IMG/VR virus record: IMGVR_UViG_3300021088_000001
Coordinates: 1-64,000 of that record
Reading direction: 5' to 3' (one strand)
Source of the DNA: a virus
Length of the DNA stretch: 64,000 bases
Under the pieces are notes generated by a model. It had not been told where the DNA came from and ran no database searches. It was given only the letters and a program-made list of their open reading frames with translations. A program made the position numbers and the translations under genes. Below, piece after piece: positions 1 through 64,000 of this stretch (positions are counted from its first letter, which is position 1; each line of letters begins with the position of its first letter).

Positions 1-177
1 AATCTTTCTACAAGTTCTATTGGAAATGTGAGTAGTAATAACCCTGTGACATTACCTATCACTGGAAATTCTAGTATGACAAACACTGGAATATTAGTAG
101 CCTCTGGTGGAGATGTGTTTGTTCTCAATATTGGAAGAACTGTGAAAATCTGGCCTGATACAAGACTTTCATTCTAG
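1..177 (+). CDS. 3' end of a Ser/Thr/Gly-rich probable virion structural (fibre-like) protein, truncated by the window edge
   Basis: Frame 1 is open from base 1 to TAG at 175-177 (...TGNSSMTNTGILVASGGDVFVLNIGRTVKIWPDTRLSF*); next gene follows with RBS AGGAG. Confidence 0.55.
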   Translation, partial: NLSTSSIGNVSSNNPVTLPITGNSSMTNTGILVASGGDVFVLNIGRTVKIWPDTRLSF

Positions 178-187
178 GAGTATTAAA

Positions 188-478
188 ATGATTTTAATAG
201 TGCAAACTGGCTATCAGACAATTCATGCTCAGGGTGCTAACCTAGATTATGGATTCGATTGGAGCCATTGGCTAACAGGAAATGAAACTATCGTCAACTC
301 CACTTGGACATTAGACCCCGGAATCACTGGAAATAATGCCGGGTGGAATAGCACCACAAGCTACACCTTCATACAAGGAGGTACTGCTGGAACAACCTAT
401 CGCGCCACAAACACGATAACAACCAGTAAAGCTAGAGTGGATGAACGTTCATACCTGTTAGTATGTCAAATAAGATAA
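188..478 (+). CDS. putative fibre/tail adaptor-like virion protein
   Basis: LDYGFDWSxWL...STW...GGTAG..Y..TN.ITT...R.DERS pattern seen in small phage adaptor proteins; RBS AGGAG. Confidence 0.55.
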   Translation: MILIVQTGYQTIHAQGANLDYGFDWSHWLTGNETIVNSTWTLDPGITGNNAGWNSTTSYTFIQGGTAGTTYRATNTITTSKARVDERSYLLVCQIR

Positions 479-488
479 GGAGCCTATA

Positions 489-761
489 ATGGCAGATACA
501 AGAAGTGATGTGGCAGTTCCTGCTGGCGTATGGACGGATTTATACGCAGGCTCTACTATCACAGTTGGTACAGCAGTGGACCTCTTCAACAAGGGGTCTT
601 ACCCCGCAAACATATGTGTGAAAGCAACAATTCCATCGGGGATTTCTATTGGGATTCCTATTGAAGTAGGAGCAGGTCATAACTACTTACATGTAACAGC
701 AGGCGAGAGTGGCTTGTGGGCATATAGTGCAAGTGGAACGTCTATTTTGGTGCAGGATTAA
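489..761 (+). CDS. small beta-rich hypothetical (probable virion) protein
   Basis: RBS TAAGGAG; co-oriented and tightly packed with neighbours. Confidence 0.55.
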   Translation: MADTRSDVAVPAGVWTDLYAGSTITVGTAVDLFNKGSYPANICVKATIPSGISIGIPIEVGAGHNYLHVTAGESGLWAYSASGTSILVQD

Positions 762-763
762 TC

Positions 764-1090
764 ATGTCAGTTAGACCAAATCCACCACAGCCTGCGGGAG
801 CAGGCACAGGAGATGCACTAGTTGCAAATCCACTTAATCAGTTTGCTGCTACATCATCTTCACAATTTGCAACAGTGATTAATGATGAAACAGGAACAGG
901 TAAAGTGGCATTTGCAACAGGTCCGACATTGGCAAAGGTTACTCTTACAGCAGGTACAGCCACAGCAGGTACAGCCCCATTAAAGCTAACAAGTGGTACA
1001 AATCTCACAGTCGTAGAGAATGGCACATTTGAGTATGATGGCACCCATTTGTACTTTAGCGTAGGTGGAGTGAGAAACACTTTAGTGTAA
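764..1090 (+). CDS. short fibre-like virion protein
   Basis: Thr/Ala/Gly-rich; DETGTG..AFAT.PTL and APLKLTSG...ENG.FEYDG..LYF fibre-type segments. Confidence 0.55.
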   Translation: MSVRPNPPQPAGAGTGDALVANPLNQFAATSSSQFATVINDETGTGKVAFATGPTLAKVTLTAGTATAGTAPLKLTSGTNLTVVENGTFEYDGTHLYFSVGGVRNTLV

Positions 1091-1094
1091 AAGA

Positions 1095-1122
1095 AAAGCC
1101 CCTATCGTGAGATAGGGGCTTT
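1095..1122. terminator. bidirectional intrinsic terminator
   Basis: AAAGCCCCTATC-gtga-GATAGGGGCTTT between convergent genes. Confidence 0.85.
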
Positions 1123-1128
1123 GTTGTT

Positions 1129-1320
1129 TCAGTGAAGACTTTCATACACTCTAATTTCCATTCCAACTTTATCGCACATCTTCTTACAACTTTGCATAGA
1201 TAATTCTGCAGCTTCACGAGTTTTGTACACTTGAGGTTTGCTCCCATCATCAAGGCAATTCTTCCAGCCCTTCTTTGTGAGGAATTGCACTTCCCATCCG
1301 ATTGAGTTTTTAACTAGCAT
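1129..1320 (-). CDS. hypothetical protein
   Basis: Coupled to the upstream ORF (TAATG overlap). Confidence 0.55.
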   Translation of the reverse strand: MLVKNSIGWEVQFLTKKGWKNCLDDGSKPQVYKTREAAELSMQSCKKMCDKVGMEIRVYESLH

Positions 1321-1514
1321 TAGTTTCTCCCAAGTTTTGTAAATTCGTAGCGTTTGCTTTGGTACTGTGGATGATCTTTATGATTACATCCCATCTTTAC
1401 GCTCCAGTCAGTAAATTCATTATTTAGCGCAACAAGCCCACAATACGAGCAGTATTGTTTACCACCCACTCTGTGCTCGAAGCTATGCGGTTCAAATTTA
1501 TATACATCAGCCAC
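1320..1514 (-). CDS. small Cys/His-rich (possible zinc-binding) hypothetical protein
   Basis: RBS GGAGG; HSF...CSYCG...GCNH. Confidence 0.6.
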   Translation of the reverse strand: MADVYKFEPHSFEHRVGGKQYCSYCGLVALNNEFTDWSVKMGCNHKDHPQYQSKRYEFTKLGRN

Positions 1515-1595
1515 GATTCCTCCAAGGACATTTCAAAGTTGAGTGTAGATTACTTCCACACAGTGTGCATTGGTGGCCTGCATATAATTTGTACA

Positions 1596-2255
1596 CTAGA
1601 ATCGTACAACAAGATTAGACACTGTGCAAGCACTCCAAACTCCACCACGTGCTGTTTTTGTTCCATTCATATTAAACTCCTTCGCAATTGCATTATAACT
1701 CATTCCAGCTTCTAGCATACGCTGGACAGATGTTTTCATTCGTGTGGCAAACTCGTCAGCCTTAGCCGTATTAGCAGCTCTTCCGATTAACCCTGCTTGT
1801 GAAAGGCTTTTTGGATTTCCTAACTTCACACCTTTAGCCTTCAATACTGCAAGAGCCGCCTTAGTACGCTCACCGATAATCTTGCGTTCATGTTCTGCCA
1901 TACATGCAAAAATATGTAGTGTGAGATTTTGAACATCTTCTCCAAGCTCTGTAACAATAAACCTAACCTTAGTTTCCATCAAGTTCAAAATGAAAGCAGC
2001 ATTTCGTGACAGACGGTCCAGTTTGCTAACAACAACCGTGGCTCCAGCTTTTAGCGCCTTAGATATTGCTGCATTTAACACTGGCCGTTCAGTAAGTCCT
2101 AGTTTTCCACTAGCCACTTCTGTGACAACTTCAATAATCTTGTAGTTGTTGTCTGCTGCGAATTTTTCAATAGCTGCTTGTTGAGCTTCAAGACCATTTC
2201 CTGCTTTACCTTGATCTTCAGTCGAAACCCTCAAGTAGCATACTAGCTCTTTCAT
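1596..2255 (-). CDS. serine recombinase (resolvase/invertase family) with C-terminal DNA-binding domain
   Basis: YLRVST (catalytic Ser), E..SGK....RP.L, SKLDRLSR, AEHER..I.ERTKAAL...K..G..LG.P; RBS GGAGG. Confidence 0.93.
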   Translation of the reverse strand: MKELVCYLRVSTEDQGKAGNGLEAQQAAIEKFAADNNYKIIEVVTEVASGKLGLTERPVLNAAISKALKAGATVVVSKLDRLSRNAAFILNLMETKVRFIVTELGEDVQNLTLHIFACMAEHERKIIGERTKAALAVLKAKGVKLGNPKSLSQAGLIGRAANTAKADEFATRMKTSVQRMLEAGMSYNAIAKEFNMNGTKTARGGVWSACTVSNLVVRF

Positions 2256-2283
2256 AATTCCTCCAAATGTCTACGATGGAAGA

Positions 2284-2312
2284 ACTATATCACTATAAAA
2301 TGTAGATGTCAA
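2284..2312 (-). promoter_or_regulatory. sigma70-like promoter for the recombinase
   Basis: TTGACA-17-TATAGT; the -35 box contains the TGA stop of ORF 2309..2596. Confidence 0.7.
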
Positions 2313-2596
2313 TAGTTTATATGAATAAGCCCCTTTTTAATTAATACACCTTCGACAATCCTTTCCCACTCTGCAACTTCTGGCTTAACACAATCTGGTT
2401 GACCTGTCTTACGATCATATTCCTCCATACACCTCTTAAGCTCTTGATAATGTTCCCAATCTTTTCTACTTATTGTCATATGCCAGTCGTAATCGTCAGG
2501 AACCATTGGGGCATATGGAGGAAAAGTCGGAGAAGTCCAAGGCTGAGGCCAAATCTTCTCTCTGTAGTAATCTGTCACCATTGATACTGCACACAT
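2309..2596 (-). CDS. hypothetical protein
   Basis: RBS AAGGAG; MCAVSMV.D N-terminus and D..TGQPDC motif. Confidence 0.7.
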   Translation of the reverse strand: MCAVSMVTDYYREKIWPQPWTSPTFPPYAPMVPDDYDWHMTISRKDWEHYQELKRCMEEYDRKTGQPDCVKPEVAEWERIVEGVLIKKGLIHINY

Positions 2597-2607
2597 ATAA
2601 GTCTCCT

Positions 2608-2898
2608 TTAAACAGCAATCCCCATTTCAATCTTAGCTCTCTTAGCAGCCCTAGCATTTTCAAGAATCTCAGCCCTAGTCTGACGAAGCTTGGTAGGATT
2701 ACATGAATTAGCAAGTTTTTTTAAGTTAGCCACAGAGTCTTCATTTCGCATCAAAGACACAGTGAAGACATTTGCAAATGGGCTAGACTCTCCCGGCCCT
2801 GCAGGATTAATTTCCCATCCATCTAGAATCCTGTCTGCGATCTCATTCAAGAAAGTTTCCATGTGACTTTCTACAATATCAATAAAAATAGTTTCCAT
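2608..2898 (-). CDS. hypothetical protein
   Basis: In an operon with its neighbours; basic C-terminus (ARAAKRAK). Confidence 0.65.
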   Translation of the reverse strand: METIFIDIVESHMETFLNEIADRILDGWEINPAGPGESSPFANVFTVSLMRNEDSVANLKKLANSCNPTKLRQTRAEILENARAAKRAKIEMGIAV

Positions 2899-3027
2899 TA
2901 TTCACCCTTAGCTGGAATAACCAGTTCCACTGGATTACTATCATGTGCAATCTCTGCCAACTCTGGAATGTCTGCTAATGTGTCAGCCACTTCCTCATTT
3001 GTCAAAATATATCCAATAGTACCATCT

Positions 3028-3249
3028 TCACGCACGAATTTTTTCAAGATTTCCTGTGTTCCCATTATTCTTTTCTCCTTTTATAAAAGCTAGTACTGGA
3101 AGGTTCCAGCCCTCACCCGATTGTGTCAAACTTTCCTTAACAAGCTCTATGGCCTCTTCATGTAAGATGCAGTCATTTACATCAATCCTGCCAAGAGTTT
3201 TATCTTGTTTACGAAAATATACAGGAATTATATCACAAGATTGTCCCAT
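3028..3249 (-). CDS. hypothetical protein
   Basis: RBS AAGGAGG downstream of a minus-strand promoter. Confidence 0.6.
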   Translation of the reverse strand: MGQSCDIIPVYFRKQDKTLGRIDVNDCILHEEAIELVKESLTQSGEGWNLPVLAFIKGEKNNGNTGNLEKIRA

Positions 3250-3282
3250 TGTAAAGTTTCCTCCTTTTTGTTGTATTTACAC

Positions 3283-3353
3283 ATCATACTTTATAAATAT
3301 AGATTTGTCAAGCTAAATTAGTGCTTGACATGTACTCACATGGCTGCTATTAT
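3283..3353. promoter_or_regulatory. back-to-back divergent sigma70-like promoters
   Basis: Minus strand TTGACA(3311-3306)-17-TATGAT; plus strand TTGACA(3325-3330)-17-TATTAT. Confidence 0.75.
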
Positions 3354-3399
3354 AACACGTATAGTTTACATGTACGCAAACTCATTAAAGGAGAACACG

Positions 3400-4752
3400 A
3401 TGCCACTTGGATTAGCGGGAACAATTATCATCCCACCACCACCACCTATGCCAGTATTACTTATCGCGCCATCTGCGCCATACAGCGTAGATATTACGTA
3501 TTACGCAAGTCCTACAGCATATCAAGGGCAAGAAGGATCTTGTGACGAGAATGCTATTTACAACATGCTGCCAATCATGGCGCGTGAGGCAGGATTCACT
3601 GTAAATGGTGTTGCAATGCAAGGCCAAACTGTTGTGACAGGTAATTATAATGACATTGACAGAAATGCATTGTATTATAATGAACGTACACACCTTGGGC
3701 CGGGATATATTAATAAAGATACTGGAAGCAACACACAAGACACATTTAATGTGATGATGCACACAGGTACATCAGATCAGAAGATTGGTTTTAAATATGA
3801 CCCAAGTAATTTATTTCTCGCGCCATCAGCAGACTCTCAGGCTCAAGCGTCGCATCAGTTGTTGACAGGCTGGACAACTTTTGATACGTGTCAGAGTCCG
3901 AGCACATTAGCAGCTATTGTGGCAACGAATCTTTACGAAGGCCATCCAGTGATGATGGACTTTATGGTGTTTGAGGGACTTGAGCGTCAGACAGCGCCAA
4001 TCGGAGATCCCACTGGCGCATGCCTTGGAAATTTACTAGGAAGACATGATGCAGAAATCAGCGGTGTAGAATTTGATTCTACAGGTAAGGCTATCTTCGA
4101 TGTGCAATCATGGCAAGCAGGAATGACATATAGGATTTATGTATCTGATATGTTGAATATCTCAAAAGATCCTAATTTTCCATCGTGGAGTCTTAACGGA
4201 CTATACACAATGGGTGGTAATGATGGATTAGATCAAATGGTAACTCAGGGGCGTGAAAAAGCAGCTAGTGATTATGTAGCAGTGTTTGGGCGTAGCGCTG
4301 ATCATGGTGGAGCTGTTTATTTTGGAGATGCTATGACCAAAGGTCTTATTACAGAGACACAAGCAATTGGCTTCATGATGGGCAGTCAAGAGTATAAAAA
4401 TCTCTACGGCAATCTCTCTGATTCAGACTTCGTAGGATTATTCTATCATAATGTGCTAGGTCGCACAGTGGATGCTGGAGGATTGGCATATTGGGACAAT
4501 GTGTTGAAGACGAGTGGGCGTGATGTTGTCATGGGCGGAATTATTGCATGTGTGCGTGATCACTCTACTGATCTCCTTGCACATCAATTCTTCACTAATG
4601 CATCTATCGTCTCACTAACTGGTGCAATCACATATCAAGATGATGGCTCACATTATGCTGCAGATGTGTTAGCTGTTCACTCTGTAACTCAGGATATTAC
4701 AACGATTGGTATAGCTGAAACAAGCCTTCATCACATCTTGTTTGGAGCTTAA
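3400..4752 (+). CDS. papain-like cysteine peptidase fused to a C-terminal DUF4214-like (S-layer-associated) domain
   Basis: QGQEGSC (cf. QGxCGSC), GRHDAEISG (catalytic His), QSW; C-terminal LSDSDFV..FY.NVLGR..D.GGLAYW. Start moved to ATG 3400 after AAGGAG because TTG 3325 is the -35 box. Confidence 0.7.
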   Translation: MPLGLAGTIIIPPPPPMPVLLIAPSAPYSVDITYYASPTAYQGQEGSCDENAIYNMLPIMAREAGFTVNGVAMQGQTVVTGNYNDIDRNALYYNERTHLGPGYINKDTGSNTQDTFNVMMHTGTSDQKIGFKYDPSNLFLAPSADSQAQASHQLLTGWTTFDTCQSPSTLAAIVATNLYEGHPVMMDFMVFEGLERQTAPIGDPTGACLGNLLGRHDAEISGVEFDSTGKAIFDVQSWQAGMTYRIYVSDMLNISKDPNFPSWSLNGLYTMGGNDGLDQMVTQGREKAASDYVAVFGRSADHGGAVYFGDAMTKGLITETQAIGFMMGSQEYKNLYGNLSDSDFVGLFYHNVLGRTVDAGGLAYWDNVLKTSGRDVVMGGIIACVRDHSTDLLAHQFFTNASIVSLTGAITYQDDGSHYAADVLAVHSVTQDITTIGIAETSLHHILFGA

Positions 4753-4766
4753 ATGAAGGCCAAAGC

Positions 4767-4795
4767 TTGACAAAATAGTCATCTCATGCTATTAT
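4767..4795 (+). promoter_or_regulatory. sigma70-like promoter for terS
   Basis: TTGACA-17-TATTAT. Confidence 0.75.
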
Positions 4796-4815
4796 GTATT
4801 CTTTAAGGAGGCATA

Positions 4816-5178
4816 ATGGCTGGACCGGGGCGACCAAGATTGACGGCTGTTGTGCAGCCTGTGTTTATCAAGAAGAAGCACGAACTTGATAAAGTGCTTA
4901 AGGCTATTGAGAAAGGTAGTGTTGACGCAGTAGAACTCCTTGTGAATACAATGAACAGTGAAGTGGAGGATGAATCTCAAAAAGGGTTCATTCCTCTTAC
5001 AAGGAGACTAGAGTGCGCCCAAGCATTGCTTAATCTGCAAGTTAAAGTGGCGGATGTTATTTCTAGAGATCAGTTTGCAAGGCAGATTGCTGAAGTGAAA
5101 GTTAAAGGTTTGCCTAATAACCTAGAGATTAGTGAGAAGAGAGCTAGGATTAATTTCACTGAGATACAGGATGTGTAG
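4816..5178 (+). CDS. putative terminase small subunit
   Basis: N-terminal GPGRP, helical, 120 aa, upstream of terL; RBS TAAGGAGG. Confidence 0.6.
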   Translation: MAGPGRPRLTAVVQPVFIKKKHELDKVLKAIEKGSVDAVELLVNTMNSEVEDESQKGFIPLTRRLECAQALLNLQVKVADVISRDQFARQIAEVKVKGLPNNLEISEKRARINFTEIQDV

Positions 5179-5181
5179 GGG

Positions 5182-5210
5182 TTGACAAATAAGAGTTTGT
5201 GTGTAATAAT
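5182..5210 (+). promoter_or_regulatory. sigma70-like promoter for the RNA-rich transcript
   Basis: TTGACA-17-AATAAT directly after the terS stop. Confidence 0.6.
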
Positions 5211-5216
5211 GTAGAT

Positions 5217-5287
5217 ACTATGTAATGCTTGGCACTCGGTAGCATGCAGTGTGCCCCTTAGCCGAAAAGTGGGCACTGCACATAGTA
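5217..5287 (+). ncRNA. putative three-way-junction RNA with complementary loops
   Basis: Closing helix TACTATGT/ACATAGTA; hairpins ATGCT/AGCAT and GCAGTG..GCCC/GGGCACTGC; loops contain TCGGT and GCCGA. Confidence 0.45.
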
Positions 5288-5361
5288 CTTATAAGAATTG
5301 AAGTAGTAACAACCGTGGGTGTGCAACACGTTGGGGCAGCACACATCTGAACGAGGACTAA

Positions 5362-5406
5362 CACGGCTGATGAAGCCAAAAGGCAGAAACCCGAAAGGGT
5401 TCCGTG
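5362..5406 (+). ncRNA. hammerhead ribozyme candidate (type I topology)
   Basis: CACGG-CTGATGA-a-GCC(AAAA)GGC-a-GAAA-CCC(GAAA)GGG-TT-CCGTG; predicted cut after GUU (5401/5402); extra A on each side of stem II is non-canonical. Confidence 0.6.
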
Positions 5407-5481
5407 GAGTGATCCTACCTCGTGAATAACTGATCACCTCCCGGAACGTTGCTGATAGGTAAGCTATCAACTTATAATAAA

Positions 5482-5556
5482 GCAGTCTTAGCTCAATGGT
5501 GGAGCGAGTGTTTTCCAAACACAAGGACGTGATATCGGTAATCACAGGCTGCTCCA
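5482..5556 (+). tRNA. atypical tRNA-Gly(TCC)
   Basis: Acceptor GCAGTCT/AGGCTGC, U73, encoded CCA, D-arm GCTC/GAGC, anticodon loop TTTCCAA; T-loop ATCGGTA is non-canonical. Confidence 0.65.
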
Positions 5557-5562
5557 AAGTCA

Positions 5563-5650
5563 TGCAAGTTGGCAGAGTGAATTATTGCAAAGGCTGATCC
5601 CCGGAGGCTATTGACATAGCCCGCAGGTTTGAATCCTGCACTTGCGTACA
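5563..5650 (+). pseudogene. degenerate class II (Ser/Leu-like) tRNA-like element
   Basis: Acceptor TGCAAGT/ACTTGCG, D-arm TGGCAGAGTG..TTGC, variable stem GGCTAT/ATAGCC, T-arm GCAGG-TTTGAAT-CCTGC; anticodon stem broken; 3' end ACA. Confidence 0.6.
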
Positions 5651-5681
5651 AAAATTATTAATTTTACCAAAGGAAAACAAT

Positions 5682-5900
5682 ATGATTGATCAAGCACAAT
5701 TAGACGCAGATAAGCAAGCCCTCCAAGATGCAACAGTGAAGCTGGCATCCGACCAAGCAGCATATGATGCAGCACAGCCTCATCTGACAGTGTGGCAAGA
5801 AGTAGAAGCACATGCAGTGAAATGGGGTGGAGAAGCTGAAGCAGAGTTGAAAGTTCTCGTGGCAAAAGGCCGTGAGCTTGTTGCGAAGATGTTTGCATAA
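5682..5900 (+). CDS. small Ala-rich helical hypothetical protein
   Basis: RBS AAGGA; 72 aa. Confidence 0.7.
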   Translation: MIDQAQLDADKQALQDATVKLASDQAAYDAAQPHLTVWQEVEAHAVKWGGEAEAELKVLVAKGRELVAKMFA

Positions 5901-5916
5901 AGAATTTTTGTCCGTT

Positions 5917-6373
5917 CACTAGGTTCAGTTTTCTTGGCGGATTTCTTCCCTAGTGTCAAATCGCTACAAGTATTCGGATAGGTGTAGCGCTCAAGTTAGC
6001 ACGGGAATCGGCGTACCTGAAGAGGGACCAGCAGCTAATTAAATACTTAAAGATTTGCATCTTTCCACAGACGGCTATCGTTCACGAGTGGTTACATGCA
6101 AGAGATAGGTCCACTACTACCTAGACCAGAAAGTAGAAATTTCAGTGCAAAGCTGAAATAGCAGAAACCCTTTAGAACTTAGTGTGTCGTGGGTGTGTTT
6201 CTGCATAAGACGGAGAGGGCAAGCAGCAAGGCTTGTCGGCATAGAGCATCGGTTGGCTGGCGACTATGCATGCTGAGTAGGTAAATCATAAGATAATTCG
6301 TATGGGCAATTACGGAGTAATTAATTCTGTACTAAGCATAATGTAAGTATGCGAATCTTGTGGACTGCTCAGC
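5917..6373 (+). ncRNA. array of consecutive stem-loops (putative structured RNA or RNAs)
   Basis: No ORF of 60 aa or more; helices CACTAGG/CCTAGTG, CGCTACA/TGTAGCG, ATTTCAG/CTGAAAT, GCAGAAAC/GTTTCTGC, GGCAAGC/GCTTGTC, GCATAG/CTATGC, GCTGAGTAG/CTGCTCAGC. Confidence 0.45.
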
Positions 6374-6385
6374 CTCTATTATGTG

Positions 6386-6420
6386 GCCCCGTATTCTATG
6401 AATACGGGGCTTTGTTGTTT
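6386..6420 (+). terminator. intrinsic terminator
   Basis: GCCCCGTATTC-tat-GAATACGGGGC followed by TTTGTTGTTT. Confidence 0.8.
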
Positions 6421-6437
6421 ATATCACGGAAAATAAT

Positions 6438-7868
6438 ATGGCAGAAGAAAAACAAGTAGTGCTAGGGCCATGTAGCCTTAAGCAACAGATGGCATTATTG
6501 GACAGGAGCGATATTCTTATAGTTGGTGGTGCAGCCGGGGCATCTAAATCCTATATGGCACTTTTAAAGGCATTAGACCACTGTTCCGATCCTGCAGCAC
6601 GTGTATTAATTGTCAGACGTTCATACCCAACACTTAAAGTAGTCGGTGGGCTTGTGGACGAATCAAAGAATATGTACAAACAATTTGGTGCAGTGTTTAA
6701 TTCTCAGCAATTGGAGTGGCGTTGGCCTAATGGTGCAGTAATAAAATTTATGGCAATGCCAGACGACTTGTCAGAATTACAAGGGGCTGCTGCAACCTTA
6801 ATTATCTGCGATGAAGGTACGGAACTTTCTGTCGAAGGTATTCTCATGTTAAAATCTCGCCTTCGTGGAGCAAGATTCAAAGGTGTGATGCAATTAGTTA
6901 TAACATGTAATCCAGATCGTCAGAGCTATTTATATGATTGGGTCAAATACTCACTAGACGAAGAAACAGGGATTCCTAAGTCTGGCACTGAGAAAATATT
7001 ACGATGGTTTGTTGTATTGAACAATAAAATATATTGGGCGAACTCTAAAGAGGAACTCTATAAAGAGCATGGAATGGGTTATACAGAGGGAGTAGATTTT
7101 ATTCCTAGCTCTCTAAGATTTATTGCAATGAATATTTACGATAACCCTGTTCTGATGAAGAATAATCCGGGGTATCTTGCAAATCTTTTATCAATGTCTA
7201 GAGTGAACCAGCAGCGATTTCTGAAAGGTTCTTGGACAGCAGTTATTGAAGGTAATAGTGTATTCAACAGATCTTGGGTACAATTTGTTGACAACCCTCC
7301 AGTTAATCCTACTTCCAAGGTCAGGTCGTGGGACTTGGCGTACAGCGTGCCTTCTGAGTCATACCCTAATCCCGATTGGACAGTAGGGGTATTAGTATCA
7401 AGAGATAGGTTTGGCACATATTGTATTGAAGATGTGAAGAGGTTCAGGAAGCTTACAGATGGTGTTGTCAAGGAGATAATCAAGACCTCTATTGATGATG
7501 GACAAGATATTCCAGTCACTATCCCAAAAGATAATGGTGGTGGTAAAGCTGCTTCTTCTATTTTCCTGCGCATGTTTGGAGAGGCTGGAATAAATGTGCG
7601 AGGAATTCCTATTACTAACCACAGCAGTAAAATGCAGAGATTCTTGCCATTTTGTACATATGCAGAATCTGGATCACTTACAATGGTTAAAGCCGATTGG
7701 AATGACGACTTTTTAACAGAGTTAGAGTATTTCTGTGGAAGTAGAAATCAGAAGGATGACCAAGTTGATGCTGTAGCAGATGCGTTCATAACATTGTCTA
7801 GGCAGGTTAATACTCCTGTCATAGCCCCTCCCTCAATGACCAAACCAAACCCTGTTCCCTCCATTTAG
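6438..7868 (+). CDS. terL: terminase large subunit
   Basis: Walker A GGAAGASKS, Walker B IICDE, coupling motif TCNP, nuclease WDLA and KDDQVDA. Confidence 0.95.
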   Translation: MAEEKQVVLGPCSLKQQMALLDRSDILIVGGAAGASKSYMALLKALDHCSDPAARVLIVRRSYPTLKVVGGLVDESKNMYKQFGAVFNSQQLEWRWPNGAVIKFMAMPDDLSELQGAAATLIICDEGTELSVEGILMLKSRLRGARFKGVMQLVITCNPDRQSYLYDWVKYSLDEETGIPKSGTEKILRWFVVLNNKIYWANSKEELYKEHGMGYTEGVDFIPSSLRFIAMNIYDNPVLMKNNPGYLANLLSMSRVNQQRFLKGSWTAVIEGNSVFNRSWVQFVDNPPVNPTSKVRSWDLAYSVPSESYPNPDWTVGVLVSRDRFGTYCIEDVKRFRKLTDGVVKEIIKTSIDDGQDIPVTIPKDNGGGKAASSIFLRMFGEAGINVRGIPITNHSSKMQRFLPFCTYAESGSLTMVKADWNDDFLTELEYFCGSRNQKDDQVDAVADAFITLSRQVNTPVIAPPSMTKPNPVPSI

Positions 7869-7898
7869 CATACAAAACAATCTTTGTCAAGTATTTTC

Positions 7899-7927
7899 TT
7901 GACAAATTGTTGTTAATGGTGTACAAT
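7899..7927 (+). promoter_or_regulatory. sigma70-like promoter
   Basis: TTGACA-17-TACAAT with extended -10 TG; inverted TGTCAA at 7885-7890. Confidence 0.75.
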
Positions 7928-7955
7928 GTTTGCATAACCTATAATAAGGAGTAAT

Positions 7956-8585
7956 ATGGCAGTTGTCTACTGGATACATTTAGCAGAACATACTGACATG
8001 TTCACGCAAGGATATATTGGAGTTAGTAAGAATACGGCTAAAGATAGGTTTAAGGTTCATAAACATCTTGCCACAAGCGGAAAAGGTATTTATGTAATAA
8101 ATAACGCTATTAGAAAATATGGCGACAGTATAAAACTCCAAACTTTAGTTGTGGCAGATTTGCAGTATTGCTACGATTTAGAAAGAAAGCTCCGTCCTGA
8201 GATAAATATCGGATGGAATATTGCTAGAGGCGGTGAGCAGCCTCCAATGACTGGCAGGAAACATTCAGATTACACTCGAAAAAAGATGAGTGACAGTTCT
8301 CACAGAATAAGAAAACCGCATTCAGAAGAGTTTAAAAATAGAATAAGAATTGCTAACAGTGGAAAGAAACCTTGGCAAAACTGTAAAGCTAGAAAACACA
8401 TCTGGTTAAAAGCTGCAGAAATAGCTGTGCTAGTCAGACAAAATCCTAAGTGGAGTTACAAAAGGCTCGACAAGATATTTAATGGCTCTACAGGCAGGGT
8501 CATAGATATGGCAAGAGCAGGTTGGTGGCCTGAAAAAGATCCCGCTTGGGTGGAATTTAAAACTGATGCGGAGAAAAGTTTATGA
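7956..8585 (+). CDS. free-standing GIY-YIG homing endonuclease with NUMOD3 repeats
   Basis: VVYWI...GYIG, R...H, E, GWN...GG; GRKHSDYTRKKMS and HSEEFKNRI repeats. Confidence 0.85.
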   Translation: MAVVYWIHLAEHTDMFTQGYIGVSKNTAKDRFKVHKHLATSGKGIYVINNAIRKYGDSIKLQTLVVADLQYCYDLERKLRPEINIGWNIARGGEQPPMTGRKHSDYTRKKMSDSSHRIRKPHSEEFKNRIRIANSGKKPWQNCKARKHIWLKAAEIAVLVRQNPKWSYKRLDKIFNGSTGRVIDMARAGWWPEKDPAWVEFKTDAEKSL

Positions 8586-10084
8586 CTAGAAAAAATACTA
8601 AAAGCTTGGATCCTGATATCGGAATTCCAATTCCTAGGCTTAGTAAGAGTGAGGTTGGATTCACAGGTTTAAGGGTATTAAATAAAGCTATATTAGAAGA
8701 GTCCAACCGCGCGTTTCGCTTCCCTGCTTTTTTGAAGACAGTCCAAGAAATGCGCACAGATGCAACAATCTGCGCAGTTCTCAACGTCTACCGCATGATG
8801 CTCACAAGAGTACCTTGGACAGTAACCCCTCCAGTTGACCCCACTCCTGCAGAAATCGACCGTGCGAAGTTTGTCCAAAGCTGCATGGACGATATGGAGA
8901 CAACTTGGAAACAATTTATCTCTGAAACATTGACATATCTTGAATATGGCTTCGCAGTAGAAGAGAAAGTATATCGAAGAAGATTAAATATCAACGGAAG
9001 TAAACACAATGATGGATTGATTGGCCTGCGCACAATTGCACCTCGTGGTCAAGACACTATTCGGCATTGGTACTTCTCGGATGATGGCAGAGAATTAGAA
9101 GGTGTTGGGCAGAGTCTCCGTAACATGGAGAATGGCTACAGATACCAAGTGCTTATTGATCAAGGTGCAGCTTCAAAAGACGGTTTGCTGAATATTGATA
9201 GAGATAAATTTCTACTGTTTACAGCAGACAGTGTAAAAGGTAATCCCGAAGGAAGAAGCATTCTGAAGAGTGTTTATCTTCCTTACAAACAGCTTACAAT
9301 GCTGAAAGATCAGCTATTCTTGGGCATAGCAAAAGATTTAGCCGCAGTGCCAATCGTCAAGCTTCCTTCTAAAGTTATGAATCCTGCTGGTTCTGCAGAA
9401 GAGATTGCAGCCTACACAGCATATCAGACATTGGTTAATAATGTCGCAGATGGGGTTCAGCGCGGAGTAGTAATTCCCTCTGATGTAGATCCTGAGACTA
9501 AAGCTGCATCCTACTCATTCGAGCTACTTGAGGCTAAGGGGCAGAGTAAATTTGATATCCCGGCTGTTATCAAAGCAATCCAGACGGATATACTTGTGGC
9601 ATTATCGGCTGATGTTATCACAGCCGTAGCTGATACGCAAGGATCTTTTTCGATTAAGGACAATTCCACCAATTTGCTCGCAATTGCTGTGGAGCACAGG
9701 CTGAATGAAATCAGAGATGTGCTGAATGGGGATCTAGTGCCGCAGATATTTGCACTGAATGGCTGGAGCCAAGATAGGCTTCCAACATTTGAGTATGGAG
9801 ATATTGTTGACACAGGGCAAGAAGAATTTTCTAAGGCCATTCAGCGTATGGCATCTGTTGGAATGATTGAGATTGATCGTGAGATTCTTAATAAGATTCG
9901 TACAGTACTCGGAGTTGACCCTAAGCCAGACGATGAACCTGTTAACTTCGAGGACCTGTCTGCTAATACCACCCGCGCCAGTGATGGCCTTGAGGCCGGA
10001 AGATCTGGAGACGGAACGTCAGTTATCGGCGGCGAGGGAAGTAAAGTAGACAGGTCAGCAGCCAATGCAGACAATGCAGCTTAA
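8582..10084 (+). CDS. portal protein
   Basis: 500 aa after terL; YGFAVEEKVY, NPEGRSIL. Confidence 0.9.
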   Translation: MTRKNTKSLDPDIGIPIPRLSKSEVGFTGLRVLNKAILEESNRAFRFPAFLKTVQEMRTDATICAVLNVYRMMLTRVPWTVTPPVDPTPAEIDRAKFVQSCMDDMETTWKQFISETLTYLEYGFAVEEKVYRRRLNINGSKHNDGLIGLRTIAPRGQDTIRHWYFSDDGRELEGVGQSLRNMENGYRYQVLIDQGAASKDGLLNIDRDKFLLFTADSVKGNPEGRSILKSVYLPYKQLTMLKDQLFLGIAKDLAAVPIVKLPSKVMNPAGSAEEIAAYTAYQTLVNNVADGVQRGVVIPSDVDPETKAASYSFELLEAKGQSKFDIPAVIKAIQTDILVALSADVITAVADTQGSFSIKDNSTNLLAIAVEHRLNEIRDVLNGDLVPQIFALNGWSQDRLPTFEYGDIVDTGQEEFSKAIQRMASVGMIEIDREILNKIRTVLGVDPKPDDEPVNFEDLSANTTRASDGLEAGRSGDGTSVIGGEGSKVDRSAANADNAA

Positions 10085-10102
10085 ATATGAATAAGGATAA
10101 TT

Positions 10103-10903
10103 ATGGTAACTAAAACAGTAGGAGGATCAGAGCACGGTGCAAGTGATTTTGCATATGTTCCAGATCCCTCTGAACCATCCACTTGGAAACTTCCAATCTT
10201 TGATGCGAGACATGCAGCAGCAGCCGTTAGCGCGATTGGTAAGGGATTCCGAGGCAAGAAGGCGAAAATTCCTGCAGCAGATTTAGCTGGAGTGAAACGA
10301 AAGATTGCATCAGCCTATAAGAAATTCTTCCCCGACAAAGATCTCCCACCAATCCTCAAATCCCTTGATATTAAAGTCAATGACCAAGAACTTGATGGCA
10401 GCTTATACAATGCAGTGATCTCAGCCCTGTCAAGTTTCTTTAAGAATCAAGAGTGGGAAGATGACTACATTGACGACTGCGAAGAGTATGTTGAAGAGCA
10501 GCTTGAAGAGGCAGGGCTAATTGATCCTAGTGAAGCTACTGAAGATGAACCTGTGATGAAGTCTCTTAACGAAGAGAAGCGTCAAGGTACATATGTCGTC
10601 CTAGAGCCTAATAAGACAGATCTTCAAGGTGATATATATGATGCAGCCGAAGTAGCTAAAGGATGTCACAATTTCAACACTGAATGCAGAAAAGCTTTCT
10701 TGGATCACGCAACAGAAACTGATCAAGCATCAATTGTTGAAAGTTACATCGCTCCAACAGATTTGAATATCGATGGAAACACAGTTTCAAAAGGTACGTG
10801 GTTAGCTGTTGTGCAATTCAATGAAGAATTGTGGAAGTCAGCTAAGGATGGAAAATATAGTGGCCTTTCAATCGGGGCATGGGCTAAGACGGAGGAATTA
10901 TAA
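10103..10903 (+). CDS. prohead maturation protease (XkdF-like) with an extra N-terminal domain
   Basis: VLEPN..DLQGD, H, ESYIAP, KGTWL, GKYSGLSIG; N-terminal FAYVPDP..PSTWKLPI domain and acidic linker. Confidence 0.85.
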   Translation: MVTKTVGGSEHGASDFAYVPDPSEPSTWKLPIFDARHAAAAVSAIGKGFRGKKAKIPAADLAGVKRKIASAYKKFFPDKDLPPILKSLDIKVNDQELDGSLYNAVISALSSFFKNQEWEDDYIDDCEEYVEEQLEEAGLIDPSEATEDEPVMKSLNEEKRQGTYVVLEPNKTDLQGDIYDAAEVAKGCHNFNTECRKAFLDHATETDQASIVESYIAPTDLNIDGNTVSKGTWLAVVQFNEELWKSAKDGKYSGLSIGAWAKTEEL

Positions 10904-11455
10904 TTGGAACCTAAACGAAAACTTAGTGAATTTGATTTTAGTAAGAAGGGCGCACATATCTCATTAGTTGGGCCATCGCTTGGAGGTCCAGCAAACGGTA
11001 GGTCCGTTCTTACCCTTAAATCTTTATCCCCTGTTGGGGCAAACAACGACCCTAACGGGAAAGGAAATGTAATGAGTGAAATGATTGAAAAGAGTGCAGC
11101 AGACGCATTGATTCTCAAGGCTGTGGAAGCTGCCACAGAACCACTGAAGAAAGAACTCGCAGTTCTGAAGGCTGCAGAAATGGCACGCACTGAAGCTGTT
11201 CGTAAGAGTCAATTGAAAGCTGTTGTTGGCGACGCTAAAGCTGAAGAGACTTTCAATGCTCTTAAATCTCTGGATGACGCATCCTTCGAGATTATTGTCA
11301 AGAGCTATGCTAGTGCAAATGCTGCTGAAGGTAAAAGTAAAATGTTCGCCGAAAAAGGCGTAGATGGTAAAGCTGATGCTGAAAAAGTAGCTGCTGACAC
11401 ATTGAACAATGACACAGCTAAATATCTGAAGTCCAAATATCAAAAAGCTGCTTAA
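10904..11455 (+). CDS. scaffolding protein (possible internal start at 11072)
   Basis: Lys/Ala/Glu-rich coiled coil between protease and decoration genes; strong RBS AAAGGA before ATG 11072. Confidence 0.7.
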   Translation: MEPKRKLSEFDFSKKGAHISLVGPSLGGPANGRSVLTLKSLSPVGANNDPNGKGNVMSEMIEKSAADALILKAVEAATEPLKKELAVLKAAEMARTEAVRKSQLKAVVGDAKAEETFNALKSLDDASFEIIVKSYASANAAEGKSKMFAEKGVDGKADAEKVAADTLNNDTAKYLKSKYQKAA

Positions 11456-11482
11456 TCAACTCAATACACAAAGGAATAAATA

Positions 11483-12193
11483 ATGACTGTTCTTGCTACC
11501 GAAAGCCAGTATTCGCGTCTTGCGTCTCTGGTAAAATTCAGTGATACACCTGAATATTTTCAATTTCACACAAAGGCTGTAGTAGCCTATGAATCAGGTA
11601 CTCCAACCTACACCCTTGGCACTGTTATGGGAGCTTATGTAGATACTCCAGTTGGCACTGCTGGTACAACCGTAGGTACTGGTAATGGCGTGATGGGTGC
11701 CATCACTGTAACCTCTGTTCCCGGCCTAGAGCTTGGTACTTATACACTGAAGATCATCAAGGCCAATACTAATGCCGGTGATTTCCAATTGCGTTCACCC
11801 TCTGGCAAATTAGTTGGTAATGGTACTGTTGCTGTGGCGTTTGCTCAAGATGCATTTGCATTCACATTGGCCGATGGTTCTTCGGACTTCGTGGTTGGTG
11901 ACACAATTCCAATCGTCGTCACTGGCACTGTGCAATACAAAGCCGCTGTCGCAACTGCTACTGATGGTTCACAAATCCCTGTTGCATTGTACATGGGCGA
12001 TTCGTTCGGCGCTATCAAAGACACTGTGATGGTTGCTACCACTGCTACCAATATTATGGTTATTAATCGTGGCAAAGTTATTGTCTCGAAAGATGCCCTC
12101 GTTCTGGATACGTCCTACAGCACTACTGCAGCTAAGAATAATGCTTATGCTGCTCTGGGCGTCCAAGGTATCCTTGTTGAAGCAAGTAACTAA
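11483..12193 (+). CDS. head decoration protein with an inserted domain
   Basis: GTVMG...ATDGSQIPVAL lambda-gpD-like motifs; directly upstream of the capsid gene. Confidence 0.75.
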   Translation: MTVLATESQYSRLASLVKFSDTPEYFQFHTKAVVAYESGTPTYTLGTVMGAYVDTPVGTAGTTVGTGNGVMGAITVTSVPGLELGTYTLKIIKANTNAGDFQLRSPSGKLVGNGTVAVAFAQDAFAFTLADGSSDFVVGDTIPIVVTGTVQYKAAVATATDGSQIPVALYMGDSFGAIKDTVMVATTATNIMVINRGKVIVSKDALVLDTSYSTTAAKNNAYAALGVQGILVEASN

Positions 12194-12220
12194 TCTAACT
12201 ACATAATAAGGAGTATTACC

Positions 12221-13264
12221 TTGATTACACGCGACTTCACCGGCTCAGGTTTCGGAGTATCGGATTGGACCGAAGAACTTAACATCATCCCTAACCAATG
12301 GGGAACTATCAACAGCCTTGGCATCTTTGCCGAAGAAGGCGTTGCAGAACACGTCATCCAATTTGATGAAGTTATCAAAGATGGTGCATTGATCGTTGAC
12401 CGCATTCGTGGTGAACGTGCTAATGTTGGACGTGATTACAAACGTAAAATCCATTCGTTCAATGTGCCTCACTTCCCAATGGAAGATGCAATCTACCCGC
12501 AGGATATCCAAGGCAAGCGCGCCTATGGTTCTCCTACTGAGGCAGAAACATTTGATGCAGTGCGTGGCCGTAAGCTGGAACGTATTCGTCAGAATCATGC
12601 TTGGACATTGGAAGCTGCTCGTGCACAAGCTATCGTGTTGGGTACAGTATATGCGCCTAACTTGACAGTGGTTCAGGACTGGTATCAAGAGTTTACTCAG
12701 ACTACTCGCCCAACTACTATTGACTTCCTGTTTGGTACAAGCACCACTGATGTGATGGGCAAGATTGAAGCTAATATCGCCGCTATTCAGGATAACTCTG
12801 GCTCTGTTACCATCACTGGTATTGTTGCCCTTTGTGGACCAACATTCTTCCAGAGGTTGATCACTCATGCAACAGTGAAAACTGCATATCAGTATTATGC
12901 AGCCACTAACCAAGCAGGCAATGCTCAACCTCTACGTGATCGTATGGCTACTGGTGTTAATGCACCGCAGCACCGTATGTTCAACTTCGGTGGTGCTCTG
13001 TTCATTGAAATGCGTGATAAGTATGCTGGCACTGCCTTGATTGGTGCTGCAGATTGCTACTTCTTGCCAACTGGTACTGAGTTCTTCAAGACTTACTTCT
13101 CGCCTGCTAATCGTTTTGGCCTAGTTAACACAGTTGGTGAGCAAGTGTATGTGTTTGAGTCTATGGAGATGAATGGCACAGCTTACAAGTTGGAGAGTGA
13201 GTCCAATCATATTTCGGCACTGCTCAAACCACTCTTGGTTTCTGCATCAACTAGCTCTACCTAA
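12221..13264 (+). CDS. major capsid protein (lambda gpE-like family), TTG start
   Basis: 347 aa; RBS TAAGGAG; PHFP..DAI.P.DIQG.R; F.TYFSPAN; followed by a terminator. Confidence 0.9.
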   Translation: MITRDFTGSGFGVSDWTEELNIIPNQWGTINSLGIFAEEGVAEHVIQFDEVIKDGALIVDRIRGERANVGRDYKRKIHSFNVPHFPMEDAIYPQDIQGKRAYGSPTEAETFDAVRGRKLERIRQNHAWTLEAARAQAIVLGTVYAPNLTVVQDWYQEFTQTTRPTTIDFLFGTSTTDVMGKIEANIAAIQDNSGSVTITGIVALCGPTFFQRLITHATVKTAYQYYAATNQAGNAQPLRDRMATGVNAPQHRMFNFGGALFIEMRDKYAGTALIGAADCYFLPTGTEFFKTYFSPANRFGLVNTVGEQVYVFESMEMNGTAYKLESESNHISALLKPLLVSASTSST

Positions 13265-13281
13265 TACTAATTTATTAGTCG

Positions 13282-13307
13282 AAGCAGCTTTTCGCAGAGG
13301 CTGCTTT
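13282..13307 (+). terminator. intrinsic terminator
   Basis: AAGCAGCTTT/GAGGCTGCTTT hairpin. Confidence 0.65.
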
Positions 13308-13335
13308 AGCGAATAAATTTACTACCGGAGAAATT

Positions 13336-13800
13336 ATGGCAATAGACTACAGTACTAATGAGGGAAAAGTTAGACTCCGGGTAGGCGACGCAGGAGATCT
13401 TCAAATCTTTCCTTCAGCCGTTTACACAGGCGCACTAACAGATTGCTCCAATAATCTGCCACGAACAGCGAAACTTGTGGCCCAATATATCCTTGGTGCA
13501 CTAACTGCACAGACACATCAAAAACTCGCACAAATCGAGGTCTTTGGTGGTGAGTGGTTTGATAACTATCTAGCATTTGTAAAAGCTACGATTCTCAATC
13601 CGAATTACATGGAGTACTGTCCTCTTCCATACACACCAATCACAGTAGATGCATGGGGTAATAAAATTGAAGTTCCTTTCATTCAGTTTCAGAAGGATTG
13701 GGAGGCCAATTACGTTGGGGGAACTCAATCCCAAGCTCTCCGCTGGACAGCTTACCCAAGCTACCCCGGATTCGGAGTACCAAGTGGAACTTACTTCTAA
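13336..13800 (+). CDS. head-tail adaptor
   Basis: VRLRVGD N-terminus; position after the capsid gene. Confidence 0.65.
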   Translation: MAIDYSTNEGKVRLRVGDAGDLQIFPSAVYTGALTDCSNNLPRTAKLVAQYILGALTAQTHQKLAQIEVFGGEWFDNYLAFVKATILNPNYMEYCPLPYTPITVDAWGNKIEVPFIQFQKDWEANYVGGTQSQALRWTAYPSYPGFGVPSGTYF

Positions 13801-13809
13801 GGAGCTTAT

Positions 13810-14190
13810 ATGGCAGCATATGACCCTTTCCTAAGAGTAGTTTCCAATATGCTCTCTCGATATGGAGGAGACGGAGTGCTTATATCGAGAGGTGATACTC
13901 CCTACAATTACTCTACTTCCACTCAAGAACAACGTGAAGACTGTTATCCTTTGAGAATGCTGGCATTTGACTTCCTGCAAAAGAAGGATGGAGATAGGCC
14001 AATGCAGAACACTCTTATTCAAAGTGGCGACAAGCAAATTTATATGTCTGCAGGCAGTTGGGTTCCTAGACCAATAGCAGGAGTTGACGAGATAGTCTAT
14101 AACAGCAGAGTGTACTCCATTGTCACTGTTAAGGAGTTAAACCCTTCTGGCAGCACTACAGTGTACACTGAAATGTTTATAAGAGAATAG
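13810..14190 (+). CDS. head closure/stopper protein
   Basis: LIQSGDKQ, VKELNPSG; synteny. Confidence 0.7.
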   Translation: MAAYDPFLRVVSNMLSRYGGDGVLISRGDTPYNYSTSTQEQREDCYPLRMLAFDFLQKKDGDRPMQNTLIQSGDKQIYMSAGSWVPRPIAGVDEIVYNSRVYSIVTVKELNPSGSTTVYTEMFIRE

Positions 14191-14191
14191 T

Positions 14192-14617
14192 ATGGGATTT
14201 GCCGATTCAATCAAGCTTGCTGCAAGCAAGATGCAATCCCAAGTTAACGCCAAGATAGACGAAGTGGCTACAGATCTATTCACCACAATTGTTAACAAAT
14301 CCCCAATATTAACTGGCAACTTATCTAACAATTGGTATGTAGGTTTAGGCTCTGGAAACTATAACTACTCTTATTCGATGTCCACTAACAAAGATGGTGT
14401 GCAGAGTAGGAATCAAATTTCTCTCTTGCGAAATGTCACAGAGTTCTTAGGTAAAGATGGTGAAGTGAGTTTCACAAACTCTACGCCATATGGCAGAAAT
14501 GCTGAGTATCTTGGTTGGCCAACACCACAGTGGTCTGGAAGAGTTGGACCATATGCAATGGTGAGAAATAGCCTGCTTGAAGTGGCTACCAAATATAAAG
14601 GAGTAAATCAAGCATGA
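14192..14617 (+). CDS. neck/tail completion protein (HK97 gp10-like)
   Basis: SP..TG.L.NNW, N..PY...AEY.G, PYAMVR. Confidence 0.75.
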   Translation: MGFADSIKLAASKMQSQVNAKIDEVATDLFTTIVNKSPILTGNLSNNWYVGLGSGNYNYSYSMSTNKDGVQSRNQISLLRNVTEFLGKDGEVSFTNSTPYGRNAEYLGWPTPQWSGRVGPYAMVRNSLLEVATKYKGVNQA

Positions 14618-15009
14618 CAGCACGAAGTGAAATTGAGAATAGGCTGCTTGCTTGGGCCAATAGTAAATCCCCTCCAATTCCTATTGCATCTGAGAATTCT
14701 AAGTTCAAGAAGCCAACAGATGGCTCATGGTTAGAATTTGTGATGCTGAATGGTGTTCCTACAAATAGAAATGTTGCAGCAGCAGGTTATAGGCTACGAG
14801 GCCAATTCCAGATAAATATATATGGCCCTGCAGGAATAGGGGCTGGAGGAATAGAGGAGTTGGCAAATGAGATTGTGAATATCTTCCCTGTCATTCCTAA
14901 GATTGGAACAGTGAGTATTGAACAGCCTCTTAGTCCAGCACCTTTGATCACAACAATTGGAACTTCGGTATGTATGCCGATTACAGGGAAGTATCGCATT
15001 GAATATTAA
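14614..15009 (+). CDS. tail terminator
   Basis: GQFQINIY.P.G.G motif; synteny. Confidence 0.75.
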   Translation: MTARSEIENRLLAWANSKSPPIPIASENSKFKKPTDGSWLEFVMLNGVPTNRNVAAAGYRLRGQFQINIYGPAGIGAGGIEELANEIVNIFPVIPKIGTVSIEQPLSPAPLITTIGTSVCMPITGKYRIEY

Positions 15010-15063
15010 ATTAGGCATGAAGCCGCTAACAAGCCGTAAGGCTATCACTAAAAGGAAATAGAC

Positions 15064-15426
15064 ATGACAGTCGCAGTAGCAATTACGGCACGTGGTGCTG
15101 GTCCGTTTGCAGTAACAAACACTACCCTTACCACTGGTCCAGATACTCTGGCGTATGTTGCTGGTAACGGGATGATCCTAGAGTTGGAGAACACCACAGT
15201 TGGTAGCATCACTACTACACTGCTTGGCTCTACATCTAGTGCTACATATTCAGTTCCGGGAGCTGGTGCAACTACGATCAATGCTGCAGCAGGTTTGGCA
15301 GTTGTTGTAGCTGCTGGTGCAAAGTATTGGGTGGAATTGGATAAGATTCAGGCATACCTCCAAGGAGCAGTGACACTAACATCTACAGCAAGCGGTATGA
15401 CGGCAGTTTGCGTCAAAGGCCAATAA
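15064..15426 (+). CDS. small beta-rich virion protein of unknown function
   Basis: Thr/Ala/Val-rich; RBS AAGGA; lies between terminator and tube genes. Confidence 0.6.
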   Translation: MTVAVAITARGAGPFAVTNTTLTTGPDTLAYVAGNGMILELENTTVGSITTTLLGSTSSATYSVPGAGATTINAAAGLAVVVAAGAKYWVELDKIQAYLQGAVTLTSTASGMTAVCVKGQ

Positions 15427-15451
15427 TTTAACATATAACAAGGAGTATTAA

Positions 15452-15913
15452 ATGACAGCTTCATTGGTCCGCACCAGTGCTGGTAGCACCATCTCTATTT
15501 GCGCTGCTACACTTCCGGCGACATATGATTTGACAGGTTTTGCAGCTTTAACTTACACACTTATCAATGAGATTTCTGATCTGGGTGCATTTGGTAAGAA
15601 ATATAATCTCGTAACATTTATGCCGCTTGGTAGTCGTCAGGTAATTAAGCGCAGAGGTTCATATAATAATGGCTCTATGTCTCTTAAAATGGGCCAGAGC
15701 GTCACTGATGCAGGCCAACTAGCATTAGCGACAGGTCTTGCTTCGGACACATCCAGTTCGTTTAAAGTTGTTACTCAGTCTGGTAGTACGTACTACTTCA
15801 CTGCGCAGATTCTGAGCACAGTGACAACCATTGGTACAGTGGATGTTATTACTGAACAGAGTGTAGATTTGGAGCTTGACAATTCCGTGGTCTTAGGCGC
15901 ACAAATCGCTTGA
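15452..15913 (+). CDS. major tail tube protein (non-contractile)
   Basis: TSAGSTI.I..A.PATYD..GF.AL, K.RGSYN.G, DAGQ; no sheath gene present. Confidence 0.85.
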   Translation: MTASLVRTSAGSTISICAATLPATYDLTGFAALTYTLINEISDLGAFGKKYNLVTFMPLGSRQVIKRRGSYNNGSMSLKMGQSVTDAGQLALATGLASDTSSSFKVVTQSGSTYYFTAQILSTVTTIGTVDVITEQSVDLELDNSVVLGAQIA

Positions 15914-15940
15914 TGCTATAAACTTATTAAATTAATCTCT

Positions 15941-15970
15941 AAGCCACCATTAAATTGGTGGCTTTTATTT
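15941..15970 (+). terminator. intrinsic terminator
   Basis: AAGCCACCA/TGGTGGCTTTT. Confidence 0.8.
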
Positions 15971-15977
15971 TATCTAC

Positions 15978-16006
15978 TTGACACATAACCTTACTTGTGT
16001 TATACT
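15978..16006 (+). promoter_or_regulatory. sigma70-like promoter
   Basis: TTGACA-17-TATACT. Confidence 0.8.
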
Positions 16007-16067
16007 AACAAAGTTACAATCATAAAATAACATTAGCATAAGCTAAATTACCATAAGGAAATATAAC

Positions 16068-16463
16068 ATGTTTGATGTAAAAAGTCTAGCCATTCGTGAC
16101 ACATTTGTTCTTCATTTGAAACACCCTGTCACAGAGGATAACCTCTATGCAGATGAAGCTAAGAAACAACCTATCACTATCACACTGTCTTCTACGGCCT
16201 CTAAAGCATATCGCAAATTCGTGAATGCAATGCATGAACGTGCAATCAAGCGCGGCGTTAAGAAGCAGTCTGCAGAAGAGAAGCGCGCAGAAGGTGTAGA
16301 ACTCTTGGTAGCCGTCTGTATCAGCTCTGAAAATCTTGTCTACAATAAACAGCCTGTGCAAACAGAGGCTGACTTCCGTGCATTGCTTAGCGATGATACA
16401 GTAAGCTGGATCAAAGAGCAAGTAGATAATGCTCTTGGAGATAAAGAGCTTTTCATCGGCTAG
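16068..16463 (+). CDS. tail assembly chaperone (gpG-like)
   Basis: Between tube and tape measure genes; L.HPVT...L motif. Confidence 0.75.
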   Translation: MFDVKSLAIRDTFVLHLKHPVTEDNLYADEAKKQPITITLSSTASKAYRKFVNAMHERAIKRGVKKQSAEEKRAEGVELLVAVCISSENLVYNKQPVQTEADFRALLSDDTVSWIKEQVDNALGDKELFIG

Positions 16464-17008
16464 TTGTTGATGAGTTAATTCTCTATGTGAGGCAGGAGGC
16501 GTATTATAACTCTATTCCTCACAAATGTAAAATAACTCGTGCGGAGCAAATAGAGCGCCTGAATAATGGATTAGAAGAAACAATAGAAAAAAAGAGCGAC
16601 GACGACTTCGAGGAAGAAATCAATGCTCCAAAAGTTACAATACTAGAGAGACAAGAAATTCCTATGCCAGAGATCACTTCAGGCGCGGAATATCTTGTCT
16701 CTCTTTTACATTCTGCTGGACAGGCTAAGCCTACAGGAATGGGACTTGTTGGACTTGATTGGACAGATATTAAAGCTTGGGCAGATTGCTGTGATCTATG
16801 GGATACAGTTACGCCAAGAGATTTACAAACGGTATTCACATTGAGCAGAGCTTATGCAAATGAATGCACAGCAGCTACTCAAGAGGGAGCAAAACCTCCT
16901 TATTCACCACCAATTGAAAAAGAACAGCTTGAAGAAATGCGCGATGTTGTGAGTGACAGCATTGATGATATTTTTGCAGGTATGATTGCAGCACAACCTA
17001 CTAAATAA
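16445..17008 (+). CDS. tail assembly chaperone extension (gpT-like), probably reached by -1 frameshift
   Basis: -1 frame is open from 16445, overlapping the end of the upstream ORF at G CTT TTC; no good RBS before GTG 16487. Confidence 0.6.
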   Translation, partial: RAFHRLVVDELILYVRQEAYYNSIPHKCKITRAEQIERLNNGLEETIEKKSDDDFEEEINAPKVTILERQEIPMPEITSGAEYLVSLLHSAGQAKPTGMGLVGLDWTDIKAWADCCDLWDTVTPRDLQTVFTLSRAYANECTAATQEGAKPPYSPPIEKEQLEEMRDVVSDSIDDIFAGMIAAQPTK

Positions 17009-17019
17009 TAGGAAATAAA

Positions 17020-17742
17020 ATGGCTAGGCGTGGAAATTTGCAAGTTTGGATTGAAAAGTCTATCACAGTACACGGAAAGAAATATGATTACAGCAAGTCT
17101 GTGTATGCCAGAGCAAAATCTCCTATATTAATAGGTTGTCCATTACATGGAGATTTCTTTCAGACCCCTCAAGATCATGCAAGTGGTTCTGAATGTAGTA
17201 TTTGTGCTTACTCTAAAAGAGGCGGAAGAAAAATAAACACAACTGAGTGGTTTATTTCTGAAGCTACAAAGATCCATGGGAATAAATACGAATATAACTC
17301 ATCTGTATACCTAGGAGATAAAATACCAGTAAAGGTTATCTGCAACTTACATGGAGAGTTTCTAATTAGACCTTGTAGCCATTTAAGAGGGTTTTCTGGG
17401 TGTGGAGGCTGCGAGAAGTGCGGATACAAGAAAGAGAAACCAGCGACATTCTATGTACTTGAGTCTGGTAATATTGTAAAAGTTGGAATTACTAACAGAT
17501 TGCTACCAAAACGTCTCTGGCAAATAAATAGAAGCAGCAAACTTGATTTTGCAGTTATATCATCTATCACATGTGAAGATGGTAATAAGATATTTGAGTT
17601 AGAAAAGAGGGTACTTAAGAAGTTAAGAGCAACTCATGATAACCCCATAAATAGATTTGACGGCCATACAGAGTGTTTTGTAGATGTAAATTTAACTGAG
17701 CTAGAAATATTAATCACAGAGATATATAAGGAGCTTACATGA
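17020..17742 (+). CDS. free-standing homing endonuclease-like protein (two zinc-binding DUF723-like repeats plus a GIY-YIG-like C-terminus)
   Basis: HG.KYDY.K..Y....I.CP.HG.F repeat twice; FYVL...KVGITN; DGHTECF. Confidence 0.8.
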   Translation: MARRGNLQVWIEKSITVHGKKYDYSKSVYARAKSPILIGCPLHGDFFQTPQDHASGSECSICAYSKRGGRKINTTEWFISEATKIHGNKYEYNSSVYLGDKIPVKVICNLHGEFLIRPCSHLRGFSGCGGCEKCGYKKEKPATFYVLESGNIVKVGITNRLLPKRLWQINRSSKLDFAVISSITCEDGNKIFELEKRVLKKLRATHDNPINRFDGHTECFVDVNLTELEILITEIYKELT

Positions 17743-20700
17743 GCGAGGACATCTCAACGCTGATAATGCGCGTAATAAGTGATGGCATTAAGGATGGAAC
17801 TAGCCAACTTAATGATCTCACTAAGGCTGCTGCATTGGCTGAAGGGGCTGCTAATAAGCTGGCCTCTACAACTATTTCTGCTGGAGCTGCTACCAAGGGT
17901 GCCACTGCTGCTCAAACATCTGCTACAGCGGCTGTACAAGCTTCTACAGAGGTATTACGACAGCAGGCTATTCAGCAGGCGAGGGATATAGAACTCCATA
18001 ATCTCGCCGGGAAAGCCTATGCAGCAGAAGCTGCTGAAGCTTATAAAATGAACGCGGCTATTGACGCTGCCGCTAAAGGGCATACCTCTCTGGCTGGAGT
18101 CACTAGAGAAGTGATGGTATCTGTGCATGAAATTGCTATAGGGTCATTTAAACGGCTAGGTGGCACTTTAATGGTGCTTGCTAATCAGTTTGGGCTTTTG
18201 GGCGCTGCAGTAGCAACATTCGGAGTAGTCACAATAGGTGCATTCGTGGCAATAGCTGCAGCAATCGGCTTATTTGCTTTTGCAGCATACAAAGGTTATT
18301 CTGAATTAAAAACATTCAATGACCACTTGGCCCTCACTGGAAATTATGCAGGAGTCACTGCCAGCGGAATTGCTGAAATGGCTAAAACTATTTCCTTGCG
18401 TACTGGAGAGTCCACTGTAGATGTGCGTAAGATGGGCATGGCAATGGCTGAAACTGGTGTGTTCACTGAGTCCAGTATCAAAGTCGGTATGGGGGCTCTA
18501 ACTACATATGCAAGACTCTCTGGCAAAACAGAGGAAGAAGTAGTGGCACATTTTGCTGGCATGAAAGATGGCGTCGCTAAGTGGATGATGGAGGAGGAGA
18601 AAACTGTTCCTGCTTTCACTGCTACCACTCTTGCTAAAGTAATGGATCTTGAGAAACTTGGCGAACATGCTAAGGCTGTAGAGTTAGCTATGACTGAGAT
18701 GGGCGATTTTGTAGAGAAGAACAAACCTAAACTAAATGCTTTTGGAGAAGCTGTAAAATTTGTCGCCGATATGTTTAAAGATTTGTGGCAAGGTATGAAA
18801 GACCTCACAAATGATGACTCTTTAGAAAAACAACTTGATAGAGCTAAAAAGCTTGCAGATGGATATTATACATTTGGAATAAAGTTTAGTGATGTGTCGA
18901 CTAAATTAGCAAGTGCTGCTAAAGATAGTATCTCGAATATGCAGGATCAGATAGATGGACAGGGCGTGCTAAACGCCTTGATTGCAGATGAAACGGCCCA
19001 TAAAAAAGAGGCACTAGACATAGCTGGCAAAGTACGAACTGCTGAAGATAAGAGAAACCTAGATCTAGAAACCAGAGTTGATTTGATGAAGCGGATAAAT
19101 ACAGAGCTGGATAAAGAGGACACTGGAGCACTAACAGCCTTTCAGAAACAAGAGTACCTTAGAGAGCAACTCAAGCGATACGATGCTGCTCACAAAGTAG
19201 CTAAAGAAAAGGGAATGGACGATTCTAAGGCTCTCCGCGATATAGAACTTGAGCGCAATAAGCAATACTTTGCAGAAATTGCCCGTCAAGAGGATATGGA
19301 TATTGCTCACTCCCTTTCTGTCGCAAACAAACAGCATGGCGACCAAGAGTACGAACTCACACAACGTGAAGCATTGTACGATAAGCGCATTGAAGATTTA
19401 AAAACAATGCACGATAAAGAGAAAGCTATCACTGATGCCTATGCTAATGAGAAACACACTCCTGTAGAACTTGCTCAGAATGCCCTTAAGGCTGAGCGTG
19501 AACTTAGCATATTCCAAGCTGCAAATGACGCTGTGGAGGCTCGTAGACAAGCTGATGAAGACTCTGTGGCTGCTAAAGAAACTCAGAGGCATGACCAAGC
19601 CATGAAGCACATTGAGTCTACCACTGGAGCTGAGCAGAAGAAACTTGAAGAAGAACTTAAGAATGACAAGCTCAAGGAACAAAGTATTGGGCAACTCAAG
19701 AGTGTGCAATTAGCTGCTCGTCAAGAGATGGAAATTACTCAGAACAAAGACTTAGCATTTAGAATAGAGATTGCAAAATTTGCGCAAGAAGAGGCAATTT
19801 TGAATGGTAAGTTATCTCAAAATGAGATATCTGAAACCAATACACAAATTGCAGCTATGCAGAAGCTACTAGGAGTGCGTGAAGAAATTATCACATCTCT
19901 TGGTAAGCAGGTAGGACTTGAACAAGGTGTAGAGGCTTCTGCACGGATGACCAAAGATATTGACGATGCTCTCGCTAATGCTAAGCGTTTTGAAAAAGGA
20001 ATGACTGCTGCATTTGGAAGTGTTGGCAAAGCAATTGGTGCAATGTCAGTTGCATTCCAGCAGCTTGCTAAAGATCAGGATATTGCACATCAGCAGTTCT
20101 TGAAAGCTTCTAAGGAAGATATTGCGTCTGGCAAAGCTAAGGCCGATTTACAAGCTGCAACAGCAGATGCACAAATCACTGGATATGCTAATATCGCTCA
20201 AGCGGCTCAAGGAATGTTCGATAGTAACTCTAAGGGTTACGCTGCAATGGGTGCAATCTCTAAAGTGTTCCATATAGCTGAGGCTATTATGAACGCTGAG
20301 AGAATGATTCAATTGGGTATTACTGCTGTCTTGAATCAAGGCCAAGGTGATCCATATTCTGCATTTGCACGTATGGCTGCAATGGCTGCAATTGTTGCAG
20401 GGCTAGGAGTTGCAATAGGTGGTGCTGGAGGTGGTGGCAATGCTCCAGACTCACATGCTGCAGCACAAGTTCAAGCAGCTCAAGGAACTGGTACAGTATT
20501 TGGAGACACTACAGCTAAATCTAACTCTATCGCCGACTCTCTGAAATTATTGCAAGCTAATTCAAACCTGATGTTGCCATTGACTCAAAGCATGACTGGC
20601 TCATTGAAGAATATTGAGACATCAATGACAGGGCTGACTAATTTGATTATCAGAACTGCGGGTATTGCTAGTGGTACTAACATGGGTATTGAAACTGGCA

Positions 20701-22976
20701 AGAAGTCTAATCTCACCGGAGCACTTGGAAAGTTATTGAATCTGACACCACTTCAAGATCCTCTAATGAGAATGTTATTTGGGTCTTCAACAACGTCGAT
20801 TACTGACTCTGGCATTCAATTCGGTGGTTCATTAGCTAACTTGCAGCAAGGTAAGGGTTATCAACAATACGCTAACGTGAACACACAGTCGTCTTCATTA
20901 TTTGGCCTTGTCCATAGTAGCTCTGACAGCACTCAAACTGCAGCACTAAGTGCAGAAGTATCAAATCAGTTTGGATTAATATTCAAGAACTTGCAGACTA
21001 CATTAGTCTCTGTTGCCGCAGGACTTGGAAAGAACGCGACTGATGTTTCTAATACTCTTAACAACTTGGTCATTAGCACACAGACAGCATCACTGAATGG
21101 ACTGAAAGGCCCAGAGCTGCAGACGGCAATTAACAATGTTATCTCTGCTACGATGGATACGATTGCACAAGCTGCATTCCCATCTATGGGAGCTTTCCAG
21201 CAAGTTGGTGAAGGCTATGCACAAACTGTATTGCGTGTGGCCTCTGATACAGAGATAGCCACTACCGCATTAAAGACCCTCGGAATCACTGCCATTAACT
21301 TCAATGACATTGTGAATAAATCAGGAGATGTGGCACTTCAGATTGAACAGCAGAGTATTGCATTGAAAGAGGGCACAACTGGAGTAAATGAGATTGTGCA
21401 AGCTTTCACTGGAACTGCTGCAGATTTGATTACTCAGTATCAGCAATTAGTGGCTGCAAGACAAGCCATGCAAAATATGGGGCTTGGTGGAGGACTCAAT
21501 GCTGCCACAGTTCAGGGTGCTGGAGGATTAGCAAACTTAACCACAGCATTAACTGACTATCAGTCTAAATACTTCACAACTGCTGAGCAATTGCAATCTG
21601 AGACAAATGATGTGAGTAAGCAGTTTGCCGATCTAGGTAAGCAACTTCCAACAAGTCGTGACCAATTGAGAAGCTGGATTGAAGCTGCTGAGAAGATTGG
21701 CGATCAAAAGATGGTTGGGCAATTACTTGCCCTGACAGGTAACTTTGATAAATTGTTTACAGCGATGGGTAGTGTCAATGGTCTTACCTCTGAAGTAGCT
21801 ATAGCATTCCAGAAGCTTAAGGATGTTGTAGCTGCACAGAAGTCCACCATTGAGGCTAACTTTTCGACAGCTTCTACAGCGCTCAGCACACAACATGCTA
21901 TAGCAATGGGAAGCATCGCTCAAAGTGCTACTGCTGAAATGACGGCTCTTGATCAAACAAGAGAAGCCAGAACAGCAGCTATGATGGAGTACATGGCACA
22001 AGAGCAGCAGAAGTTAGCTATTGTCACTGCTAATGTAGCTGCTGAGACTTTAGCTGTGTCTGGACTCCAATCCATCTTAGGATCTTTGAACACTGCAATC
22101 ACTGCTACTACAACTTTGACACAATCTCAACTGAGAGAGAATGCGCAGTCAACTCTGCAAACAGCTACAACATCCGCAGATATTGCCAATGTACCGGGTC
22201 TTGCCGATGCTATCAAGGAAATCCAGAAGCCGTCTGAGAATCTGTATAAGACTTTTGCAGAATACCAGCATAGTCAAGCCGAGGCGTCTAGCGCATTACA
22301 GACCATAAAGGACAAAGGTGCTGTACAATTGACAGCTCTGCAACAGCAACTTGCTGCAGACACAGCCACTAAAGATGCCATTACTGCAGAATCTGCAGCA
22401 CTCCAAACATCTTTGTTGAATGTATCTGCATCTGATAAAGCTGCTGTAGCTGCTCAAACAGCTATTCAACAAGCTGCTGAGAATGATAGATTTAACACTG
22501 CCCAGAGCGCATTGCAGACACAACACGATGCACAAATAGCAGTATTAGATCAGCAGCTTAACATTGCACAGATGGAAGTTAATGCGATAGGTCAAGTTAA
22601 CAGCTCAGTAGTATCTTTAGGGGCTGCTATGCTAACATTCAGAAGTGCTGTTGGTAACACCCCAAGTGCTCCAGATATGATGAATTTGAATATTCCTCAT
22701 TATGATGTTGGAACACCATTTGTCACTGCTGATACTGTAGCAATGGTGCATAAGGGTGAACGTATTATTCCAGCTTCAGATAACATTGAGATAACTCGCA
22801 GGCTGAAGTCTTCTGGTGAGGCTGCTAATGATCCAGAGTTGATGGCTAAAGTACAAGAGTTAATTGAAGTTATGCAAATTGGAGATGCCGCTAATGTAAG
22901 AAAATCTAACGATATGTATCGAATTGTTAGGCAATGGGAAAATAATGGCATGCCTCCAACAAGAGCTGTATTGTAA
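17739..22976 (+). CDS. tail tape measure protein
   Basis: 1745 aa, Ala-rich and helical; C-terminal YDVGT..V..D..AMVHKGERIIPA. Confidence 0.93.
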   Translation: MSEDISTLIMRVISDGIKDGTSQLNDLTKAAALAEGAANKLASTTISAGAATKGATAAQTSATAAVQASTEVLRQQAIQQARDIELHNLAGKAYAAEAAEAYKMNAAIDAAAKGHTSLAGVTREVMVSVHEIAIGSFKRLGGTLMVLANQFGLLGAAVATFGVVTIGAFVAIAAAIGLFAFAAYKGYSELKTFNDHLALTGNYAGVTASGIAEMAKTISLRTGESTVDVRKMGMAMAETGVFTESSIKVGMGALTTYARLSGKTEEEVVAHFAGMKDGVAKWMMEEEKTVPAFTATTLAKVMDLEKLGEHAKAVELAMTEMGDFVEKNKPKLNAFGEAVKFVADMFKDLWQGMKDLTNDDSLEKQLDRAKKLADGYYTFGIKFSDVSTKLASAAKDSISNMQDQIDGQGVLNALIADETAHKKEALDIAGKVRTAEDKRNLDLETRVDLMKRINTELDKEDTGALTAFQKQEYLREQLKRYDAAHKVAKEKGMDDSKALRDIELERNKQYFAEIARQEDMDIAHSLSVANKQHGDQEYELTQREALYDKRIEDLKTMHDKEKAITDAYANEKHTPVELAQNALKAERELSIFQAANDAVEARRQADEDSVAAKETQRHDQAMKHIESTTGAEQKKLEEELKNDKLKEQSIGQLKSVQLAARQEMEITQNKDLAFRIEIAKFAQEEAILNGKLSQNEISETNTQIAAMQKLLGVREEIITSLGKQVGLEQGVEASARMTKDIDDALANAKRFEKGMTAAFGSVGKAIGAMSVAFQQLAKDQDIAHQQFLKASKEDIASGKAKADLQAATADAQITGYANIAQAAQGMFDSNSKGYAAMGAISKVFHIAEAIMNAERMIQLGITAVLNQGQGDPYSAFARMAAMAAIVAGLGVAIGGAGGGGNAPDSHAAAQVQAAQGTGTVFGDTTAKSNSIADSLKLLQANSNLMLPLTQSMTGSLKNIETSMTGLTNLIIRTAGIASGTNMGIETGKKSNLTGALGKLLNLTPLQDPLMRMLFGSSTTSITDSGIQFGGSLANLQQGKGYQQYANVNTQSSSLFGLVHSSSDSTQTAALSAEVSNQFGLIFKNLQTTLVSVAAGLGKNATDVSNTLNNLVISTQTASLNGLKGPELQTAINNVISATMDTIAQAAFPSMGAFQQVGEGYAQTVLRVASDTEIATTALKTLGITAINFNDIVNKSGDVALQIEQQSIALKEGTTGVNEIVQAFTGTAADLITQYQQLVAARQAMQNMGLGGGLNAATVQGAGGLANLTTALTDYQSKYFTTAEQLQSETNDVSKQFADLGKQLPTSRDQLRSWIEAAEKIGDQKMVGQLLALTGNFDKLFTAMGSVNGLTSEVAIAFQKLKDVVAAQKSTIEANFSTASTALSTQHAIAMGSIAQSATAEMTALDQTREARTAAMMEYMAQEQQKLAIVTANVAAETLAVSGLQSILGSLNTAITATTTLTQSQLRENAQSTLQTATTSADIANVPGLADAIKEIQKPSENLYKTFAEYQHSQAEASSALQTIKDKGAVQLTALQQQLAADTATKDAITAESAALQTSLLNVSASDKAAVAAQTAIQQAAENDRFNTAQSALQTQHDAQIAVLDQQLNIAQMEVNAIGQVNSSVVSLGAAMLTFRSAVGNTPSAPDMMNLNIPHYDVGTPFVTADTVAMVHKGERIIPASDNIEITRRLKSSGEAANDPELMAKVQELIEVMQIGDAANVRKSNDMYRIVRQWENNGMPPTRAVL

Positions 22977-22982
22977 TAAAGC

Positions 22983-23009
22983 AAGCCCCACTCTCAGAGT
23001 GGGGCTTTT
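22983..23009 (+). terminator. intrinsic terminator
   Basis: AAGCCCCACTC/GAGTGGGGCTTTT. Confidence 0.85.
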
Positions 23010-23012
23010 CTA

Positions 23013-23041
23013 TTGACAGGATATGATATGTATGATATAAT
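23013..23041 (+). promoter_or_regulatory. consensus sigma70 promoter
   Basis: TTGACA-17-TATAAT. Confidence 0.85.
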
Positions 23042-23078
23042 TACCATTAGACGACATCATTTATAAAAAGGAAATAAA

Positions 23079-24722
23079 ATGCGAATAATTCGTCCTATTG
23101 ATGTCATTGATACGGGTTCATTTACACGAGCATCAGCAGCAAGGTATTTCGACAGTCTTGGTGTTATACAATCAGCAACAACAGATACACCTAGGTTTGG
23201 GTACAATCCTGCGAATCTTGCCGCTGGCCCGACACTACTACAAGAAGCTGCAGCTACGAATCTTCTGCTACGCAGTCAAACATTTGATAATGCTGCTTGG
23301 GCTAAGACTCATGCAACAGCTACAGCAGCATCTACATCAGCTCCAGATGGTACAACCACTGGAGAATTATTAGCTGAAGACAACACAACTAATGTGCACA
23401 CAGTTGATCAAGCTGCAGGAAGTCAAGCGGCTGGAACATACACTTTCAGCTTTTATGCTAAGGCAAGCACAAGAAGTCAGATTTTAGCGCAACAAACAGC
23501 CACCACTACATACGGTGGAGTGTTTGATCTGGTGGCATTAACTTTCACACCAACTGCTGGCGGCGCTACTGGAACTCTAACAGCTATTGCTGTCACAGGG
23601 TGGTATTTATGTGCAATGACATTTACTACTGTCGCTACCATCACTCTAGATATGTCCCTCGGGCTGTACAATGGTGCAGCTTCTTACGCAGGCGACGGAG
23701 TTAGTGGCCTATATATTTGGGGCAGTCAACTAGAAACAGGAAGTGTTGCCACAAGTTATATTGTAACCACCTCTGCCACAGTGGCTAGAGCTGCAGATGT
23801 GAACACAGAGATGTTTGTCTCTAATGTACCAGAGACTGATTATGCTTTGTATAATGCAGGAACAACTTATGCGTTAGGGGATTTCGTTCTTTCTCTGACA
23901 GCGCCAACAGCACATAACATTTACCAATCTGCTGCAGCGAGTAACACTGGTAATGCCCTTACAAACACAGCTAAGTGGACGTTAGTAAGTTCTGATAATA
24001 GATGGAAGTTATTTGACAATGTTGTATCGAATCAAAGCACACAAGCTACCAGTATCTGTGCTGCTATAACTCCAGTGAACTCTGTCCTAGAGAGATTTGA
24101 TTCTGTTGCAGGATTCAATTGCTCTGCTACCTCAGTCACTGTGAACATGGTTGACCCTACATACGGTAATGTTTATAGCAATACAGTGTCAATGGTGTCT
24201 ACTTCAGGTATCACGGATTGGTTTGCATATTATTTCGAACCTATTGTATTCTTAGTGGACTTTGTTGTAGAAGATATGCCAATCACTTATCCACATTCAA
24301 CAGTCACTGTGTGCTTCTCTGCACCATCTGGAACAGCAGAGTGTGGAGAGTTAGTACTCGGACTGTCTAAAGAGTTAGGATTCACAGAATACGGATCTAC
24401 TTTCAGTATAACAGACTATAGTGTAAAAACACAAGATGTGTTTGGAAATTACAATATTGTTCCAAGAAGCTTTAGTAAGCGCGCTGAGTTTTATATTCAA
24501 GTGCCTAACACTTCTGTAGACTTCTTCCAGAATCTGCTTGCTACATACAGGAACACTCCAGTTGTGTATGTTGGATCTAACTCAACTGACAGCATCGCTG
24601 GAAGCAGCACTCCCCAACAATTCCAAGTGGCAGCTATTTATGGTTTCTGGAAAGACTTCACGACAACAATTGCTTACCCATTATATTCTCAGTGTGACCT
24701 ACAAATTGAAGGACTAAATTAA
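23079..24722 (+). CDS. distal tail/tail-tip protein with an inserted carbohydrate-binding-like domain
   Basis: Directly after TMP; FTRAS.A.Y...ATNLL...WG.QLE.GS.ATSYI insertion; NRWKLFD and ITDYS.K..D.FGN core. Confidence 0.7.
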   Translation: MRIIRPIDVIDTGSFTRASAARYFDSLGVIQSATTDTPRFGYNPANLAAGPTLLQEAAATNLLLRSQTFDNAAWAKTHATATAASTSAPDGTTTGELLAEDNTTNVHTVDQAAGSQAAGTYTFSFYAKASTRSQILAQQTATTTYGGVFDLVALTFTPTAGGATGTLTAIAVTGWYLCAMTFTTVATITLDMSLGLYNGAASYAGDGVSGLYIWGSQLETGSVATSYIVTTSATVARAADVNTEMFVSNVPETDYALYNAGTTYALGDFVLSLTAPTAHNIYQSAAASNTGNALTNTAKWTLVSSDNRWKLFDNVVSNQSTQATSICAAITPVNSVLERFDSVAGFNCSATSVTVNMVDPTYGNVYSNTVSMVSTSGITDWFAYYFEPIVFLVDFVVEDMPITYPHSTVTVCFSAPSGTAECGELVLGLSKELGFTEYGSTFSITDYSVKTQDVFGNYNIVPRSFSKRAEFYIQVPNTSVDFFQNLLATYRNTPVVYVGSNSTDSIAGSSTPQQFQVAAIYGFWKDFTTTIAYPLYSQCDLQIEGLN

Positions 24723-26140
24723 TGACAACTATAACACAGGTTATCGCTGCACTACCAACCGCCCCTAATAGAAGTATGGTGGCTACAGTGTATGTGCCAA
24801 CTGCTGATGCATGGGTAGCTGCGTTACCTACATTTGGCACACAGATGAATACAGTGGCTACCCAGATGAACACAGTGGCAGGGGAGGTTAGCACAAATGC
24901 TACGAATGCTGCAGCAAGTGCCACTGCTGCTGCTACGAGTGCTAGTGCTGCTGCAGCTTCTGCCACTGCTGCTTTGTCTACAGCAAATGCTACAATCTGG
25001 GCTGGAGCTACAGCATACACAGCAGGACAAAATGTAATTAGTCCAATAACCTATGGGACTTACCGCAGGCTAATCAGTGGTACAACTGCTACAGATCCTT
25101 CGGCAGACACTACAAATTGGCTACTAGTTAGTTTACCATCTCCTGCGAGTCATACGAATCAGTTCTTACAGAGCACTGGAACAAGCTATCAATGGGCTTC
25201 TACTATAGGGCTGCCAACTGCACAAGGAAGACTTACACTCACGACGCTTACACCGATCATGGTAGCAGACGCCACTGCACAATCCACAGTATACTACACT
25301 CCATACATTGGAAATGAATTTCAATTATATAATGGTACTGCTTTTGTTAGCACTGTATTTGCAGAGACATCTCTTGCGCTTGACAGTAATGCAGGACATA
25401 CAAACTATCATCAATCTGGTAAGCTGTTTGATTTGTATATGTATAGTGACAGTGGTACAATTAGACTTGGTACAGGCCCTGCTTGGACATCTAGCACAGC
25501 TCGTGGCACTGGCGCAGGAACAACAGAATTGCAGATGCTGCTAGGAATCTGGACTAATAAGAATTCCATTACACTGCGCTTCGGAAGCGTATCAGGTAAT
25601 ACAACTGTTGTTGCGGCCAATCAAGCTACATATGTTGGTACGATGTATGCCACAGCAGACGGACAAACAGGAATGGCATTTAAGCCTGCTGGAGTTAGCA
25701 GTGGTAATAGTTGCTTTCTAGGTTTATACAATTCATATAACAGAGTCAAGACTGTATCAGTCTGCACAGACAGTAGTGCTTGGTCTTATACCACAAATAC
25801 TTGGCGCAGTGCGCACGGAAGCAGCTCAAACAGGATTTCATTTGTAGATGGGCTTGCACAATCTCCTATTGTATCTAAATACGTTACTACTGCCACAGGT
25901 TCAAGTGGCGCAGCTAAAGGGATAGGATTAAATTTTGACAGCACTTCTGCCACTCCTTTATATGTAGGTGGTACTGTCGATTCCAGCGGTTCAGGTCCAT
26001 CAGTATCCGCCGAAGAATTTTTTCAAGCTTCATTAGGATTACATTATATCCAAGCAATGGAAGTTGGTGCCGCTGGAGGCGCATTTGGTACAGTTGCAAA
26101 TATAGCACTTTCAAATATAAGTATCTCCCTAGACATGTAA
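24722..26140 (+). CDS. tail fibre / receptor-binding protein
   Basis: LPT.P.R N-terminus, Ala/Ser/Thr coiled stalk, QGRLTL...P C-terminal beta domain. Confidence 0.75.
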   Translation: MTTITQVIAALPTAPNRSMVATVYVPTADAWVAALPTFGTQMNTVATQMNTVAGEVSTNATNAAASATAAATSASAAAASATAALSTANATIWAGATAYTAGQNVISPITYGTYRRLISGTTATDPSADTTNWLLVSLPSPASHTNQFLQSTGTSYQWASTIGLPTAQGRLTLTTLTPIMVADATAQSTVYYTPYIGNEFQLYNGTAFVSTVFAETSLALDSNAGHTNYHQSGKLFDLYMYSDSGTIRLGTGPAWTSSTARGTGAGTTELQMLLGIWTNKNSITLRFGSVSGNTTVVAANQATYVGTMYATADGQTGMAFKPAGVSSGNSCFLGLYNSYNRVKTVSVCTDSSAWSYTTNTWRSAHGSSSNRISFVDGLAQSPIVSKYVTTATGSSGAAKGIGLNFDSTSATPLYVGGTVDSSGSGPSVSAEEFFQASLGLHYIQAMEVGAAGGAFGTVANIALSNISISLDM

Positions 26141-26173
26141 TAATTTATCAACCCTTAACATAAGGAAAACAAA

Positions 26174-26293
26174 ATGAAGTTAACACTAGACACAGGTGGC
26201 GGTCATATTCCAACAGGGCATGCTCCAGTACTTCCAGTAGAACCTCCAGTAAAACCTCTCAAACCAGAAGATCTGGAAAACACTGAAGACTAA
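26174..26293 (+). CDS. 39-aa Pro-rich peptide (not in the ORF track)
   Basis: RBS TAAGGA; MKLTLDTGGGHIPTGHAPVLPVEPPVKPLKPEDLENTED*; TAA directly abuts the next ATG. Confidence 0.65.
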   Translation: MKLTLDTGGGHIPTGHAPVLPVEPPVKPLKPEDLENTED

Positions 26294-26719
26294 ATGCTTC
26301 TTGCCTACATATTGTTGGCAATAGCACTTGCCCTAACTATATGGGATAGGAATTCTCTGCTGCTCACACTTGCTGTGGGCTGTAGTTATTTCCTCCCTGT
26401 GGAGCTTATCACATCTAGGCCGTTGTGGGTAGCGGCTTGTATTGTATCTGAACTCACTGTGCTTTCTATTGCTTTGTACTTACAGACACAAGCAACTAAA
26501 GCTGTCGGATGCATGTGCGGACTTCTAGTCCTGTGCCATTTACTTGGATGGTATTTTAGTGGATTTGACACTAGTACTTATGCGAGTATTGTGTATCAAA
26601 CGATTGAACCATATCTAGAGTATATGGAGATATTGGCATGTATAGTGTTTTCTAAACCAGTGATTGATAAAATATTTAAGGGGACAAAATGTCTACTGAA
26701 GTTTGGGTTTGGTGTCTAA
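26294..26719 (+). CDS. polytopic membrane protein
   Basis: About 4-5 hydrophobic segments. Confidence 0.7.
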   Translation: MLLAYILLAIALALTIWDRNSLLLTLAVGCSYFLPVELITSRPLWVAACIVSELTVLSIALYLQTQATKAVGCMCGLLVLCHLLGWYFSGFDTSTYASIVYQTIEPYLEYMEILACIVFSKPVIDKIFKGTKCLLKFGFGV

Positions 26720-27045
26720 CAGGAGTAATGTCACTTGTGACAGTTTTAAGCGCCACCATTTGGAAGATGTTACGAGACGAATCTAAGAAGCAAGCAGAAG
26801 CTATTGAAAAGAAAGCCGACCAAGAGAGATTGCACGAAGTAGAGGGCAGATGGAGAGAAGAACTTAACACTGTGCGAGAGAATCATAAAGAACTCCTCGT
26901 GAATCAAGACAGACGACACGAGCGTGATCTAGATCAAATGTCAATTCGCCTCGGGGACCAAATAAGAAATTCTGAATCAAATATTTTGGCACAAATCAAG
27001 CTGATGATAGAAGTCTTGAAGCCATCAAATAAGTTCAATCAATAA
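26689..27045 (+). CDS. single-TM coiled-coil protein (holin/antiholin-like)
   Basis: N-terminal TM plus charged coiled coil, upstream of the endolysin. Confidence 0.55.
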   Translation: MSTEVWVWCLTGVMSLVTVLSATIWKMLRDESKKQAEAIEKKADQERLHEVEGRWREELNTVRENHKELLVNQDRRHERDLDQMSIRLGDQIRNSESNILAQIKLMIEVLKPSNKFNQ

Positions 27046-27069
27046 CAAGCTTGCCCACGGAGAAACAAT

Positions 27070-27591
27070 ATGACAGAAGAACAATTGAAACAGATTTATA
27101 AATATGCAAGTGATATTACCATTAGTACCTTCTACGATTCATTTTGTGCGGCTATGGCTGAGTTTGAAATTAACACACCACTTAGACAAGCTGCATTCGT
27201 GGCTCAAGTCGGCCATGAGTCAGGTGAATTTAGATACACGATAGAATTGGCATCAGGAAATGACTACGAGGGAAGAAAAGATTTAGGAAATATATATCCG
27301 GGAGATGGGATTAGGTTTAAAGGAAGAGGTCTTATCCAGATTACTGGAAGAGCTAATTATGCAGAAGTTGGAAAAGCATTAGATATTGACTGTGTAAATA
27401 ACCCACATCTATTGCAAGCTCCAGTATGCGCATGCAGATCTGCCGGTTATTTCTGGAAGAAGCACGGACTCAACGAATTAGCCGATGCAGAGGAATTTAT
27501 CTCTATCACTAAACGAATTAATGGTGGAACTACAGGAGAAGCAGAGAGGGAACAGATTTACATGTTAGCCAAAGCTGTTTTAAATGCATGA
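27070..27591 (+). CDS. endolysin, glycoside hydrolase family 19
   Basis: AF.AQ.GHES, LGN..PGDG.RFKGRGLIQITGRANY, ITKRINGG. Confidence 0.93.
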   Translation: MTEEQLKQIYKYASDITISTFYDSFCAAMAEFEINTPLRQAAFVAQVGHESGEFRYTIELASGNDYEGRKDLGNIYPGDGIRFKGRGLIQITGRANYAEVGKALDIDCVNNPHLLQAPVCACRSAGYFWKKHGLNELADAEEFISITKRINGGTTGEAEREQIYMLAKAVLNA

Positions 27592-27857
27592 AGCTCCTAC
27601 ATAGAGTACTGAAAGATCTTTCAACAGGAGTTGATGGAGAGACATATGATCCGGGCAGAGTAGTTGGGTATAGTCTATGCATTCTAGGAGTAGTGGGATT
27701 TATTTTCTGTGAAACATGGACAGCAATGCATGGCACAGCATTTAGTGCTGAAGGCTTCGGAATAGGCTTTGGAGCCTTAATGACAAGCTTCTTGTCGGTA
27801 GCAGGCGGATTGAAATTAAAAGAATCTATGGAGCCTGTAGAACAAAAGGAGAAATAA
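27588..27857 (+). CDS. putative holin (2 TM)
   Basis: TG.DG.TYD.GR; two TM segments; charged C-terminus. Confidence 0.65.
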   Translation: MKLLHRVLKDLSTGVDGETYDPGRVVGYSLCILGVVGFIFCETWTAMHGTAFSAEGFGIGFGALMTSFLSVAGGLKLKESMEPVEQKEK

Positions 27858-27858
27858 A

Positions 27859-28368
27859 ATGAACCCATTAGCAATTAAGGGTATAGCAACATTACTGTTT
27901 GTATTAGCAATATTCATGGCAGGGCATCATCAGGGAGCTAAGTCAGTTCAAGGTGAATGGGATGCAGCGAAAGTAGTTCAACTAGCTGAAACAAATAAAA
28001 TCATAGCAGACAATGCTGCACGAGTTGAACAGTTACAACAGGCTTACACGGAAACTAATAGAAAGGTATCAAATGATTACCAAACAGAGAAATCTAAGAT
28101 CGAGGCTGAGCGCGATGCTGCCATTACTAATTCTAGTAAGCCTACTCAGCGCCTGTACATCACAGCAGCTTGTGGTAAAGCCCCTGCCAGTGGACCCAAA
28201 GCCGCAAGTATCAGCGGACCTGATGCAACCGCTTCCAGCACCATCGCACTTCCTCAGCAAACTTCAGACGATCTTTTCCGACTCGCAGCCGAAGCAGACG
28301 AAGTAGTTGCTCAAGCTAAAGCTCTCCAAGAGTGGATTAAAGATAATGGGTTTTATACTACAAAGTGA
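27859..28368 (+). CDS. i-spanin (Rz-like)
   Basis: N-terminal TM, coiled coil, RL.I.A.C, A.EADE...Q..ALQ.W. Confidence 0.85.
   Translation: MNPLAIKGIATLLFVLAIFMAGHHQGAKSVQGEWDAAKVVQLAETNKIIADNAARVEQLQQAYTETNRKVSNDYQTEKSKIEAERDAAITNSSKPTQRLYITAACGKAPASGPKAASISGPDATASSTIALPQQTSDDLFRLAAEADEVVAQAKALQEWIKDNGFYTTK
28073..28306 (+). CDS. o-spanin (Rz1-like lipoprotein) embedded in the +1 frame of Rz
   Basis: Basic n-region, hydrophobic LPLLILVSL, lipobox LSAC, Pro-rich mature part; RBS AAAGGT before ATG 28073. Confidence 0.85.
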   Translation: MITKQRNLRSRLSAMLPLLILVSLLSACTSQQLVVKPLPVDPKPQVSADLMQPLPAPSHFLSKLQTIFSDSQPKQTK

Positions 28369-28462
28369 TTGCATCGAGTATAATGCAAATACACATAAAT
28401 ACCTAAAAGTGCACTATATACACTGCATTTAAGCAGGTTACAGGTTTTCCCGTGGTAAGCTT

Positions 28463-28492
28463 GCCTCTCCGTTTTAAGGGAGAGGCTTTTTT
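28463..28492 (+). terminator. intrinsic terminator
   Basis: GCCTCTCC/GGAGAGGC followed by TTTTTT. Confidence 0.85.
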
Positions 28493-28642
28493 ACGTCCGT
28501 ACTCTACGGAGTGCCTATCCTCTCATGTCAGCCACTCATGACATTGCGACAAGTTTAATCAGGTGAGATAATCCTTATAGCACAGAGCATATTACAAGTA
28601 TGACCTCTCGTGCAGAAATAAATTTCAATAAGGAGAATGCTT

Positions 28643-29746
28643 ATGGATGAACCCATAACATTGCAACAACACGAGGATAATTCAATTTCTCGTGCTGCAG
28701 ATTTATCAAATCAAATTAAACAAATGACAAAGGATGGTAAAATGACTACTGTAGCAGATGGTACACCTGTGAACATTTTTCACAGCGGATTGGGCGGTGG
28801 TGGCGCTGTGGGCGCTGGTATGGGTGCAGGTTTGGGCGCTGGCGTCTTGGGTGGCGTGTTGGGCGGTGCGCTGATGGGCCGCAGAGGCTTGTTTGGTGGG
28901 GATGGTGTAGATGGAGTTGTTGCACCAGTTGTGACTCCTGCATTCCTATCTTCGGAACTTAATCGTATTCAGGAAAATCAAAATGCCACTATTGCAGCTT
29001 CTGAACGCCTTAATATGGCGCGTTTTGACGCAGATGCTCAGCGTTCTATTGAAGCCGCTATTGAGCGCACTGCCGCAGCAACTCAATTGGCTCAAGCAGT
29101 TGGTAATGCCGCAATCGGTGTAGAGGTAGCTAAAAATGCTGGCGAATTAAATACTCAAGCAGCTTTGAATGCTGCGGCATTGGGTGTTCAAGTTCAGAAA
29201 ACTGCTGGTGATACACAAACTCAAATTGCAACTCAAACTGCAGCATTGGGTGTGCAAGCTGAGAAGACAGCAGCAGCAAATGCTTTGGCTACAGCGATGG
29301 CTCTGAAGGATTCTGTCATCATCGCTGATGCACATCATGCTTCTACTGCGTCGCATATTGCAGAGAGTAAGTACGCTCTGTCAAATGCGATTAAAGCTGA
29401 TGGAGATTTGACTCGTGCACTGATCATCAAGAACAATGATGATGAGCTGAACCGTAGATTAGTGATACAAGCAAATGAAATTACAGAACTTCGCAACGAG
29501 GGCCGTAGACGTGCTGACAATGATGGATTGCGTCTAGAGATTAATAACGTGAATACTGCTGTGGCAAGTCAAGCTCAAGCACAGGCAATGCAGCAACAGC
29601 AACAACAGTTAAATGTTCTGAATCAATTGGCTACAGGTATTAACACACTTGTCAGTCAAAATCAAGTTGTGCACAATGGAATCGTCAATTTAGGTTCCAT
29701 GATTGCATCTGGTAATCCTACAAGCGCTAACACTCGTGTAATGTAA
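28643..29746 (+). CDS. glycine-zipper plus long coiled-coil protein of unknown function
   Basis: GAVGAGMGAGLGAGVLGGVLGG zipper, 22-aa repeats, poly-Q; RBS AAGGAG best spaced to ATG 28643 (alternative 28742); promoter TTGCGA-17-GATAAT at 28544-28572. Confidence 0.8.
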   Translation: MDEPITLQQHEDNSISRAADLSNQIKQMTKDGKMTTVADGTPVNIFHSGLGGGGAVGAGMGAGLGAGVLGGVLGGALMGRRGLFGGDGVDGVVAPVVTPAFLSSELNRIQENQNATIAASERLNMARFDADAQRSIEAAIERTAAATQLAQAVGNAAIGVEVAKNAGELNTQAALNAAALGVQVQKTAGDTQTQIATQTAALGVQAEKTAAANALATAMALKDSVIIADAHHASTASHIAESKYALSNAIKADGDLTRALIIKNNDDELNRRLVIQANEITELRNEGRRRADNDGLRLEINNVNTAVASQAQAQAMQQQQQQLNVLNQLATGINTLVSQNQVVHNGIVNLGSMIASGNPTSANTRVM

Positions 29747-29760
29747 AAGTAATAGGCAAT

Positions 29761-29787
29761 AAAAAGCCCACCTTCTAGGTGGGCTTT
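29761..29787. terminator. bidirectional terminator
   Basis: AAAAAGCCCACC/GGTGGGCTTT between convergent genes. Confidence 0.85.
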
Positions 29788-29789
29788 AT

Positions 29790-30284
29790 TTAGCCGTAAT
29801 TTGCAAATTCTCCATGTAATTCTGCACGAAGCTTATTTATAGCTTTTTCAGCATCTGATAAATCTATGAAGAAACCTGCACTATACAACTTCTTATCTTT
29901 GTGGATATATGTATCCCATTTGCCACCTTTGGCATTCCAGCAGACTCCCTTGATTCCACTAGAGTTATTGCAATTCAATTTTCTATTTCTCTGATTCTGA
30001 AACTTAGAGGCTAATCTTAAATTACAGAATCTGTTATCATTTCGTATTCCATTAACATGGTCAATCTCCATTTTACTTGCTGGCATTGCTCCTGTCATAT
30101 AAAGCCATGCTAACCTGTGTGCAGGATAATCTCTATTAAGAACTTTTATTACATGGTATCCTTGGACACTTACCCACCCTACAGGTAACCCAATACGTGC
30201 AGCAGTTGGTGACCAAATCCTTTTAAATTCACCTGTCTCTGGATCATACTCTAAAACTTTCTTTACTGTTTCTTGCGTTAACAT
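29790..30284 (-). CDS. free-standing HNH homing endonuclease with AP2-like C-terminus
   Basis: YDPETG.F, AHRLAW, IDHVNG.R.DNR..NLR, NNSSG.KGV. Confidence 0.92.
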   Translation of the reverse strand: MLTQETVKKVLEYDPETGEFKRIWSPTAARIGLPVGWVSVQGYHVIKVLNRDYPAHRLAWLYMTGAMPASKMEIDHVNGIRNDNRFCNLRLASKFQNQRNRKLNCNNSSGIKGVCWNAKGGKWDTYIHKDKKLYSAGFFIDLSDAEKAINKLRAELHGEFANYG

Positions 30285-30290
30285 TTCTTT

Positions 30291-30401
30291 TCCTTGTCTT
30301 TAGATGTCATAATAAAATACGTGGAAGCCATTGACAAGATGGTGTTCAGATGCCTCCTATCCACGTATCATTATTATACACCAAACAGACAACTAAGTCA
30401 A
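30291..30401 (-). promoter_or_regulatory. HNH gene promoter and structured 5' leader
   Basis: TTGACT-17-TATAAT (30401-30373); helix ATACGTGGA/TCCACGTAT; inner loop CUUGUC complementary to GACAAG overlapping the SD. Confidence 0.6.
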
Positions 30402-30543
30402 TGCACATAAATTATTAGATAACAGAGTTACCATTAAATAGCAAAATGCACTATAACCAGCACTACAGTATCCAATAATCTTTTACAATTCCCCACATAC
30501 AACTATATGTATGGGAGAAAGCCTAGCAAGAGCTAAGCGAGAG

Positions 30544-30579
30544 AAGCCCCAACTTTGGAAGTTGGGGCTTTTTCTTTTT
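30544..30579. terminator. intrinsic terminator hairpin
   Basis: AAGCCCCAACTT/AAGTTGGGGCTTTTT. Confidence 0.8.
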
Positions 30580-30611
30580 ATAGGCTATACATTATAATTA
30601 CCATTTATAAC

Positions 30612-30827
30612 TTATGCCTTATAAGCACTCTGTAACTTCTTAACGTCCGTTGTATGGTCGTAGAATGCAGTGAGGAATGTTTGCAATGCTTGCTGTCCTG
30701 CTACAGACTTAATAAATATTGGAGCATGTTCTACATTCTCATGTAGCCACTTCTTCTGCGGATCTCCAAGCACATTCATGAAAGCTTCTGCTGTCGGAAT
30801 GTATTTTTGTAATGCTAGTAGATTCAA
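30612..30827 (-). CDS. hypothetical protein
   Basis: TTG start after AAGGAGG; helical. Confidence 0.6.
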   Translation of the reverse strand: MNLLALQKYIPTAEAFMNVLGDPQKKWLHENVEHAPIFIKSVAGQQALQTFLTAFYDHTTDVKKLQSAYKA

Positions 30828-31022
30828 TTAAGCCTCCTTGATGACCAGATACCGTGAACTCGTGATATAACAATCATCCCCTGTCATACATGTTGGATAG
30901 TCTAGATTAGTTGTTTTAACCAAAGTATCTGGACTTCCTGTAGGATAACCTTTTTCCCAAGTTTCTACTACAACTTTGTAATTTGCATTGTCCGCATTCT
31001 CTACTCGAATTTTCTTTGTCAT
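30828..31022 (-). CDS. hypothetical protein
   Basis: RBS AAGGA; [10 protein letters not shown]. Confidence 0.65.
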
Positions 31023-31038
31023 AATTTCCTTTTTAAAT

Positions 31039-31124
31039 TGGTGCCTGAGAAGGGACTCGAACCCTTACGCCCATACGGACAACAGATTTTAAGTCTGTTC
31101 TGTCTACCATTCCACCACTCAGGC
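31039..31124 (-). tRNA. tRNA-Leu(TAA)
   Basis: GCCTGAG...GGTAGAC.ACAGA-CTTAAAA-TCTGT, long variable arm, GGTTCGAGTCC, ACCA. Confidence 0.95.
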
Positions 31125-31132
31125 TTTGTTAG

Positions 31133-31384
31133 TTAATAGTGCATGTTGCTTGCAACTTCAATCAAAGGCTTCTCAGCCTTCTTTACAGCCTCTTGAAGTC
31201 CACAATCAACAGCGATGGTGTTCCCATGCTGGCTAATCTTCTTAATGCTCAGCAGAGTGGTTTCTGAGCCTTCTGTGTCAGCTATAATCCCCACTTTGAC
31301 ATCTGAGAGGACAATTCCTTCATTACGAATGTCTCGAAGATAGTTTAGTAGATCTTGTGCTGTGGCACCTGTATGTTTAGTCAT
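31133..31384 (-). CDS. hypothetical protein
   Basis: Coupled to the upstream gene. Confidence 0.6.
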   Translation of the reverse strand: MTKHTGATAQDLLNYLRDIRNEGIVLSDVKVGIIADTEGSETTLLSIKKISQHGNTIAVDCGLQEAVKKAEKPLIEVASNMHY

Positions 31385-31674
31385 TATTTCGCCTCATAAA
31401 CTATTGTTAGAATTTCTTTAGGCACAACTTCGTATACCTCGGGTGGGCAATAATTATAATCTGTGTGATAGCTACCACTACGTGCTTGAGATACAGCAAA
31501 ATAGTTTCCATCTGAGTCTTTGTAGATGCTCTGACAGAATTCATATTTGCCATCAGAGGTATAGTTACCTTCCTCTACGCACAGCAAATCATCAGGAAGT
31601 TTATCTGGACTTACATGCCATTCACTATCATCAAATACACGATCTACAACATCTTTAACTTCATCTAGCTTCAT
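31384..31674 (-). CDS. acidic hypothetical protein
   Basis: RSGSY.TDY.Y and EV.PKE....VYE motifs; ATGA overlap. Confidence 0.7.
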   Translation of the reverse strand: MKLDEVKDVVDRVFDDSEWHVSPDKLPDDLLCVEEGNYTSDGKYEFCQSIYKDSDGNYFAVSQARSGSYHTDYNYCPPEVYEVVPKEILTIVYEAK

Positions 31675-32084
31675 TTTAGCATCTCCTCAAGTGTGTCAAA
31701 CTTCTCACCTTTGTCAATCACTTTCTCCACAGCATCTTCTTTGGCACGGGCAGTAAAGTAAGCTTTCAACTCTGCTGGCTTAAAATCACAAACCTTACTA
31801 GCAGCCTTAACCGCGAGTTTCAAATCCTCTTCCAATTCCTTAATCCGACGAATAATCTCTTGGCTACCCTCATTAGAGTCCAAGAATAATTTCAAGTCAG
31901 CTTGAGAGTTGGACAAATTCTCTGATAACTCGATAGCCTTCTCGTTAGACTCTTTGAAATCTTTCAAGAGTTCTTTCTGATACAAAAGATCTCGAATCAT
32001 AGGACCAATCTCTCGCGAGTATGCAAGCAATGCTTTACTGTCATTTGGCTTCTTATCTGGGGAATCAATTACTGTTGCTGTCAT
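31671..32084 (-). CDS. helical coiled-coil hypothetical protein
   Basis: RBS GGAGG; 137 aa. Confidence 0.7.
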   Translation of the reverse strand: MTATVIDSPDKKPNDSKALLAYSREIGPMIRDLLYQKELLKDFKESNEKAIELSENLSNSQADLKLFLDSNEGSQEIIRRIKELEEDLKLAVKAASKVCDFKPAELKAYFTARAKEDAVEKVIDKGEKFDTLEEMLK

Positions 32085-32232
32085 TTAGTCCTCCATAATA
32101 ACTACTAGATCTTGATCTATATCATTCTCAACACTATCCCAGAACTCGATATCTATATCACAGAGTTCATCATTACTATTATACACCTGAACAATCGTTT
32201 CACCTGAGTATCCGTGAAGATGTTGTATTAAT

Positions 32233-32508
32233 TCATACACTGTCATTATTTCTCCTTAATTTGTGGCAAGCGTCTGGTAAGATGATTAAAACCTTTCCAT
32301 AAAATGTCTGTGTTGCAATCTTATCCCCATCTGCATAGGGAAACCCTTGTTCATTGAGTTTACTCACAACGACAATATCTTTGATATCATCCGCTGTATG
32401 TACATATTTCATCTCAACCCCGTTGAGAAATACTTTTGTACCGAAATACTCATCTTTCCATGACTGGAAAGCGATATCGCCTGTTGTAGTGATATTAATT
32501 TTACTCAT
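32233..32508 (-). CDS. hypothetical protein
   Basis: RBS GGAGG; VFLNG.E...V.TADD. Confidence 0.65.
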   Translation of the reverse strand: MSKINITTTGDIAFQSWKDEYFGTKVFLNGVEMKYVHTADDIKDIVVVSKLNEQGFPYADGDKIATQTFYGKVLIILPDACHKLRRNNDSV

Positions 32509-32961
32509 TTATTCCTCCTGTAAATACAACGTTGCATCAATCTCATGAAAAGCTGCGGAGAATATAGCAATTAATCTCCGCTTATCTCCCCTAGCTAATC
32601 CAGCTCCTATTAATGGTAAAGCTACAGGAATGTTATTCTCCTTGGAATACTTAGCCACAGCTTGCATACATATTACCACAGAATCATAATCTACATACAC
32701 TTTATTTTCTCTGCCATAGAATTCTTGTGTGACACATGATGCAATTACAACAGGCGAAGTTTCTGATGTGCTGAAGATTGTCTGGCCTAAGTGTAAGCGG
32801 TGCTTTTGCATAAGATAGTCTTGATAGGCATAGTTGTAGTATTTCTTCACCAGTGCAGCCACTCCAGCACCCATCACAGCTTGCGCGTTCACACCATGCG
32901 CAAGCACAACTCTCTGCCCCTTCATAGCATTGAATAAATCTCTATATTCAATTGTTAGCAT
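32509..32961 (-). CDS. macrodomain protein (ADP-ribose processing)
   Basis: DLF...AHGVNAQ.VMGAGVA, ALPLIGAGLA.G. Confidence 0.88.
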   Translation of the reverse strand: MLTIEYRDLFNAMKGQRVVLAHGVNAQAVMGAGVAALVKKYYNYAYQDYLMQKHRLHLGQTIFSTSETSPVVIASCVTQEFYGRENKVYVDYDSVVICMQAVAKYSKENNIPVALPLIGAGLARGDKRRLIAIFSAAFHEIDATLYLQEE

Positions 32962-33523
32962 TAGTAATTCCATTGAAGTAGTCTAGACATTCTTTCACGA
33001 GTGCATCTGAATTCACACTGTAACAATTTCTTAATGATATCATACGGAGCTTAGTTCTGAAATGTCTGCCAAGCCTGTATGTCTTTCCAGCATACCACCC
33101 TTCCCGTGTATTCCGGCTAATAGAAGTCTTAATAGGCTGCATATTCAAAATCCTCCACAGGAAACCAGAATCCATCGAGCCATTGTAATACTTCAGTGGG
33201 ATGTCTAGTAGTATCAAGTAATGTTGCAAGACCTTTTTCTACAGCTTCAAAAGCTCCTGCAGGAATGTCATTAGAGCGAATTGTAGCTGACAAGTCATCT
33301 TCAAAAATTAGAATGTACATTATTCCTCCTTAATAAGCATCATGCACTATTTGTCCAAAGCCTGCAACAATAAGCATCAGGGCCACCGTAATAAATCTAC
33401 CTTGCACGAGCCAATTTGATATATTGAAGTCTGCACAAATAAACGCTGCCGCTAGATAGACCAAAGCTGCTGGAACTATGCTATATAGGCCACGAGTAGG
33501 AAGTTTCATAAATATTTATCTCC

Positions 33524-33820
33524 TCAAATAAAATGTCTAGAATTATCATCGAACATAATTGCCATTGGCATGTCATCAATCCACACATCAATACGCATTC
33601 CTTGGTCAAACATAAATTTCTGCTTAGCCTTCCTTCCTGTAAAATACATTGCATCAACTTTTGCATCTAATGCAACTTTAACGGGCTCTGCTTCATAGCC
33701 ATTACATCTCCAAGAGACAATATACACCTTGTGCCCACGGCTTCGGAATAACTTGATGAATACATCCCACGCTTCTGGATCTCGTGTATATGTGTCATCG
33801 TAGTCGAGGGAAATTATCAA
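33524..33820 (-). CDS. small HAD-superfamily phosphatase-like protein
   Basis: ISLDYDDT (DxD), VSWR, K, WIDD; promoter TTGACA-17-TATGAT at 33878-33850. Confidence 0.75.
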   Translation of the reverse strand: MIISLDYDDTYTRDPEAWDVFIKLFRSRGHKVYIVSWRCNGYEAEPVKVALDAKVDAMYFTGRKAKQKFMFDQGMRIDVWIDDMPMAIMFDDNSRHFI

Positions 33821-33893
33821 TTGTACCTCCTGTTCTTTATTTAGAGTGAATCATAGCTCACATTAGTATCTATGTCAAGCATTATTTCAAAAT

Positions 33894-33920
33894 AAAAGCT
33901 CCCTATCTTTGATAGGGAGC
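33894..33920 (-). terminator. intrinsic terminator
   Basis: GCTCCCTATC/GATAGGGAGC with T-run on the minus strand. Confidence 0.8.
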
Positions 33921-33927
33921 CGCTATT

Positions 33928-34176
33928 TTAATATTTCTTCTTCGGAGGAATAAATCCTTCCAGCTTAACGCCTCTTTCTTCAATCATAGCAATGTTACTA
34001 CGTTTATTTATTGCAAAATCGCCATAGCTTCGCTTAATTGTTTCAACCAACACAGAAGGTGCTCCTGATGTATCAATAATTCTATATACACATTGGTTAG
34101 CGCTGCGGCCTGAGACTAATGCATAAGCAATGTAGTCACCGTCTTTTACTTCTGTTCCGAACATATCTGTTACCAT
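33928..34176 (-). CDS. hypothetical protein
   Basis: D.FG.EV..GD.IAY; RBS AAGGA before ATG 34176. Confidence 0.65.
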   Translation of the reverse strand: MVTDMFGTEVKDGDYIAYALVSGRSANQCVYRIIDTSGAPSVLVETIKRSYGDFAINKRSNIAMIEERGVKLEGFIPPKKKY

Positions 34177-34192
34177 TGAGTTCCTTGTTAAA

Positions 34193-35076
34193 TTACTTGA
34201 TTGGACACATGCCACCAGCACACTCTTCTCCTCCAATAAATTCAGCACTACTAATAGAGGTTATTAGTTTAACAGATGCCAGCAGTTGCTCATATACCTC
34301 TTTTGTAACAGCCTCAAATGGGGCCTGTTTAAATCCGTGGTCACTGTGCAGAAGGAACGACAGAGATTTATGATTTGCCTTGTAATTCTTTGTAAGGTAT
34401 TTCTTAATCTCAGGAAGTTCTTCTTTTTTATAATAAACAGTGCAAGATACAGAATTGTCACTCCAGACTTCTTGCATGTGTTTCACAGCAGCTAATTGAT
34501 CTAATGCACTCATATCATTTGCCATTACTGTTCCCTCTGGATAGCTGAAGGGAAATGCTACTACTACTGTACTCCTATCTTCTGAGCCATCGAAGTTCTG
34601 CTGATACTCGACAGGGTATCCATGGTCTCTACAAACCTGCACAAGAGGATGATCTGACATGATACGAATACGCCTAATCATGTACTGTGAGTACGCTGGA
34701 TGGATGCCGGGAGTTACGCCGGGAAGGAGAGATAGCGTTCCACTCGGCTTCACAGTAGTTAACTTTACACTAACATTCAATCCATGTTTTTCTGAGTACT
34801 CTTTGTCAAACTTACGCAACTCTACATATGCATCTTTAAGCCATCCTCGCTGCTCTTCTGAAGCTTGTAGAATACCTGTCATACCAATACCCATGCGCAT
34901 ATTTTTATGCACAATAGCTTCTGTCTCCTTAGCATGGCATGAGAGGAGTAAGCTATGTTTACACACACGATAGAGCAGTTGTATCACATCATTTAGTTCT
35001 TCCTTGGATTCTATATTAGGAAGAAATACTTCAGCTAGACAGCATGTTTCATGATTTGCCAAACCTTGTTCTGCAC
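34193..35076 (-). CDS. nrdJ: class II (B12-dependent) ribonucleotide reductase, exon 2
   Basis: (T)GT GCA GAA CAA...ETCCLAE, TTVKPSGT, DNSVSCT, C-terminal C.GG.CP.K. Confidence 0.92.
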
Positions 35077-35299
35077 CTTATTTGTTACTCTGATTTATCA
35101 GGGACTAGTCATTTCTGCTAATCTCTATATGTCCCCATATAGAACGGACTGTATCATAGCAGGATCTTCTGCTTCCTTGTCAGTCTCTCGCGCCTCTATA
35201 GCTATTTACAGCCAGTGTTGCGACGGGATTATCTGTTCTAGATTTCCCCCGTAATTCGGATTATTCAAAAAGAGTTCCCTCTTTAGGCCGCTAACATTA
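35077..35299 (-). mobile_element. ORF-less group I intron (223 nt)
   Basis: 5' exon ends in U paired to IGS GCGG; intron ends in G; P AATTACGGGGGAA, Q AATCCCGTCGC, R GAGAGACTGA, S ATGATACAGTCC; P2, P5, P6, P8 and P9 helices; splicing restores NP-C-AE. Confidence 0.92.
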
Positions 35300-36338
35300 A
35301 CGGATTGTAGCCTTGCACATCTGGGTCAGGATACTCTGTCTCTCCGAGTCTTCCCATCTTCCGTGACAACTTCAAATTGATCAACCCGTAGGGTTCACCT
35401 TTACCCTCATAACCATCCCAAAAATAGTCATGAAGATCTTTGACGTCATTACATACTACAGAATTATTACTCATTGCACGCCATGAAGGAATGCTACCCA
35501 TGTCCCAACGCTTAGCTAGAAGGTACTCAACATCATCAGCATCTCCAATTGCGATTTGGGCCGATCTTCGGACGTTTCCTGCCACTACTACTGCGCCAAT
35601 GATATTCATGATATCTAGGGCATCAATTGGCCTAATTTTCTTTCCTGCACGCTTCATCAGCACATCACTAATTCTATTAATACCCCAACATAAATCTTCT
35701 GGGCCTGATGCCGTACCTCCAAAGCCTTTGATTGGAGCACCCTTACCACGGATCAATTGAGTTGAATATGAAAATGCAGGCTCTTCTTTAGTGCTGAGGA
35801 ATGCAGCCTTCAATGTCTTAGCCAACAATGCAATCCATCCTTGGCGCGTGTCTGGAACAATATAATCAGCCCCTGCTTCATCAGTTCTCACTGGAGCTTT
35901 AAATTCTTGATTCACCATTGGAAGCTTGTCAACATTGACTTTTTGTAAATTGTAGCCAACGCCAGAACCTAACATTAACATATCCATTGCCCAAGTGAAA
36001 GGCCTTACAGGCTCATCAATTACTACAAAACTACAATTTTGCAAACTTGCAAGTCCTAGACTATCCACTGTTGATGTTCCGAGTTGCCATAAGAATCTCC
36101 CAGCCACTGTTCCTTTCAGCCCTAACATATATTTGCGCAATCGGTCTTCTTCATCTTCTGTGAAGCCTACACCTAATTGTGTATTAGATGCCTTAATAAC
36201 CCGCTCTACAGTGTCTTTAAACTCTTCTGTGGGGCTGTTAATATCTTGCTCATCTAGTCGTCTTGCGTAAGTCCTCTTGTATGTCAAATAACCTACTGTA
36301 GAGAATGGCGTTACTACATCTTGTTTTTCTGTTGTCAT
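35300..36338 (-). CDS. nrdJ: class II ribonucleotide reductase, exon 1
   Basis: YKRTYAR, AGRFLW, LQNC, G.GVG, VVAGNVRRSA, RAMSNNS, GEPYG, GYNP. Confidence 0.92.
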
Positions 36339-36394
36339 AATTCCCTTTAGAAAACAAAGGCCGACTGTAAGTCGGCCTCATTAATCGAACTATA

Positions 36395-36423
36395 ATTATA
36401 CCACTAAACCACAATATTTGCAA
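36395..36423 (-). promoter_or_regulatory. sigma70-like promoter for nrdJ, followed by a leader hairpin (36358-36378)
   Basis: TTGCAA-17-TATAAT; AGGCCGAC/GTCGGCCT. Confidence 0.65.
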
Positions 36424-36958
36424 CACTTTTCTTACGGCGCTTACCATCTGGCTCCAGAGTATTCGCCTCATGAAATAATTTCAAACTGCCGTCATTCTTA
36501 TTAGGATTCCCTCGTGCAAGAAATAACAAATCCTTAAGAATTTGAATCTGAGCAAGTATTTCTTTCTCGTCAGGATTGCACAATTCAGGAGGAAAGCCTT
36601 CTTGCAAAGAATCTCCATAGTCCCGGCTTGATGTTTGGGACAGGCCAAGTTCTTGTGCAAGGCTTAGATCTCGATAGGCTGCAGCAATAATACGGTCTTC
36701 TACAGAGGCAAAGCTGCTGCTTAGGAAAGAGTCATTGCATTCTACGCTTCCTACAAGTTGATATGAAACAACAACCTTGCCTTGCAGAGTCCTGTGTTGA
36801 CAAGCAATAAACTCAATTGGAAATTCCATATCCATTCCAATGATCTTCAGAAATGGTGCTATCAAGTCTGCATTCTTTGGGTCAATAAAGTCTAAGGTTC
36901 TGAGATGTGACAACTCTGGAATCAACTTGAGATCTTCTACAGAGATAATCTTAGACAT
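36404..36958 (-). CDS. hypothetical protein
   Basis: RBS AAGGAGG before ATG 36958. Confidence 0.7.
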   Translation of the reverse strand: MSKIISVEDLKLIPELSHLRTLDFIDPKNADLIAPFLKIIGMDMEFPIEFIACQHRTLQGKVVVSYQLVGSVECNDSFLSSSFASVEDRIIAAAYRDLSLAQELGLSQTSSRDYGDSLQEGFPPELCNPDEKEILAQIQILKDLLFLARGNPNKNDGSLKLFHEANTLEPDGKRRKKSVANIVV

Positions 36959-36959
36959 A

Positions 36960-37235
36960 TCAAGCCTCCTTCGGAAGCAAGTCACTCAAATCAAGTCCAT
37001 CAAATGTTGGTGGTGTATTAGTATTAGCTCGTGCAATAGCTTCTGTTGTATTGTAGCCAAGCTCGTTAAGCATCATTAGAAGCGCTGTGGCCGTTCCATA
37101 GAGATTCCCTGCCCCACGTAGCAACTCTTCCTTATCGTTGTCCTCAAAGGCTGTAATCGCGTCTGAGAGCATCTCAAATGCAAGGCCAAGCTGATTGTCC
37201 ACATTTTCTTCTGTTACGTGTGTTTCTTCTGTCAT
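36960..37235 (-). CDS. acidic helical protein, possibly a degenerate MazG/NTP-PPase fold
   Basis: Helical pattern ending ...DLSDLLP; lacks clear EXXE/EXXD motifs. Confidence 0.45.
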   Translation of the reverse strand: MTEETHVTEENVDNQLGLAFEMLSDAITAFEDNDKEELLRGAGNLYGTATALLMMLNELGYNTTEAIARANTNTPPTFDGLDLSDLLPKEA

Positions 37236-37546
37236 ATTTGTTCCTTTATACTATGCGAACGTTGGAAATATTAGTTGCTGCTGGATAAGCCAGTTCTTGA
37301 AAATTGGCATCTCATTAGCAAGATAGGGCACTCCATATTGGTAATCTTGTTTATCTTCAATATTCTTTTCAAATAGACTAAAGCCTTCATTGTCAAACAT
37401 GCTACTAATACCGCCAATGTAATATTCGATTAATGTTGTCATTCCTGTATGGCTTTTTATTTCCACTCTTCCGTCAGAACGGAAGAAGGCTGTAGCCGGA
37501 AATGAATGGCCTATTTGAATTGCAGCTTGAAGAATTGTCTCCATGA

Positions 37547-37804
37547 TTACTTCTTTGCAATAGGCTTTTTGGGTGCAGGTTTCTTTACAACAGGTTTCTT
37601 AGCCGCTGGTGTCTTTGGTTGAAACCAAATCTCCTTAGCCTTTTGCAATGCTAGGATAAAGCCATCTAATTCTTCAGCTGAGATACAAGAATCTGGAAAG
37701 CCCACTCCACCTTCATATTTCTCAATTGCATCTCCACCTTTTTCATAGATAATTTCTGTGATATCTTTATTGTCTAGTGGTCCCACTACACTAATACTTG
37801 CCAT
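37547..37804 (-). CDS. hypothetical protein with a histone-H1-like K/P/A tail
   Basis: PAAKKPVVKKPAPKKPIAKK. Confidence 0.65.
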   Translation of the reverse strand: MASISVVGPLDNKDITEIIYEKGGDAIEKYEGGVGFPDSCISAEELDGFILALQKAKEIWFQPKTPAAKKPVVKKPAPKKPIAKK

Positions 37805-37991
37805 TTTGTTCTCCTTTAGTTATTCATCAAACAAACGATGCTTCCAACCCTCTGTTCCAAAGTAATCATCCATATCTGTTTCATTCAGCATCTCTTCCAT
37901 TTTCTCGACAATCGCAATGAATTGCTGTGCTGTGTGATCAGATAGACATTTGGTTGCACCAAGAAGTGCTAGAGCTTTGTTGTATTCTTTT

Positions 37992-38975
37992 TCAGTCATT
38001 TGTTCCTCCATATTCTCGTTCAAGCCAATCCAAACTAATAAACAATGGATCATAGCTTCCATTTCGCACATTGTGCTTCAAGATGATTCCACGCCAGTGC
38101 TTATTTCCCTGCACTCCCTTATAATGCTCATCGTGTGGATACCCTGCTCCTGCAATCAAACCCCACTGCTGACTTCCATCCGTAGGCAAGAACCTAGTTG
38201 TGACATCTAATGTCTGTCTATGTCCCATTGTAAATGATTTACCAATAGTTTTCAACATATTTTGTGCAGTACCTGTCATAGCCTTTCCAGTCATGACATT
38301 AGGAAAATAATGGCAGTAATTCACACCATCGATTTCAATAGGGGTTAAGAATGGTACTGTCTCCCATCCAGCCTCTTCATACCCTAATGACTCTAAATTC
38401 AGAAAACCGTACATCTCTGGGTTCGCATCTACATGCCTGCTAATCCTGTCCTCATGATTACCATACAAAATTATCTTCCGAGGATTGTACACACTCTCTC
38501 CTGCTGCTTTTTGTTTAGCTTGAAGTGCCTTTAGTGGAGCTAGAAGAATTTTGATAGCTTCTTTTGTACACTCAATATCAGCTTGTATGCGCTTACCTTC
38601 AGCAGAACGTTTACCTTTATCATAGCTACTCAAACTTTCCATATCCCCAAAGTCACCAAGGTGAACAATAACATCAGGTCGTTTACGCACAATGTACATG
38701 CCAATCCAATGAAGGAAGTCTAGTTTTATTCCCGGCCTAACTTGGCTGTCTGGAATTACTAGGTGAGTAACACCTTTCTCTTGCTTAGGAGTAGTGATAG
38801 ACTGCACAACCTCCTCATTAGCAGCTTCTTCCTTCATCTTAAAATACTCACGCAAAAAATCCGACACAGTACTTCGGGGCATCTTAAGAAGCTTAGCAAT
38901 CTGCCTCCAGCTAGGAACACCTGTCTTCGCTAAAGTTATTGCATCATTTTGCCATTCTTTGTATTCATTTTGCAA
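37992..38975 (-). CDS. calcineurin-like metallophosphoesterase with N-terminal HTH
   Basis: IPDSQ, HLGDFGD, GNHE, H, GH.Q; SWRQIAK.L..PRSTVSD.LR. Confidence 0.88.
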   Translation of the reverse strand: MQNEYKEWQNDAITLAKTGVPSWRQIAKLLKMPRSTVSDFLREYFKMKEEAANEEVVQSITTPKQEKGVTHLVIPDSQVRPGIKLDFLHWIGMYIVRKRPDVIVHLGDFGDMESLSSYDKGKRSAEGKRIQADIECTKEAIKILLAPLKALQAKQKAAGESVYNPRKIILYGNHEDRISRHVDANPEMYGFLNLESLGYEEAGWETVPFLTPIEIDGVNYCHYFPNVMTGKAMTGTAQNMLKTIGKSFTMGHRQTLDVTTRFLPTDGSQQWGLIAGAGYPHDEHYKGVQGNKHWRGIILKHNVRNGSYDPLFISLDWLEREYGGTND

Positions 38976-38987
38976 TGTTGGCTCCTT

Positions 38988-39644
38988 TTAGTTAGAATCC
39001 TTCAGCTTACAATATTCTTGATAGACTTTCTCTTTAGCTTGTGAAATCTCAACAATCTGGTTTTCAAGTCTGTCATATTCAGTTGACAGTGCGTTGAGTT
39101 TATGCTTCTTTTCCTGCGCGGCTTCAACCTCAAAGTCTACATATTTCCAGATAAGCTCGTCATAGCCAACAATTTCACTATTCAGTAGGCGAGAATTGTA
39201 CCTGACTTTGTAAACTTCAACAATATTACTTTGAGACGTATTGGTCACATCAAATGTAATACTATTCCAGTCCACATAGCTAGTATAGAACAATTGCAAA
39301 CCACTCCAAGGCGAATCTTCTTGTACACTATGTAATATAACTCCAACATCACCTTTTGCAGTCTTCACTCTCATACCATATTTCAAATCATCAGTCCCGA
39401 AATGAATTTTATTTCCATTGGTGTCTACTCCATTAGGAGGAGGGCACATTTCATATTCTTCGCTATTGAGCCATTTACATACTTTTGCAACAGGATAATC
39501 CATATGGCGCAGGAAATTCTCGCTGCCAGCTTGCCATGTACAAAATACACGCCCATTATCTGTGTTAGCCCTAGTTACTGTATTTGTATTTAGATTCTTA
39601 AACTTGAATTCCTTCGGCAAATTCTCTTCCGTGTAAACCATCAA
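38988..39644 (-). CDS. hypothetical protein with C-terminal coiled coil
   Basis: DDLK.GMRV...G; IVEVY. Confidence 0.65.
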   Translation of the reverse strand: MMVYTEENLPKEFKFKNLNTNTVTRANTDNGRVFCTWQAGSENFLRHMDYPVAKVCKWLNSEEYEMCPPPNGVDTNGNKIHFGTDDLKYGMRVKTAKGDVGVILHSVQEDSPWSGLQLFYTSYVDWNSITFDVTNTSQSNIVEVYKVRYNSRLLNSEIVGYDELIWKYVDFEVEAAQEKKHKLNALSTEYDRLENQIVEISQAKEKVYQEYCKLKDSN

Positions 39645-40189
39645 TTCTCTCCTTTTAATATTTTAGTCACTAAGGCTTTCCTTTTAGCTATGTTGCTTAC
39701 TGATGTTTCACTATAGCCATGTTTAGCTAGAAAGTCAAGCAAATCTTTTGATTTCATTAAAGAAATTATCTCTTTCTCGATCCTAGCTTCTTCAAAGCTA
39801 CTTCCTATTTTTTGACTGTGGCTTACAATTTTGTGACAAGGTTTACACACTAGCCTAAGAGACTCAAAATCCACTAAGAATAAGTGCGCTATATATTTCT
39901 CTACGTCAGAGAGTCCTCTAAAAGTTCCTGCATCCCCTTTATGGTCAACTTCTAATTCGCTCTGTGCAAAATCTTTGTGGCATATTTCACACTCTCCTCC
40001 CCATACCTCTGGGAATCTTTTTCTGGAATCCGCTTTAGGGTTAGTAATGCGCTTTCTGTGATTCTTAATATATTCTAGCTTGACAGGGTGTTTGGACCAA
40101 CCTTTGCGCAACACTCCGCGCACCCAACTCCAGAAAGCAGCTTCAGTTTTCCAAGGAACTCCTTCTACTTTCCATGGCTCTTTATTCAT
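39641..40189 (-). CDS. HNH-like endonuclease of the replication module
   Basis: CEIC...EVDH...L.LVCKPCH. Confidence 0.8.
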   Translation of the reverse strand: MNKEPWKVEGVPWKTEAAFWSWVRGVLRKGWSKHPVKLEYIKNHRKRITNPKADSRKRFPEVWGGECEICHKDFAQSELEVDHKGDAGTFRGLSDVEKYIAHLFLVDFESLRLVCKPCHKIVSHSQKIGSSFEEARIEKEIISLMKSKDLLDFLAKHGYSETSVSNIAKRKALVTKILKGEN

Positions 40190-41252
40190 GAGAGATTCCC
40201 ATCTTAGTTAACACATCTTTTAAATCAACAGAATCATCTTTCCATCTAAGCATTCTCGCTAATTGGAACATCTCATTCATTACAAAATACCAATTTATTT
40301 TAACTTCTCCTTTGCAGCCAGTGATGACTTTTGGTTCTGGGTACATTCGTTTGAATACTCTGACCATCGCCTCAAACGCCTGCTTGTCGTTGGTGCAATC
40401 CTTGAGGTCTTTATAAGCTGCTTTTTCGCCATATGTAACATCACTAAAACAATTAGCTTTATAATTATCTGCTTGGTCGCCAGATAACATTTGCCAATAT
40501 AGAAATACACGTCCGCCACCGTCTACATCTCCTTTTTCATCAAGCCACAAACTACCAAATCCTTCAATAAGATATGGACCGTCATCTTTACTTATATTAT
40601 ACAGCCAGCCTTCAACTTGTTTCATATCTTTATCAACTCCACAAGCAATTACCATATCCTTATCATCTCTAGACTTCTTCCACTTCTTATAGCCTTCAAC
40701 AGTGGCAATGCTTACTACATCATCGGCCTCCAAATAAGTAACCATCTCACAGTGATGCCTATCAATCACATACTGCTTCAACTCGCTAAGCAACAAAGGG
40801 CGCATAGTAGATCTCTGCCCCTTGTATGGAAGTAAAGTAGCCAACTCAGTTCTAAATGTGTCACCTGTACCTGTGTATCCGAAATAATCATAACAATTAA
40901 GTTTCTCACAAATATCACTAATCTTCTTGTCGATAATATTCTTAGCACAACTTAGCGCAGAGAATGGCTTGACATTAGATCCACCATAGCCCTTGGTAAC
41001 TGTGAACTCTTTCAAACGTTGACCATCCACTATCTCAAAGTCATCAGCTTTGTACACAACACTACCAAGTAGCTCATTCTGTGCTGCAATAAATCCTCCA
41101 TCCTTCTTTCGCCACGAGCCATACAGCTCAGTACGATTAGCAAGTTCCATCACTTTTCCAGTTGGCACATGCATAGCTGTTATGAATCTGTCCTCTACTG
41201 CAGAGGCTGCATCATACAAAATTGAGTCGATATCGAATACCAAGCGTGTCAT
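40182..41252 (-). CDS. 5'-3' exonuclease (T7 gp6/T5-like)
   Basis: FDID, FR, YKGQR, EADD, DKD..Q, Q.L.GD.ADN. Confidence 0.9.
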   Translation of the reverse strand: MTRLVFDIDSILYDAASAVEDRFITAMHVPTGKVMELANRTELYGSWRKKDGGFIAAQNELLGSVVYKADDFEIVDGQRLKEFTVTKGYGGSNVKPFSALSCAKNIIDKKISDICEKLNCYDYFGYTGTGDTFRTELATLLPYKGQRSTMRPLLLSELKQYVIDRHHCEMVTYLEADDVVSIATVEGYKKWKKSRDDKDMVIACGVDKDMKQVEGWLYNISKDDGPYLIEGFGSLWLDEKGDVDGGGRVFLYWQMLSGDQADNYKANCFSDVTYGEKAAYKDLKDCTNDKQAFEAMVRVFKRMYPEPKVITGCKGEVKINWYFVMNEMFQLARMLRWKDDSVDLKDVLTKMGISHE

Positions 41253-41455
41253 TTAACTTCCTTCAAGACACCGACAGCATATCCCTTATTATCCCAAAAA
41301 TAATCAAAACTTCCGTGGTCAATATCGCATGGAGTGTCAATGAAGTAGGATTGAAGGTACTGGCTAGGCTCCGATGTATATCTATAGCACTCTAATCGCT
41401 TAGGGCACTCAACACTCTGGCATTTACTGATGTCAGGCATATGTATTCCTTTCAA
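41249..41455 (-). CDS. small Cys-rich hypothetical protein
   Basis: PDISKC....CP....CYRY....QSYF. Confidence 0.65.
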   Translation of the reverse strand: MKGIHMPDISKCQSVECPKRLECYRYTSEPSQYLQSYFIDTPCDIDHGSFDYFWDNKGYAVGVLKEVK

Positions 41456-41488
41456 AAGAAATGCCCGTTACCCTTACGAGTAACGGGC
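41454..41488 (-). terminator. intrinsic terminator
   Basis: GCCCGTTAC/GTAACGGGC plus minus-strand T-run. Confidence 0.75.
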
Positions 41489-41511
41489 TGTAAATTATTT
41501 ACTATTCAATA

Positions 41512-42546
41512 TCAAAACGGCGCTTCGCTAAGATCCTCTTCTTCGACAACAGCAGGCTTCTTACTCTCCACTTTCTTCTCTACACTCTTAGCAGGCTTAA
41601 CACTACCGCCAAATGCTTCAGGATGCTTATCCTTAATCTCATTGAGGTCTTTATCATTCTCAATATTCTTCTGATGAATTTCCTTAGCTTTTTCAATAAG
41701 TTCTTTCTCGTCCATTCGTTCTTGAATGGCTTCTTGCATCTTAGTGCCAGCATAGTCGTCAGCCAACACAATCTTCCGCAAATCAGCCAAACGAATCAAA
41801 TCAAACTTAGCAACATTCCCGAGTTCTTCCTTGACTTCCAGCAGGTCTTCATCATCGAACCCAATTGAAATAGCAGGAATAAGAGCTTCTGGAGCATTCA
41901 TACCCTTCATCAAAGGTACTGGTGATTTAAGCTTGACATTGACATATTTATTATCTTCTTTTGTAGTCTCAGTAACTTCTACATTGTACATGAATGGCTT
42001 GCCAAGCAACAAATCAATGTTGTTGTGATTAGGATTCTTGTAATCAGCTTTAAAAATTTTATCTGAAAGCTTATTTCCTGATTCGTCTTTAGCGCTATCT
42101 GCAATCTTCTTCCAGATAGAAGTAGAAGCAAGACTCCAAGGTTTTCCCTTGATATACTCACCATCTGGTGTACGAGGAGCCACTGTGACAAAGTTAACAC
42201 CTTCACTCACTCCGCGCATCACTTGATGCAATGGCAAGCGAATATTCTTGACACCAATGTCACCTTCATAGTCGTGCGTCTGTGTAAGCAAGTCTACATA
42301 CACTCCAACACGTTGCTCAAGGTCTTTTCCTTCTTTGGGAAAGAGAATCTTGTCATTTCCATCTTCATCTTGTTCCCGTTTTCCATTAGAATCTTTTGCA
42401 AACTTTGGCAGCTTCTTGTGCATTCCTAGATTGACAAGCAAGCCTACGTGCACTGGCTGCAGGCCATCTTCTGGAGTGATTGTTACGAATGGTTTACGAT
42501 CTGCTGGATCTGTTTCTGGTCTATTTGACTTCGGTGTAAATGCCAT
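41512..42546 (-). CDS. putative single-stranded DNA-binding protein
   Basis: Replication module; acidic C-terminus EEEDLSEAPF; RBS AAGGA before ATG 42546. Confidence 0.6.
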   Translation of the reverse strand: MAFTPKSNRPETDPADRKPFVTITPEDGLQPVHVGLLVNLGMHKKLPKFAKDSNGKREQDEDGNDKILFPKEGKDLEQRVGVYVDLLTQTHDYEGDIGVKNIRLPLHQVMRGVSEGVNFVTVAPRTPDGEYIKGKPWSLASTSIWKKIADSAKDESGNKLSDKIFKADYKNPNHNNIDLLLGKPFMYNVEVTETTKEDNKYVNVKLKSPVPLMKGMNAPEALIPAISIGFDDEDLLEVKEELGNVAKFDLIRLADLRKIVLADDYAGTKMQEAIQERMDEKELIEKAKEIHQKNIENDKDLNEIKDKHPEAFGGSVKPAKSVEKKVESKKPAVVEEEDLSEAPF

Positions 42547-42836
42547 AGTGTTTTCCTTTATGTTAGTGTGCATAATCAGCACGGATGTTATTGTCGTTGG
42601 ACAATGTTGAATTTAAATCAGATGGCAGGTACTGTAATTCCTGCATCCTGTGTTAATTGAAGGAGATGCGTATTCTCTCTACATCAGGTCCAGTTCCCAA
42701 TGCCAATTTCGAATTACTTAGAGTATATATAGATAAGAAAACAAGGGTTACACTGGCTCTACTTGTTTATCCCTCCTTATACTGCTCTCACAGGTCAATC
42801 TTACTCGTGTATCAGTCTACACATTCATCTGAAGCT

Positions 42837-42913
42837 TGGTGGGCCTTGCTGGACTTGAACCAGCACTCTCCGAATTATGAGTTCGATACATTCACCAATT
42901 ATGTTAAAGGCCC
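42837..42913 (-). tRNA. tRNA with CAT anticodon (Ile2-like; Met not excluded)
   Basis: GGGCCTT/AAGGCCC, TCGAA-CTCATAA-TTCGG, GGTTCAAGTCC, ACCA. Confidence 0.9.
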
Positions 42914-42919
42914 AAATAT

Positions 42920-42994
42920 TGGCAGGACTGACAGGACTCAAACCTGCATGCTATCGAGTAGAAATCGATTGCTGTTTCATTCAGCTACAGTCCT
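42920..42994 (-). tRNA. tRNA-Arg(TCT)
   Basis: AGGACTG/CAGTCCT, ATCGA-TTTCTAC-TCGAT, GGTTTGAGTCC, GCCA; D-loop lacks GG. Confidence 0.82.
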
Positions 42995-43015
42995 ATATTA
43001 GTTCCTTGTCTTGCT

Positions 43016-43044
43016 ATTATACTTCAATTTATTTCCCGTGTCAA
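43016..43044 (-). promoter_or_regulatory. consensus sigma70 promoter for the tRNA/SSB transcript
   Basis: TTGACA-17-TATAAT. Confidence 0.85.
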
Positions 43045-43335
43045 GCTAAATATTTTATTTCTTTCGAGGAATATAAAAGACATTCTCGGAATTCTGTATT
43101 TTGTCTCCATCATACAATTCTGCATGTTTCAGTGCTTTAATCGGAATGTATCTTCCGTTGTAAACTGTACTTCCCTCTGAATAAGGGCCATGCGATAGCC
43201 GTTTATCAAGGTTTATATTGTCAACAATAAATGTTTCTCCAATGAGCTTATTGTCATCAATAGTTTTCTTGCTGATACCTGCTGCTATTAGGACTTCGTA
43301 GTTTGCAATAGCAACTATGTCGTCTAGGTTAATCC

Positions 43336-43563
43336 TCACTCTAGGTAGTCTCCGATGTCTGTGTTTTCATAATCGTGGTAATACCCACTCCACGTAGTCT
43401 GCCAATGAGTGTCATACTCTGGTTTCTCATAAGAAGCACCTTCTGCATCAAGCCATCCATCAGTCCAGTCATCATACTCTTCAGTGCCTTTCTCATACCC
43501 GTTATCTTCATACGCAACACCATCCTCGAAGTCTTGAACTCCTTCATTATAAGCATCTGACAT
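43336..43563 (-). CDS. very acidic small protein with an RMF-like motif
   Basis: AYNEG..DF..G....NGY......DW.DGW..A; RBS AGGAG. Confidence 0.6.
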   Translation of the reverse strand: MSDAYNEGVQDFEDGVAYEDNGYEKGTEEYDDWTDGWLDAEGASYEKPEYDTHWQTTWSGYYHDYENTDIGDYLE

Positions 43564-43637
43564 ATTATCTCCTAATTTATGCGTCTAACATCATATTCTA
43601 ATGAACTTGTGGTAATTTATGTGCCAATACGCATAAA

Positions 43638-43970
43638 TTAATCTTCAAACATTCGCTCAAGTTTCCTAAACTCTCGCTCAAATTTTGTTGTGTATCTAAT
43701 CAACATAGCTGTATCATACTCTGAATATTTATGTTTGTAAAGCCAATCTAGTAATTTTGTTGCAGGAAGTTTCCACACTGCTGTGGTTTCTGTTCGCTCA
43801 ACTCTCTTCTTAGCAGGAAAATCCTTTGCAAATTCCACTCCGTTATTGAATTCAAACAGCACATACTCTGGTTTTCCTGATTTACCTTGCCTAGCTCTAC
43901 ACTCTAACACAACTTCTGTTGCTGCAGCAAGCATTTTTGCGGCTGTTGCTTTTCTAAGACGTTTTTTCAT
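43638..43970 (-). CDS. basic hypothetical protein
   Basis: ORF in an operon; probable start ATG 43970. Confidence 0.6.
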   Translation of the reverse strand: MKKRLRKATAAKMLAAATEVVLECRARQGKSGKPEYVLFEFNNGVEFAKDFPAKKRVERTETTAVWKLPATKLLDWLYKHKYSEYDTAMLIRYTTKFEREFRKLERMFED

Positions 43971-44188
43971 AGGTGCATAATATAACAAATAATTAGTAGA
44001 ACAGTTCCGGCTAGAATCGTATTAACAGAGCACTTATAAAACTTGCACGATTGCTCACTGTATGGCATCACGTTTGCTATGTTGATGCCAAAGATGCCTA
44101 CTATAACAAGTATCACTGCGAAGTTGTCTAAGTGTTCCATTACTACTCCTGTTCTAAACTTAAGATTATAGAGGTGCCGACCCAAATA

Positions 44189-44557
44189 TTATACTCCAAA
44201 ATACGTTCTAGCATATTTGTAACCACTTTCAAATTCATGATACAGGAATGGCTCTATATTTCTATTATATGGGTTAGATTCAAATCTGTACACATAAGAA
44301 TTGTAACCTCTTCCATAAGCCACTTTTTTCATCTTATCGGATAACTCCAGAGATCCATCCACAGATGGTAACACATTAGCATCAGTATTGTCAAGGTCAT
44401 TTTGTTTACCTTTGCCCCAAAGTAAGTCCCATCCTGATGCGTAATTGCTTTGACCATCTGTTCGTGTCTTGATCAAAGCTCCTGTGATGTCATTTGTAGC
44501 TGTGAAATGCTTAGGGTATTCAAATTTGTTTAGTGTTGGTACGTCAATTTTGCTCAT
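44189..44557 (-). CDS. two-part hypothetical protein with a C-terminal RMF-like motif
   Basis: NDITG..I.T...Y..GWD N-terminal part; AY.RGY.......NPY......EF..GY..A. Confidence 0.6.
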   Translation of the reverse strand: MSKIDVPTLNKFEYPKHFTATNDITGALIKTRTDGQSNYASGWDLLWGKGKQNDLDNTDANVLPSVDGSLELSDKMKKVAYGRGYNSYVYRFESNPYNRNIEPFLYHEFESGYKYARTYFGV

Positions 44558-44565
44558 GGAAGTCC

Positions 44566-44721
44566 TTATTGATAGTCAAATTTATAGTCGGATTGTGCTT
44601 GGCGGAAGCCTGCAACAAATTCCTCCCGTTCGTACTCTGATAATGTAGAGGGGAAGTCGTACATTGATTTTCCTGCTTCATAGCTTCTATATCCAAGGGT
44701 GTAAAAATCTACATATGCCAT
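44566..44721 (-). CDS. 51-aa RMF-like protein (not in the ORF track)
   Basis: RBS GAGGAG; MAYVDFYTLGYRSYEAGKSMYDFPSTLSEYEREEFVAGFRQAQSDYKFDYQ*. Confidence 0.6.
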   Translation of the reverse strand: MAYVDFYTLGYRSYEAGKSMYDFPSTLSEYEREEFVAGFRQAQSDYKFDYQ

Positions 44722-44731
44722 TTAGTTCTCC

Positions 44732-45319
44732 TCAATGAATATCTGAATATTTTTTTCCAAAATTTATTTCACAAGCTAACTCACGATTCAATTTTAACTG
44801 ATCATTTACTTTTTGAAGCGAGTCTGCAACAAGTTGCCTATACACCTCTTGCTTATCTTCATCAATAGAAAGGACTAGCTCATCGTGTGCTTGAAATGCT
44901 AAATTATACTCCAGACCCCTCTGCTTTGCAAGCCTTTCGCAATAGTATAGCCACAAATCTAGAATATACGCACCAGTTCCCTGAATCAGCGTTGAAAACC
45001 TATCCTTATCTGCGCGTAATGAATAGTACATCTTAGAAATAGGATTATATTGCCACATGCCCGAAGATGTATTCACAACATGAGTCATCTTCGATATTTG
45101 TCCAATACTCCAATTCAACTTATGATACCCTGCATGAAGCTGTTTTGCAAGAGACGTTTCAATCTTAGCTGTTCTGGCAAGAGTTTTTACTCCACTGCCA
45201 TATTGGCACGCATAATTTGTGGATTTTCCTGTAGCCCTCACTGCATCAAGCCTCTTGAATAATTCTTCTTGCTCTTTCTCAGGAAGATTGGTCATATCTG
45301 ATAATGTAAGTGCTGTCAT
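44732..45319 (-). CDS. family A DNA polymerase, C-terminal part (motifs B and C)
   Basis: R..GK.TNY..QYG (B), LIQGTGA, AHDE (C); own SD AGAGGA. Confidence 0.9.
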   Translation of the reverse strand: MTALTLSDMTNLPEKEQEELFKRLDAVRATGKSTNYACQYGSGVKTLARTAKIETSLAKQLHAGYHKLNWSIGQISKMTHVVNTSSGMWQYNPISKMYYSLRADKDRFSTLIQGTGAYILDLWLYYCERLAKQRGLEYNLAFQAHDELVLSIDEDKQEVYRQLVADSLQKVNDQLKLNRELACEINFGKKYSDIH

Positions 45320-46698
45320 TTATGTTTCCTCTTATACCATTTATAGAATTCCATCTCGGCTGGAGACATCAAACCTGCAGCCACAGCAATCGTCATATGT
45401 GGGTCAAATCCATCCTCCATCTGAGTTTTCACATACTTGGGATCAATCGGCATCTGAAAATGGTGCTTGAGCCTGTCTTCTAAGGATGATAGATCTGAAC
45501 CAAGTAACACTTTACCGGAACGTGCAATTAGTAGCCCTCGAATCTCTTCTCCATATTTCACACGAACACTTGGCAGATTCACGATTTGGCGATGCTGAAT
45601 TCTTAAAGTATTTGTCAGACCACCAATATCTGCAAAAAGTTCACCGTCAATTTGATCTCGCAAGAATCCTTTTACAAGGCTATTCCTATGGTTAAGAATT
45701 CCCAATCCTGCAATATACTCTATTCCTGCACATTTAGGAAGCAGATCTTTGACAGACTGGCAAATCTCCCCACCTTTGAGATTGATCTGTGGGATATTCC
45801 TCACTTCGCCATCGTCATCTTTAACATATTTGAATGTTTCTGGAATCCACCCTAGCGAATCTAGCCAAGCTTTCATTTGTGTATGGCTAGAGGGATTACC
45901 AATCTTATAAGAAAGAACGACTTCTATATCATCTTTATGCTCAAATGGAAGCCCTAAGCCCTCTGTCAGAGCCTTCCAATTCTCTCCTGATGCTGAGAGA
46001 TCACCATTCTTTTTAAATGGTTTGGCAGGCCGTTTACGCTTAGCTGTGACAGGAACTTTAGGCATCACTTCTTTCAGAGCTTCCACCTTAATCTCAATCT
46101 CTTTCTCAAGCTGCAATTGCAATTCTTCCGCAGCCGTAACGTCTAGTGTAAACTTGTTCACTTGCTGCTGACGATATTCTTCCATCTTTTGCATGAGATA
46201 ATTGATAATACGATCAAAGTCTCTCTGATCGTCGCCAATAATTTGCTTCAATCGTTTGACTTGTCTAATCCAGAGCATTTTCTGAATCTTGCAGTCTTCT
46301 TTGACACGATGATTATATTCTTCCTGAGTTTGATTCTCCCAATCTTCAATTACAAGCTTAGGAATTCCAAATTCTTCACCATACTCACCAAGGCCATGTT
46401 TTATGCGAGTTGGTTCTAGATACCAGCTAAGTGCCAGTGTGTCAATTATTTTGATCTTACTAATATCATATCCAAGAAGGGTTAAAGCTTCGCCATCAAA
46501 CATCTTACCATTATGTATGATAAACGTGTGCCCTTGGTCAAGCCAATTCTGCACAGCATTCTTGTCAGAGCCTTCAATTAAAATGCATTCATTAGAGTCA
46601 ATTGCTAAGCTGCAGATGTTATGCAGCTTAGGGTTTTCCTGCTTCTTCATATCCTCCAACAAACCACTTGTTTCTATATCCGAGGCATAAAAAGCCAT
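45316..46698 (-). CDS. family A DNA polymerase, N-terminal part (3'-5' exonuclease to motif A)
   Basis: DIET, HNG..FD, DTL, H.L, Y...D; NT.R..H..VNLP; DLSSLEDR (A); DPH. Confidence 0.92.
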   Translation of the reverse strand: MAFYASDIETSGLLEDMKKQENPKLHNICSLAIDSNECILIEGSDKNAVQNWLDQGHTFIIHNGKMFDGEALTLLGYDISKIKIIDTLALSWYLEPTRIKHGLGEYGEEFGIPKLVIEDWENQTQEEYNHRVKEDCKIQKMLWIRQVKRLKQIIGDDQRDFDRIINYLMQKMEEYRQQQVNKFTLDVTAAEELQLQLEKEIEIKVEALKEVMPKVPVTAKRKRPAKPFKKNGDLSASGENWKALTEGLGLPFEHKDDIEVVLSYKIGNPSSHTQMKAWLDSLGWIPETFKYVKDDDGEVRNIPQINLKGGEICQSVKDLLPKCAGIEYIAGLGILNHRNSLVKGFLRDQIDGELFADIGGLTNTLRIQHRQIVNLPSVRVKYGEEIRGLLIARSGKVLLGSDLSSLEDRLKHHFQMPIDPKYVKTQMEDGFDPHMTIAVAAGLMSPAEMEFYKWYKRKHK

Positions 46699-46862
46699 CT
46701 ACTCCTCCTCTTCTCCATCCTCCACAACCTCATAATATGGCCGATTATTCCACCAATCAGCTCCCAATGCAATGACTAATCCTGCAGTGAATGTGATAAC
46801 TGGAGGACTAACCAGAAGACACGCTAACAGCCAAACAACGCTAATTATAATCATGTTTGCTC

Positions 46863-47405
46863 CTAATGTAATGTAGTCATGTAGCGCTGGTTAGTAAGTT
46901 CATAGTACCTTTTAAGGAATTCCTCTCGTGCTTTTTTAGGACTCCAAGGTTTGAGCTTTACATCCCAAATAAATGTACCGTCCAAAAAATCCCAATGTTC
47001 GCTTGGAGGTTTAAAATTAAGCACTTCAACCAAAAGTGCCTCTCTATCTGCAATGTGTACTTCAGGTCGCATTGGGTACTCAAGATTGTAACGCCTGAAA
47101 ATTTCCTTCTCGTGAATCTTTTCTAATTCACGATAGTCTTTCAATAGTGCTTTGAGCGGCGAGGGCAGATCCGTTAGAAACGCTTCACTTGCGTCATGTA
47201 AAAGTCCATCCAACGCATAAGCAGGATCAATTATCTCACTAACAAACACGCAATGCTGAGCAATCGAAAAAAACTTATCTACATGGCCTGCATATCTTGA
47301 CTGATTGGAGAGTGCAAGAGCTACATCCTCAATTTCCCAACAATTTTTCTCTGGCTCCAGATAATCATAAAATTGCCCAGACTGTAAAAGTATCCCGCTT
47401 CGCAT
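46863..47405 (-). CDS. HD-domain phosphohydrolase (YfbR/YfdR-like deoxynucleotidase)
   Basis: RYAGH, SIAQH, LLHDASEA..DLPSPLK, AD. Confidence 0.88.
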   Translation of the reverse strand: MRSGILLQSGQFYDYLEPEKNCWEIEDVALALSNQSRYAGHVDKFFSIAQHCVFVSEIIDPAYALDGLLHDASEAFLTDLPSPLKALLKDYRELEKIHEKEIFRRYNLEYPMRPEVHIADREALLVEVLNFKPPSEHWDFLDGTFIWDVKLKPWSPKKAREEFLKRYYELTNQRYMTTLH

Positions 47406-47407
47406 AG

Positions 47408-48007
47408 TTATTCCTTTCCGTGGCGTTCTGTGTAACCTGCTCCAAGGCGATTCATTTCATCTATAGCGGATTGCCTTGCATTTACCGCCATCTTTATTGC
47501 TGCGTCTTTTCCATACTTCTTAAATGAAAATGATTTGCTTCTTTTATTTCCATCGAGGTCATACCATTCTGTTCTTGCGCTTTTATATACATTATTACCT
47601 CGGACATCTGAGCGTAAGTATGTTCCTGTAATGCCTGATGAGTTGTTGATAGACCTGTGTTTATTTCTTCCATTTACTGCTTGTGTCACAATTCTCAGAT
47701 TAGTTATTGTGTTATCAGCAGCATTTTTATTAATGTGGTCCACAACAAATCCATTCGCAATTTTTCCATTGTGCATTTCATATATAACTCTATGAACCTG
47801 TCTAGTCTTTGAAAATAATTTTACTCTCCAATATTTTTGATTTGGCAAATCTTTGAGATTTCTTTGGCATCCTGCTATACTGTCTTTCAATGTAGCTATC
47901 TGCCTATAGGATCTTCCCTTGTGGCGAGTTATCTTCCACCTCAAACAAGAAGGACTTGTCTCGTCGTAATAAAACCAATCGTGCCAATTAATATCTTCGC
48001 TCATCAA
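47408..48007 (-). CDS. free-standing HNH homing endonuclease with AP2-like C-terminus
   Basis: YDETSPSCLRW, VHRVI, VDHIN....DN...NLR, SFS.KKYG. Confidence 0.9.
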   Translation of the reverse strand: MMSEDINWHDWFYYDETSPSCLRWKITRHKGRSYRQIATLKDSIAGCQRNLKDLPNQKYWRVKLFSKTRQVHRVIYEMHNGKIANGFVVDHINKNAADNTITNLRIVTQAVNGRNKHRSINNSSGITGTYLRSDVRGNNVYKSARTEWYDLDGNKRSKSFSFKKYGKDAAIKMAVNARQSAIDEMNRLGAGYTERHGKE

Positions 48008-48387
48008 TACTTCTTCCCACCCTCAGCTTCACGAGATTCTTTCTTGTGGTCTAGTCGCTTCTTATTGTATTCCATCTTCTCAGCCATAGCTCCTCCAATA
48101 TCAAATCCATATGCTCCAGCAAGATCAAAGATACGAATAAGCGCATCAGCAAGTTCTACCTCTGAACAAAGCCTATGTGGCAAATGTTTATCCCTCTCCC
48201 CTGTTCTATCTCCTTCGAGAGCCTCTGATAACTCTGAATGACAAAGTGCAATTTTATTACTAAACATAAGAGGCTCATATGCTAGAAATTTCCCATCTTT
48301 GTCGTGCCACCATCCTGCAGCATGAGAAGCTTCATAACACAGGAATTGTAAATGATTTGCAAAATTCTTAATTGTAAGTTTATCCAT
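48004..48387 (-). CDS. MazG-like nucleotide pyrophosphohydrolase
   Basis: HSELSEALE, EVELAD..IRI.D, EKM.YN..R; RBS TAAGGA before ATG 48387. Confidence 0.85.
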   Translation of the reverse strand: MDKLTIKNFANHLQFLCYEASHAAGWWHDKDGKFLAYEPLMFSNKIALCHSELSEALEGDRTGERDKHLPHRLCSEVELADALIRIFDLAGAYGFDIGGAMAEKMEYNKKRLDHKKESREAEGGKKY

Positions 48388-49798
48388 TATATTCCTTATT
48401 ATCCTTGATCGTATAATGACGTGGCGTTTTATCTGCATGCAACTTCTGTACACTTTGTGCAATCTTAGACAATGCTTCAGATTCTTGGTTATACCCACCA
48501 CTAATTTGTCGATCATCAATAAGACTGCCCACAGAACGTGCCTCCAACAAAATCGCTACATTTGCCAATACAGCCCCAAGATGAGGGACTCCATCAGCAG
48601 GATCATATTCTTGCCCCTCCATCCAAGCACTAAAATGTCGCTGGATTGCTGCAATATAAATAGAAGCTGGAACAGGGGTTGCTTTGAAATTGCCGTATCC
48701 ATATTTGCCGCCGTTCAACATTCCCAGAGATCCATAAGCTGTCGCAAGAGGCGACCACAGATGAAGTGGAAGCTTCGCTTGTCCAAAAGCTGTCTTAGGA
48801 TTAACTGGCATTACATTTAATGCTTCTTCATAAGCATTAGATTCCTCTGGTGTCCCTAAGTATTCCTCAGCCACAAACGGAGTGAAATTCTCCTTATGCA
48901 CAGCATCTCCATCCTCAATCATCTTATCCACCATCTCGTCAATTGTCAAGGAGTTATTCTGCATAGGTTGTTCTTCTACGATACGATAGGATGTGATTTC
49001 CTGTTCTCTATTTTCAAAATCAAAACTACACCAATGGAAATCTTCAGCACGATATGAAGTATCAGTGTAAAGATTTCCATTCAGATATACTTGCACCAAA
49101 GTGTCAGGTGGTACAGGACACTCACTACCCTCAGTAGCATTCCATTCAATCCAACCGTCCTTGTCAGCTTTAGATTTCTTAACCTTCTTTGGAAGCATTC
49201 CTGCTGCCTCGAATAATGCTATTTGGAAGGCTTGCTTATATTCTGTGTTCCACACAGGCTTGATAGCATTATTCGAGAAACTCAAACTGCCATCTCGGTT
49301 AACGCTAATCGCAATAGGATAATTCTCGTTATAAAAAGTTTTTTCCTGTTTGCCAAAACCCCACTCTAATCCTAATGTAAATAAAGCCCTCTGCACCATA
49401 TCACTCTCTTCTTTATTCTCAACAACAAAATAGCATCCTGCAAATCGCGCCAAGCGTTTCGCAGCTTTGTGGGCTTTGTAATCAGTTTTCTTTTTCTCTT
49501 TGAAGGCTTTGGCACACGTAAGTAAGAATCCAAGACTATATGATGTTAAATTTTTGTAACTATTACAAGTGTCTGAATCATGGAATTTCTCACTTGAATA
49601 CGTCATCTTGCAATTCTCATCAGAGTAAATATAACCCTGCTTATAAATAATATTATTTTTATCTTCAGAAAGAAATTGGCGTTGTTCGCCCGGAGTGTGA
49701 TCTGCCCAATAATGCCCAAGTGTAAAAAGAGCTTGTTGTGCTTGTTCACACTCTAATGGTGTGGTAAAGTAGATCTTCGTATTCTTAAACTCTGACAT
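48380..49798 (-). CDS. multidomain protein with a C-terminal dATP/dGTP diphosphohydrolase (DUF5664-like) domain
   Basis: NPK...G..K.PL.L, G.KYG..N, Y..A..RH..AW..G...DP..G..HL; duplicated Q.ALFTLG..W domain; WIEW....CPV. Confidence 0.75.
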   Translation of the reverse strand: MSEFKNTKIYFTTPLECEQAQQALFTLGHYWADHTPGEQRQFLSEDKNNIIYKQGYIYSDENCKMTYSSEKFHDSDTCNSYKNLTSYSLGFLLTCAKAFKEKKKTDYKAHKAAKRLARFAGCYFVVENKEESDMVQRALFTLGLEWGFGKQEKTFYNENYPIAISVNRDGSLSFSNNAIKPVWNTEYKQAFQIALFEAAGMLPKKVKKSKADKDGWIEWNATEGSECPVPPDTLVQVYLNGNLYTDTSYRAEDFHWCSFDFENREQEITSYRIVEEQPMQNNSLTIDEMVDKMIEDGDAVHKENFTPFVAEEYLGTPEESNAYEEALNVMPVNPKTAFGQAKLPLHLWSPLATAYGSLGMLNGGKYGYGNFKATPVPASIYIAAIQRHFSAWMEGQEYDPADGVPHLGAVLANVAILLEARSVGSLIDDRQISGGYNQESEALSKIAQSVQKLHADKTPRHYTIKDNKEYNG

Positions 49799-49829
49799 TC
49801 ATTTCTCCTGTGTGTAATCTGATGTTTGT

Positions 49830-49858
49830 ATTCTATATTTAATTGTTGAGGATGTCAA
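49830..49858 (-). promoter_or_regulatory. sigma70-like promoter
   Basis: TTGACA-17-TAGAAT; -35 contains the primase-helicase stop codon. Confidence 0.75.
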
Positions 49859-51636
49859 GCTTTGTTTGGTTTGAATGTCTCGCTTCCAAATGACATACCT
49901 TTCAATCCAAGCCAGTCATCTTTATCATACAAGGTATGAGTAGCATTATCATAGTAGTATTGGCCAACCATTCCTGTATTTCCAGACCAGCGACATTTAG
50001 TCATCTTCATGTAAGTTGTGTTCTTTTCTAGATCTTCATCGGCCTCTTTATTTCGAGTGAACAGGAGATTACATGCTGCACTTTTGAATATGCTAGAACT
50101 TCCAAGAAAGTCTTCTTCATGTAAGTCTGCACCAGTGCTTCCTTGCTTACCACCTTGTGGTGTTTTTCTCGTGTGATTAATATTGATAAATGTCACCCCA
50201 TGAGATTTCAAGATACCCTTCATCCATCTCTGGAACACTGCCTGCTCTTCATTACTCAATCCGTCCATCAAATCTTGAAGAGGGTCAATGATAATCACCT
50301 TACATTCGCAAGACACAATCAATTCCATGATAAGAGATTTAATTGATTCTAATCCGCCATCCCTATCTTCAATAAGATGCCAACGATCTGTGCCATCGGG
50401 CTGCTTCCACAACTCTTCCTCCCTCCTCAACACTTCAGGAGAGTTAAGGAACGAAAGCTTATCTTCAACAGACTCAATAAGGTCTATCTTCCTACCGACA
50501 TGGCGAGACAGTATCTTTGTGCCATATTGCCCACTATCAGATTCTAGTGAGAGTACACCAATTTTATGTGGACTATTAAACACCCAGAAATATGCGCATT
50601 CATCTGCAATTGTACTCTTTCCTGTCCCCGAAGCACTTCCGAGATTGACAATAACTCCTAGTGGTATTCCTGCTGCCATAGCTTTCTGTACTTTGTGCAT
50701 AAATGGTGGCAATGGTATTTTAGGAATTGCGGCTGCTTCACGAATCTTCTGTCCTAAACTACTACTACCCACAATACCATCTGGACTGTAGGGTACGGCA
50801 TCAAAGAAAGCTCGAAGGAATTGCTTCTCTTTACCTTTAGTAAGATACTCATTAGCATCTTTAAGGGTAAGTTTCATAACAAACATCTTATTCTTCGGCA
50901 ACACATCTACAAGCTTTTTAACAGCCTCTCTGCCAGCATCGTCATTATCGTAGCACACCACAATACGCTGTGCCTGATTAAGCCATGCATATTGTAATTG
51001 TACTTGTTTAAAACTTCCAGATTCACCGATAGCGCTAGAAACTACTGGAGTGGCATCAAAATCACTTCCCTTGCCAACACGGTAATTCTCAAGCATCTGG
51101 AATGCACTCATTGCATCAATCTCACCAGCACACAACAACACATATTTAGCCTGATGGTCTTTCCATTTCCATTGGCCAAATAATTCTGAATTCTTACCAA
51201 TCTTTCCTACTGAATAGAAATCCTTAACGGGCGTAGACCGTACTTTGAAGCCTGCAGCCTTGTAATCTTGTGTGTAAGGATAATAGTGCTCAACAACTTC
51301 TGCAGTCTCTTCGTTGTATTTAAATCGGCAAGCATAAGCCTTGTATGTCTCGTCAGTAATCCCTCGTTGTCCTTTTCCTGATGTGCCAGTATACTCCTTG
51401 ATTGCTTCTATTTCTTCTGGAGTGATAATTTCTTTAGTACTCACTTCGGAGTCCTGATATTCATATTTGTCAATCCCTTTCTGTTCTTTTTGTTCGTCAG
51501 ATAACTCTGTATAAAAGCAGGCATGACAATAGCCTCCTAATCCTTCGCCATAATAGTGAAAGTTATTTCCAGAGGTATCACGTCCATTTTTACGACAACG
51601 TTTGCAAGGATTTTTTCCGACTATGTACTTTGTCAT
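49855..51636 (-). CDS. primase-helicase (T7 gp4-like)
   Basis: Zinc finger CKRC...CHAC; TOPRIM GEID and YDND.AG, KDANE; Walker A GSASGTGKS; IIDP; INH. Confidence 0.93.
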   Translation of the reverse strand: MTKYIVGKNPCKRCRKNGRDTSGNNFHYYGEGLGGYCHACFYTELSDEQKEQKGIDKYEYQDSEVSTKEIITPEEIEAIKEYTGTSGKGQRGITDETYKAYACRFKYNEETAEVVEHYYPYTQDYKAAGFKVRSTPVKDFYSVGKIGKNSELFGQWKWKDHQAKYVLLCAGEIDAMSAFQMLENYRVGKGSDFDATPVVSSAIGESGSFKQVQLQYAWLNQAQRIVVCYDNDDAGREAVKKLVDVLPKNKMFVMKLTLKDANEYLTKGKEKQFLRAFFDAVPYSPDGIVGSSSLGQKIREAAAIPKIPLPPFMHKVQKAMAAGIPLGVIVNLGSASGTGKSTIADECAYFWVFNSPHKIGVLSLESDSGQYGTKILSRHVGRKIDLIESVEDKLSFLNSPEVLRREEELWKQPDGTDRWHLIEDRDGGLESIKSLIMELIVSCECKVIIIDPLQDLMDGLSNEEQAVFQRWMKGILKSHGVTFININHTRKTPQGGKQGSTGADLHEEDFLGSSSIFKSAACNLLFTRNKEADEDLEKNTTYMKMTKCRWSGNTGMVGQYYYDNATHTLYDKDDWLGLKGMSFGSETFKPNKA

Positions 51637-51650
51637 ACAATATATACCAT

Positions 51651-51860
51651 TCAGTCTCCCCAATTATACTCAAAACCATAATCCCACTCTTGGCATAAGT
51701 AGTCGATAGCCTCATCATCTTCAACGGAAATACCCTCTTCTTTAGTTTCTTCAGTGGGGTAAATTATTCCGCCCTTACTGACGAGAAAATTTCCAGCTAA
51801 TTGCGCCCACGCTGAGCATTCGTCCCATCTACTACTTAGATACTCATTTGCTTGTGGCAT
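51651..51860 (-). CDS. acidic hypothetical protein
   Basis: RBS GGAGG; own promoter TTGACA-17-TATAAT at 51906-51878; AI.YLC.EWDY. Confidence 0.65.
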   Translation of the reverse strand: MPQANEYLSSRWDECSAWAQLAGNFLVSKGGIIYPTEETKEEGISVEDDEAIDYLCQEWDYGFEYNWGD

Positions 51861-51932
51861 ATTTCCTCCAAAATTCGATTATAACTTACCTCGTGGCACT
51901 TGTCAATGTCAGAGTGTTAATCCTCAGTATAA

Positions 51933-52910
51933 TCACTCCATTCTGTCGTGGTTCTCTCCATCAATAAGCTTTCTATATTGAATCCAGCCTTTAAGTGGTC
52001 CACTCCACAGTTGCTCATTCCTGTCCATATGGCTAATTCCTTTTTCCCATGTGCTAGGATATGATGGAATATTGACACAGCCTGACAACAATTTATGCAA
52101 TACTCTCTTCTGACATGGATTAGCCTGATGCTCAAATGCACTAGCATGCTTCCTATCAGAGCCAACAAGCTTATCATACACTTCAATACACTTTGCCAGA
52201 CTATAATCTTCGTTCCTGTAACTCACTGCAGCACAGCGTGCACAGGATACTTTAATTGCGTCATCTAGACTGATTGGCACACCATCTCCGAGATGGAATG
52301 TCTGTCCTTTATAACCTAATGACGGATTAAAGCTATCTACATATGGCAGATGCCATTCTCCAGCTTTTAGAAATTGTGGAGTAGAAGTAGCCATAGCTGC
52401 TTTCATACATCGTGCTAATTCTTCCAAACTAGGATCTGCAGCATTGTGATTACGCAGCCAAAAGAAGTTAGCCCACTCTGTGCCGCTAATCACTGTCTTC
52501 ATCATCTGCCAAGGCTCTGTGAGGCGGTTAAAAATTTGCTTACTGTAGCCAGCTTCATAGAATGACCTAGACACCTTTATAGCCTCCAGTTTAGCCTCAT
52601 GCCATGCAACTACTGGCGTGCTTCCATATGTGTCGTTATACACATATGCATCATGATCTCCACCATCCCGCATTCCCGGATTAGCTGCTCCAAATCGTAC
52701 AGGCATTCCTGTAAGCTGCTTCTGCATCTTCTCGAATGGAATAGCTCTACTGGATGCAGAGTTCTTTGGTAACATCCGATGCGTATTTAGCTCAGATAGT
52801 ATTATCCGAGGATACTCAATTTCCATTGTAGTAAAACGAATTCTTGCCTCTGAAATGCTATCACAGAGTATTGTGGCTTTGATGCCAACTCTACCTTCGA
52901 TTGTGATCAA
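51933..52910 (-). CDS. thyX: flavin-dependent thymidylate synthase
   Basis: ELNTHR....SASSRAIP, KQ..NRL.EP, NFF.LR, ARCA.VSY, HAS.FEH. Confidence 0.9.
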   Translation of the reverse strand: MITIEGRVGIKATILCDSISEARIRFTTMEIEYPRIILSELNTHRMLPKNSASSRAIPFEKMQKQLTGMPVRFGAANPGMRDGGDHDAYVYNDTYGSTPVVAWHEAKLEAIKVSRSFYEAGYSKQIFNRLTEPWQMMKTVISGTEWANFFWLRNHNAADPSLEELARCMKAAMATSTPQFLKAGEWHLPYVDSFNPSLGYKGQTFHLGDGVPISLDDAIKVSCARCAAVSYRNEDYSLAKCIEVYDKLVGSDRKHASAFEHQANPCQKRVLHKLLSGCVNIPSYPSTWEKGISHMDRNEQLWSGPLKGWIQYRKLIDGENHDRME

Positions 52911-53129
52911 TTACTTATCCTTTCCGGTAATCTTCTTAAGCTCATTAAGAGCCTTAATCATATAATCGATATCTTCAATAAGAATTGATATCTCCTCATT
53001 GCCATCAATAACACTAAACCAATCAGATGACGCCCGGTCATAATGTAGAATCTCCTCTGAAGTTCCAAACTGAATTTCAGTAATATCCTCATCAGTTGGA
53101 AGCATAGCTCTTATATTAATATATGCCAT
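52911..53129 (-). CDS. acidic hypothetical protein
   Basis: RBS GGAG; coupled to neighbours. Confidence 0.6.
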   Translation of the reverse strand: MAYINIRAMLPTDEDITEIQFGTSEEILHYDRASSDWFSVIDGNEEISILIEDIDYMIKALNELKKITGKDK

Positions 53130-53291
53130 TATTTCTCCAATTTCTCATAAAGTTTATACAACGAAACACTCTCAGAATAATATCCATTACTCTTTCCAAG
53201 CCACCAGATATCTACATAACCTTTAATCGTAGCAAGCTTATAGAATGTCCATGTTGTTTTAATGCTACTCCTGATGATCTTCTGAATATCT

Positions 53292-54221
53292 CTAGTAAAA
53301 TACTTCTTTACCTCTCTGATAAGGCTTAATCCTCCCATCCAAAAGAGCATTAGAAAACCTCTGAAAATAATCATCTAAATACAATTGCCTAACAGCATCA
53401 TAATTTTCATAAGCAAATTCTCTCCACCAACCTGATGAGATGCTCGTACAGCATTTGAAAAGTGCATAGTCAAATGCTTCTCTGGGCGTCATACTTCCTG
53501 TATAGGGTACTAAACTACGCTCAATTGCCAATACCATCGACTCTTCCACTACACTGAGCAATTTAATATTTTCATCGGAGGCTTCAAATTTATTTTTGCT
53601 ACATTGCACTTCAGCTTCATCTACTTTAAAATACATGTATGCTGGCTTATCTAAATGTTTTATTGCCACGTGGATAGAGTCATGGTCATAGATGTATGGC
53701 ACATTATCTGTGAAGAATTCATCCTTAGATTTATTCAATTTAGGATGTGAGTAGTTATAAGTATCTTTCATACGTTGATTGTAGAACTCATAAGCACTCT
53801 CTGGTATGAATGCTCCATGTTGTCTCATCAACTTAATATCTTGTCGTGTCTTCTCGAAGTGGGGAGAATTCTTAAGATAGCGGTGAGACATCTTGAGCAT
53901 ATAAAGACAGTTCAGACTTGGAATTAATGCATCAGTACCATTTAGCACAACTTGCTCAAAACCTTCCTCCATATGCACAAACTCTTTAAGTCTCTCAGCC
54001 ATACTGTCAGGCCAAGCCACTTCAGCTTCAATAATACGTCTATCTGTTTTTACATAGACTGTCTTACCACTATTTATAGGATATTGTGCTAACACTTTCT
54101 CACCAAGATTATTGATGAATTCTTGGATTTCATCATACGAGCCAACGAGGTCTAGATCAGCAGGTTTTCGTGGCAAATCAATATGATAAGCTAATGCACA
54201 GCTTCCGATTAGTACTAGCAC
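53292..54221 (-). CDS. Pol-beta-superfamily nucleotidyltransferase-like protein with a C-terminal helical domain
   Basis: LIGS.AL...ADLDL; LY.LK.SH; HDSIH; SGWWREF; TTG start after AAGGAG. Confidence 0.7.
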
Positions 54222-54234
54222 AATTTCTCCTTAA

Positions 54235-54471
54235 TTAACAACTTTGATTACTTGGATGCCAACCTTTATCGCCCCACGGAGAATCATCGGTTGGACAATA
54301 GAAGCCACCAACACTGTAACCCTCTTCATATGAGTTTCCTTCTCCACCCCATGGAAGCTCAAACACTATATTAAATTCGTTAGAGAGTTTGATACACTCG
54401 TCAAATAATTCACGAAGTTGTGCACATTTTGACGACAGCAAAGCTGCTGCAGCTTCTTGTGTATGGTCCAT
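54235..54471 (-). CDS. small protein ending W-x-x-S-x-x-x-C (paralogue 2)
   Basis: ATG 54471 follows the upstream stop by 1 nt; ends GWHPSNQSC*. Confidence 0.75.
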   Translation of the reverse strand: MDHTQEAAAALLSSKCAQLRELFDECIKLSNEFNIVFELPWGGEGNSYEEGYSVGGFYCPTDDSPWGDKGWHPSNQSC

Positions 54472-54472
54472 A

Positions 54473-54745
54473 TTAACAATCATACGAAGAGCTATTCCAC
54501 TCAGGATGCAGCTCTTCAACAGCCTCAAAATCATACTTCAACTCTCGCAAGTCTATAGTAATTCCAGACAGTGTAACAAGTTCTTTGATCTCTGTCAATA
54601 GAAGTTTGATAGACTGAATCTTTGCAGCGCAGTCAATTGAAGCTTGCTTCTGGATGATGAGTTTCTGACGCGCAAACTCTTTCAGATCAATTGTTGGCAG
54701 CTCTACCAATTCTGCAGGGTTGGCTTTCTTTTTGATTTCATTCAT
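54473..54745 (-). CDS. small protein ending W-x-x-S-x-x-x-C (paralogue 1)
   Basis: RBS AAGGAG; ends EWNSSSYDC*. Confidence 0.75.
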   Translation of the reverse strand: MNEIKKKANPAELVELPTIDLKEFARQKLIIQKQASIDCAAKIQSIKLLLTEIKELVTLSGITIDLRELKYDFEAVEELHPEWNSSSYDC

Positions 54746-55230
54746 TTTACTATCTCCTTAGCTAAATTTAACAAACGTTTATCTGCTCTAGTAAGAACTT
54801 CAAGCAGCTTTATTTTTTCTTCCAAATATATTACTGCAAATTTCGGGTCGTGTCTACAAATACTTGATGTATTACTTATCAAATCTGCACATTTAATTGT
54901 TTGGATATGTGCTGGAGCTTCTGATAATCTCGCACAAGCTGCAGCCTTCCTTTGTGCCCGATTACCTACTTCCATATCCGATAGCCACCAAACACCTTTA
55001 GCAACAGTGAAACCGAAATGTGCCAATAGGACATCATATTGCACACCTTGATCCTCCATGCAGTCATGTAGCCACGCTGTCGCTATACATTGTTCACACT
55101 CAGACACACTGGCTGTGATAGCAGCCACTTCTGCTAGATGTGTAATGTAAGGCTCTCCTGTGTATTTTCTAACTTGGTTTTTATGTTTATCTCGTGCAAA
55201 CATCATTGCATTATATACTATATCACTCAT
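54742..55230 (-). CDS. SpoT/Mesh1-like HD hydrolase (small alarmone hydrolase-like)
   Basis: H..Q.RK..G.PYI.H..V, A.LHD..ED, IK.AD.I.N. Confidence 0.88.
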   Translation of the reverse strand: MSDIVYNAMMFARDKHKNQVRKYTGEPYITHLAEVAAITASVSECEQCIATAWLHDCMEDQGVQYDVLLAHFGFTVAKGVWWLSDMEVGNRAQRKAAACARLSEAPAHIQTIKCADLISNTSSICRHDPKFAVIYLEEKIKLLEVLTRADKRLLNLAKEIVK

Positions 55231-55519
55231 TTGTCTACCCGCCAACCAATATACCATCCACCACCCTTATCATGATTTAAACACATACTAAATGTGTTAT
55301 TAGCTTCAGCTTCCTGAGCATTCACACAAGCATCCATCCAATATCCATTTACGAATTTTGCATAATATACAATAGTGTTAAATCCTTGTATCTGGTACAC
55401 GCTATTGTACAGTGGCTTGATTGCAAATGAAGTCCAATTGAAGCCTGCGGGACCGTTTAGGGCACGTTCTGCTTCAGAGGGGTTGGTCCAATCTGTGATC
55501 TTCAACATTTCGCTTCCTC

Positions 55520-55972
55520 CTAGTAATAGAAAAGATGACGCCCAACTCTCTTGCAAAATTTCAAATGCCACTTAGGATGAACATATACAGCATGAAAGCT
55601 GCTACATCCCTCCACAACAGGCTCCATATTAATCAACATTTCTAACTCTGTCAACTGTTCAATTGTAACACGAAGCTTTGTGTGTTTAGTGAACCCGCTA
55701 AATTGAAAGGGTTCCTTTAGCACTTGGCATGCTGTCATATTTCTTTGTCTCATGCGTGTTAGAATTACGTCGATTATTGCTCTTTTGCCCTTCACAGGTT
55801 CTCCTCCTGCTTCAGATTTCACAGTCCAAGCAATGCATATTGCATCTTCGGACATCGGTAGCCCACCCTCCACAATTCCTTGTGGAAATGTAATAATTTC
55901 TGGCAGGCTTTCTGAAGCTAGGCAAATTGATGCTAGTGACAATAGGAAGCCTATCAGAAGGTTTTTAATCAT
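55520..55972 (-). CDS. cell wall hydrolase (SleB/Hydrolase_2-like) with signal peptide
   Basis: C.A..V..EA.GE...G..A..V..R, QFS, FH...V.P.W, G.H.FY. Confidence 0.82.
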   Translation of the reverse strand: MIKNLLIGFLLSLASICLASESLPEIITFPQGIVEGGLPMSEDAICIAWTVKSEAGGEPVKGKRAIIDVILTRMRQRNMTACQVLKEPFQFSGFTKHTKLRVTIEQLTELEMLINMEPVVEGCSSFHAVYVHPKWHLKFCKRVGRHLFYY

Positions 55973-57246
55973 GCAGCATCTTCTCGGTCTAGACTTTCGC
56001 AAATTCCTTCCATCACTTTGAAGAAATAACTCTTACTCTTCAGAAAATATGGAGTGTGCTTGCCAGTATCAATCCGCAGGATAACTCCCTCACTAGGATG
56101 ACTACCATCAATCACATCATCTCCAAGCGTCTCAGAACGCTCTGTGAGGCCATCAACAAGCTTCTGCAAGCTCTCTGTATCACCGTCATAAACAATAGCA
56201 GGATGCACCTCTACAGGCCCTAGAATCTGCCTATCAGCGCACCATTGATCAAGCTGCTTCTGTGTGAAGTCTATATTAACACCATTCACATCTGCCTGAG
56301 TGATACGGTATACATGGAAGCGGTATTCATGCTCTTTGCAGCCATATTTGTAGATAATACTCTCTCCATATTTCTTCTGGAAAGCTTTATCTTTTGTAGC
56401 CTTAGCAGAGTGAACAGCCATAATTGGCTTACCATTAGCATAGCCTGCAATCTCACCATAGACTGTCATACCATTTACCATATGTGGTTTCAGCATCTCG
56501 GCTACATCAAAGCGAAATTGCTCACTTCCGTGAAATCCATCTTTCTTCTCTGTTAGCACTGTGTTGCGTGTACCAACAACATGTGTGTACTCTGTGTTAG
56601 GAAATACATTTGCAAACTTATTCACAACCTGCTTCCACTTAGGTAGTTCTATATTTGTCAGTGTCAATCCTGAGCGATGACTTGTACCATGAACTTTAGC
56701 ATGGAAGTGAATCAAAGCACCTTTAGGAATCAATCCTACATTGTGCTTGAATTGATCACTATCTACATGCTTAGCAAACAATGGTGTCACAGACACTTTA
56801 GCTTGCTTAGGACGATTTTGTCGCGCAATACTATCTCGTGTTGCTTGGCTAATGTATTTGCAGCAGATTGGAAACTCATTCACTGTGTCAAATGTCTCTC
56901 CAAGAGTTCGATAACCATCACGTCCTGTATAGAACAAGCTAGACAATGGTGCAAAATACCCTTGGCTCTTCACCTTCAAGAATGGCTGCACTCGTACACG
57001 CCGATTCTCGTCAAAGAATCCAGATTTTGTTGTATCAGAATTCAATTCACTCCGACGAAAAAGATTATTCTGTTTGCAATACTCTTCAGAGAGTTGTGTA
57101 TCTGCGGGGAAGAACACACCAATGTATCCTACTCCTGTGTCTTTGCTAACGATAACATTCTCACCAAGCACAACAGCTACGTGAATCTTGTCTGCTCCCG
57201 GAATAGGAGTGACAGAAGTGATTGCTGCAATAATTGCTTTACTCAT
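55969..57246 (-). CDS. ATP-dependent RNA ligase with N-terminal OB-fold (DRB0094/Rnl2-like)
   Basis: PIPGADKI, motif I KVHGTS, YGEI.G, EGV.LR, K.KS..F. Confidence 0.85.
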   Translation of the reverse strand: MSKAIIAAITSVTPIPGADKIHVAVVLGENVIVSKDTGVGYIGVFFPADTQLSEEYCKQNNLFRRSELNSDTTKSGFFDENRRVRVQPFLKVKSQGYFAPLSSLFYTGRDGYRTLGETFDTVNEFPICCKYISQATRDSIARQNRPKQAKVSVTPLFAKHVDSDQFKHNVGLIPKGALIHFHAKVHGTSHRSGLTLTNIELPKWKQVVNKFANVFPNTEYTHVVGTRNTVLTEKKDGFHGSEQFRFDVAEMLKPHMVNGMTVYGEIAGYANGKPIMAVHSAKATKDKAFQKKYGESIIYKYGCKEHEYRFHVYRITQADVNGVNIDFTQKQLDQWCADRQILGPVEVHPAIVYDGDTESLQKLVDGLTERSETLGDDVIDGSHPSEGVILRIDTGKHTPYFLKSKSYFFKVMEGICESLDREDAA

Positions 57247-57712
57247 AGTTAATCCCTATACCCGGCCTCAAGCCGACGAATTTTATGTTTCAGATTATAA
57301 ATTGTGGCGATATCATACTCGTTGCTATTACGTGATACACGAAAAGAAATACCATTGAATGCGCAATCTAGAAATTCAACGCGCAGTATGCCACAGTGAT
57401 TCTTAGCACGCTCAACTATATCATGGATAGTTCCACCAGCAGTCTCAGTTATCTCCATAACTTACCTTTCCGGTTTCAAAGAGAATTTGGCATACTCTTA
57501 TATGTCTTGAAATGCGCTCACTAGAGTCTTCATCTTGATGGTAAATATTAGTAGCTCGCGTCTGTGTGTTCCAATTATACTCCCATACCATTGTTTCTGA
57601 AAATCTACCACCATCTATGCAAGACGATTCTCTATCAATCGTACTAACAAAGAAACAACGGTCATTGTGCCATACATAACTTTTAATTAAGTCCTTGTCT
57701 GGCATGTAGTAT

Positions 57713-58264
57713 TCACTCATCAAATTGTCCCTCAACAAGTGTTACTTCCATCTTCATACAAGATACACGATTCTCATCTTTCCAAATATCTGCAGCTTCA
57801 CGAGTGGGATGTAATTCTCCTGCAACAAGTTTTCCAGCATGTTTACACACGTTTACATATCGTGCCACGGTAGTTGCTTTCTCTGGCACATTCTGGAGAT
57901 CAAGTGGATGTAGCACATTATGCCCTACATAATAACCATCTGTAGTGTAACTAGTTAAGTTTTCATGATCGCTAACATACCCTACAACTGGATAATTTCC
58001 ACGCGCACAAGAACTAAACAATTCAAATGGATTTCCAGACTTAGTTTGGAGAGGTTTTGACCAATCAATAGCCTGTGGCTCTTCTACAAGCTGGAATCGT
58101 GATGCAAGAATTTCTACAGTATCATACACAACAATATAATCTTCTTCCTTGCCATCACATTTGAATACTCTTTCAAGTACCGTGTAAATCTCATTTTCTG
58201 TCAGTGCGCTCCAACTCGGAGCATCTACGCATTTCACTCTGTCCCCAATTTTAAATTTAGACAT
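57713..58264 (-). CDS. hypothetical two-domain protein
   Basis: FKIGDRVKCV and IDW.KP..T..G domains; RBS AAGGAG. Confidence 0.65.
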   Translation of the reverse strand: MSKFKIGDRVKCVDAPSWSALTENEIYTVLERVFKCDGKEEDYIVVYDTVEILASRFQLVEEPQAIDWSKPLQTKSGNPFELFSSCARGNYPVVGYVSDHENLTSYTTDGYYVGHNVLHPLDLQNVPEKATTVARYVNVCKHAGKLVAGELHPTREAADIWKDENRVSCMKMEVTLVEGQFDE

Positions 58265-58286
58265 ATTCCTCTCCTTAGAGTTATCC

Positions 58287-58658
58287 TTAAAGTTGTTTCT
58301 CAATAGCAGTAGCAATCTTCTTGAATGATACGCCGCTGTCATTATGGTTATACAGTGTGTCAAATGTACCTTCGAGCTTTACGCTAGCATCTCCTGACAA
58401 TCCGGCCCATTTATACACTTCTTCAGGAGGAAGCTGCTCTTCTCCACCATACTCAAAGTTATAATCTCCAGACAGACATTCATCTTGCACGACATTATTC
58501 TGCTTACTGGCAAACTCTGGATGATGCTTAGCATGAATATTACAAAGCACTCCGAGGCAACAGAATTTGTTATCACTACTCCGCAAGACACATCGCCCTT
58601 GTTTATACTTTCCACTGCGCAATTCAGCAACCCACTCAGCTTTGATTTTTGCATACAT
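58287..58658 (-). CDS. hypothetical protein
   Basis: WV..LRSG.Y.QG...L....FCCLGVLC...ND.G.SF..IA; own promoter TTGACA-17-TATAAT at 58718-58690. Confidence 0.75.
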   Translation of the reverse strand: MYAKIKAEWVAELRSGKYKQGRCVLRSSDNKFCCLGVLCNIHAKHHPEFASKQNNVVQDECLSGDYNFEYGGEEQLPPEEVYKWAGLSGDASVKLEGTFDTLYNHNDSGVSFKKIATAIEKQL

Positions 58659-59612
58659 TTTAGTTCTCCTAATTCGTTAATATGAAGCGATTATAGATTA
58701 GATTTTATGTAGTGTCAAGAGATTTCAATCTCCACCTTGTCAAAAGCCTTCTGTGGAGTGGCCACAAATGGTCCTGTCACTGTGCCCTCGAAACCTCTAA
58801 TATTTAAATTACACCCAACTCCTAATGGCATATCTGCTGAAAATGTTCCTACAACATCTTGCCCATTTTTAAATACAATTTCGATATCTCCCTTACAAAC
58901 GTGAAGAATACTGATGCTGTCCCATTCTCTCGTATTCATTCCACATACTCCAGTGCTTCCTCAAGGGCTTCCATAAATTTCTCTGGGTCTAGATATTCAA
59001 TACATTTTTCAGCAGTTTCTGCCGATCCAAATCTTACATCTGTTACAACTAGCGTGGTCATAAAAGAGCGTCTAATTGCATATAGCATTGCTGCTAGAAA
59101 TTCTTGTTTTGTCATTTCAGTTTTCCTTCCTTTTTAAGATTTTCTATATCAGCAGCTATAAATGCAAATGGTAGGCATGTTACTCCAAAAAAGATAATAG
59201 CAAATAACCACGGAGAATAATTTATAATAGCAATAATTCCATAAAAAGCACCAATTACTCCAAAGAATATAATCAGAAACCATTTAATAATAATCATCAC
59301 AGCACCCCAAATATACGTTTAAAACTTTCCCACAAGCTAGGCTTGAAATAGCCATAAGGAATCTCACTCATTCGTTTGCTACTGTTAATTGGAGTGCAAG
59401 CAAAGCGGATACCTTTACTTTGAAGTTTATCCATTCGATTATTGAAAGCGTGGTCAGTCATATTTATCTTCCTTTTGTGAGTTTTTAATATTCTAGGTTC
59501 AATTCCTTGACTTCTAGGGCTTATAATGAACATTTTGTATTTCCTTTTCATTTAGAAAGCATGCTTATTTATTTAGAAAGAGAGCCTAGTTTAGATTATT
59601 TTAGATTTCTTG

Positions 59613-59969
59613 TCAATACTCTAGAGCTTCGTAATGCAAAATAAGTTTATCAACAAGTTTTAGACGTTCTTTCTGTATTCTAACAGGCGTAGCACTTAGT
59701 GGCACTTTACCACTACTGCGTAGATATACAGCGTAGTCATCATATTTTCCAAGATGTCCCTTGACTAGATCTACCAGTTCATCTTTCACATCTATATATC
59801 CTATCATACAACTATCTGAATATTTGGAGTGGTATTTGCATATAGCAGATCTAATGGCGAAACAAATATATTCTTCGTAAGTCTCGTCCCAGTCATCACT
59901 GTCAACGCCATCCCACAACATTATTCTTACACAGTGCAGCACATCTAGATGCTTTTTATAATCACTCAT
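59613..59969 (-). CDS. hypothetical protein, tandem paralogue B
   Basis: L.DG...EEYICFA...R..L...LI..YE. Confidence 0.7.
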   Translation of the reverse strand: MSDYKKHLDVLHCVRIMLWDGVDSDDWDETYEEYICFAIRSAICKYHSKYSDSCMIGYIDVKDELVDLVKGHLGKYDDYAVYLRSSGKVPLSATPVRIQKERLKLVDKLILHYEALEY

Positions 59970-60321
59970 TTTCCATATCCTCATAATAGTCAATCAGGGC
60001 TTCAATAAGCATCCAGCGTTGGCATTGGACTTCATAAAAGTTATAGTCAGGTCCGAGGTTTAAAATTCGTTTACTAATAAGAAGGTCATCATAATATGCA
60101 TATGCTTTCAACACACTTTTAATCTTATTCTCTATCTTGAATGAAGCTTCATAGACCTCAAGAGAATTAATATGTGTTAAAGAACGTGTAATCATATCTG
60201 TTGCTTTAGTCACTGCAAAGCAAACATACTCTTCTTTAGATTTATCTTCAAGACTGCCATCTGCTAATAGCTCTTTTGCTGTCTCAAGTATCTCTCTGTA
60301 TACTGAATAACTCTTCTTCAT
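59962..60321 (-). CDS. hypothetical protein, tandem paralogue A
   Basis: L.DG...EEYVCFA...R..L...LI..YE; RBS AAGGAGG. Confidence 0.7.
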   Translation of the reverse strand: MKKSYSVYREILETAKELLADGSLEDKSKEEYVCFAVTKATDMITRSLTHINSLEVYEASFKIENKIKSVLKAYAYYDDLLISKRILNLGPDYNFYEVQCQRWMLIEALIDYYEDMENE

Positions 60322-61367
60322 ATCGCCCTCCTTAAATTAGTAGCCCTAATTATTTCATATATTTTTGTAATTGTAAAGTGTTTTATTAGGATATATGTAA
60401 TTTGTAAAATATACTTTACATTATGTAGCTTGAAATTTTAACCCCTTTCAAATTTGAACAAGAAAAGTACCCAAAAATATAATTTCATAATTCTCTTAGC
60501 CAACCCGGTACGCAAAGTCATTTTCATTTCTGGTCTACCCTATCTAGGTAGAGTGACAACATTCTTTAAAGAAAGATTACCAGAATAAAACATTTCTGGA
60601 TTACAAGATTGCTTCCAGATAACACTATCGGTTTCTGGTTTCAATAGGAAATTCCTATCGTAGCTGGCGAGCATTGGCATAAGGTAACTCCCTTCGGTAG
60701 TTCTTTCATTTTGGCAATAGTGGGTTATACCTACAATTTTGTAGGTATATTATAAAGTAAGCGCGCAGGGGGTACGCTCGGTCGCTTTGCTCCGTGAAAG
60801 AATAATAGCTTAGCTAGTGAACTAAGTCAACATGTATTTTGTGGAAGTTTTACAACAGAAAGTCATTTAGCCATAGCTCGGCGCTCGCGAGACGAAGCCC
60901 GTATTGCAAGAGTAGGAGATAGTGCGAAGGCTGTCAAGCGTTATTTACTGCACAGCGAATAACATACTTTTGCATAGTAACTACATGCATGTTATCGTGC
61001 ACTATATAGACTAACCTCCGGCATAAAATTAACATTTGTGAATTTGTACCGAAATACAGCTTGCATTCTGTCTGAAAGTGTTCTATCATTCCCTTACTCG
61101 CTCCACGGAGTGAATAGAAACAAGCAGACAAGTAAGCTAGTAAGACATGGAAGCCGTCTTTTAATTCACGTTACGGGCCTAGCTGAAAGAATGAATGTTT
61201 CGAGAGCAGTTTGTTAGCATATGCACTATCATTGAAGCTTGCATAGAGTCGTCAACAAATAGGTACTATTATGTGAATCTTGAGAGGTGGCAACCTAAAG
61301 TTGCGAACATGATGCTGTTGCCCGATCAGCGCAGAAAACGGGTATCTTTTTCTAATTGGAGTTAATT
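60322..61367. other. ~1 kb divergent non-coding region (possible genome-end, origin or early control region)
   Basis: Transcription direction switches here; palindromes TATACCTACAA/TTGTAGGTATA, ATAGGAA/TTCCTAT, TCTACC/GGTAGA; promoter TTGCAT-17-TATCAT at 61061-61089. Confidence 0.55.
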
Positions 61368-61550
61368 ATGCAAACACACGGCTTGACTCACTATCTTGTA
61401 AAATGGGAGATTGATGTATGGGCATATGACCCAACTAGCGCGGCAATTGAGGCTCTTCAGATTCAACGTGATGCAGACTCAAGCGCTACAGTATTTGAAG
61501 TAGTGACAGGTAACACAAGTGTCGCTGTTGATTTGGAGGGCTATGTATAA
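61368..61550 (+). CDS. first early-region hypothetical protein
   Basis: RBS GGAG; V.WEID..A..P..AA..A..QRD..S.ATVF.V. Confidence 0.7.
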   Translation: MQTHGLTHYLVKWEIDVWAYDPTSAAIEALQIQRDADSSATVFEVVTGNTSVAVDLEGYV

Positions 61551-61727
61551 ACTTCGATTCCTAAATGGCCTATGGCGCGTGCTATCTGTCACAAGTGACA
61601 GGATTCAATTTTCTAGTGCTAGTCGAAAGACGGCAAGAGAATGGCTAGATGCTAATGAGCCATTACCAATGACTGCGCATGATATTCTTAACAAAGAAAT
61701 TGGTTATAATATTTGGAGTAAGCCTGT

Positions 61728-62105
61728 ATGAAAATCATTTGTTCGGCGTTTAGAGAAAAATGTAATTCTAGTGCAAATGCCTTGTGCACAGCTGATTTGA
61801 TTCAGTTATTCGCCGATGAATACCAAGCGAGTGTTGAACTGTGTATTGGGCATTATTGTGGGAAGAAAGAAATTTCACTGATTATCACAAATCTAACTGA
61901 AGTTAGATTATCTTGCGCAGCCAAGGAAATTTGCAAGAAATTTCATCAAGAATATTGCTATTGCGAAGTCAATGGAGATAGCTATATTTATTGGGCAGAT
62001 AAAGAGATTGTGCAAGGGCTCGGCAAAGAATATATAGGCCCCGATAACGGTTATCAAGGCAACAGAACAGAGCTACTAGACGGCAGAATTATTTATTGCG
62101 CATAG
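61728..62105 (+). CDS. S-adenosylmethionine lyase (T3 SAMase-like)
   Basis: SAFR.......N, G.Y....E.S, A...C..F.Q, G..T...GR pattern matching T3 gp0.3 as recalled; early-region location. Confidence 0.7.
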   Translation: MKIICSAFREKCNSSANALCTADLIQLFADEYQASVELCIGHYCGKKEISLIITNLTEVRLSCAAKEICKKFHQEYCYCEVNGDSYIYWADKEIVQGLGKEYIGPDNGYQGNRTELLDGRIIYCA

Positions 62106-62107
62106 GC

Positions 62108-62136
62108 TTGACAAGGAATAGTCAATAGCCTATATT
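62108..62136 (+). promoter_or_regulatory. sigma70-like promoter
   Basis: TTGACA-17-TATATT. Confidence 0.65.
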
Positions 62137-63450
62137 GAAGCATCACAACACACTTTGAAAGAATCGAATGTTCTCACTCTTTAATAACCTAGCACCCTAT
62201 GTTGTCAGGAATGACCAATTCTCTAAACAGCATCATTGCTGGACATACCAGAGTGCCCTAGAATGGCTTAAATGCTACGATAGCACTGTTTTCGGGCAAA
62301 CGTGCATACACACATCTAATGGCGAACTAATCGCCTCTAAGGAGCATTAAATGAGCTTGAGTGATGAAATCAGGTATGATGCAGAGCGTGTTAAGATTTC
62401 TACAATTGGTGTTGAAAATATGTCTGATGATGTTTTCAAAGTGCTATGTAGCTATAAGGCTCTAGGTTTAAATGTCAAAGAATATCTGTGTGAGATGACA
62501 CTAAGTCAATTGCAACTACTCATGCTCTTTGTTGCAGAAGCTGAAGAGTCATGCTAATCCACGCAATGCCAAATTTCATTGACTTCGCCTCTGCAATGCG
62601 CTATTATGCAGCTATGGGATTTACAAAGGATGATGTGCAGAATAAAATCATCCTGCGAGAAATCTACATTGGCAAGCCTTCAATGCCGAAAGACGGATTC
62701 ATTACGTTAAACAAAGCTGGACAATATGAGGTGTGTTATAATGAAGCATGACAAAGATAATGACATTTCCATTAGCATCAAGGGAAATTCTGTGCAAAGT
62801 AACTCTGGTGCAATTCAGTCAGAGCGCCGGATTGTGAAACTTAGGAAAGAGCGGGAATATACAGAAAGCCAAGGGAAGAGATGGAAACGTACAGATAAGC
62901 GTCAACAATTTAATGAGGATGAATAACATGACAATTGCAGATGTGAGAGATGCTTTTAGCGAGTGGTATTTTAAGCGATATCATGTTGCGCCAGATTTGA
63001 CAGACACAAAGGATAAAAGCTTGTATGCAGCATATTTAGCTGGATGCTCATTGATTATCAATAACATTGACAAGATTGGAGCATAGTATGATAGAATGCA
63101 TTTGGCTAGTGTTTGTTATTTGCACAGCGCAATTGTTGTATGCGTTAAATATCTTGCGGACAAGTAAGGTAGGGCCATTTGAATGGGAAGCTGTGCGAGA
63201 TGCATTAGCAATTTCACAAATTGCATTTCCATTGTTTATTGTTTCACTTCTTTCATTAGTGATTTATTACATTTGGGGTTAAAATGTTGCATAAGAATTT
63301 CAAAGTGTTTGTTCCGGCTGATGTACGTGAGAAATTACATGCATTAGCTGAATTAGGAATTGATTTTATTAATGATGCAGCCCGTGAGAAGTTGGCTAGC
63401 GCAGAGGATGTGCATGTTATCGTGAGAAATACGCCAAGGATTTATATTGC

Positions 63451-63479
63451 TTGACAATTAGTGTAGATGATTTTATGCT
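63451..63479 (+). promoter_or_regulatory. sigma70-like promoter
   Basis: TTGACA-17-TATGCT; -35 contains the TGA stop of an unlisted ORF 63284..63454. Confidence 0.65.
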
Positions 63480-63523
63480 TATGTCTAATCAAGAAATTAT
63501 TGACAATGTTACATTGAAAAGGA

Positions 63524-63955
63524 ATGTGTGAAATGTCTAACCAAATTAGCAATACAGATGATGTGATTGATAGCCGCGATGTTATTCGGCGGATAGAGGA
63601 GCTTGAAGAGGAGTTGACAGCTTTGCAAGGTGTATATGACGATACAGATTCCAGAGAAGCCCAAACTGATGTCGAAACATGGTTAAATGATAACAATGAA
63701 GAGTTGCAAACATTAAAGGCTCTTGCTGAAGAGTGCAAAGGCTATGGCGATTGGGAACACGGAGAAACATTGATACATCGTGATTATTTTGTCAAGTATA
63801 TCGAGGAACTTATTGATGATTGTTATAGACTACCTAAGCAAGATGGATGGCCTTATTACCATTTGATAATGGATTATGAAGCTGCTGCTAGGGAAGCTGA
63901 GCAGGGTTATAATTGTGTGGAGTTTGATGGACAGGAATACTTGATTAGGGCTTAG
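63524..63955 (+). CDS. acidic ArdA-like (antirestriction DNA-mimic-like) protein
   Basis: Very acidic; C-terminal Y.EELI.D.Y.LP....YY..DYEAAAR resembles the ArdA C-terminal domain. Confidence 0.5.
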   Translation: MCEMSNQISNTDDVIDSRDVIRRIEELEEELTALQGVYDDTDSREAQTDVETWLNDNNEELQTLKALAEECKGYGDWEHGETLIHRDYFVKYIEELIDDCYRLPKQDGWPYYHLIMDYEAAAREAEQGYNCVEFDGQEYLIRA

Positions 63956-64000
63956 GACTCGAATACAAGCTCTAGGCTGCGTTAATTCAGGTGAGTTGAT

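Follow-up and report, generated by a model that had tools for sequence, protein, structure and literature searches.

The question raised by this locus is whether a hammerhead-like sequence in a noncoding block of a phage genome is a genuine self-cleaving ribozyme and, if so, which RNA it acts on. The source record comprises 77,271 bp with direct terminal repeats; its bases 1-64000 are the 64-kb stretch analysed here, referred to as the window, and the only public sequencing run with this stretch is a soil-metagenome DNA run, which may be its source. A sequence-only reading had placed a hammerhead core within a structured element of ~190 nt (5289-5477), and had proposed that its self-cleavage processes a polycistronic RNA with tRNA-like genes downstream.

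The element belongs to a noncoding block of 1.26 kb that is flanked by a 120-aa ORF (4816-5178) and by the large terminase gene, terL (6438-7868), and this block contains a promoter-like site, two tRNA-like sequences and a terminator-like hairpin (Table 1). The anticodon of the tRNA-Gly was assigned by inspection, and ARAGORN calls neither this sequence nor the class II element as a tRNA. The terminator-like hairpin lies only 27 nt ahead of the terL start codon, and no promoter-like site is found on the + strand between the two. Elsewhere in the block, nhmmer detects a weak resemblance (E 1e-4 to 6e-3) between 6132-6316 and the DNA immediately upstream of terL in four related loci (L036, L037, L046 and L009); this part may represent a distinct conserved leader of the terminase gene. 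A homing-endonuclease-like gene (NUMOD3; phrog_314) occupies 7956-8585, between terL and the Mu-type portal gene. The phage itself has distant relatives: the closest isolate terminases are 39% identical, and terL relatives reach up to 70% in contigs. No match to 5150-6450 is found by blastn in 50,697 phage records, nor any match to an exact 31-mer of the hammerhead in viral contigs. In the viral contigs with 52-64% identical terminases, the terS-terL junction is compact and carries neither the 5180-6100 insert nor a hammerhead. As these terL relatives (at most 64% identical, upstream DNA read) do without it, the insert is dispensable in this phage lineage.

Table 1. Features of the noncoding block, in window coordinates.
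Feature	Position	Strand	Basis or remark
Sigma-70-like promoter, TTGACA-17-AATAAT with TG	5182-5210	+	11/12 consensus matches only; putative start ~5217
Double-pseudoknot phage RNA, ~105 nt, with hammerhead in helix Ib loop	5311-5456	+	Models R1 and R2
5' copy of (C)CGUGGG motif	5313-5319	+	Can pair with stem Ia 5' strand CACGG
Helix X hairpin GUGUGC/GCACAC	5319-5344 (strands 5319-5324/5339-5344)	+	5/5 pairs double compensatory; 100% of cells paired
Pseudoknot strand PK2a, in helix X loop	5328-5336	+	
Helix Ib 5' strand ACGAGG, prolonging hammerhead stem I outwards	5351-5356	+	6/6 pairs covary; 100% paired
Type I hammerhead ribozyme	5362-5406	+	Sequence, fold, covariation, cores of relatives
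Hammerhead stem Ia	5362-5366/5402-5406	+	5 bp, open end
Hammerhead core CUGAUGA (C3-U4-G5-A6-N7-G8-A9), between stems I and II	5367-5373	+	
Hammerhead stem II, 3 bp, AAAA loop	5375-5377/5382-5384	+	Flanked by unpaired A5374 and A5385
Hammerhead GAAA (G12-A14, then A15.1)	5386-5389	+	
Hammerhead stem III, 3 bp, GAAA loop	5390-5392/5397-5399	+	Closed by A5389-U5400 (A15.1-U16.1)
H17, U5401, non-G	Predicted cleavage U5401/C5402	+	
Pseudoknot PK1 5' strand GUGAUC	5409-5414	+	Pairs with 5432-5437; 4/6 double changes; 96.9% paired
Helix Ib 3' strand CCUCGU	5418-5423	+	Covariation
Motif GAAUAACUG (5424-5432), overlapping PK1 3' strand GAUCAC (5432-5437)	5424-5437	+	In all family alignments
Pseudoknot PK2 3' strand CCCGGAACGU	5440-5449	+	Pairs with 5328-5336: 5 + 3 bp, 2-nt bulge
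tRNA-Gly(UCC), T-loop AUCGGUA (atypical), encoded CCA	5482-5553	+	Rfam tRNA, 47.6 bits
Class II tRNA-like element, sub-threshold	5563-5647	+	Rfam tRNA, 26.4 bits vs cut-off 29
Intrinsic-terminator-like hairpin, 12-bp stem and T run	6385-6411	+	Closes the noncoding block before terL

Every core element that had been recognised at 5362-5406 is indeed present and in the correct order (CACGG / CUGAUGA / A-GCC-AAAA-GGC-A / GAAA / CCC-GAAA-GGG / U / U / CCGUG). Stems II and III are closed and stem I is open, which is the topology of a type I hammerhead, and the cleavage predicted at 5401/5402 would fall at the position expected of one. The minimum-energy fold of 5351-5423 is the three-way junction, with a z of -2.76. 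The sequence departs from the usual form at positions 10.1 and 11.1, where A5374 and A5385 stand in place of a Watson-Crick pair (usually G-C). Its loop II is AAAA; in relatives this loop is mostly GNRA-like. An internal loop follows the first 5 bp of stem I. The Rfam search that the sequence-only reading had proposed as a check did not bring out the element: no hammerhead model reaches its gathering threshold there, and the best, Hammerhead_HH9 (RF02275), gives 20.4 bits vs a gathering score of 52, with an E-value of 0.047 in a 1.4-kb search, or ~2 when scaled to the whole window. Nine relatives searched in the same way also yield no hammerhead match at E <= 0.1. Rfam by itself is thus inconclusive, and it is comparison that settles the verdict.

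How often such an arrangement arises by chance was estimated with a descriptor consisting of CUGANGA, a stem II of at least 3 bp with one 10.1/11.1 mismatch allowed, GAAA, an A-U pair plus a stem III of at least 3 bp, a non-G H17 and a stem I of at least 4 bp. In 300 dinucleotide shuffles the expectation is 0.013 matches per 64-kb window, or 0.003 with a stem I of at least 5 bp, and 556 kb of related-phage loci contain none. The window holds a second match (55962-56047, minus strand), in which CUGAAGA is accompanied by a 5-bp AU/GU stem II that has a long loop, by GAAA and by a stem III of 3 bp, stem I being UUUU/AAAA. This match falls in the 3' end of a 425-aa ORF (55969-57246, minus strand), and since its stems are weak and the region is coding, it is probably a chance match. 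This ORF has a marginal match to PF21189 (PHA02142 OB-fold, RNA-ligase-like).

The RNA that surrounds the hammerhead was recognised through its relatives. The covariance model R1, built from 16 hammerhead-bearing relatives in viral contigs with the window left out, matches 5311-5460 over all of its 149 positions (93.6 bits, E 4.1e-29), the next best match having 6 bits. In its structure string the stem Ia 3' strand is one column off, which leaves the score valid for homology, and the pair counts given below were made on the R1 alignment with the string corrected. The second model, R2, built from 39 relatives that possess no hammerhead, matches 5311-5456, again over its full length (model positions 1-104 of 104; 44.7 bits, E 5.8e-11), and in this alignment the hammerhead appears as a 59-nt loop insertion that replaces 16 loop positions. 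Because a model made only from hammerhead-less sequences matches the window from end to end, the host of the hammerhead is, on this comparison, a ~105-nt double-pseudoknot RNA, and the hammerhead is an optional insert in one of its loops. The 77-kb genome contains a single copy.

The structure of this host RNA is supported by covariation in the R1 alignment, where 96% of 780 cells are paired and 28 of 33 pairs show double changes, values that none of 500 shuffles equals; when partners are slid, ~38% of cells remain paired. All seven helices covary (X, Ib, stems Ia, II and III, PK1 and PK2), and A15.1-U16.1 is AU in 27/27 aligned relatives. Two of the interactions noticed in the sequence alone hold up: the enclosing helix ACGAGG/CCTCGT (5351-5356/5418-5423) is conserved with every pair covarying, and the proposed GTGATC/GATCAC pseudoknot (5409-5414/5432-5437) is the conserved and covarying PK1. 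The window copy has a perfect helix X, helix Ib and PK1, and none of its six helix Ib pairs is that of the family consensus CCCGGC/GCCGGG. Its PK2 is weaker than in relatives, where 6-8 contiguous bp are formed and 7/7 pairs covary, and it shares 2 nt with the window-specific helix AGUAAC/GUUGCU. The 5289-5477 element is not upheld as the unit, the conserved one being 5311-5456; its outer helices AGTAAC/GTTGCT and TTATAAG/CTTATAA can be read in the sequence, as described, yet lie beyond the conserved family, since the models match 5311-5456/5460 only. The family motifs follow in the window in the order CGUGGG (5314-5319), CAUCUG (5344-5349), CGYGGAG (5403-5409) and GAAUAACUG (5424-5432), of which CGUGGG is fixed by the search patterns, so that its constancy is by design, and the invariance of GAAUAACUG, also demanded by the patterns, is partly so.

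Relatives were collected by pattern scans of different stringency. The first, of viral contigs, used the stem II of the window (CTGATGA-A-GCC-N3-8-GGC-A-GAAAC), and it retrieves 29 contigs with complete type I and type III hammerheads whose stems I and III differ. An A..A flank is thus a form that recurs in nature; type III hammerheads from other phages have the same A-GCC-N4-GGC-A stem II. When the pattern is extended by the downstream motif GAATARCTG, the scan yields 14 distinct sequences with the entire architecture of the window element. Two further scans used motifs of the host RNA only. With a short spacer (CGTGGG...CATCT...GAATAACTG), ~48 distinct hammerhead-less members with the same helices and pseudoknots are obtained, in which the hammerhead site is occupied by a 2-6 nt loop or a plain hairpin. 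With a long spacer, which makes the scan blind to the sequence of the insert, at least 117 stretches are found, 71 of them distinct and ~66 of these true members.

Among the matches listed, 62 of the ~66 true long inserts contain intact hammerhead cores, distributed as CUGAUGA (35), CUGACGA (19), CUGAAGA (6) and UUGAUAA (2), so that position 7 is free to vary (U 35, C 19, A 6). The UUGAUAA cores carry the compensatory change of C3-G8 to U3-A8 that is known from Perreault 2011 (PMC3088659). As a rule, stem Ia comprises 4-6 bp in the relatives and stem II 2-5 bp, the loop of the latter being often GNRA. At positions 10.1/11.1, 30 of the 62 members among the matches listed have G..C, 15 have A..A and 9 have U..U, and the unpaired A on either side of stem II, noted as a deviation in the sequence-only reading, is thus real and recurs in relatives; in sequence terms, it documents A10.1-A11.1 as a recurrent natural hammerhead variant. 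With stems Ia, II and III covarying around intact cores, the conservation on which that reading had staked its claim is found, and this comparison indicates that 5362-5406 is a genuine hammerhead under selection.

The family is not restricted to metagenomic contigs. A blastn search with a hammerhead-less member as query, its matches confirmed with both R1 and R2, finds the knotted RNA in three named phage groups. Microcystis phage Mwe-JY26 carries it without a hammerhead in the middle of a tRNA array. In Mycobacterium phage Gaia the RNA begins at the 3' end of a tRNA-Ser and contains a hammerhead with a UUGAUAA core and an A..A flank. Arthrobacter phages Constance and Karkharias also carry the RNA, and in Constance, the one inspected, the hammerhead has a CUGACGA core and a canonical G-C at 10.1/11.1, near the genome end and upstream of an HNH endonuclease. 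Gaia and Constance, although found with a query that lacks the ribozyme, thus hold hammerheads at the same site. The RNA is unannotated in the GenBank records of Gaia, Constance and Mwe-JY26. The 'hypothetical protein' gp68 of Constance (1461-1571 of locus L232) overlaps the start of the knotted RNA (1499-1656), and is probably a miscalled ORF. One viral contig (L161) has a tandem pair of hammerhead-less copies (234-341 and 346-449), 4 nt apart.

In bacterial assemblies (a 596-Gb collection), 13 of 80 loci among the matches listed are true members, and the remaining loci of those 80 were set aside as chance pattern matches. These true members come from, among others, the isolates Burkholderia anthina LMG 20980 and Asticcacaulis endophyticus KCTC 32296 as well as metagenome-assembled genomes labelled as Acidobacteriota, Spirochaetes, Chloroflexi, Actinomycetota, Clostridium, Bdellovibrionales and Alphaproteobacteria. 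Members of the host RNA family span assemblies labelled with at least 7 bacterial phyla, and the pattern-limited scans alone give more than 110 distinct sequences. The genes next to ten relatives vary (DNA methyltransferase, HNH endonuclease, unknowns), and a constant protein partner of the RNA was accordingly rejected.

The hammerhead of the window shares its core, junction, topology and NUH site with bacterial, prophage and phage type I hammerheads (Rfam clan CL00010: RF00163, RF02275 and relatives), and also their phage context with inconstant neighbour genes. Short stems II, 10.1/11.1 mismatches and the C3-G8 to U3-A8 covariation are documented for that class (Perreault et al. 2011, PMC3088659). 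Hammerheads have been reported in association with Mu-like phage genes (PMC10085705), and the phage of the window has a Mu-type portal. The window hammerhead differs from known type I hammerheads in lying below every Rfam hammerhead threshold, in carrying A-A at 10.1/11.1 and not U-U or a Watson-Crick pair, in taking as its stem I 3' strand a conserved motif of the host RNA, and in occupying, as a whole, a loop of a double-pseudoknot RNA of which members without the ribozyme also exist. The pseudoknot-stabilised hammerheads (Perreault et al. 2011) resemble it in having a covarying periphery and a pseudoknot in contact with the stem I region; however, their pseudoknot links loop I or stem I to loop II or to the tail of stem II, whereas PK1 of the window links the internal loop of stem I, on its 3' side, to a segment past helix Ib. 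PK1 is equally present in hammerhead-less members, which makes it a part of the host RNA.

At E up to 10, no family of Rfam 15 matches the host RNA. Folds of the HDV-like, twister, pistol and hatchet kinds were rejected for it, there being no Rfam match at E <= 10 and its helix order (X hairpin, loop paired to the 3' end, then Ib/PK1) being unlike HDV P1-P4. In 2024, Kienbeck and colleagues reportedly described HDV-like theta ribozymes adjoining tRNAs in gut phages; these are likewise self-cleaving ribozymes in a phage tRNA neighbourhood, but their class and fold differ, and the window element has no Rfam match to the HDV family. RNA species 1 and 2 of phage T4 (rnaC/rnaD) are also small stable RNAs among phage tRNA genes; they were discarded as homologues, as R2 finds no match in T4 68000-74000 at E up to 10.

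The two copies of CGUGG in the host RNA follow a rule of their own. The base 5' of each copy (5313 and 5402 in the window) is the same in 130 of 133 distinct members (C/C 65, G/G 54, U/U 11), where 56 would be expected and none of 10,000 permutations does as well; the rule holds in 48/48 hammerhead-less members, and positions -2 and -3 show nothing of the kind. Since this base is identical, the 5' strand of stem Ia can always pair with either copy. The alternative helix, between the upstream copy and that strand, has one covarying pair (GC 15, CG 5, UA 1), and is contained in the minimum-energy fold of 5289-5477. In hammerhead-less members, the loop base directly before the internal motif is complementary to the shared base. 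When the two CGUGG motifs are matched with one another, with the CCN joiner or with the 3' tail, no pairing is consistent across members, and there is one complementary column only. The competition for stem I by a second CCGTG (5313-5317) that had been suggested is therefore borne out as a conserved pairing with the 5' strand, by a copy that is the CGUGGG motif of the family, and the pairing is read here as a long-range contact native to the host RNA, one that the 5' strand of the hammerhead could join after cleavage.

The model that best accounts for these observations, with a probability of about three in four, proposes that the terminal loop of helix Ib holds a genuine type I hammerhead, which nicks the conserved double-pseudoknot RNA around it. 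The block would be transcribed from the promoter-like site together with tRNA-Gly(UCC), and the hammerhead would borrow the conserved CCGUG of the host RNA as the 3' strand of its stem I. The predicted cut would leave a 2',3'-cyclic phosphate on U5401 and a 5'-OH on C5402, the base directly ahead of the conserved CGUGGAG motif. From the sequence we infer cleavage, the order of folding and the holding together of the pieces: the product would be a knotted RNA in two pieces, nicked but still open to being held together by helix Ib and PK2, and the freed CACGG could then re-pair with the identical upstream CCGUG, which would disfavour religation and restore the fold of the hammerhead-less relatives.

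A variant of this model, compatible with it and not exclusive, is that the ribozyme is conformationally gated, the upstream CCGUG sequestering the stem I 5' strand until a signal (a ligand, a protein or the completion of PK1/PK2) frees it. The alternative pairing in the minimum-energy fold, its conservation with one covarying position and the 130/133 identity would all agree with such a switch. The copies are, however, just as identical in all 48 hammerhead-less members, so that the constraint does not exist for the sake of the hammerhead, and neither a ligand-pocket signature nor a match to a known riboswitch in Rfam is seen. Gating is for these reasons regarded as doubtful, though it fares better than the alternatives that follow.

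The tRNA neighbourhood suggests another role, the one that the sequence-only reading had assigned, in which the hammerhead separates a leader from the tRNA genes as proposed for theta ribozymes. The tRNA-Gly begins 26 nt downstream of the knotted RNA and 76 nt past the predicted cut, and among the matches listed a same-strand tRNA lies within 300 nt in 37 of 114 distinct members (L106, L129, L156, Gaia and Mwe-JY26 being examples), vs 13% at random positions of the same loci. This adjacency nevertheless follows the host RNA, as it is found in 24/48 hammerhead-less vs 13/66 hammerhead-bearing members among the matches listed, and tRNAs are as frequent upstream of the family members as downstream (25 vs 24). 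Furthermore, the cut would lie inside a conserved structured RNA and not at a tRNA end, and RNase P and RNase Z would still be required. Adjacency to tRNAs is thus a property of the host RNA and not of its optional insert, which makes dedicated tRNA processing by the hammerhead unlikely; the claim that this is the purpose of the ribozyme is not upheld, and its action would instead be on the host RNA.

It is still less probable that the hammerhead is kept as a structural arm, the window copy being catalytically dead or very slow on account of its A-A and short stem II. The 10.1-11.1 pair is the most conserved of stem II and mismatches there reduce activity, U-U being the best tolerated (Perreault 2011, PMC3088659), and some members have a plain hairpin at the same site. 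Given that ranking of mismatches, A-A may slow cutting, and with its 3-bp stem II and weaker PK2 the window copy may be slower than its relatives. Against a dead arm, the catalytic positions are all intact in the window and stay intact across relatives while the stems change, the double change of C3-G8 to U3-A8 is only sensible under selection for an active core, and the A..A flank recurs both in the family (15/62 among the matches listed) and in unrelated type III hammerheads.

That the motif is a chance resemblance in intergenic DNA, as the sub-threshold Rfam score and the window-scale E-value of ~2 might suggest, is refuted by the family evidence (the R1 and R2 matches, the covariation and the 62/~66 intact cores among the matches listed), together with the low descriptor expectation and the absence of matches in related phage DNA.

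The ribozyme in the helix Ib loop belongs to a known class, and what is uncatalogued is the composite, in which a hammerhead sits inside a widespread double-pseudoknot phage RNA and takes one of its own strands from it. A literature search, whose incomplete coverage is not proof of novelty, found no hammerhead nested in a conserved pseudoknotted phage RNA or tied to phage tRNA arrays; the host RNA was likewise not found in it, which is not proof of its being undescribed. Absent from Rfam 15, and unannotated in GenBank or lying under a small 'hypothetical protein' ORF, the host RNA is missed by annotation pipelines. As a tentative suggestion, held with less confidence than self-nicking itself, the host RNA could be a new functional class of phage RNA, either a catalyst or a binder or decoy for a host factor acting on tRNAs. 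The hammerhead would then be its built-in maturation device, yielding a two-piece RNA with CGUGGAG near a free 5'-OH, and the same-base rule would reflect a shared recognition or pairing step. If this is true, in hammerhead-less members the same bond would either stay intact or be cut by another route.

Since 2011 it has been asked why phages and prophages carry hammerheads. In the present case the address of the ribozyme is fixed: it occupies one loop of a structured RNA that is widespread, with the predicted cut just before a conserved motif, which gives the question a concrete substrate and product for study. Natural controls are provided by members in which the same RNA has no ribozyme, or has a plain hairpin at the site, and culturable systems are at hand in Mycobacterium phage Gaia on M. 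smegmatis, in Arthrobacter phage Constance, and in the prophage carriers Burkholderia anthina and Asticcacaulis endophyticus.

Follow-up and report, generated by a model that had tools for sequence, protein, structure and literature searches.

The locus studied here lies on the minus strand of a 64-kb viral window (the window being the whole stretch of DNA that was analyzed) taken from a genome of 77,271 bp. It consists of two small genes followed by a gene for a nucleotidyltransferase-like protein. The features are listed in the direction of transcription, with the parts of each protein below it.

54742 to 55257, minus strand: HD_4 protein, RelA/SpoT-hydrolase-like, 171 aa, upstream of protein A
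54473 to 54745, minus strand: protein A, Cys-tailed small protein, 90 aa, pI 5.0 (open reading frame and orthologue alignment)
54476 to 54499, minus strand: tail of protein A, W-N-S-S-S-Y-D-C, then TAA
54235 to 54471, minus strand: protein B, Cys-tailed small protein, 78 aa, pI 4.3, net charge -9
54238 to 54261, minus strand: tail of protein B, W-H-P-S-N-Q-S-C, then TAA
54227 to 54232, minus strand: Shine-Dalgarno sequence AAGGAG, 5 nt ahead of the enzyme GTG (read from the sequence)
53292 to 54221, minus strand: nucleotidyltransferase-like enzyme (phrog_2141), 309 aa, GTG start (Pfam and PHROG profiles)
53985 to 54215, minus strand: N-terminal Pol-beta-type domain DUF7277 of the enzyme, residues 3-79, with G6-S7, D22, D24, and E65
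53376 to 53906, minus strand: helical domain DUF7275 of the enzyme, residues 106-282, the best-conserved part in distant homologues

The gene for protein B follows that for protein A after 1 nt, and the enzyme gene follows after a further 13 nt, which hold the AAGGAG sequence; the order and spacing of the three genes are exactly those claimed in the original prediction. The start of protein B was placed at the ATG at 54471, as in its homologues (a longer call from an upstream ATG gives 99 aa). The HD_4 gene is translationally coupled to the protein A gene through an ATGA overlap and is a member of the local operon. The translated reading frames confirmed that both small proteins end in W-x-x-S-x-x-x-C-stop. 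Protein A terminates in EWNSSSYDC-stop, of the family type 'LHP-x-W-N-S-S-S-Y-x-C', and protein B in GWHPSNQSC-stop, of the canonical type 'G-W-x-P-S-S-Q-S-C'. The enzyme motifs predicted earlier (GS...DxD, HDSIH, SGWWREF) were likewise found, as G6-S7, D22-x-D24, YDHDSIH, and SGWWREF.

The enzyme matched the Pfam models DUF7275 (E 1.8e-65) and DUF7277 (E 3.9e-12) and, over residues 1-303, phrog_2141 (E 5.7e-98). Both DUF models were matched by all 40 aligned homologues, while NCBIfam holds no family for the enzyme. The signature of the Pol-beta superfamily (hG[GS], [DE]h[DE]h, and a third carboxylate, E65) was present, with strands and helices in the expected order. Residues G6, S7, and D22 are invariant in 40 sequences and D24 and E65 are at least 90% conserved, and the GS...DxD element (motifs I and II) is kept in 71 of 72 homologues. 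From these conserved Pol-beta residues, the enzyme looks catalytically active. The invariant residues of the DUF7275 domain are K110, H113, H121, H180-D181, H184, E226-E227, E234-R235, and S263-G264. Among defense-system models, PADLOC returned for the enzyme only a stray sub-threshold DruH match (E 0.0066 over 63 residues); the small proteins and the HD_4 protein gave no match to PADLOC models.

The AF2 model of the enzyme had a pLDDT of 92.5, and its best fold matches were MenT1, MenT3, and MenT4 (Foldseek E 1.8e-5, TM 0.32/0.48). The VIA Z-scores of these top matches were 7.3, 6.9, and 6.5, with an rmsd of ~4 Å over 151-158 aligned residues spanning residues 1-274; scores of this size are moderate and lie below the level that excludes chance arrangements. 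There are no solved structures of the enzyme or the small proteins, and the enzyme profile had no sequence match among PDB chains at E<=1. PF08843 (DUF1814) was matched by 1 of 40 members, at E 0.0088 and below threshold, which does not place the enzyme in the MenT/AbiEii family by sequence. In the helical lobe, K110 is invariant and D128 at least 90% conserved, and their spacing of 18, compared by sequence and not by coordinates, falls within the range of 15-22 between the motif III Lys and the motif IV Asp of MenT proteins (K189/D211 in MenT3, K171/D186 in MenT4; PMC7450476).

Pairwise BLASTP yielded no alignment between proteins A and B. In profile-profile alignment, the two were homologous with an hhalign probability of 97.2% (E 4.4e-11), and the helical segments that had been noted as similar were the segments paired in this alignment. 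By this comparison, proteins A and B are true paralogues. The tail residues W83, S86, and C90 are invariant in protein A orthologues aligned from 13 viral loci, as are W71, S74, and C78 in 26 homologues of protein B. Protein B matched the C-terminal part of phrog_899 weakly (E 4e-4), with its relatives reaching 1.7e-16; no Pfam or NCBIfam family covers the small proteins. The architecture of the family comprises a long helix, a small beta-hairpin, an acidic linker, and a terminal W-x-x-S-[SA]-x-x-C (or W-x-x-S-x-C). Both window proteins show the features of this Cys-tailed family (C-terminal module of phrog_899), including the position upstream of the enzyme. In the AF2 model of protein B, a 29-residue helix (residues 5-33) is accompanied by strands 56-59 and 70-73. 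The Trp lies within a beta-strand, and the final five residues lie outside secondary structure and have lower confidence; each small protein is predicted to have an exposed C-terminal pentapeptide that follows a buried Trp. The small-protein model retrieved nothing below E 4.7 from the PDB with Foldseek, and only unnamed clusters, at 0.79, from the ESM Atlas.

The small-protein family contains at least 1120 sequence clusters (profile search, E<=1e-3). The exact ending W-x-x-S-[SA]-x-x-C was found in 146 of the 150 best representatives, the other four carrying one extra residue, whereas the bodies of the small proteins share a mean identity of just 27%. Across these alignments, the tail is the best-conserved element of the family. 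Proteins A and B are the only tail proteins encoded in the window and in the whole genome. On control strands of related loci, the tail pattern occurred in 6 of 4016 reading frames, a background rate at which two adjacent chance matches are very unlikely. The tail Ser is encoded by both Ser codon families, which indicates that selection acts at the protein level, and all three stop codons occur; the explanation that an overlapping downstream signal conserves the tail was rejected on these two grounds. In 84 of 155 members, the terminal Cys is the only Cys, and it therefore takes no part in an intramolecular disulfide or a metal cluster. The W-x-x-S-S-x-x-C and W-x-x-S-x-C tails coexist within one phage. 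The tail module is also found fused behind other domains, for example WYL_2, and the longest such proteins reach 254 aa. With a median pI of 4.5, the small proteins have the acidic character usual for products of early phage regions. Contigs whose binned hosts belong to several bacterial phyla all encode the tail unchanged. An eight-residue tail that is fixed at the C-terminus across phages of such diverse hosts is a strong sign of specific chemistry. Precursors of RiPP or AviCys type were considered as well. This assignment was rejected, as radical-SAM, LanD-type, and dehydratase genes were not found nearby and the small proteins appear to be folded rather than to consist of a leader and a core peptide.

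Linkage between the enzyme and the tail genes was assessed from both sides. A single enzyme sequence used as query for related loci retrieved nothing. In 83 loci selected by the enzyme alone, 183 tail reading frames shared the orientation of the enzyme against 6 in the opposite one, nearly all of them at most 1.5 kb upstream. One to five tail copies were present within 2.6 kb upstream of the enzyme in 61 of 68 scorable loci, and 152 copies lay upstream of the enzyme compared with 12 downstream; the copies are diverged and number one to six per phage. No other gene family co-occurs widely with the enzyme in the related loci. From the other side, 23 viral loci of one subfamily were picked blind with the small-protein profile (narrow alignment A3). 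The enzyme lay at most 1.7 kb downstream in 22 of these, and the remaining locus was a cut-off contig; thus, none of the 22 informative loci carried a tail gene without the enzyme. This set overlaps the enzyme-selected contigs and adds 8 new ones, 7 of which carried the enzyme. The co-occurrence of tail and enzyme that had been proposed as a check, and whose absence would have counted against the module, is therefore strong in both directions. The tight adjacency, fixed order, and translational coupling extend across T4-like, rV5-like, jumbo, and Otagovirus-like phages, and on this genomic evidence the small proteins and the enzyme are a real, dedicated, and conserved two-part system of virulent phages. 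The module is phage-only: a comparison with 185,579 species genomes gave 8 matches, all on MAG contigs. At least one complete record, of 53 kb, encodes the enzyme but no tail protein, and in another the enzyme stands beside a tail-less relative; the enzyme must therefore have a function of its own. The small proteins downstream of a distant enzyme branch (Streptomyces phage Limpid, Vibrio phage K406) were rejected as relatives of the tail proteins (hhalign probability 0.2%).

The other neighbors of the module were not conserved. The HD_4 gene occurred in 5 and the RNA ligase gene in 1 of ~115 related loci, and the position of HD_4 was variable. In the window, the DraRnl-type RNA ligase gene lies 1.7 kb upstream. 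Both neighbors are lineage-specific and stand outside the conserved module. A role in counter-defense, which had been suggested from the adjacent Mesh1-like hydrolase and the RNA ligase, is consequently unsupported, and an RNA-repair operon was rejected for the same reason.

Several known systems resemble parts of the module. MenAT1, MenAT3, and AbiE, the group with the best structural matches, have a Pol-beta nucleotidyltransferase that the phage enzyme appears to resemble in its two lobes, a GS...DxD core at the N-terminus and a helical lobe with a conserved Lys and a downstream Asp. In the phage module, a gene for a small helical protein lies directly upstream, as does MenA1 ahead of MenT1. 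In contrast to these systems, the phage enzyme has ~130 aa of an additional conserved helical domain with His/Asp-rich motifs (TSGWxRE and a further motif or motifs totaling 18 residues). The phage module includes between one and six partner genes where those systems have a single one, and the invariant W-x-x-S-S-x-x-C tail of the partners is absent from MenA and AbiEi proteins. MenT-family regulation involves transfer to an active-site Ser/Thr hydroxyl (PMC11375011). In MenT3, the phospho-acceptor S78 lies two residues ahead of the first catalytic Asp, D80, whereas the phage enzyme has a Pro there (P20-A21-D22) by sequence pattern, as opposed to structural alignment. RlaP (PF10127), which adds 1-2 NMP to the RNA 3'-OH in RNA repair (PMC12776372; PMC7824862), is likewise a Pol-beta-type enzyme common in large phages. 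However, none of the 40 enzyme family members matched PF10127 at E<=10, the linkage to RNA ligase is not conserved, and RlaP lacks Cys-tailed partners.

Other resemblances concern the acceptor. In ANT(2'')-Ia, LnuA, and JHP933 (VIA Z 6.3, 5.9, and 5.9), which have the same two-lobed fold, the acceptor hydroxyl lies between the nucleotidyltransferase core and the helical lobe; these enzymes are much smaller, act on antibiotics or have unknown substrates, and have no partner proteins. In MntA-HepT (a type VII toxin-antitoxin system) and GlnE/GlnD, Pol-beta-fold enzymes transfer AMP or UMP to a hydroxyl on a small partner protein encoded beside them. This is the same logic as a tail that serves as a substrate, although the phage partners lack the HEPN Rx4-6H motif and the acceptor would be the tail Ser rather than a Tyr in the fold. 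No homology of the module to MntA-HepT or GlnE/GlnD was detected. The analogy to microcin C (MccA/MccB) and the ubiquitin-like GG ending, drawn earlier, holds in that a motif fixed at the extreme C-terminus is activated there by a nucleotide-using enzyme. It is otherwise loose, as those systems use E1/ThiF-type adenylases and a terminal Asn or Gly, whereas here a Pol-beta nucleotidyltransferase and a Cys are present; the enzyme is not of the MccB (ThiF/E1-like) type, and there is no homology.

Of the earlier view that an enzyme acts with dedicated protein partners, the module itself stands (co-occurrence, a fixed tail in more than 1000 clusters, intact catalytic residues), and NMPylation or priming is a proposal. 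Our favored reading, which we put forward tentatively, makes the exposed Ser/Cys tail a substrate that is inserted into the active site of the enzyme and receives a covalent modification. The small proteins would each extend their flexible Ser/Ser...Cys terminus into the NTP-binding cleft. The chemistry would most plausibly be O-nucleotidylylation of a Ser, at position W+3 or W+4; the terminal thiol or carboxylate is a less likely site of reaction. In this way a single enzyme would mark a whole set of related early phage proteins, each with a variable body that performs its own job, probably binding to host targets. We infer that the partners touch, and likewise which residue is modified, with which nucleotide, and to what biological end. 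A tail that is invariant across phyla calls for an equally conserved partner, for which the co-inherited enzyme is the simplest candidate. The structural relatives include the hydroxyl-nucleotidylylating enzymes ANT(2'') and LnuA, as well as the MenT toxins, which phosphorylate a Ser/Thr of their own catalytic site (PMC11375011). Against modification of the tail, the two Ser-to-Cys spacings within one phage would need a single permissive active site, the enzyme occurs without tail proteins, the fold matches are moderate, and MenT, the closest relative, uses tRNA 3' ends as its substrate and not proteins. Prediction of the complex of the enzyme with protein B gave ipSAE values of 0.00 and 0.02, which speak neither for nor against binding. 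Slightly more doubtful is the broader proposal of a dedicated phage protein-tagging system, in which the modified tail would be a nucleotide- or thiol-bearing flexible arm acting on the host. We know of no described counterpart of such post-translational tail chemistry.

The main rival to tail modification, which we consider somewhat unlikely, is that the small proteins are MenA1-like regulators or pseudo-substrates of an enzyme that actually works on RNA, such as tRNA 3' ends, by analogy with MenT or RlaP. They would bind through their long helix, or else their acidic linker and tail would block the active site; in either case they would switch the enzyme off or on or retarget it. The best folds are those of MenT1/3/4, and MenT1 is controlled by a short upstream-encoded protein that binds through one extended alpha-helix (PMC11375011; PMC7450476); the phage module has the same gene order and size as MenAT1, and its small protein has a 29-residue helix. 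The Lys-Asp sequence spacing described above, an enzyme that can stand alone and so has its own substrate, and small proteins acidic enough to suit nucleic-acid mimics opposite an RNA-binding surface point the same way. However, it is the last eight residues that are nearly invariant, whereas the helix is poorly conserved, and an addiction module would be of no obvious use to a virulent phage. Multiple diverged copies and fusions behind other domains are unexpected for an antitoxin and speak more for a common tag than for a lone antitoxin, and the AbiEii/DUF1814 match was confined to the one sequence mentioned above.

An improbable alternative to covalent modification is that the two components share a cassette without touching: the tail would engage a host target of universal conservation, serving as a ligand for a metal or an active site or as a signal for degradation or localization, and the enzyme would act separately on the same pathway, with co-inheritance arising from the common purpose. 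Enzymes without tails, the early-region character of the small proteins, and an interaction that is neither predicted nor shown agree with this. The tight coupling in a fixed order across very different phage groups does not, nor do the lack of any other conserved neighbor and of an enzyme-less tail gene in the informative loci. Protein-primed synthesis, in which the tail Ser would serve as primer and the enzyme would add several nucleotides to give protein-oligonucleotide conjugates, seems very improbable. In its favor, the MenT and RlaP relatives extend a 3'-OH by one or a few nucleotides without a template (PMC7450476; PMC12776372), and the invariant Ser adjoins an aromatic residue that might stack in the manner of a base; yet a protein primer has no precedent in this fold class, and by sequence such priming looks the same as single nucleotidylylation.

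The literature on DUF7275/DUF7277 and on phage nucleotidyltransferases yielded no description of the module, and a jumbo-phage survey mentions RlaP and CCA-adding enzymes but not the DUF7277/DUF7275 family (PMC7824862). The enzyme and the Cys-tailed proteins are thus an undescribed pair, of which the enzyme is known only as two DUF entries. The pair is nevertheless widespread, with more than 1000 small-protein clusters and an enzyme found in at least 733 sequenced phages, including RB69-like and other T4-like phages, rV5-like coliphages, Acinetobacter, Aeromonas, and Pseudomonas phages, and jumbo phages. If the tail is a substrate of the enzyme, the module would represent a new protein modification during infection and a new protein-tagging handle. 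If the small proteins instead regulate a MenT-like enzyme, phages would be using the fold of a tRNA-end-modifying toxin for their own purposes.

The ORF listing of the window placed four closely packed genes on the minus strand, encoding the HD_4 protein, a 90-aa and a 78-aa Cys-tailed small protein, and the 309-aa nucleotidyltransferase-like enzyme. When ORFs and translations were re-read, the positions and motifs reported for this module in the original prediction were all correct. These genes and two further genes are as follows.

53292-54221, minus strand: 309-aa enzyme; GTG start; 13-nt gap with AAGGAG after the 78-aa gene
54235-54471, minus strand: 78-aa small protein, 1 nt past the 90-aa gene; tail W-H-P-S-N-Q-S-C
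54473-54745, minus strand: 90-aa small protein, start within an ATGA overlap with the HD_4 gene; tail W-N-S-S-S-Y-D-C
54742-55257, minus strand: HD_4 protein, 171 aa, resembling the RelA/SpoT hydrolase domain
55520-56002, minus strand: SleB-like cell-wall hydrolase (Hydrolase_2) with an N-terminal hydrophobic segment, adjoining the RNA ligase
55969-57246, minus strand: RNA ligase, 425 aa, with a PHA02142-type OB domain and weak similarity to DraRnl (DRB0094)

The N-terminus of the enzyme carries the Pol-beta signature G6-S7 ... D22-L-D24, and YDHDSIH and SGWWREF are also present. The source phage is distantly related to the Pseudomonas Otagovirus group, with 54% identity in the primase-helicase; no third ORF with such a tail was found in the window or in its whole 77,271-bp genome.

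Pairwise BLASTP of the 90-aa against the 78-aa protein gave no alignment. The alignments of their respective orthologues were matched by hhalign with a probability of 97.2% (E 4.4e-11), over exactly the helical segments that had been paired from the two sequences beforehand, and the tails paired too. Of 155 tail-bearing ORFs from related loci, 134 fell into one BLAST-linked cluster. A profile search covering 1.84 billion cluster representatives matched 1120 clusters at E<=1e-3, 491 of which reached E<=1e-10. The exact W-x-x-S-[SA]-x-x-C end was present in 146 of the 150 best representatives, and the other four had one extra residue. A second tail class, W-x-x-S-x-C, was common in the loci, so that Trp and Ser keep a fixed spacing and the spacing from Ser to Cys is either 2 or 4. 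One residue beyond the Cys was also seen at loci L052 (3528-3983, ...W-A-P-S-N-V-C-W) and L037 (3420-3674, ...W-V-S-S-D-S-C-F). Together with the four representatives, these variants indicate that a free Cys carboxylate is nearly, not absolutely, required. Body identity in the family is only ~27%. Ser is encoded by codons of either family, and each of the three stop codons occurs, which places the constraint on the protein level. With a median pI of 4.5, the small proteins are acidic; the terminal Cys is the sole Cys in 84 of the 155 members. For the 78-aa protein, AF2 modeled a helix at residues 5-33 and a small hairpin with G-W-H-P in its second strand, leaving the last five residues outside secondary structure (pLDDT 78). 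The tail module also occurs fused C-terminally to other domains, e.g., a WYL_2 barrel, in proteins of <=254 aa.

Homologues of the enzyme were detected by tblastn in 733 phage records, every one at <60% identity. Two to three tail ORFs lie directly upstream of the enzyme in the first three relatives examined (Ralstonia jumbo phage RsoM2USA, coliphage ESCO13, and Acinetobacter phage KARL-1). The arrangement is the same in an RB69-like phage (RB69ORF134c as the enzyme, ORF135c-139c upstream), and tail ORFs likewise directly precede the enzyme in Pseudomonas phage M5.1 and Acinetobacter phage Ac42. Among 83 loci selected by the enzyme alone, 183 tail-pattern ORFs were on the enzyme strand vs 6 on the opposite one. 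One to five tail copies were found <=2.6 kb upstream of the enzyme in 61 of 68 scorable loci; overall, 152 copies were upstream and 12 downstream. The small-protein profile, blind to the enzyme, yielded 23 viral loci of one subfamily (8 contigs new relative to the enzyme-side set). The enzyme was <=1.7 kb downstream in 22 of them, and the 23rd locus ends 14 nt past the small gene. The expected co-occurrence of tail ORFs with enzyme homologues was thus borne out from both sides. The linkage is not symmetric: one complete viral record of 53 kb contains the enzyme and no member of the small-protein family, and another record has a tail-less small-protein relative upstream of the enzyme.

A search of 185,579 prokaryotic species genomes found the enzyme only 8 times, always on MAG contigs and in 7 cases with tail ORFs, so the module is essentially viral. 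The tail stays the same across contigs that were binned with hosts of several different bacterial phyla, and its reader must therefore be equally conserved. Clustering of all neighboring ORFs revealed no other widely shared neighbor of the enzyme. As the only conserved item traveling with the tail, the enzyme is a candidate for this reader.

The enzyme matches DUF7277 (residues 3-79), DUF7275 (106-282), and phrog_2141, all three uncharacterized. Across 40 homologues, G6, S7, D22, D24, E65, K110, H113, H121, D128, H180, D181, H184, E226, E227, E234, R235, and a TSxxSGW block are invariant or near-invariant, and 71 of 72 homologues carry the GS...DxD motif. With the confident AF2 model (pLDDT 92.5), Foldseek ranked MenT1 first (E 1.8e-5), followed by an antigenic NTase-like protein, ANT(2''), CCA-adding enzymes, and MenT3/TglT. 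An independent all-against-all structural alignment placed MenT1, MenT3, and MenT4 on top over enzyme residues 1-274, with moderate Z values of 7.3, 6.9, and 6.5 (Z <8 may reflect a common arrangement, as the tool cautions); ANT(2''), JHP933, and LnuA came next. The AbiEii/DUF1814 sequence model gave one weak match among 40 family members, and the family was not placed there; the RlaP model matched none of the 40. The MenT catalytic residues (S78/D80/K189/D211 in MenT3, S67/D69/K171/D186 in MenT4; PMC7450476) suggest that K110 and D128, 18 residues apart, correspond to motifs III and IV. At the MenT phospho-acceptor position, two before the first Asp, the sequence pattern places a Pro in the enzyme.

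We tentatively favor a mechanism in which the enzyme would covalently modify the C-terminal tail of the small proteins, with O-nucleotidylylation of the conserved Ser as the most plausible chemistry. This reading draws on the several diverged tail-protein copies per phage, the fusions behind other domains, the variable body with its invariant, exposed Ser/Ser...Cys end, and the single Cys of most members. It also draws on the intact catalytic residues of the enzyme and on its structural relatives, for which hydroxyl groups are the acceptors of nucleotides or phosphate. These features fit a substrate family sharing one modification site better than a single antitoxin.

The main rival, which we consider rather doubtful, is that the small proteins regulate the enzyme in the manner of MenA1 or serve as its pseudo-substrate. 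For MenT1, which ranked first in the fold comparisons, control is exerted by a short upstream-encoded protein that binds via one long helix (PMC11375011). The small proteins possess a comparable long helix, and since the enzyme can occur alone, it must have its own substrate, possibly RNA. However, diverged multiple copies and fusions are less apt for a single antitoxin. That enzyme and small proteins share a cassette without contact is unlikely, and protein-primed oligonucleotide synthesis is the least probable of the readings.

The original prediction also argued for counter-defense from the neighboring genes. The HD_4 protein does match the RelA/SpoT hydrolase domain (TIGR00691 positions 1-119, E 7.6e-15; phrog_990); by sequence, its gene is stand-alone small-alarmone-hydrolase-like and predicted to be ATGA-coupled translationally to the first tail gene. 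The DraRnl-type RNA ligase is likewise real. However, HD_4-type genes were near the enzyme in only 5 of ~115 related loci and an RNA ligase in 1 of ~115; a counter-defense role is conceivable for any early phage gene, and these neighbors lend it no support. PADLOC defense models gave one stray sub-threshold match only. The SleB-like hydrolase is a conserved upstream neighbor in 19 related loci of the source phage lineage.

A literature search found no published description of the enzyme and Cys-tail module; Pfam and NCBIfam contain no entry for the small proteins, and for the enzyme there are just two DUF entries. The module is likened to a Pol-beta nucleotidyltransferase with a small cognate partner, and there is a substantial chance that its chemistry is new.

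The distant enzyme homologues in Streptomyces phage Limpid and Vibrio phage K406 have a shortened N-terminal domain, with the DUF7275 match still strong. Neither phage has tail proteins; an unrelated small protein is encoded downstream of the enzyme instead. It is a 103-121-aa protein in 1-2 copies (L116 3082-3774 in Limpid, L117 3285-3650 in K406) with a conserved terminal ...GYY-x-S-W-D...W-D-G...V-K-P-V-Q-K-x-I-T-x-Y segment. As a relative of the tail family it was rejected (hhalign probability 0.2%), and it may be a different small partner of the enzyme.

In a 446-kb record (IMG/VR 3300036715_004471, L057 2904-3308), a 134-aa small-protein relative upstream of the enzyme terminates in an acidic run, the W..SS..C tail having been lost. 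Its match to the small-protein profile is weak (E 0.002); if a true relative, it would offer a natural tail-less variant for comparison. In the Ac42 record (L101 6536-7771), the enzyme homologue is 411 aa long, with an extra ~100-aa N-terminal domain. Together with two Cys-tailed genes, it immediately follows the gp41-type helicase, a location shared with KARL-1.
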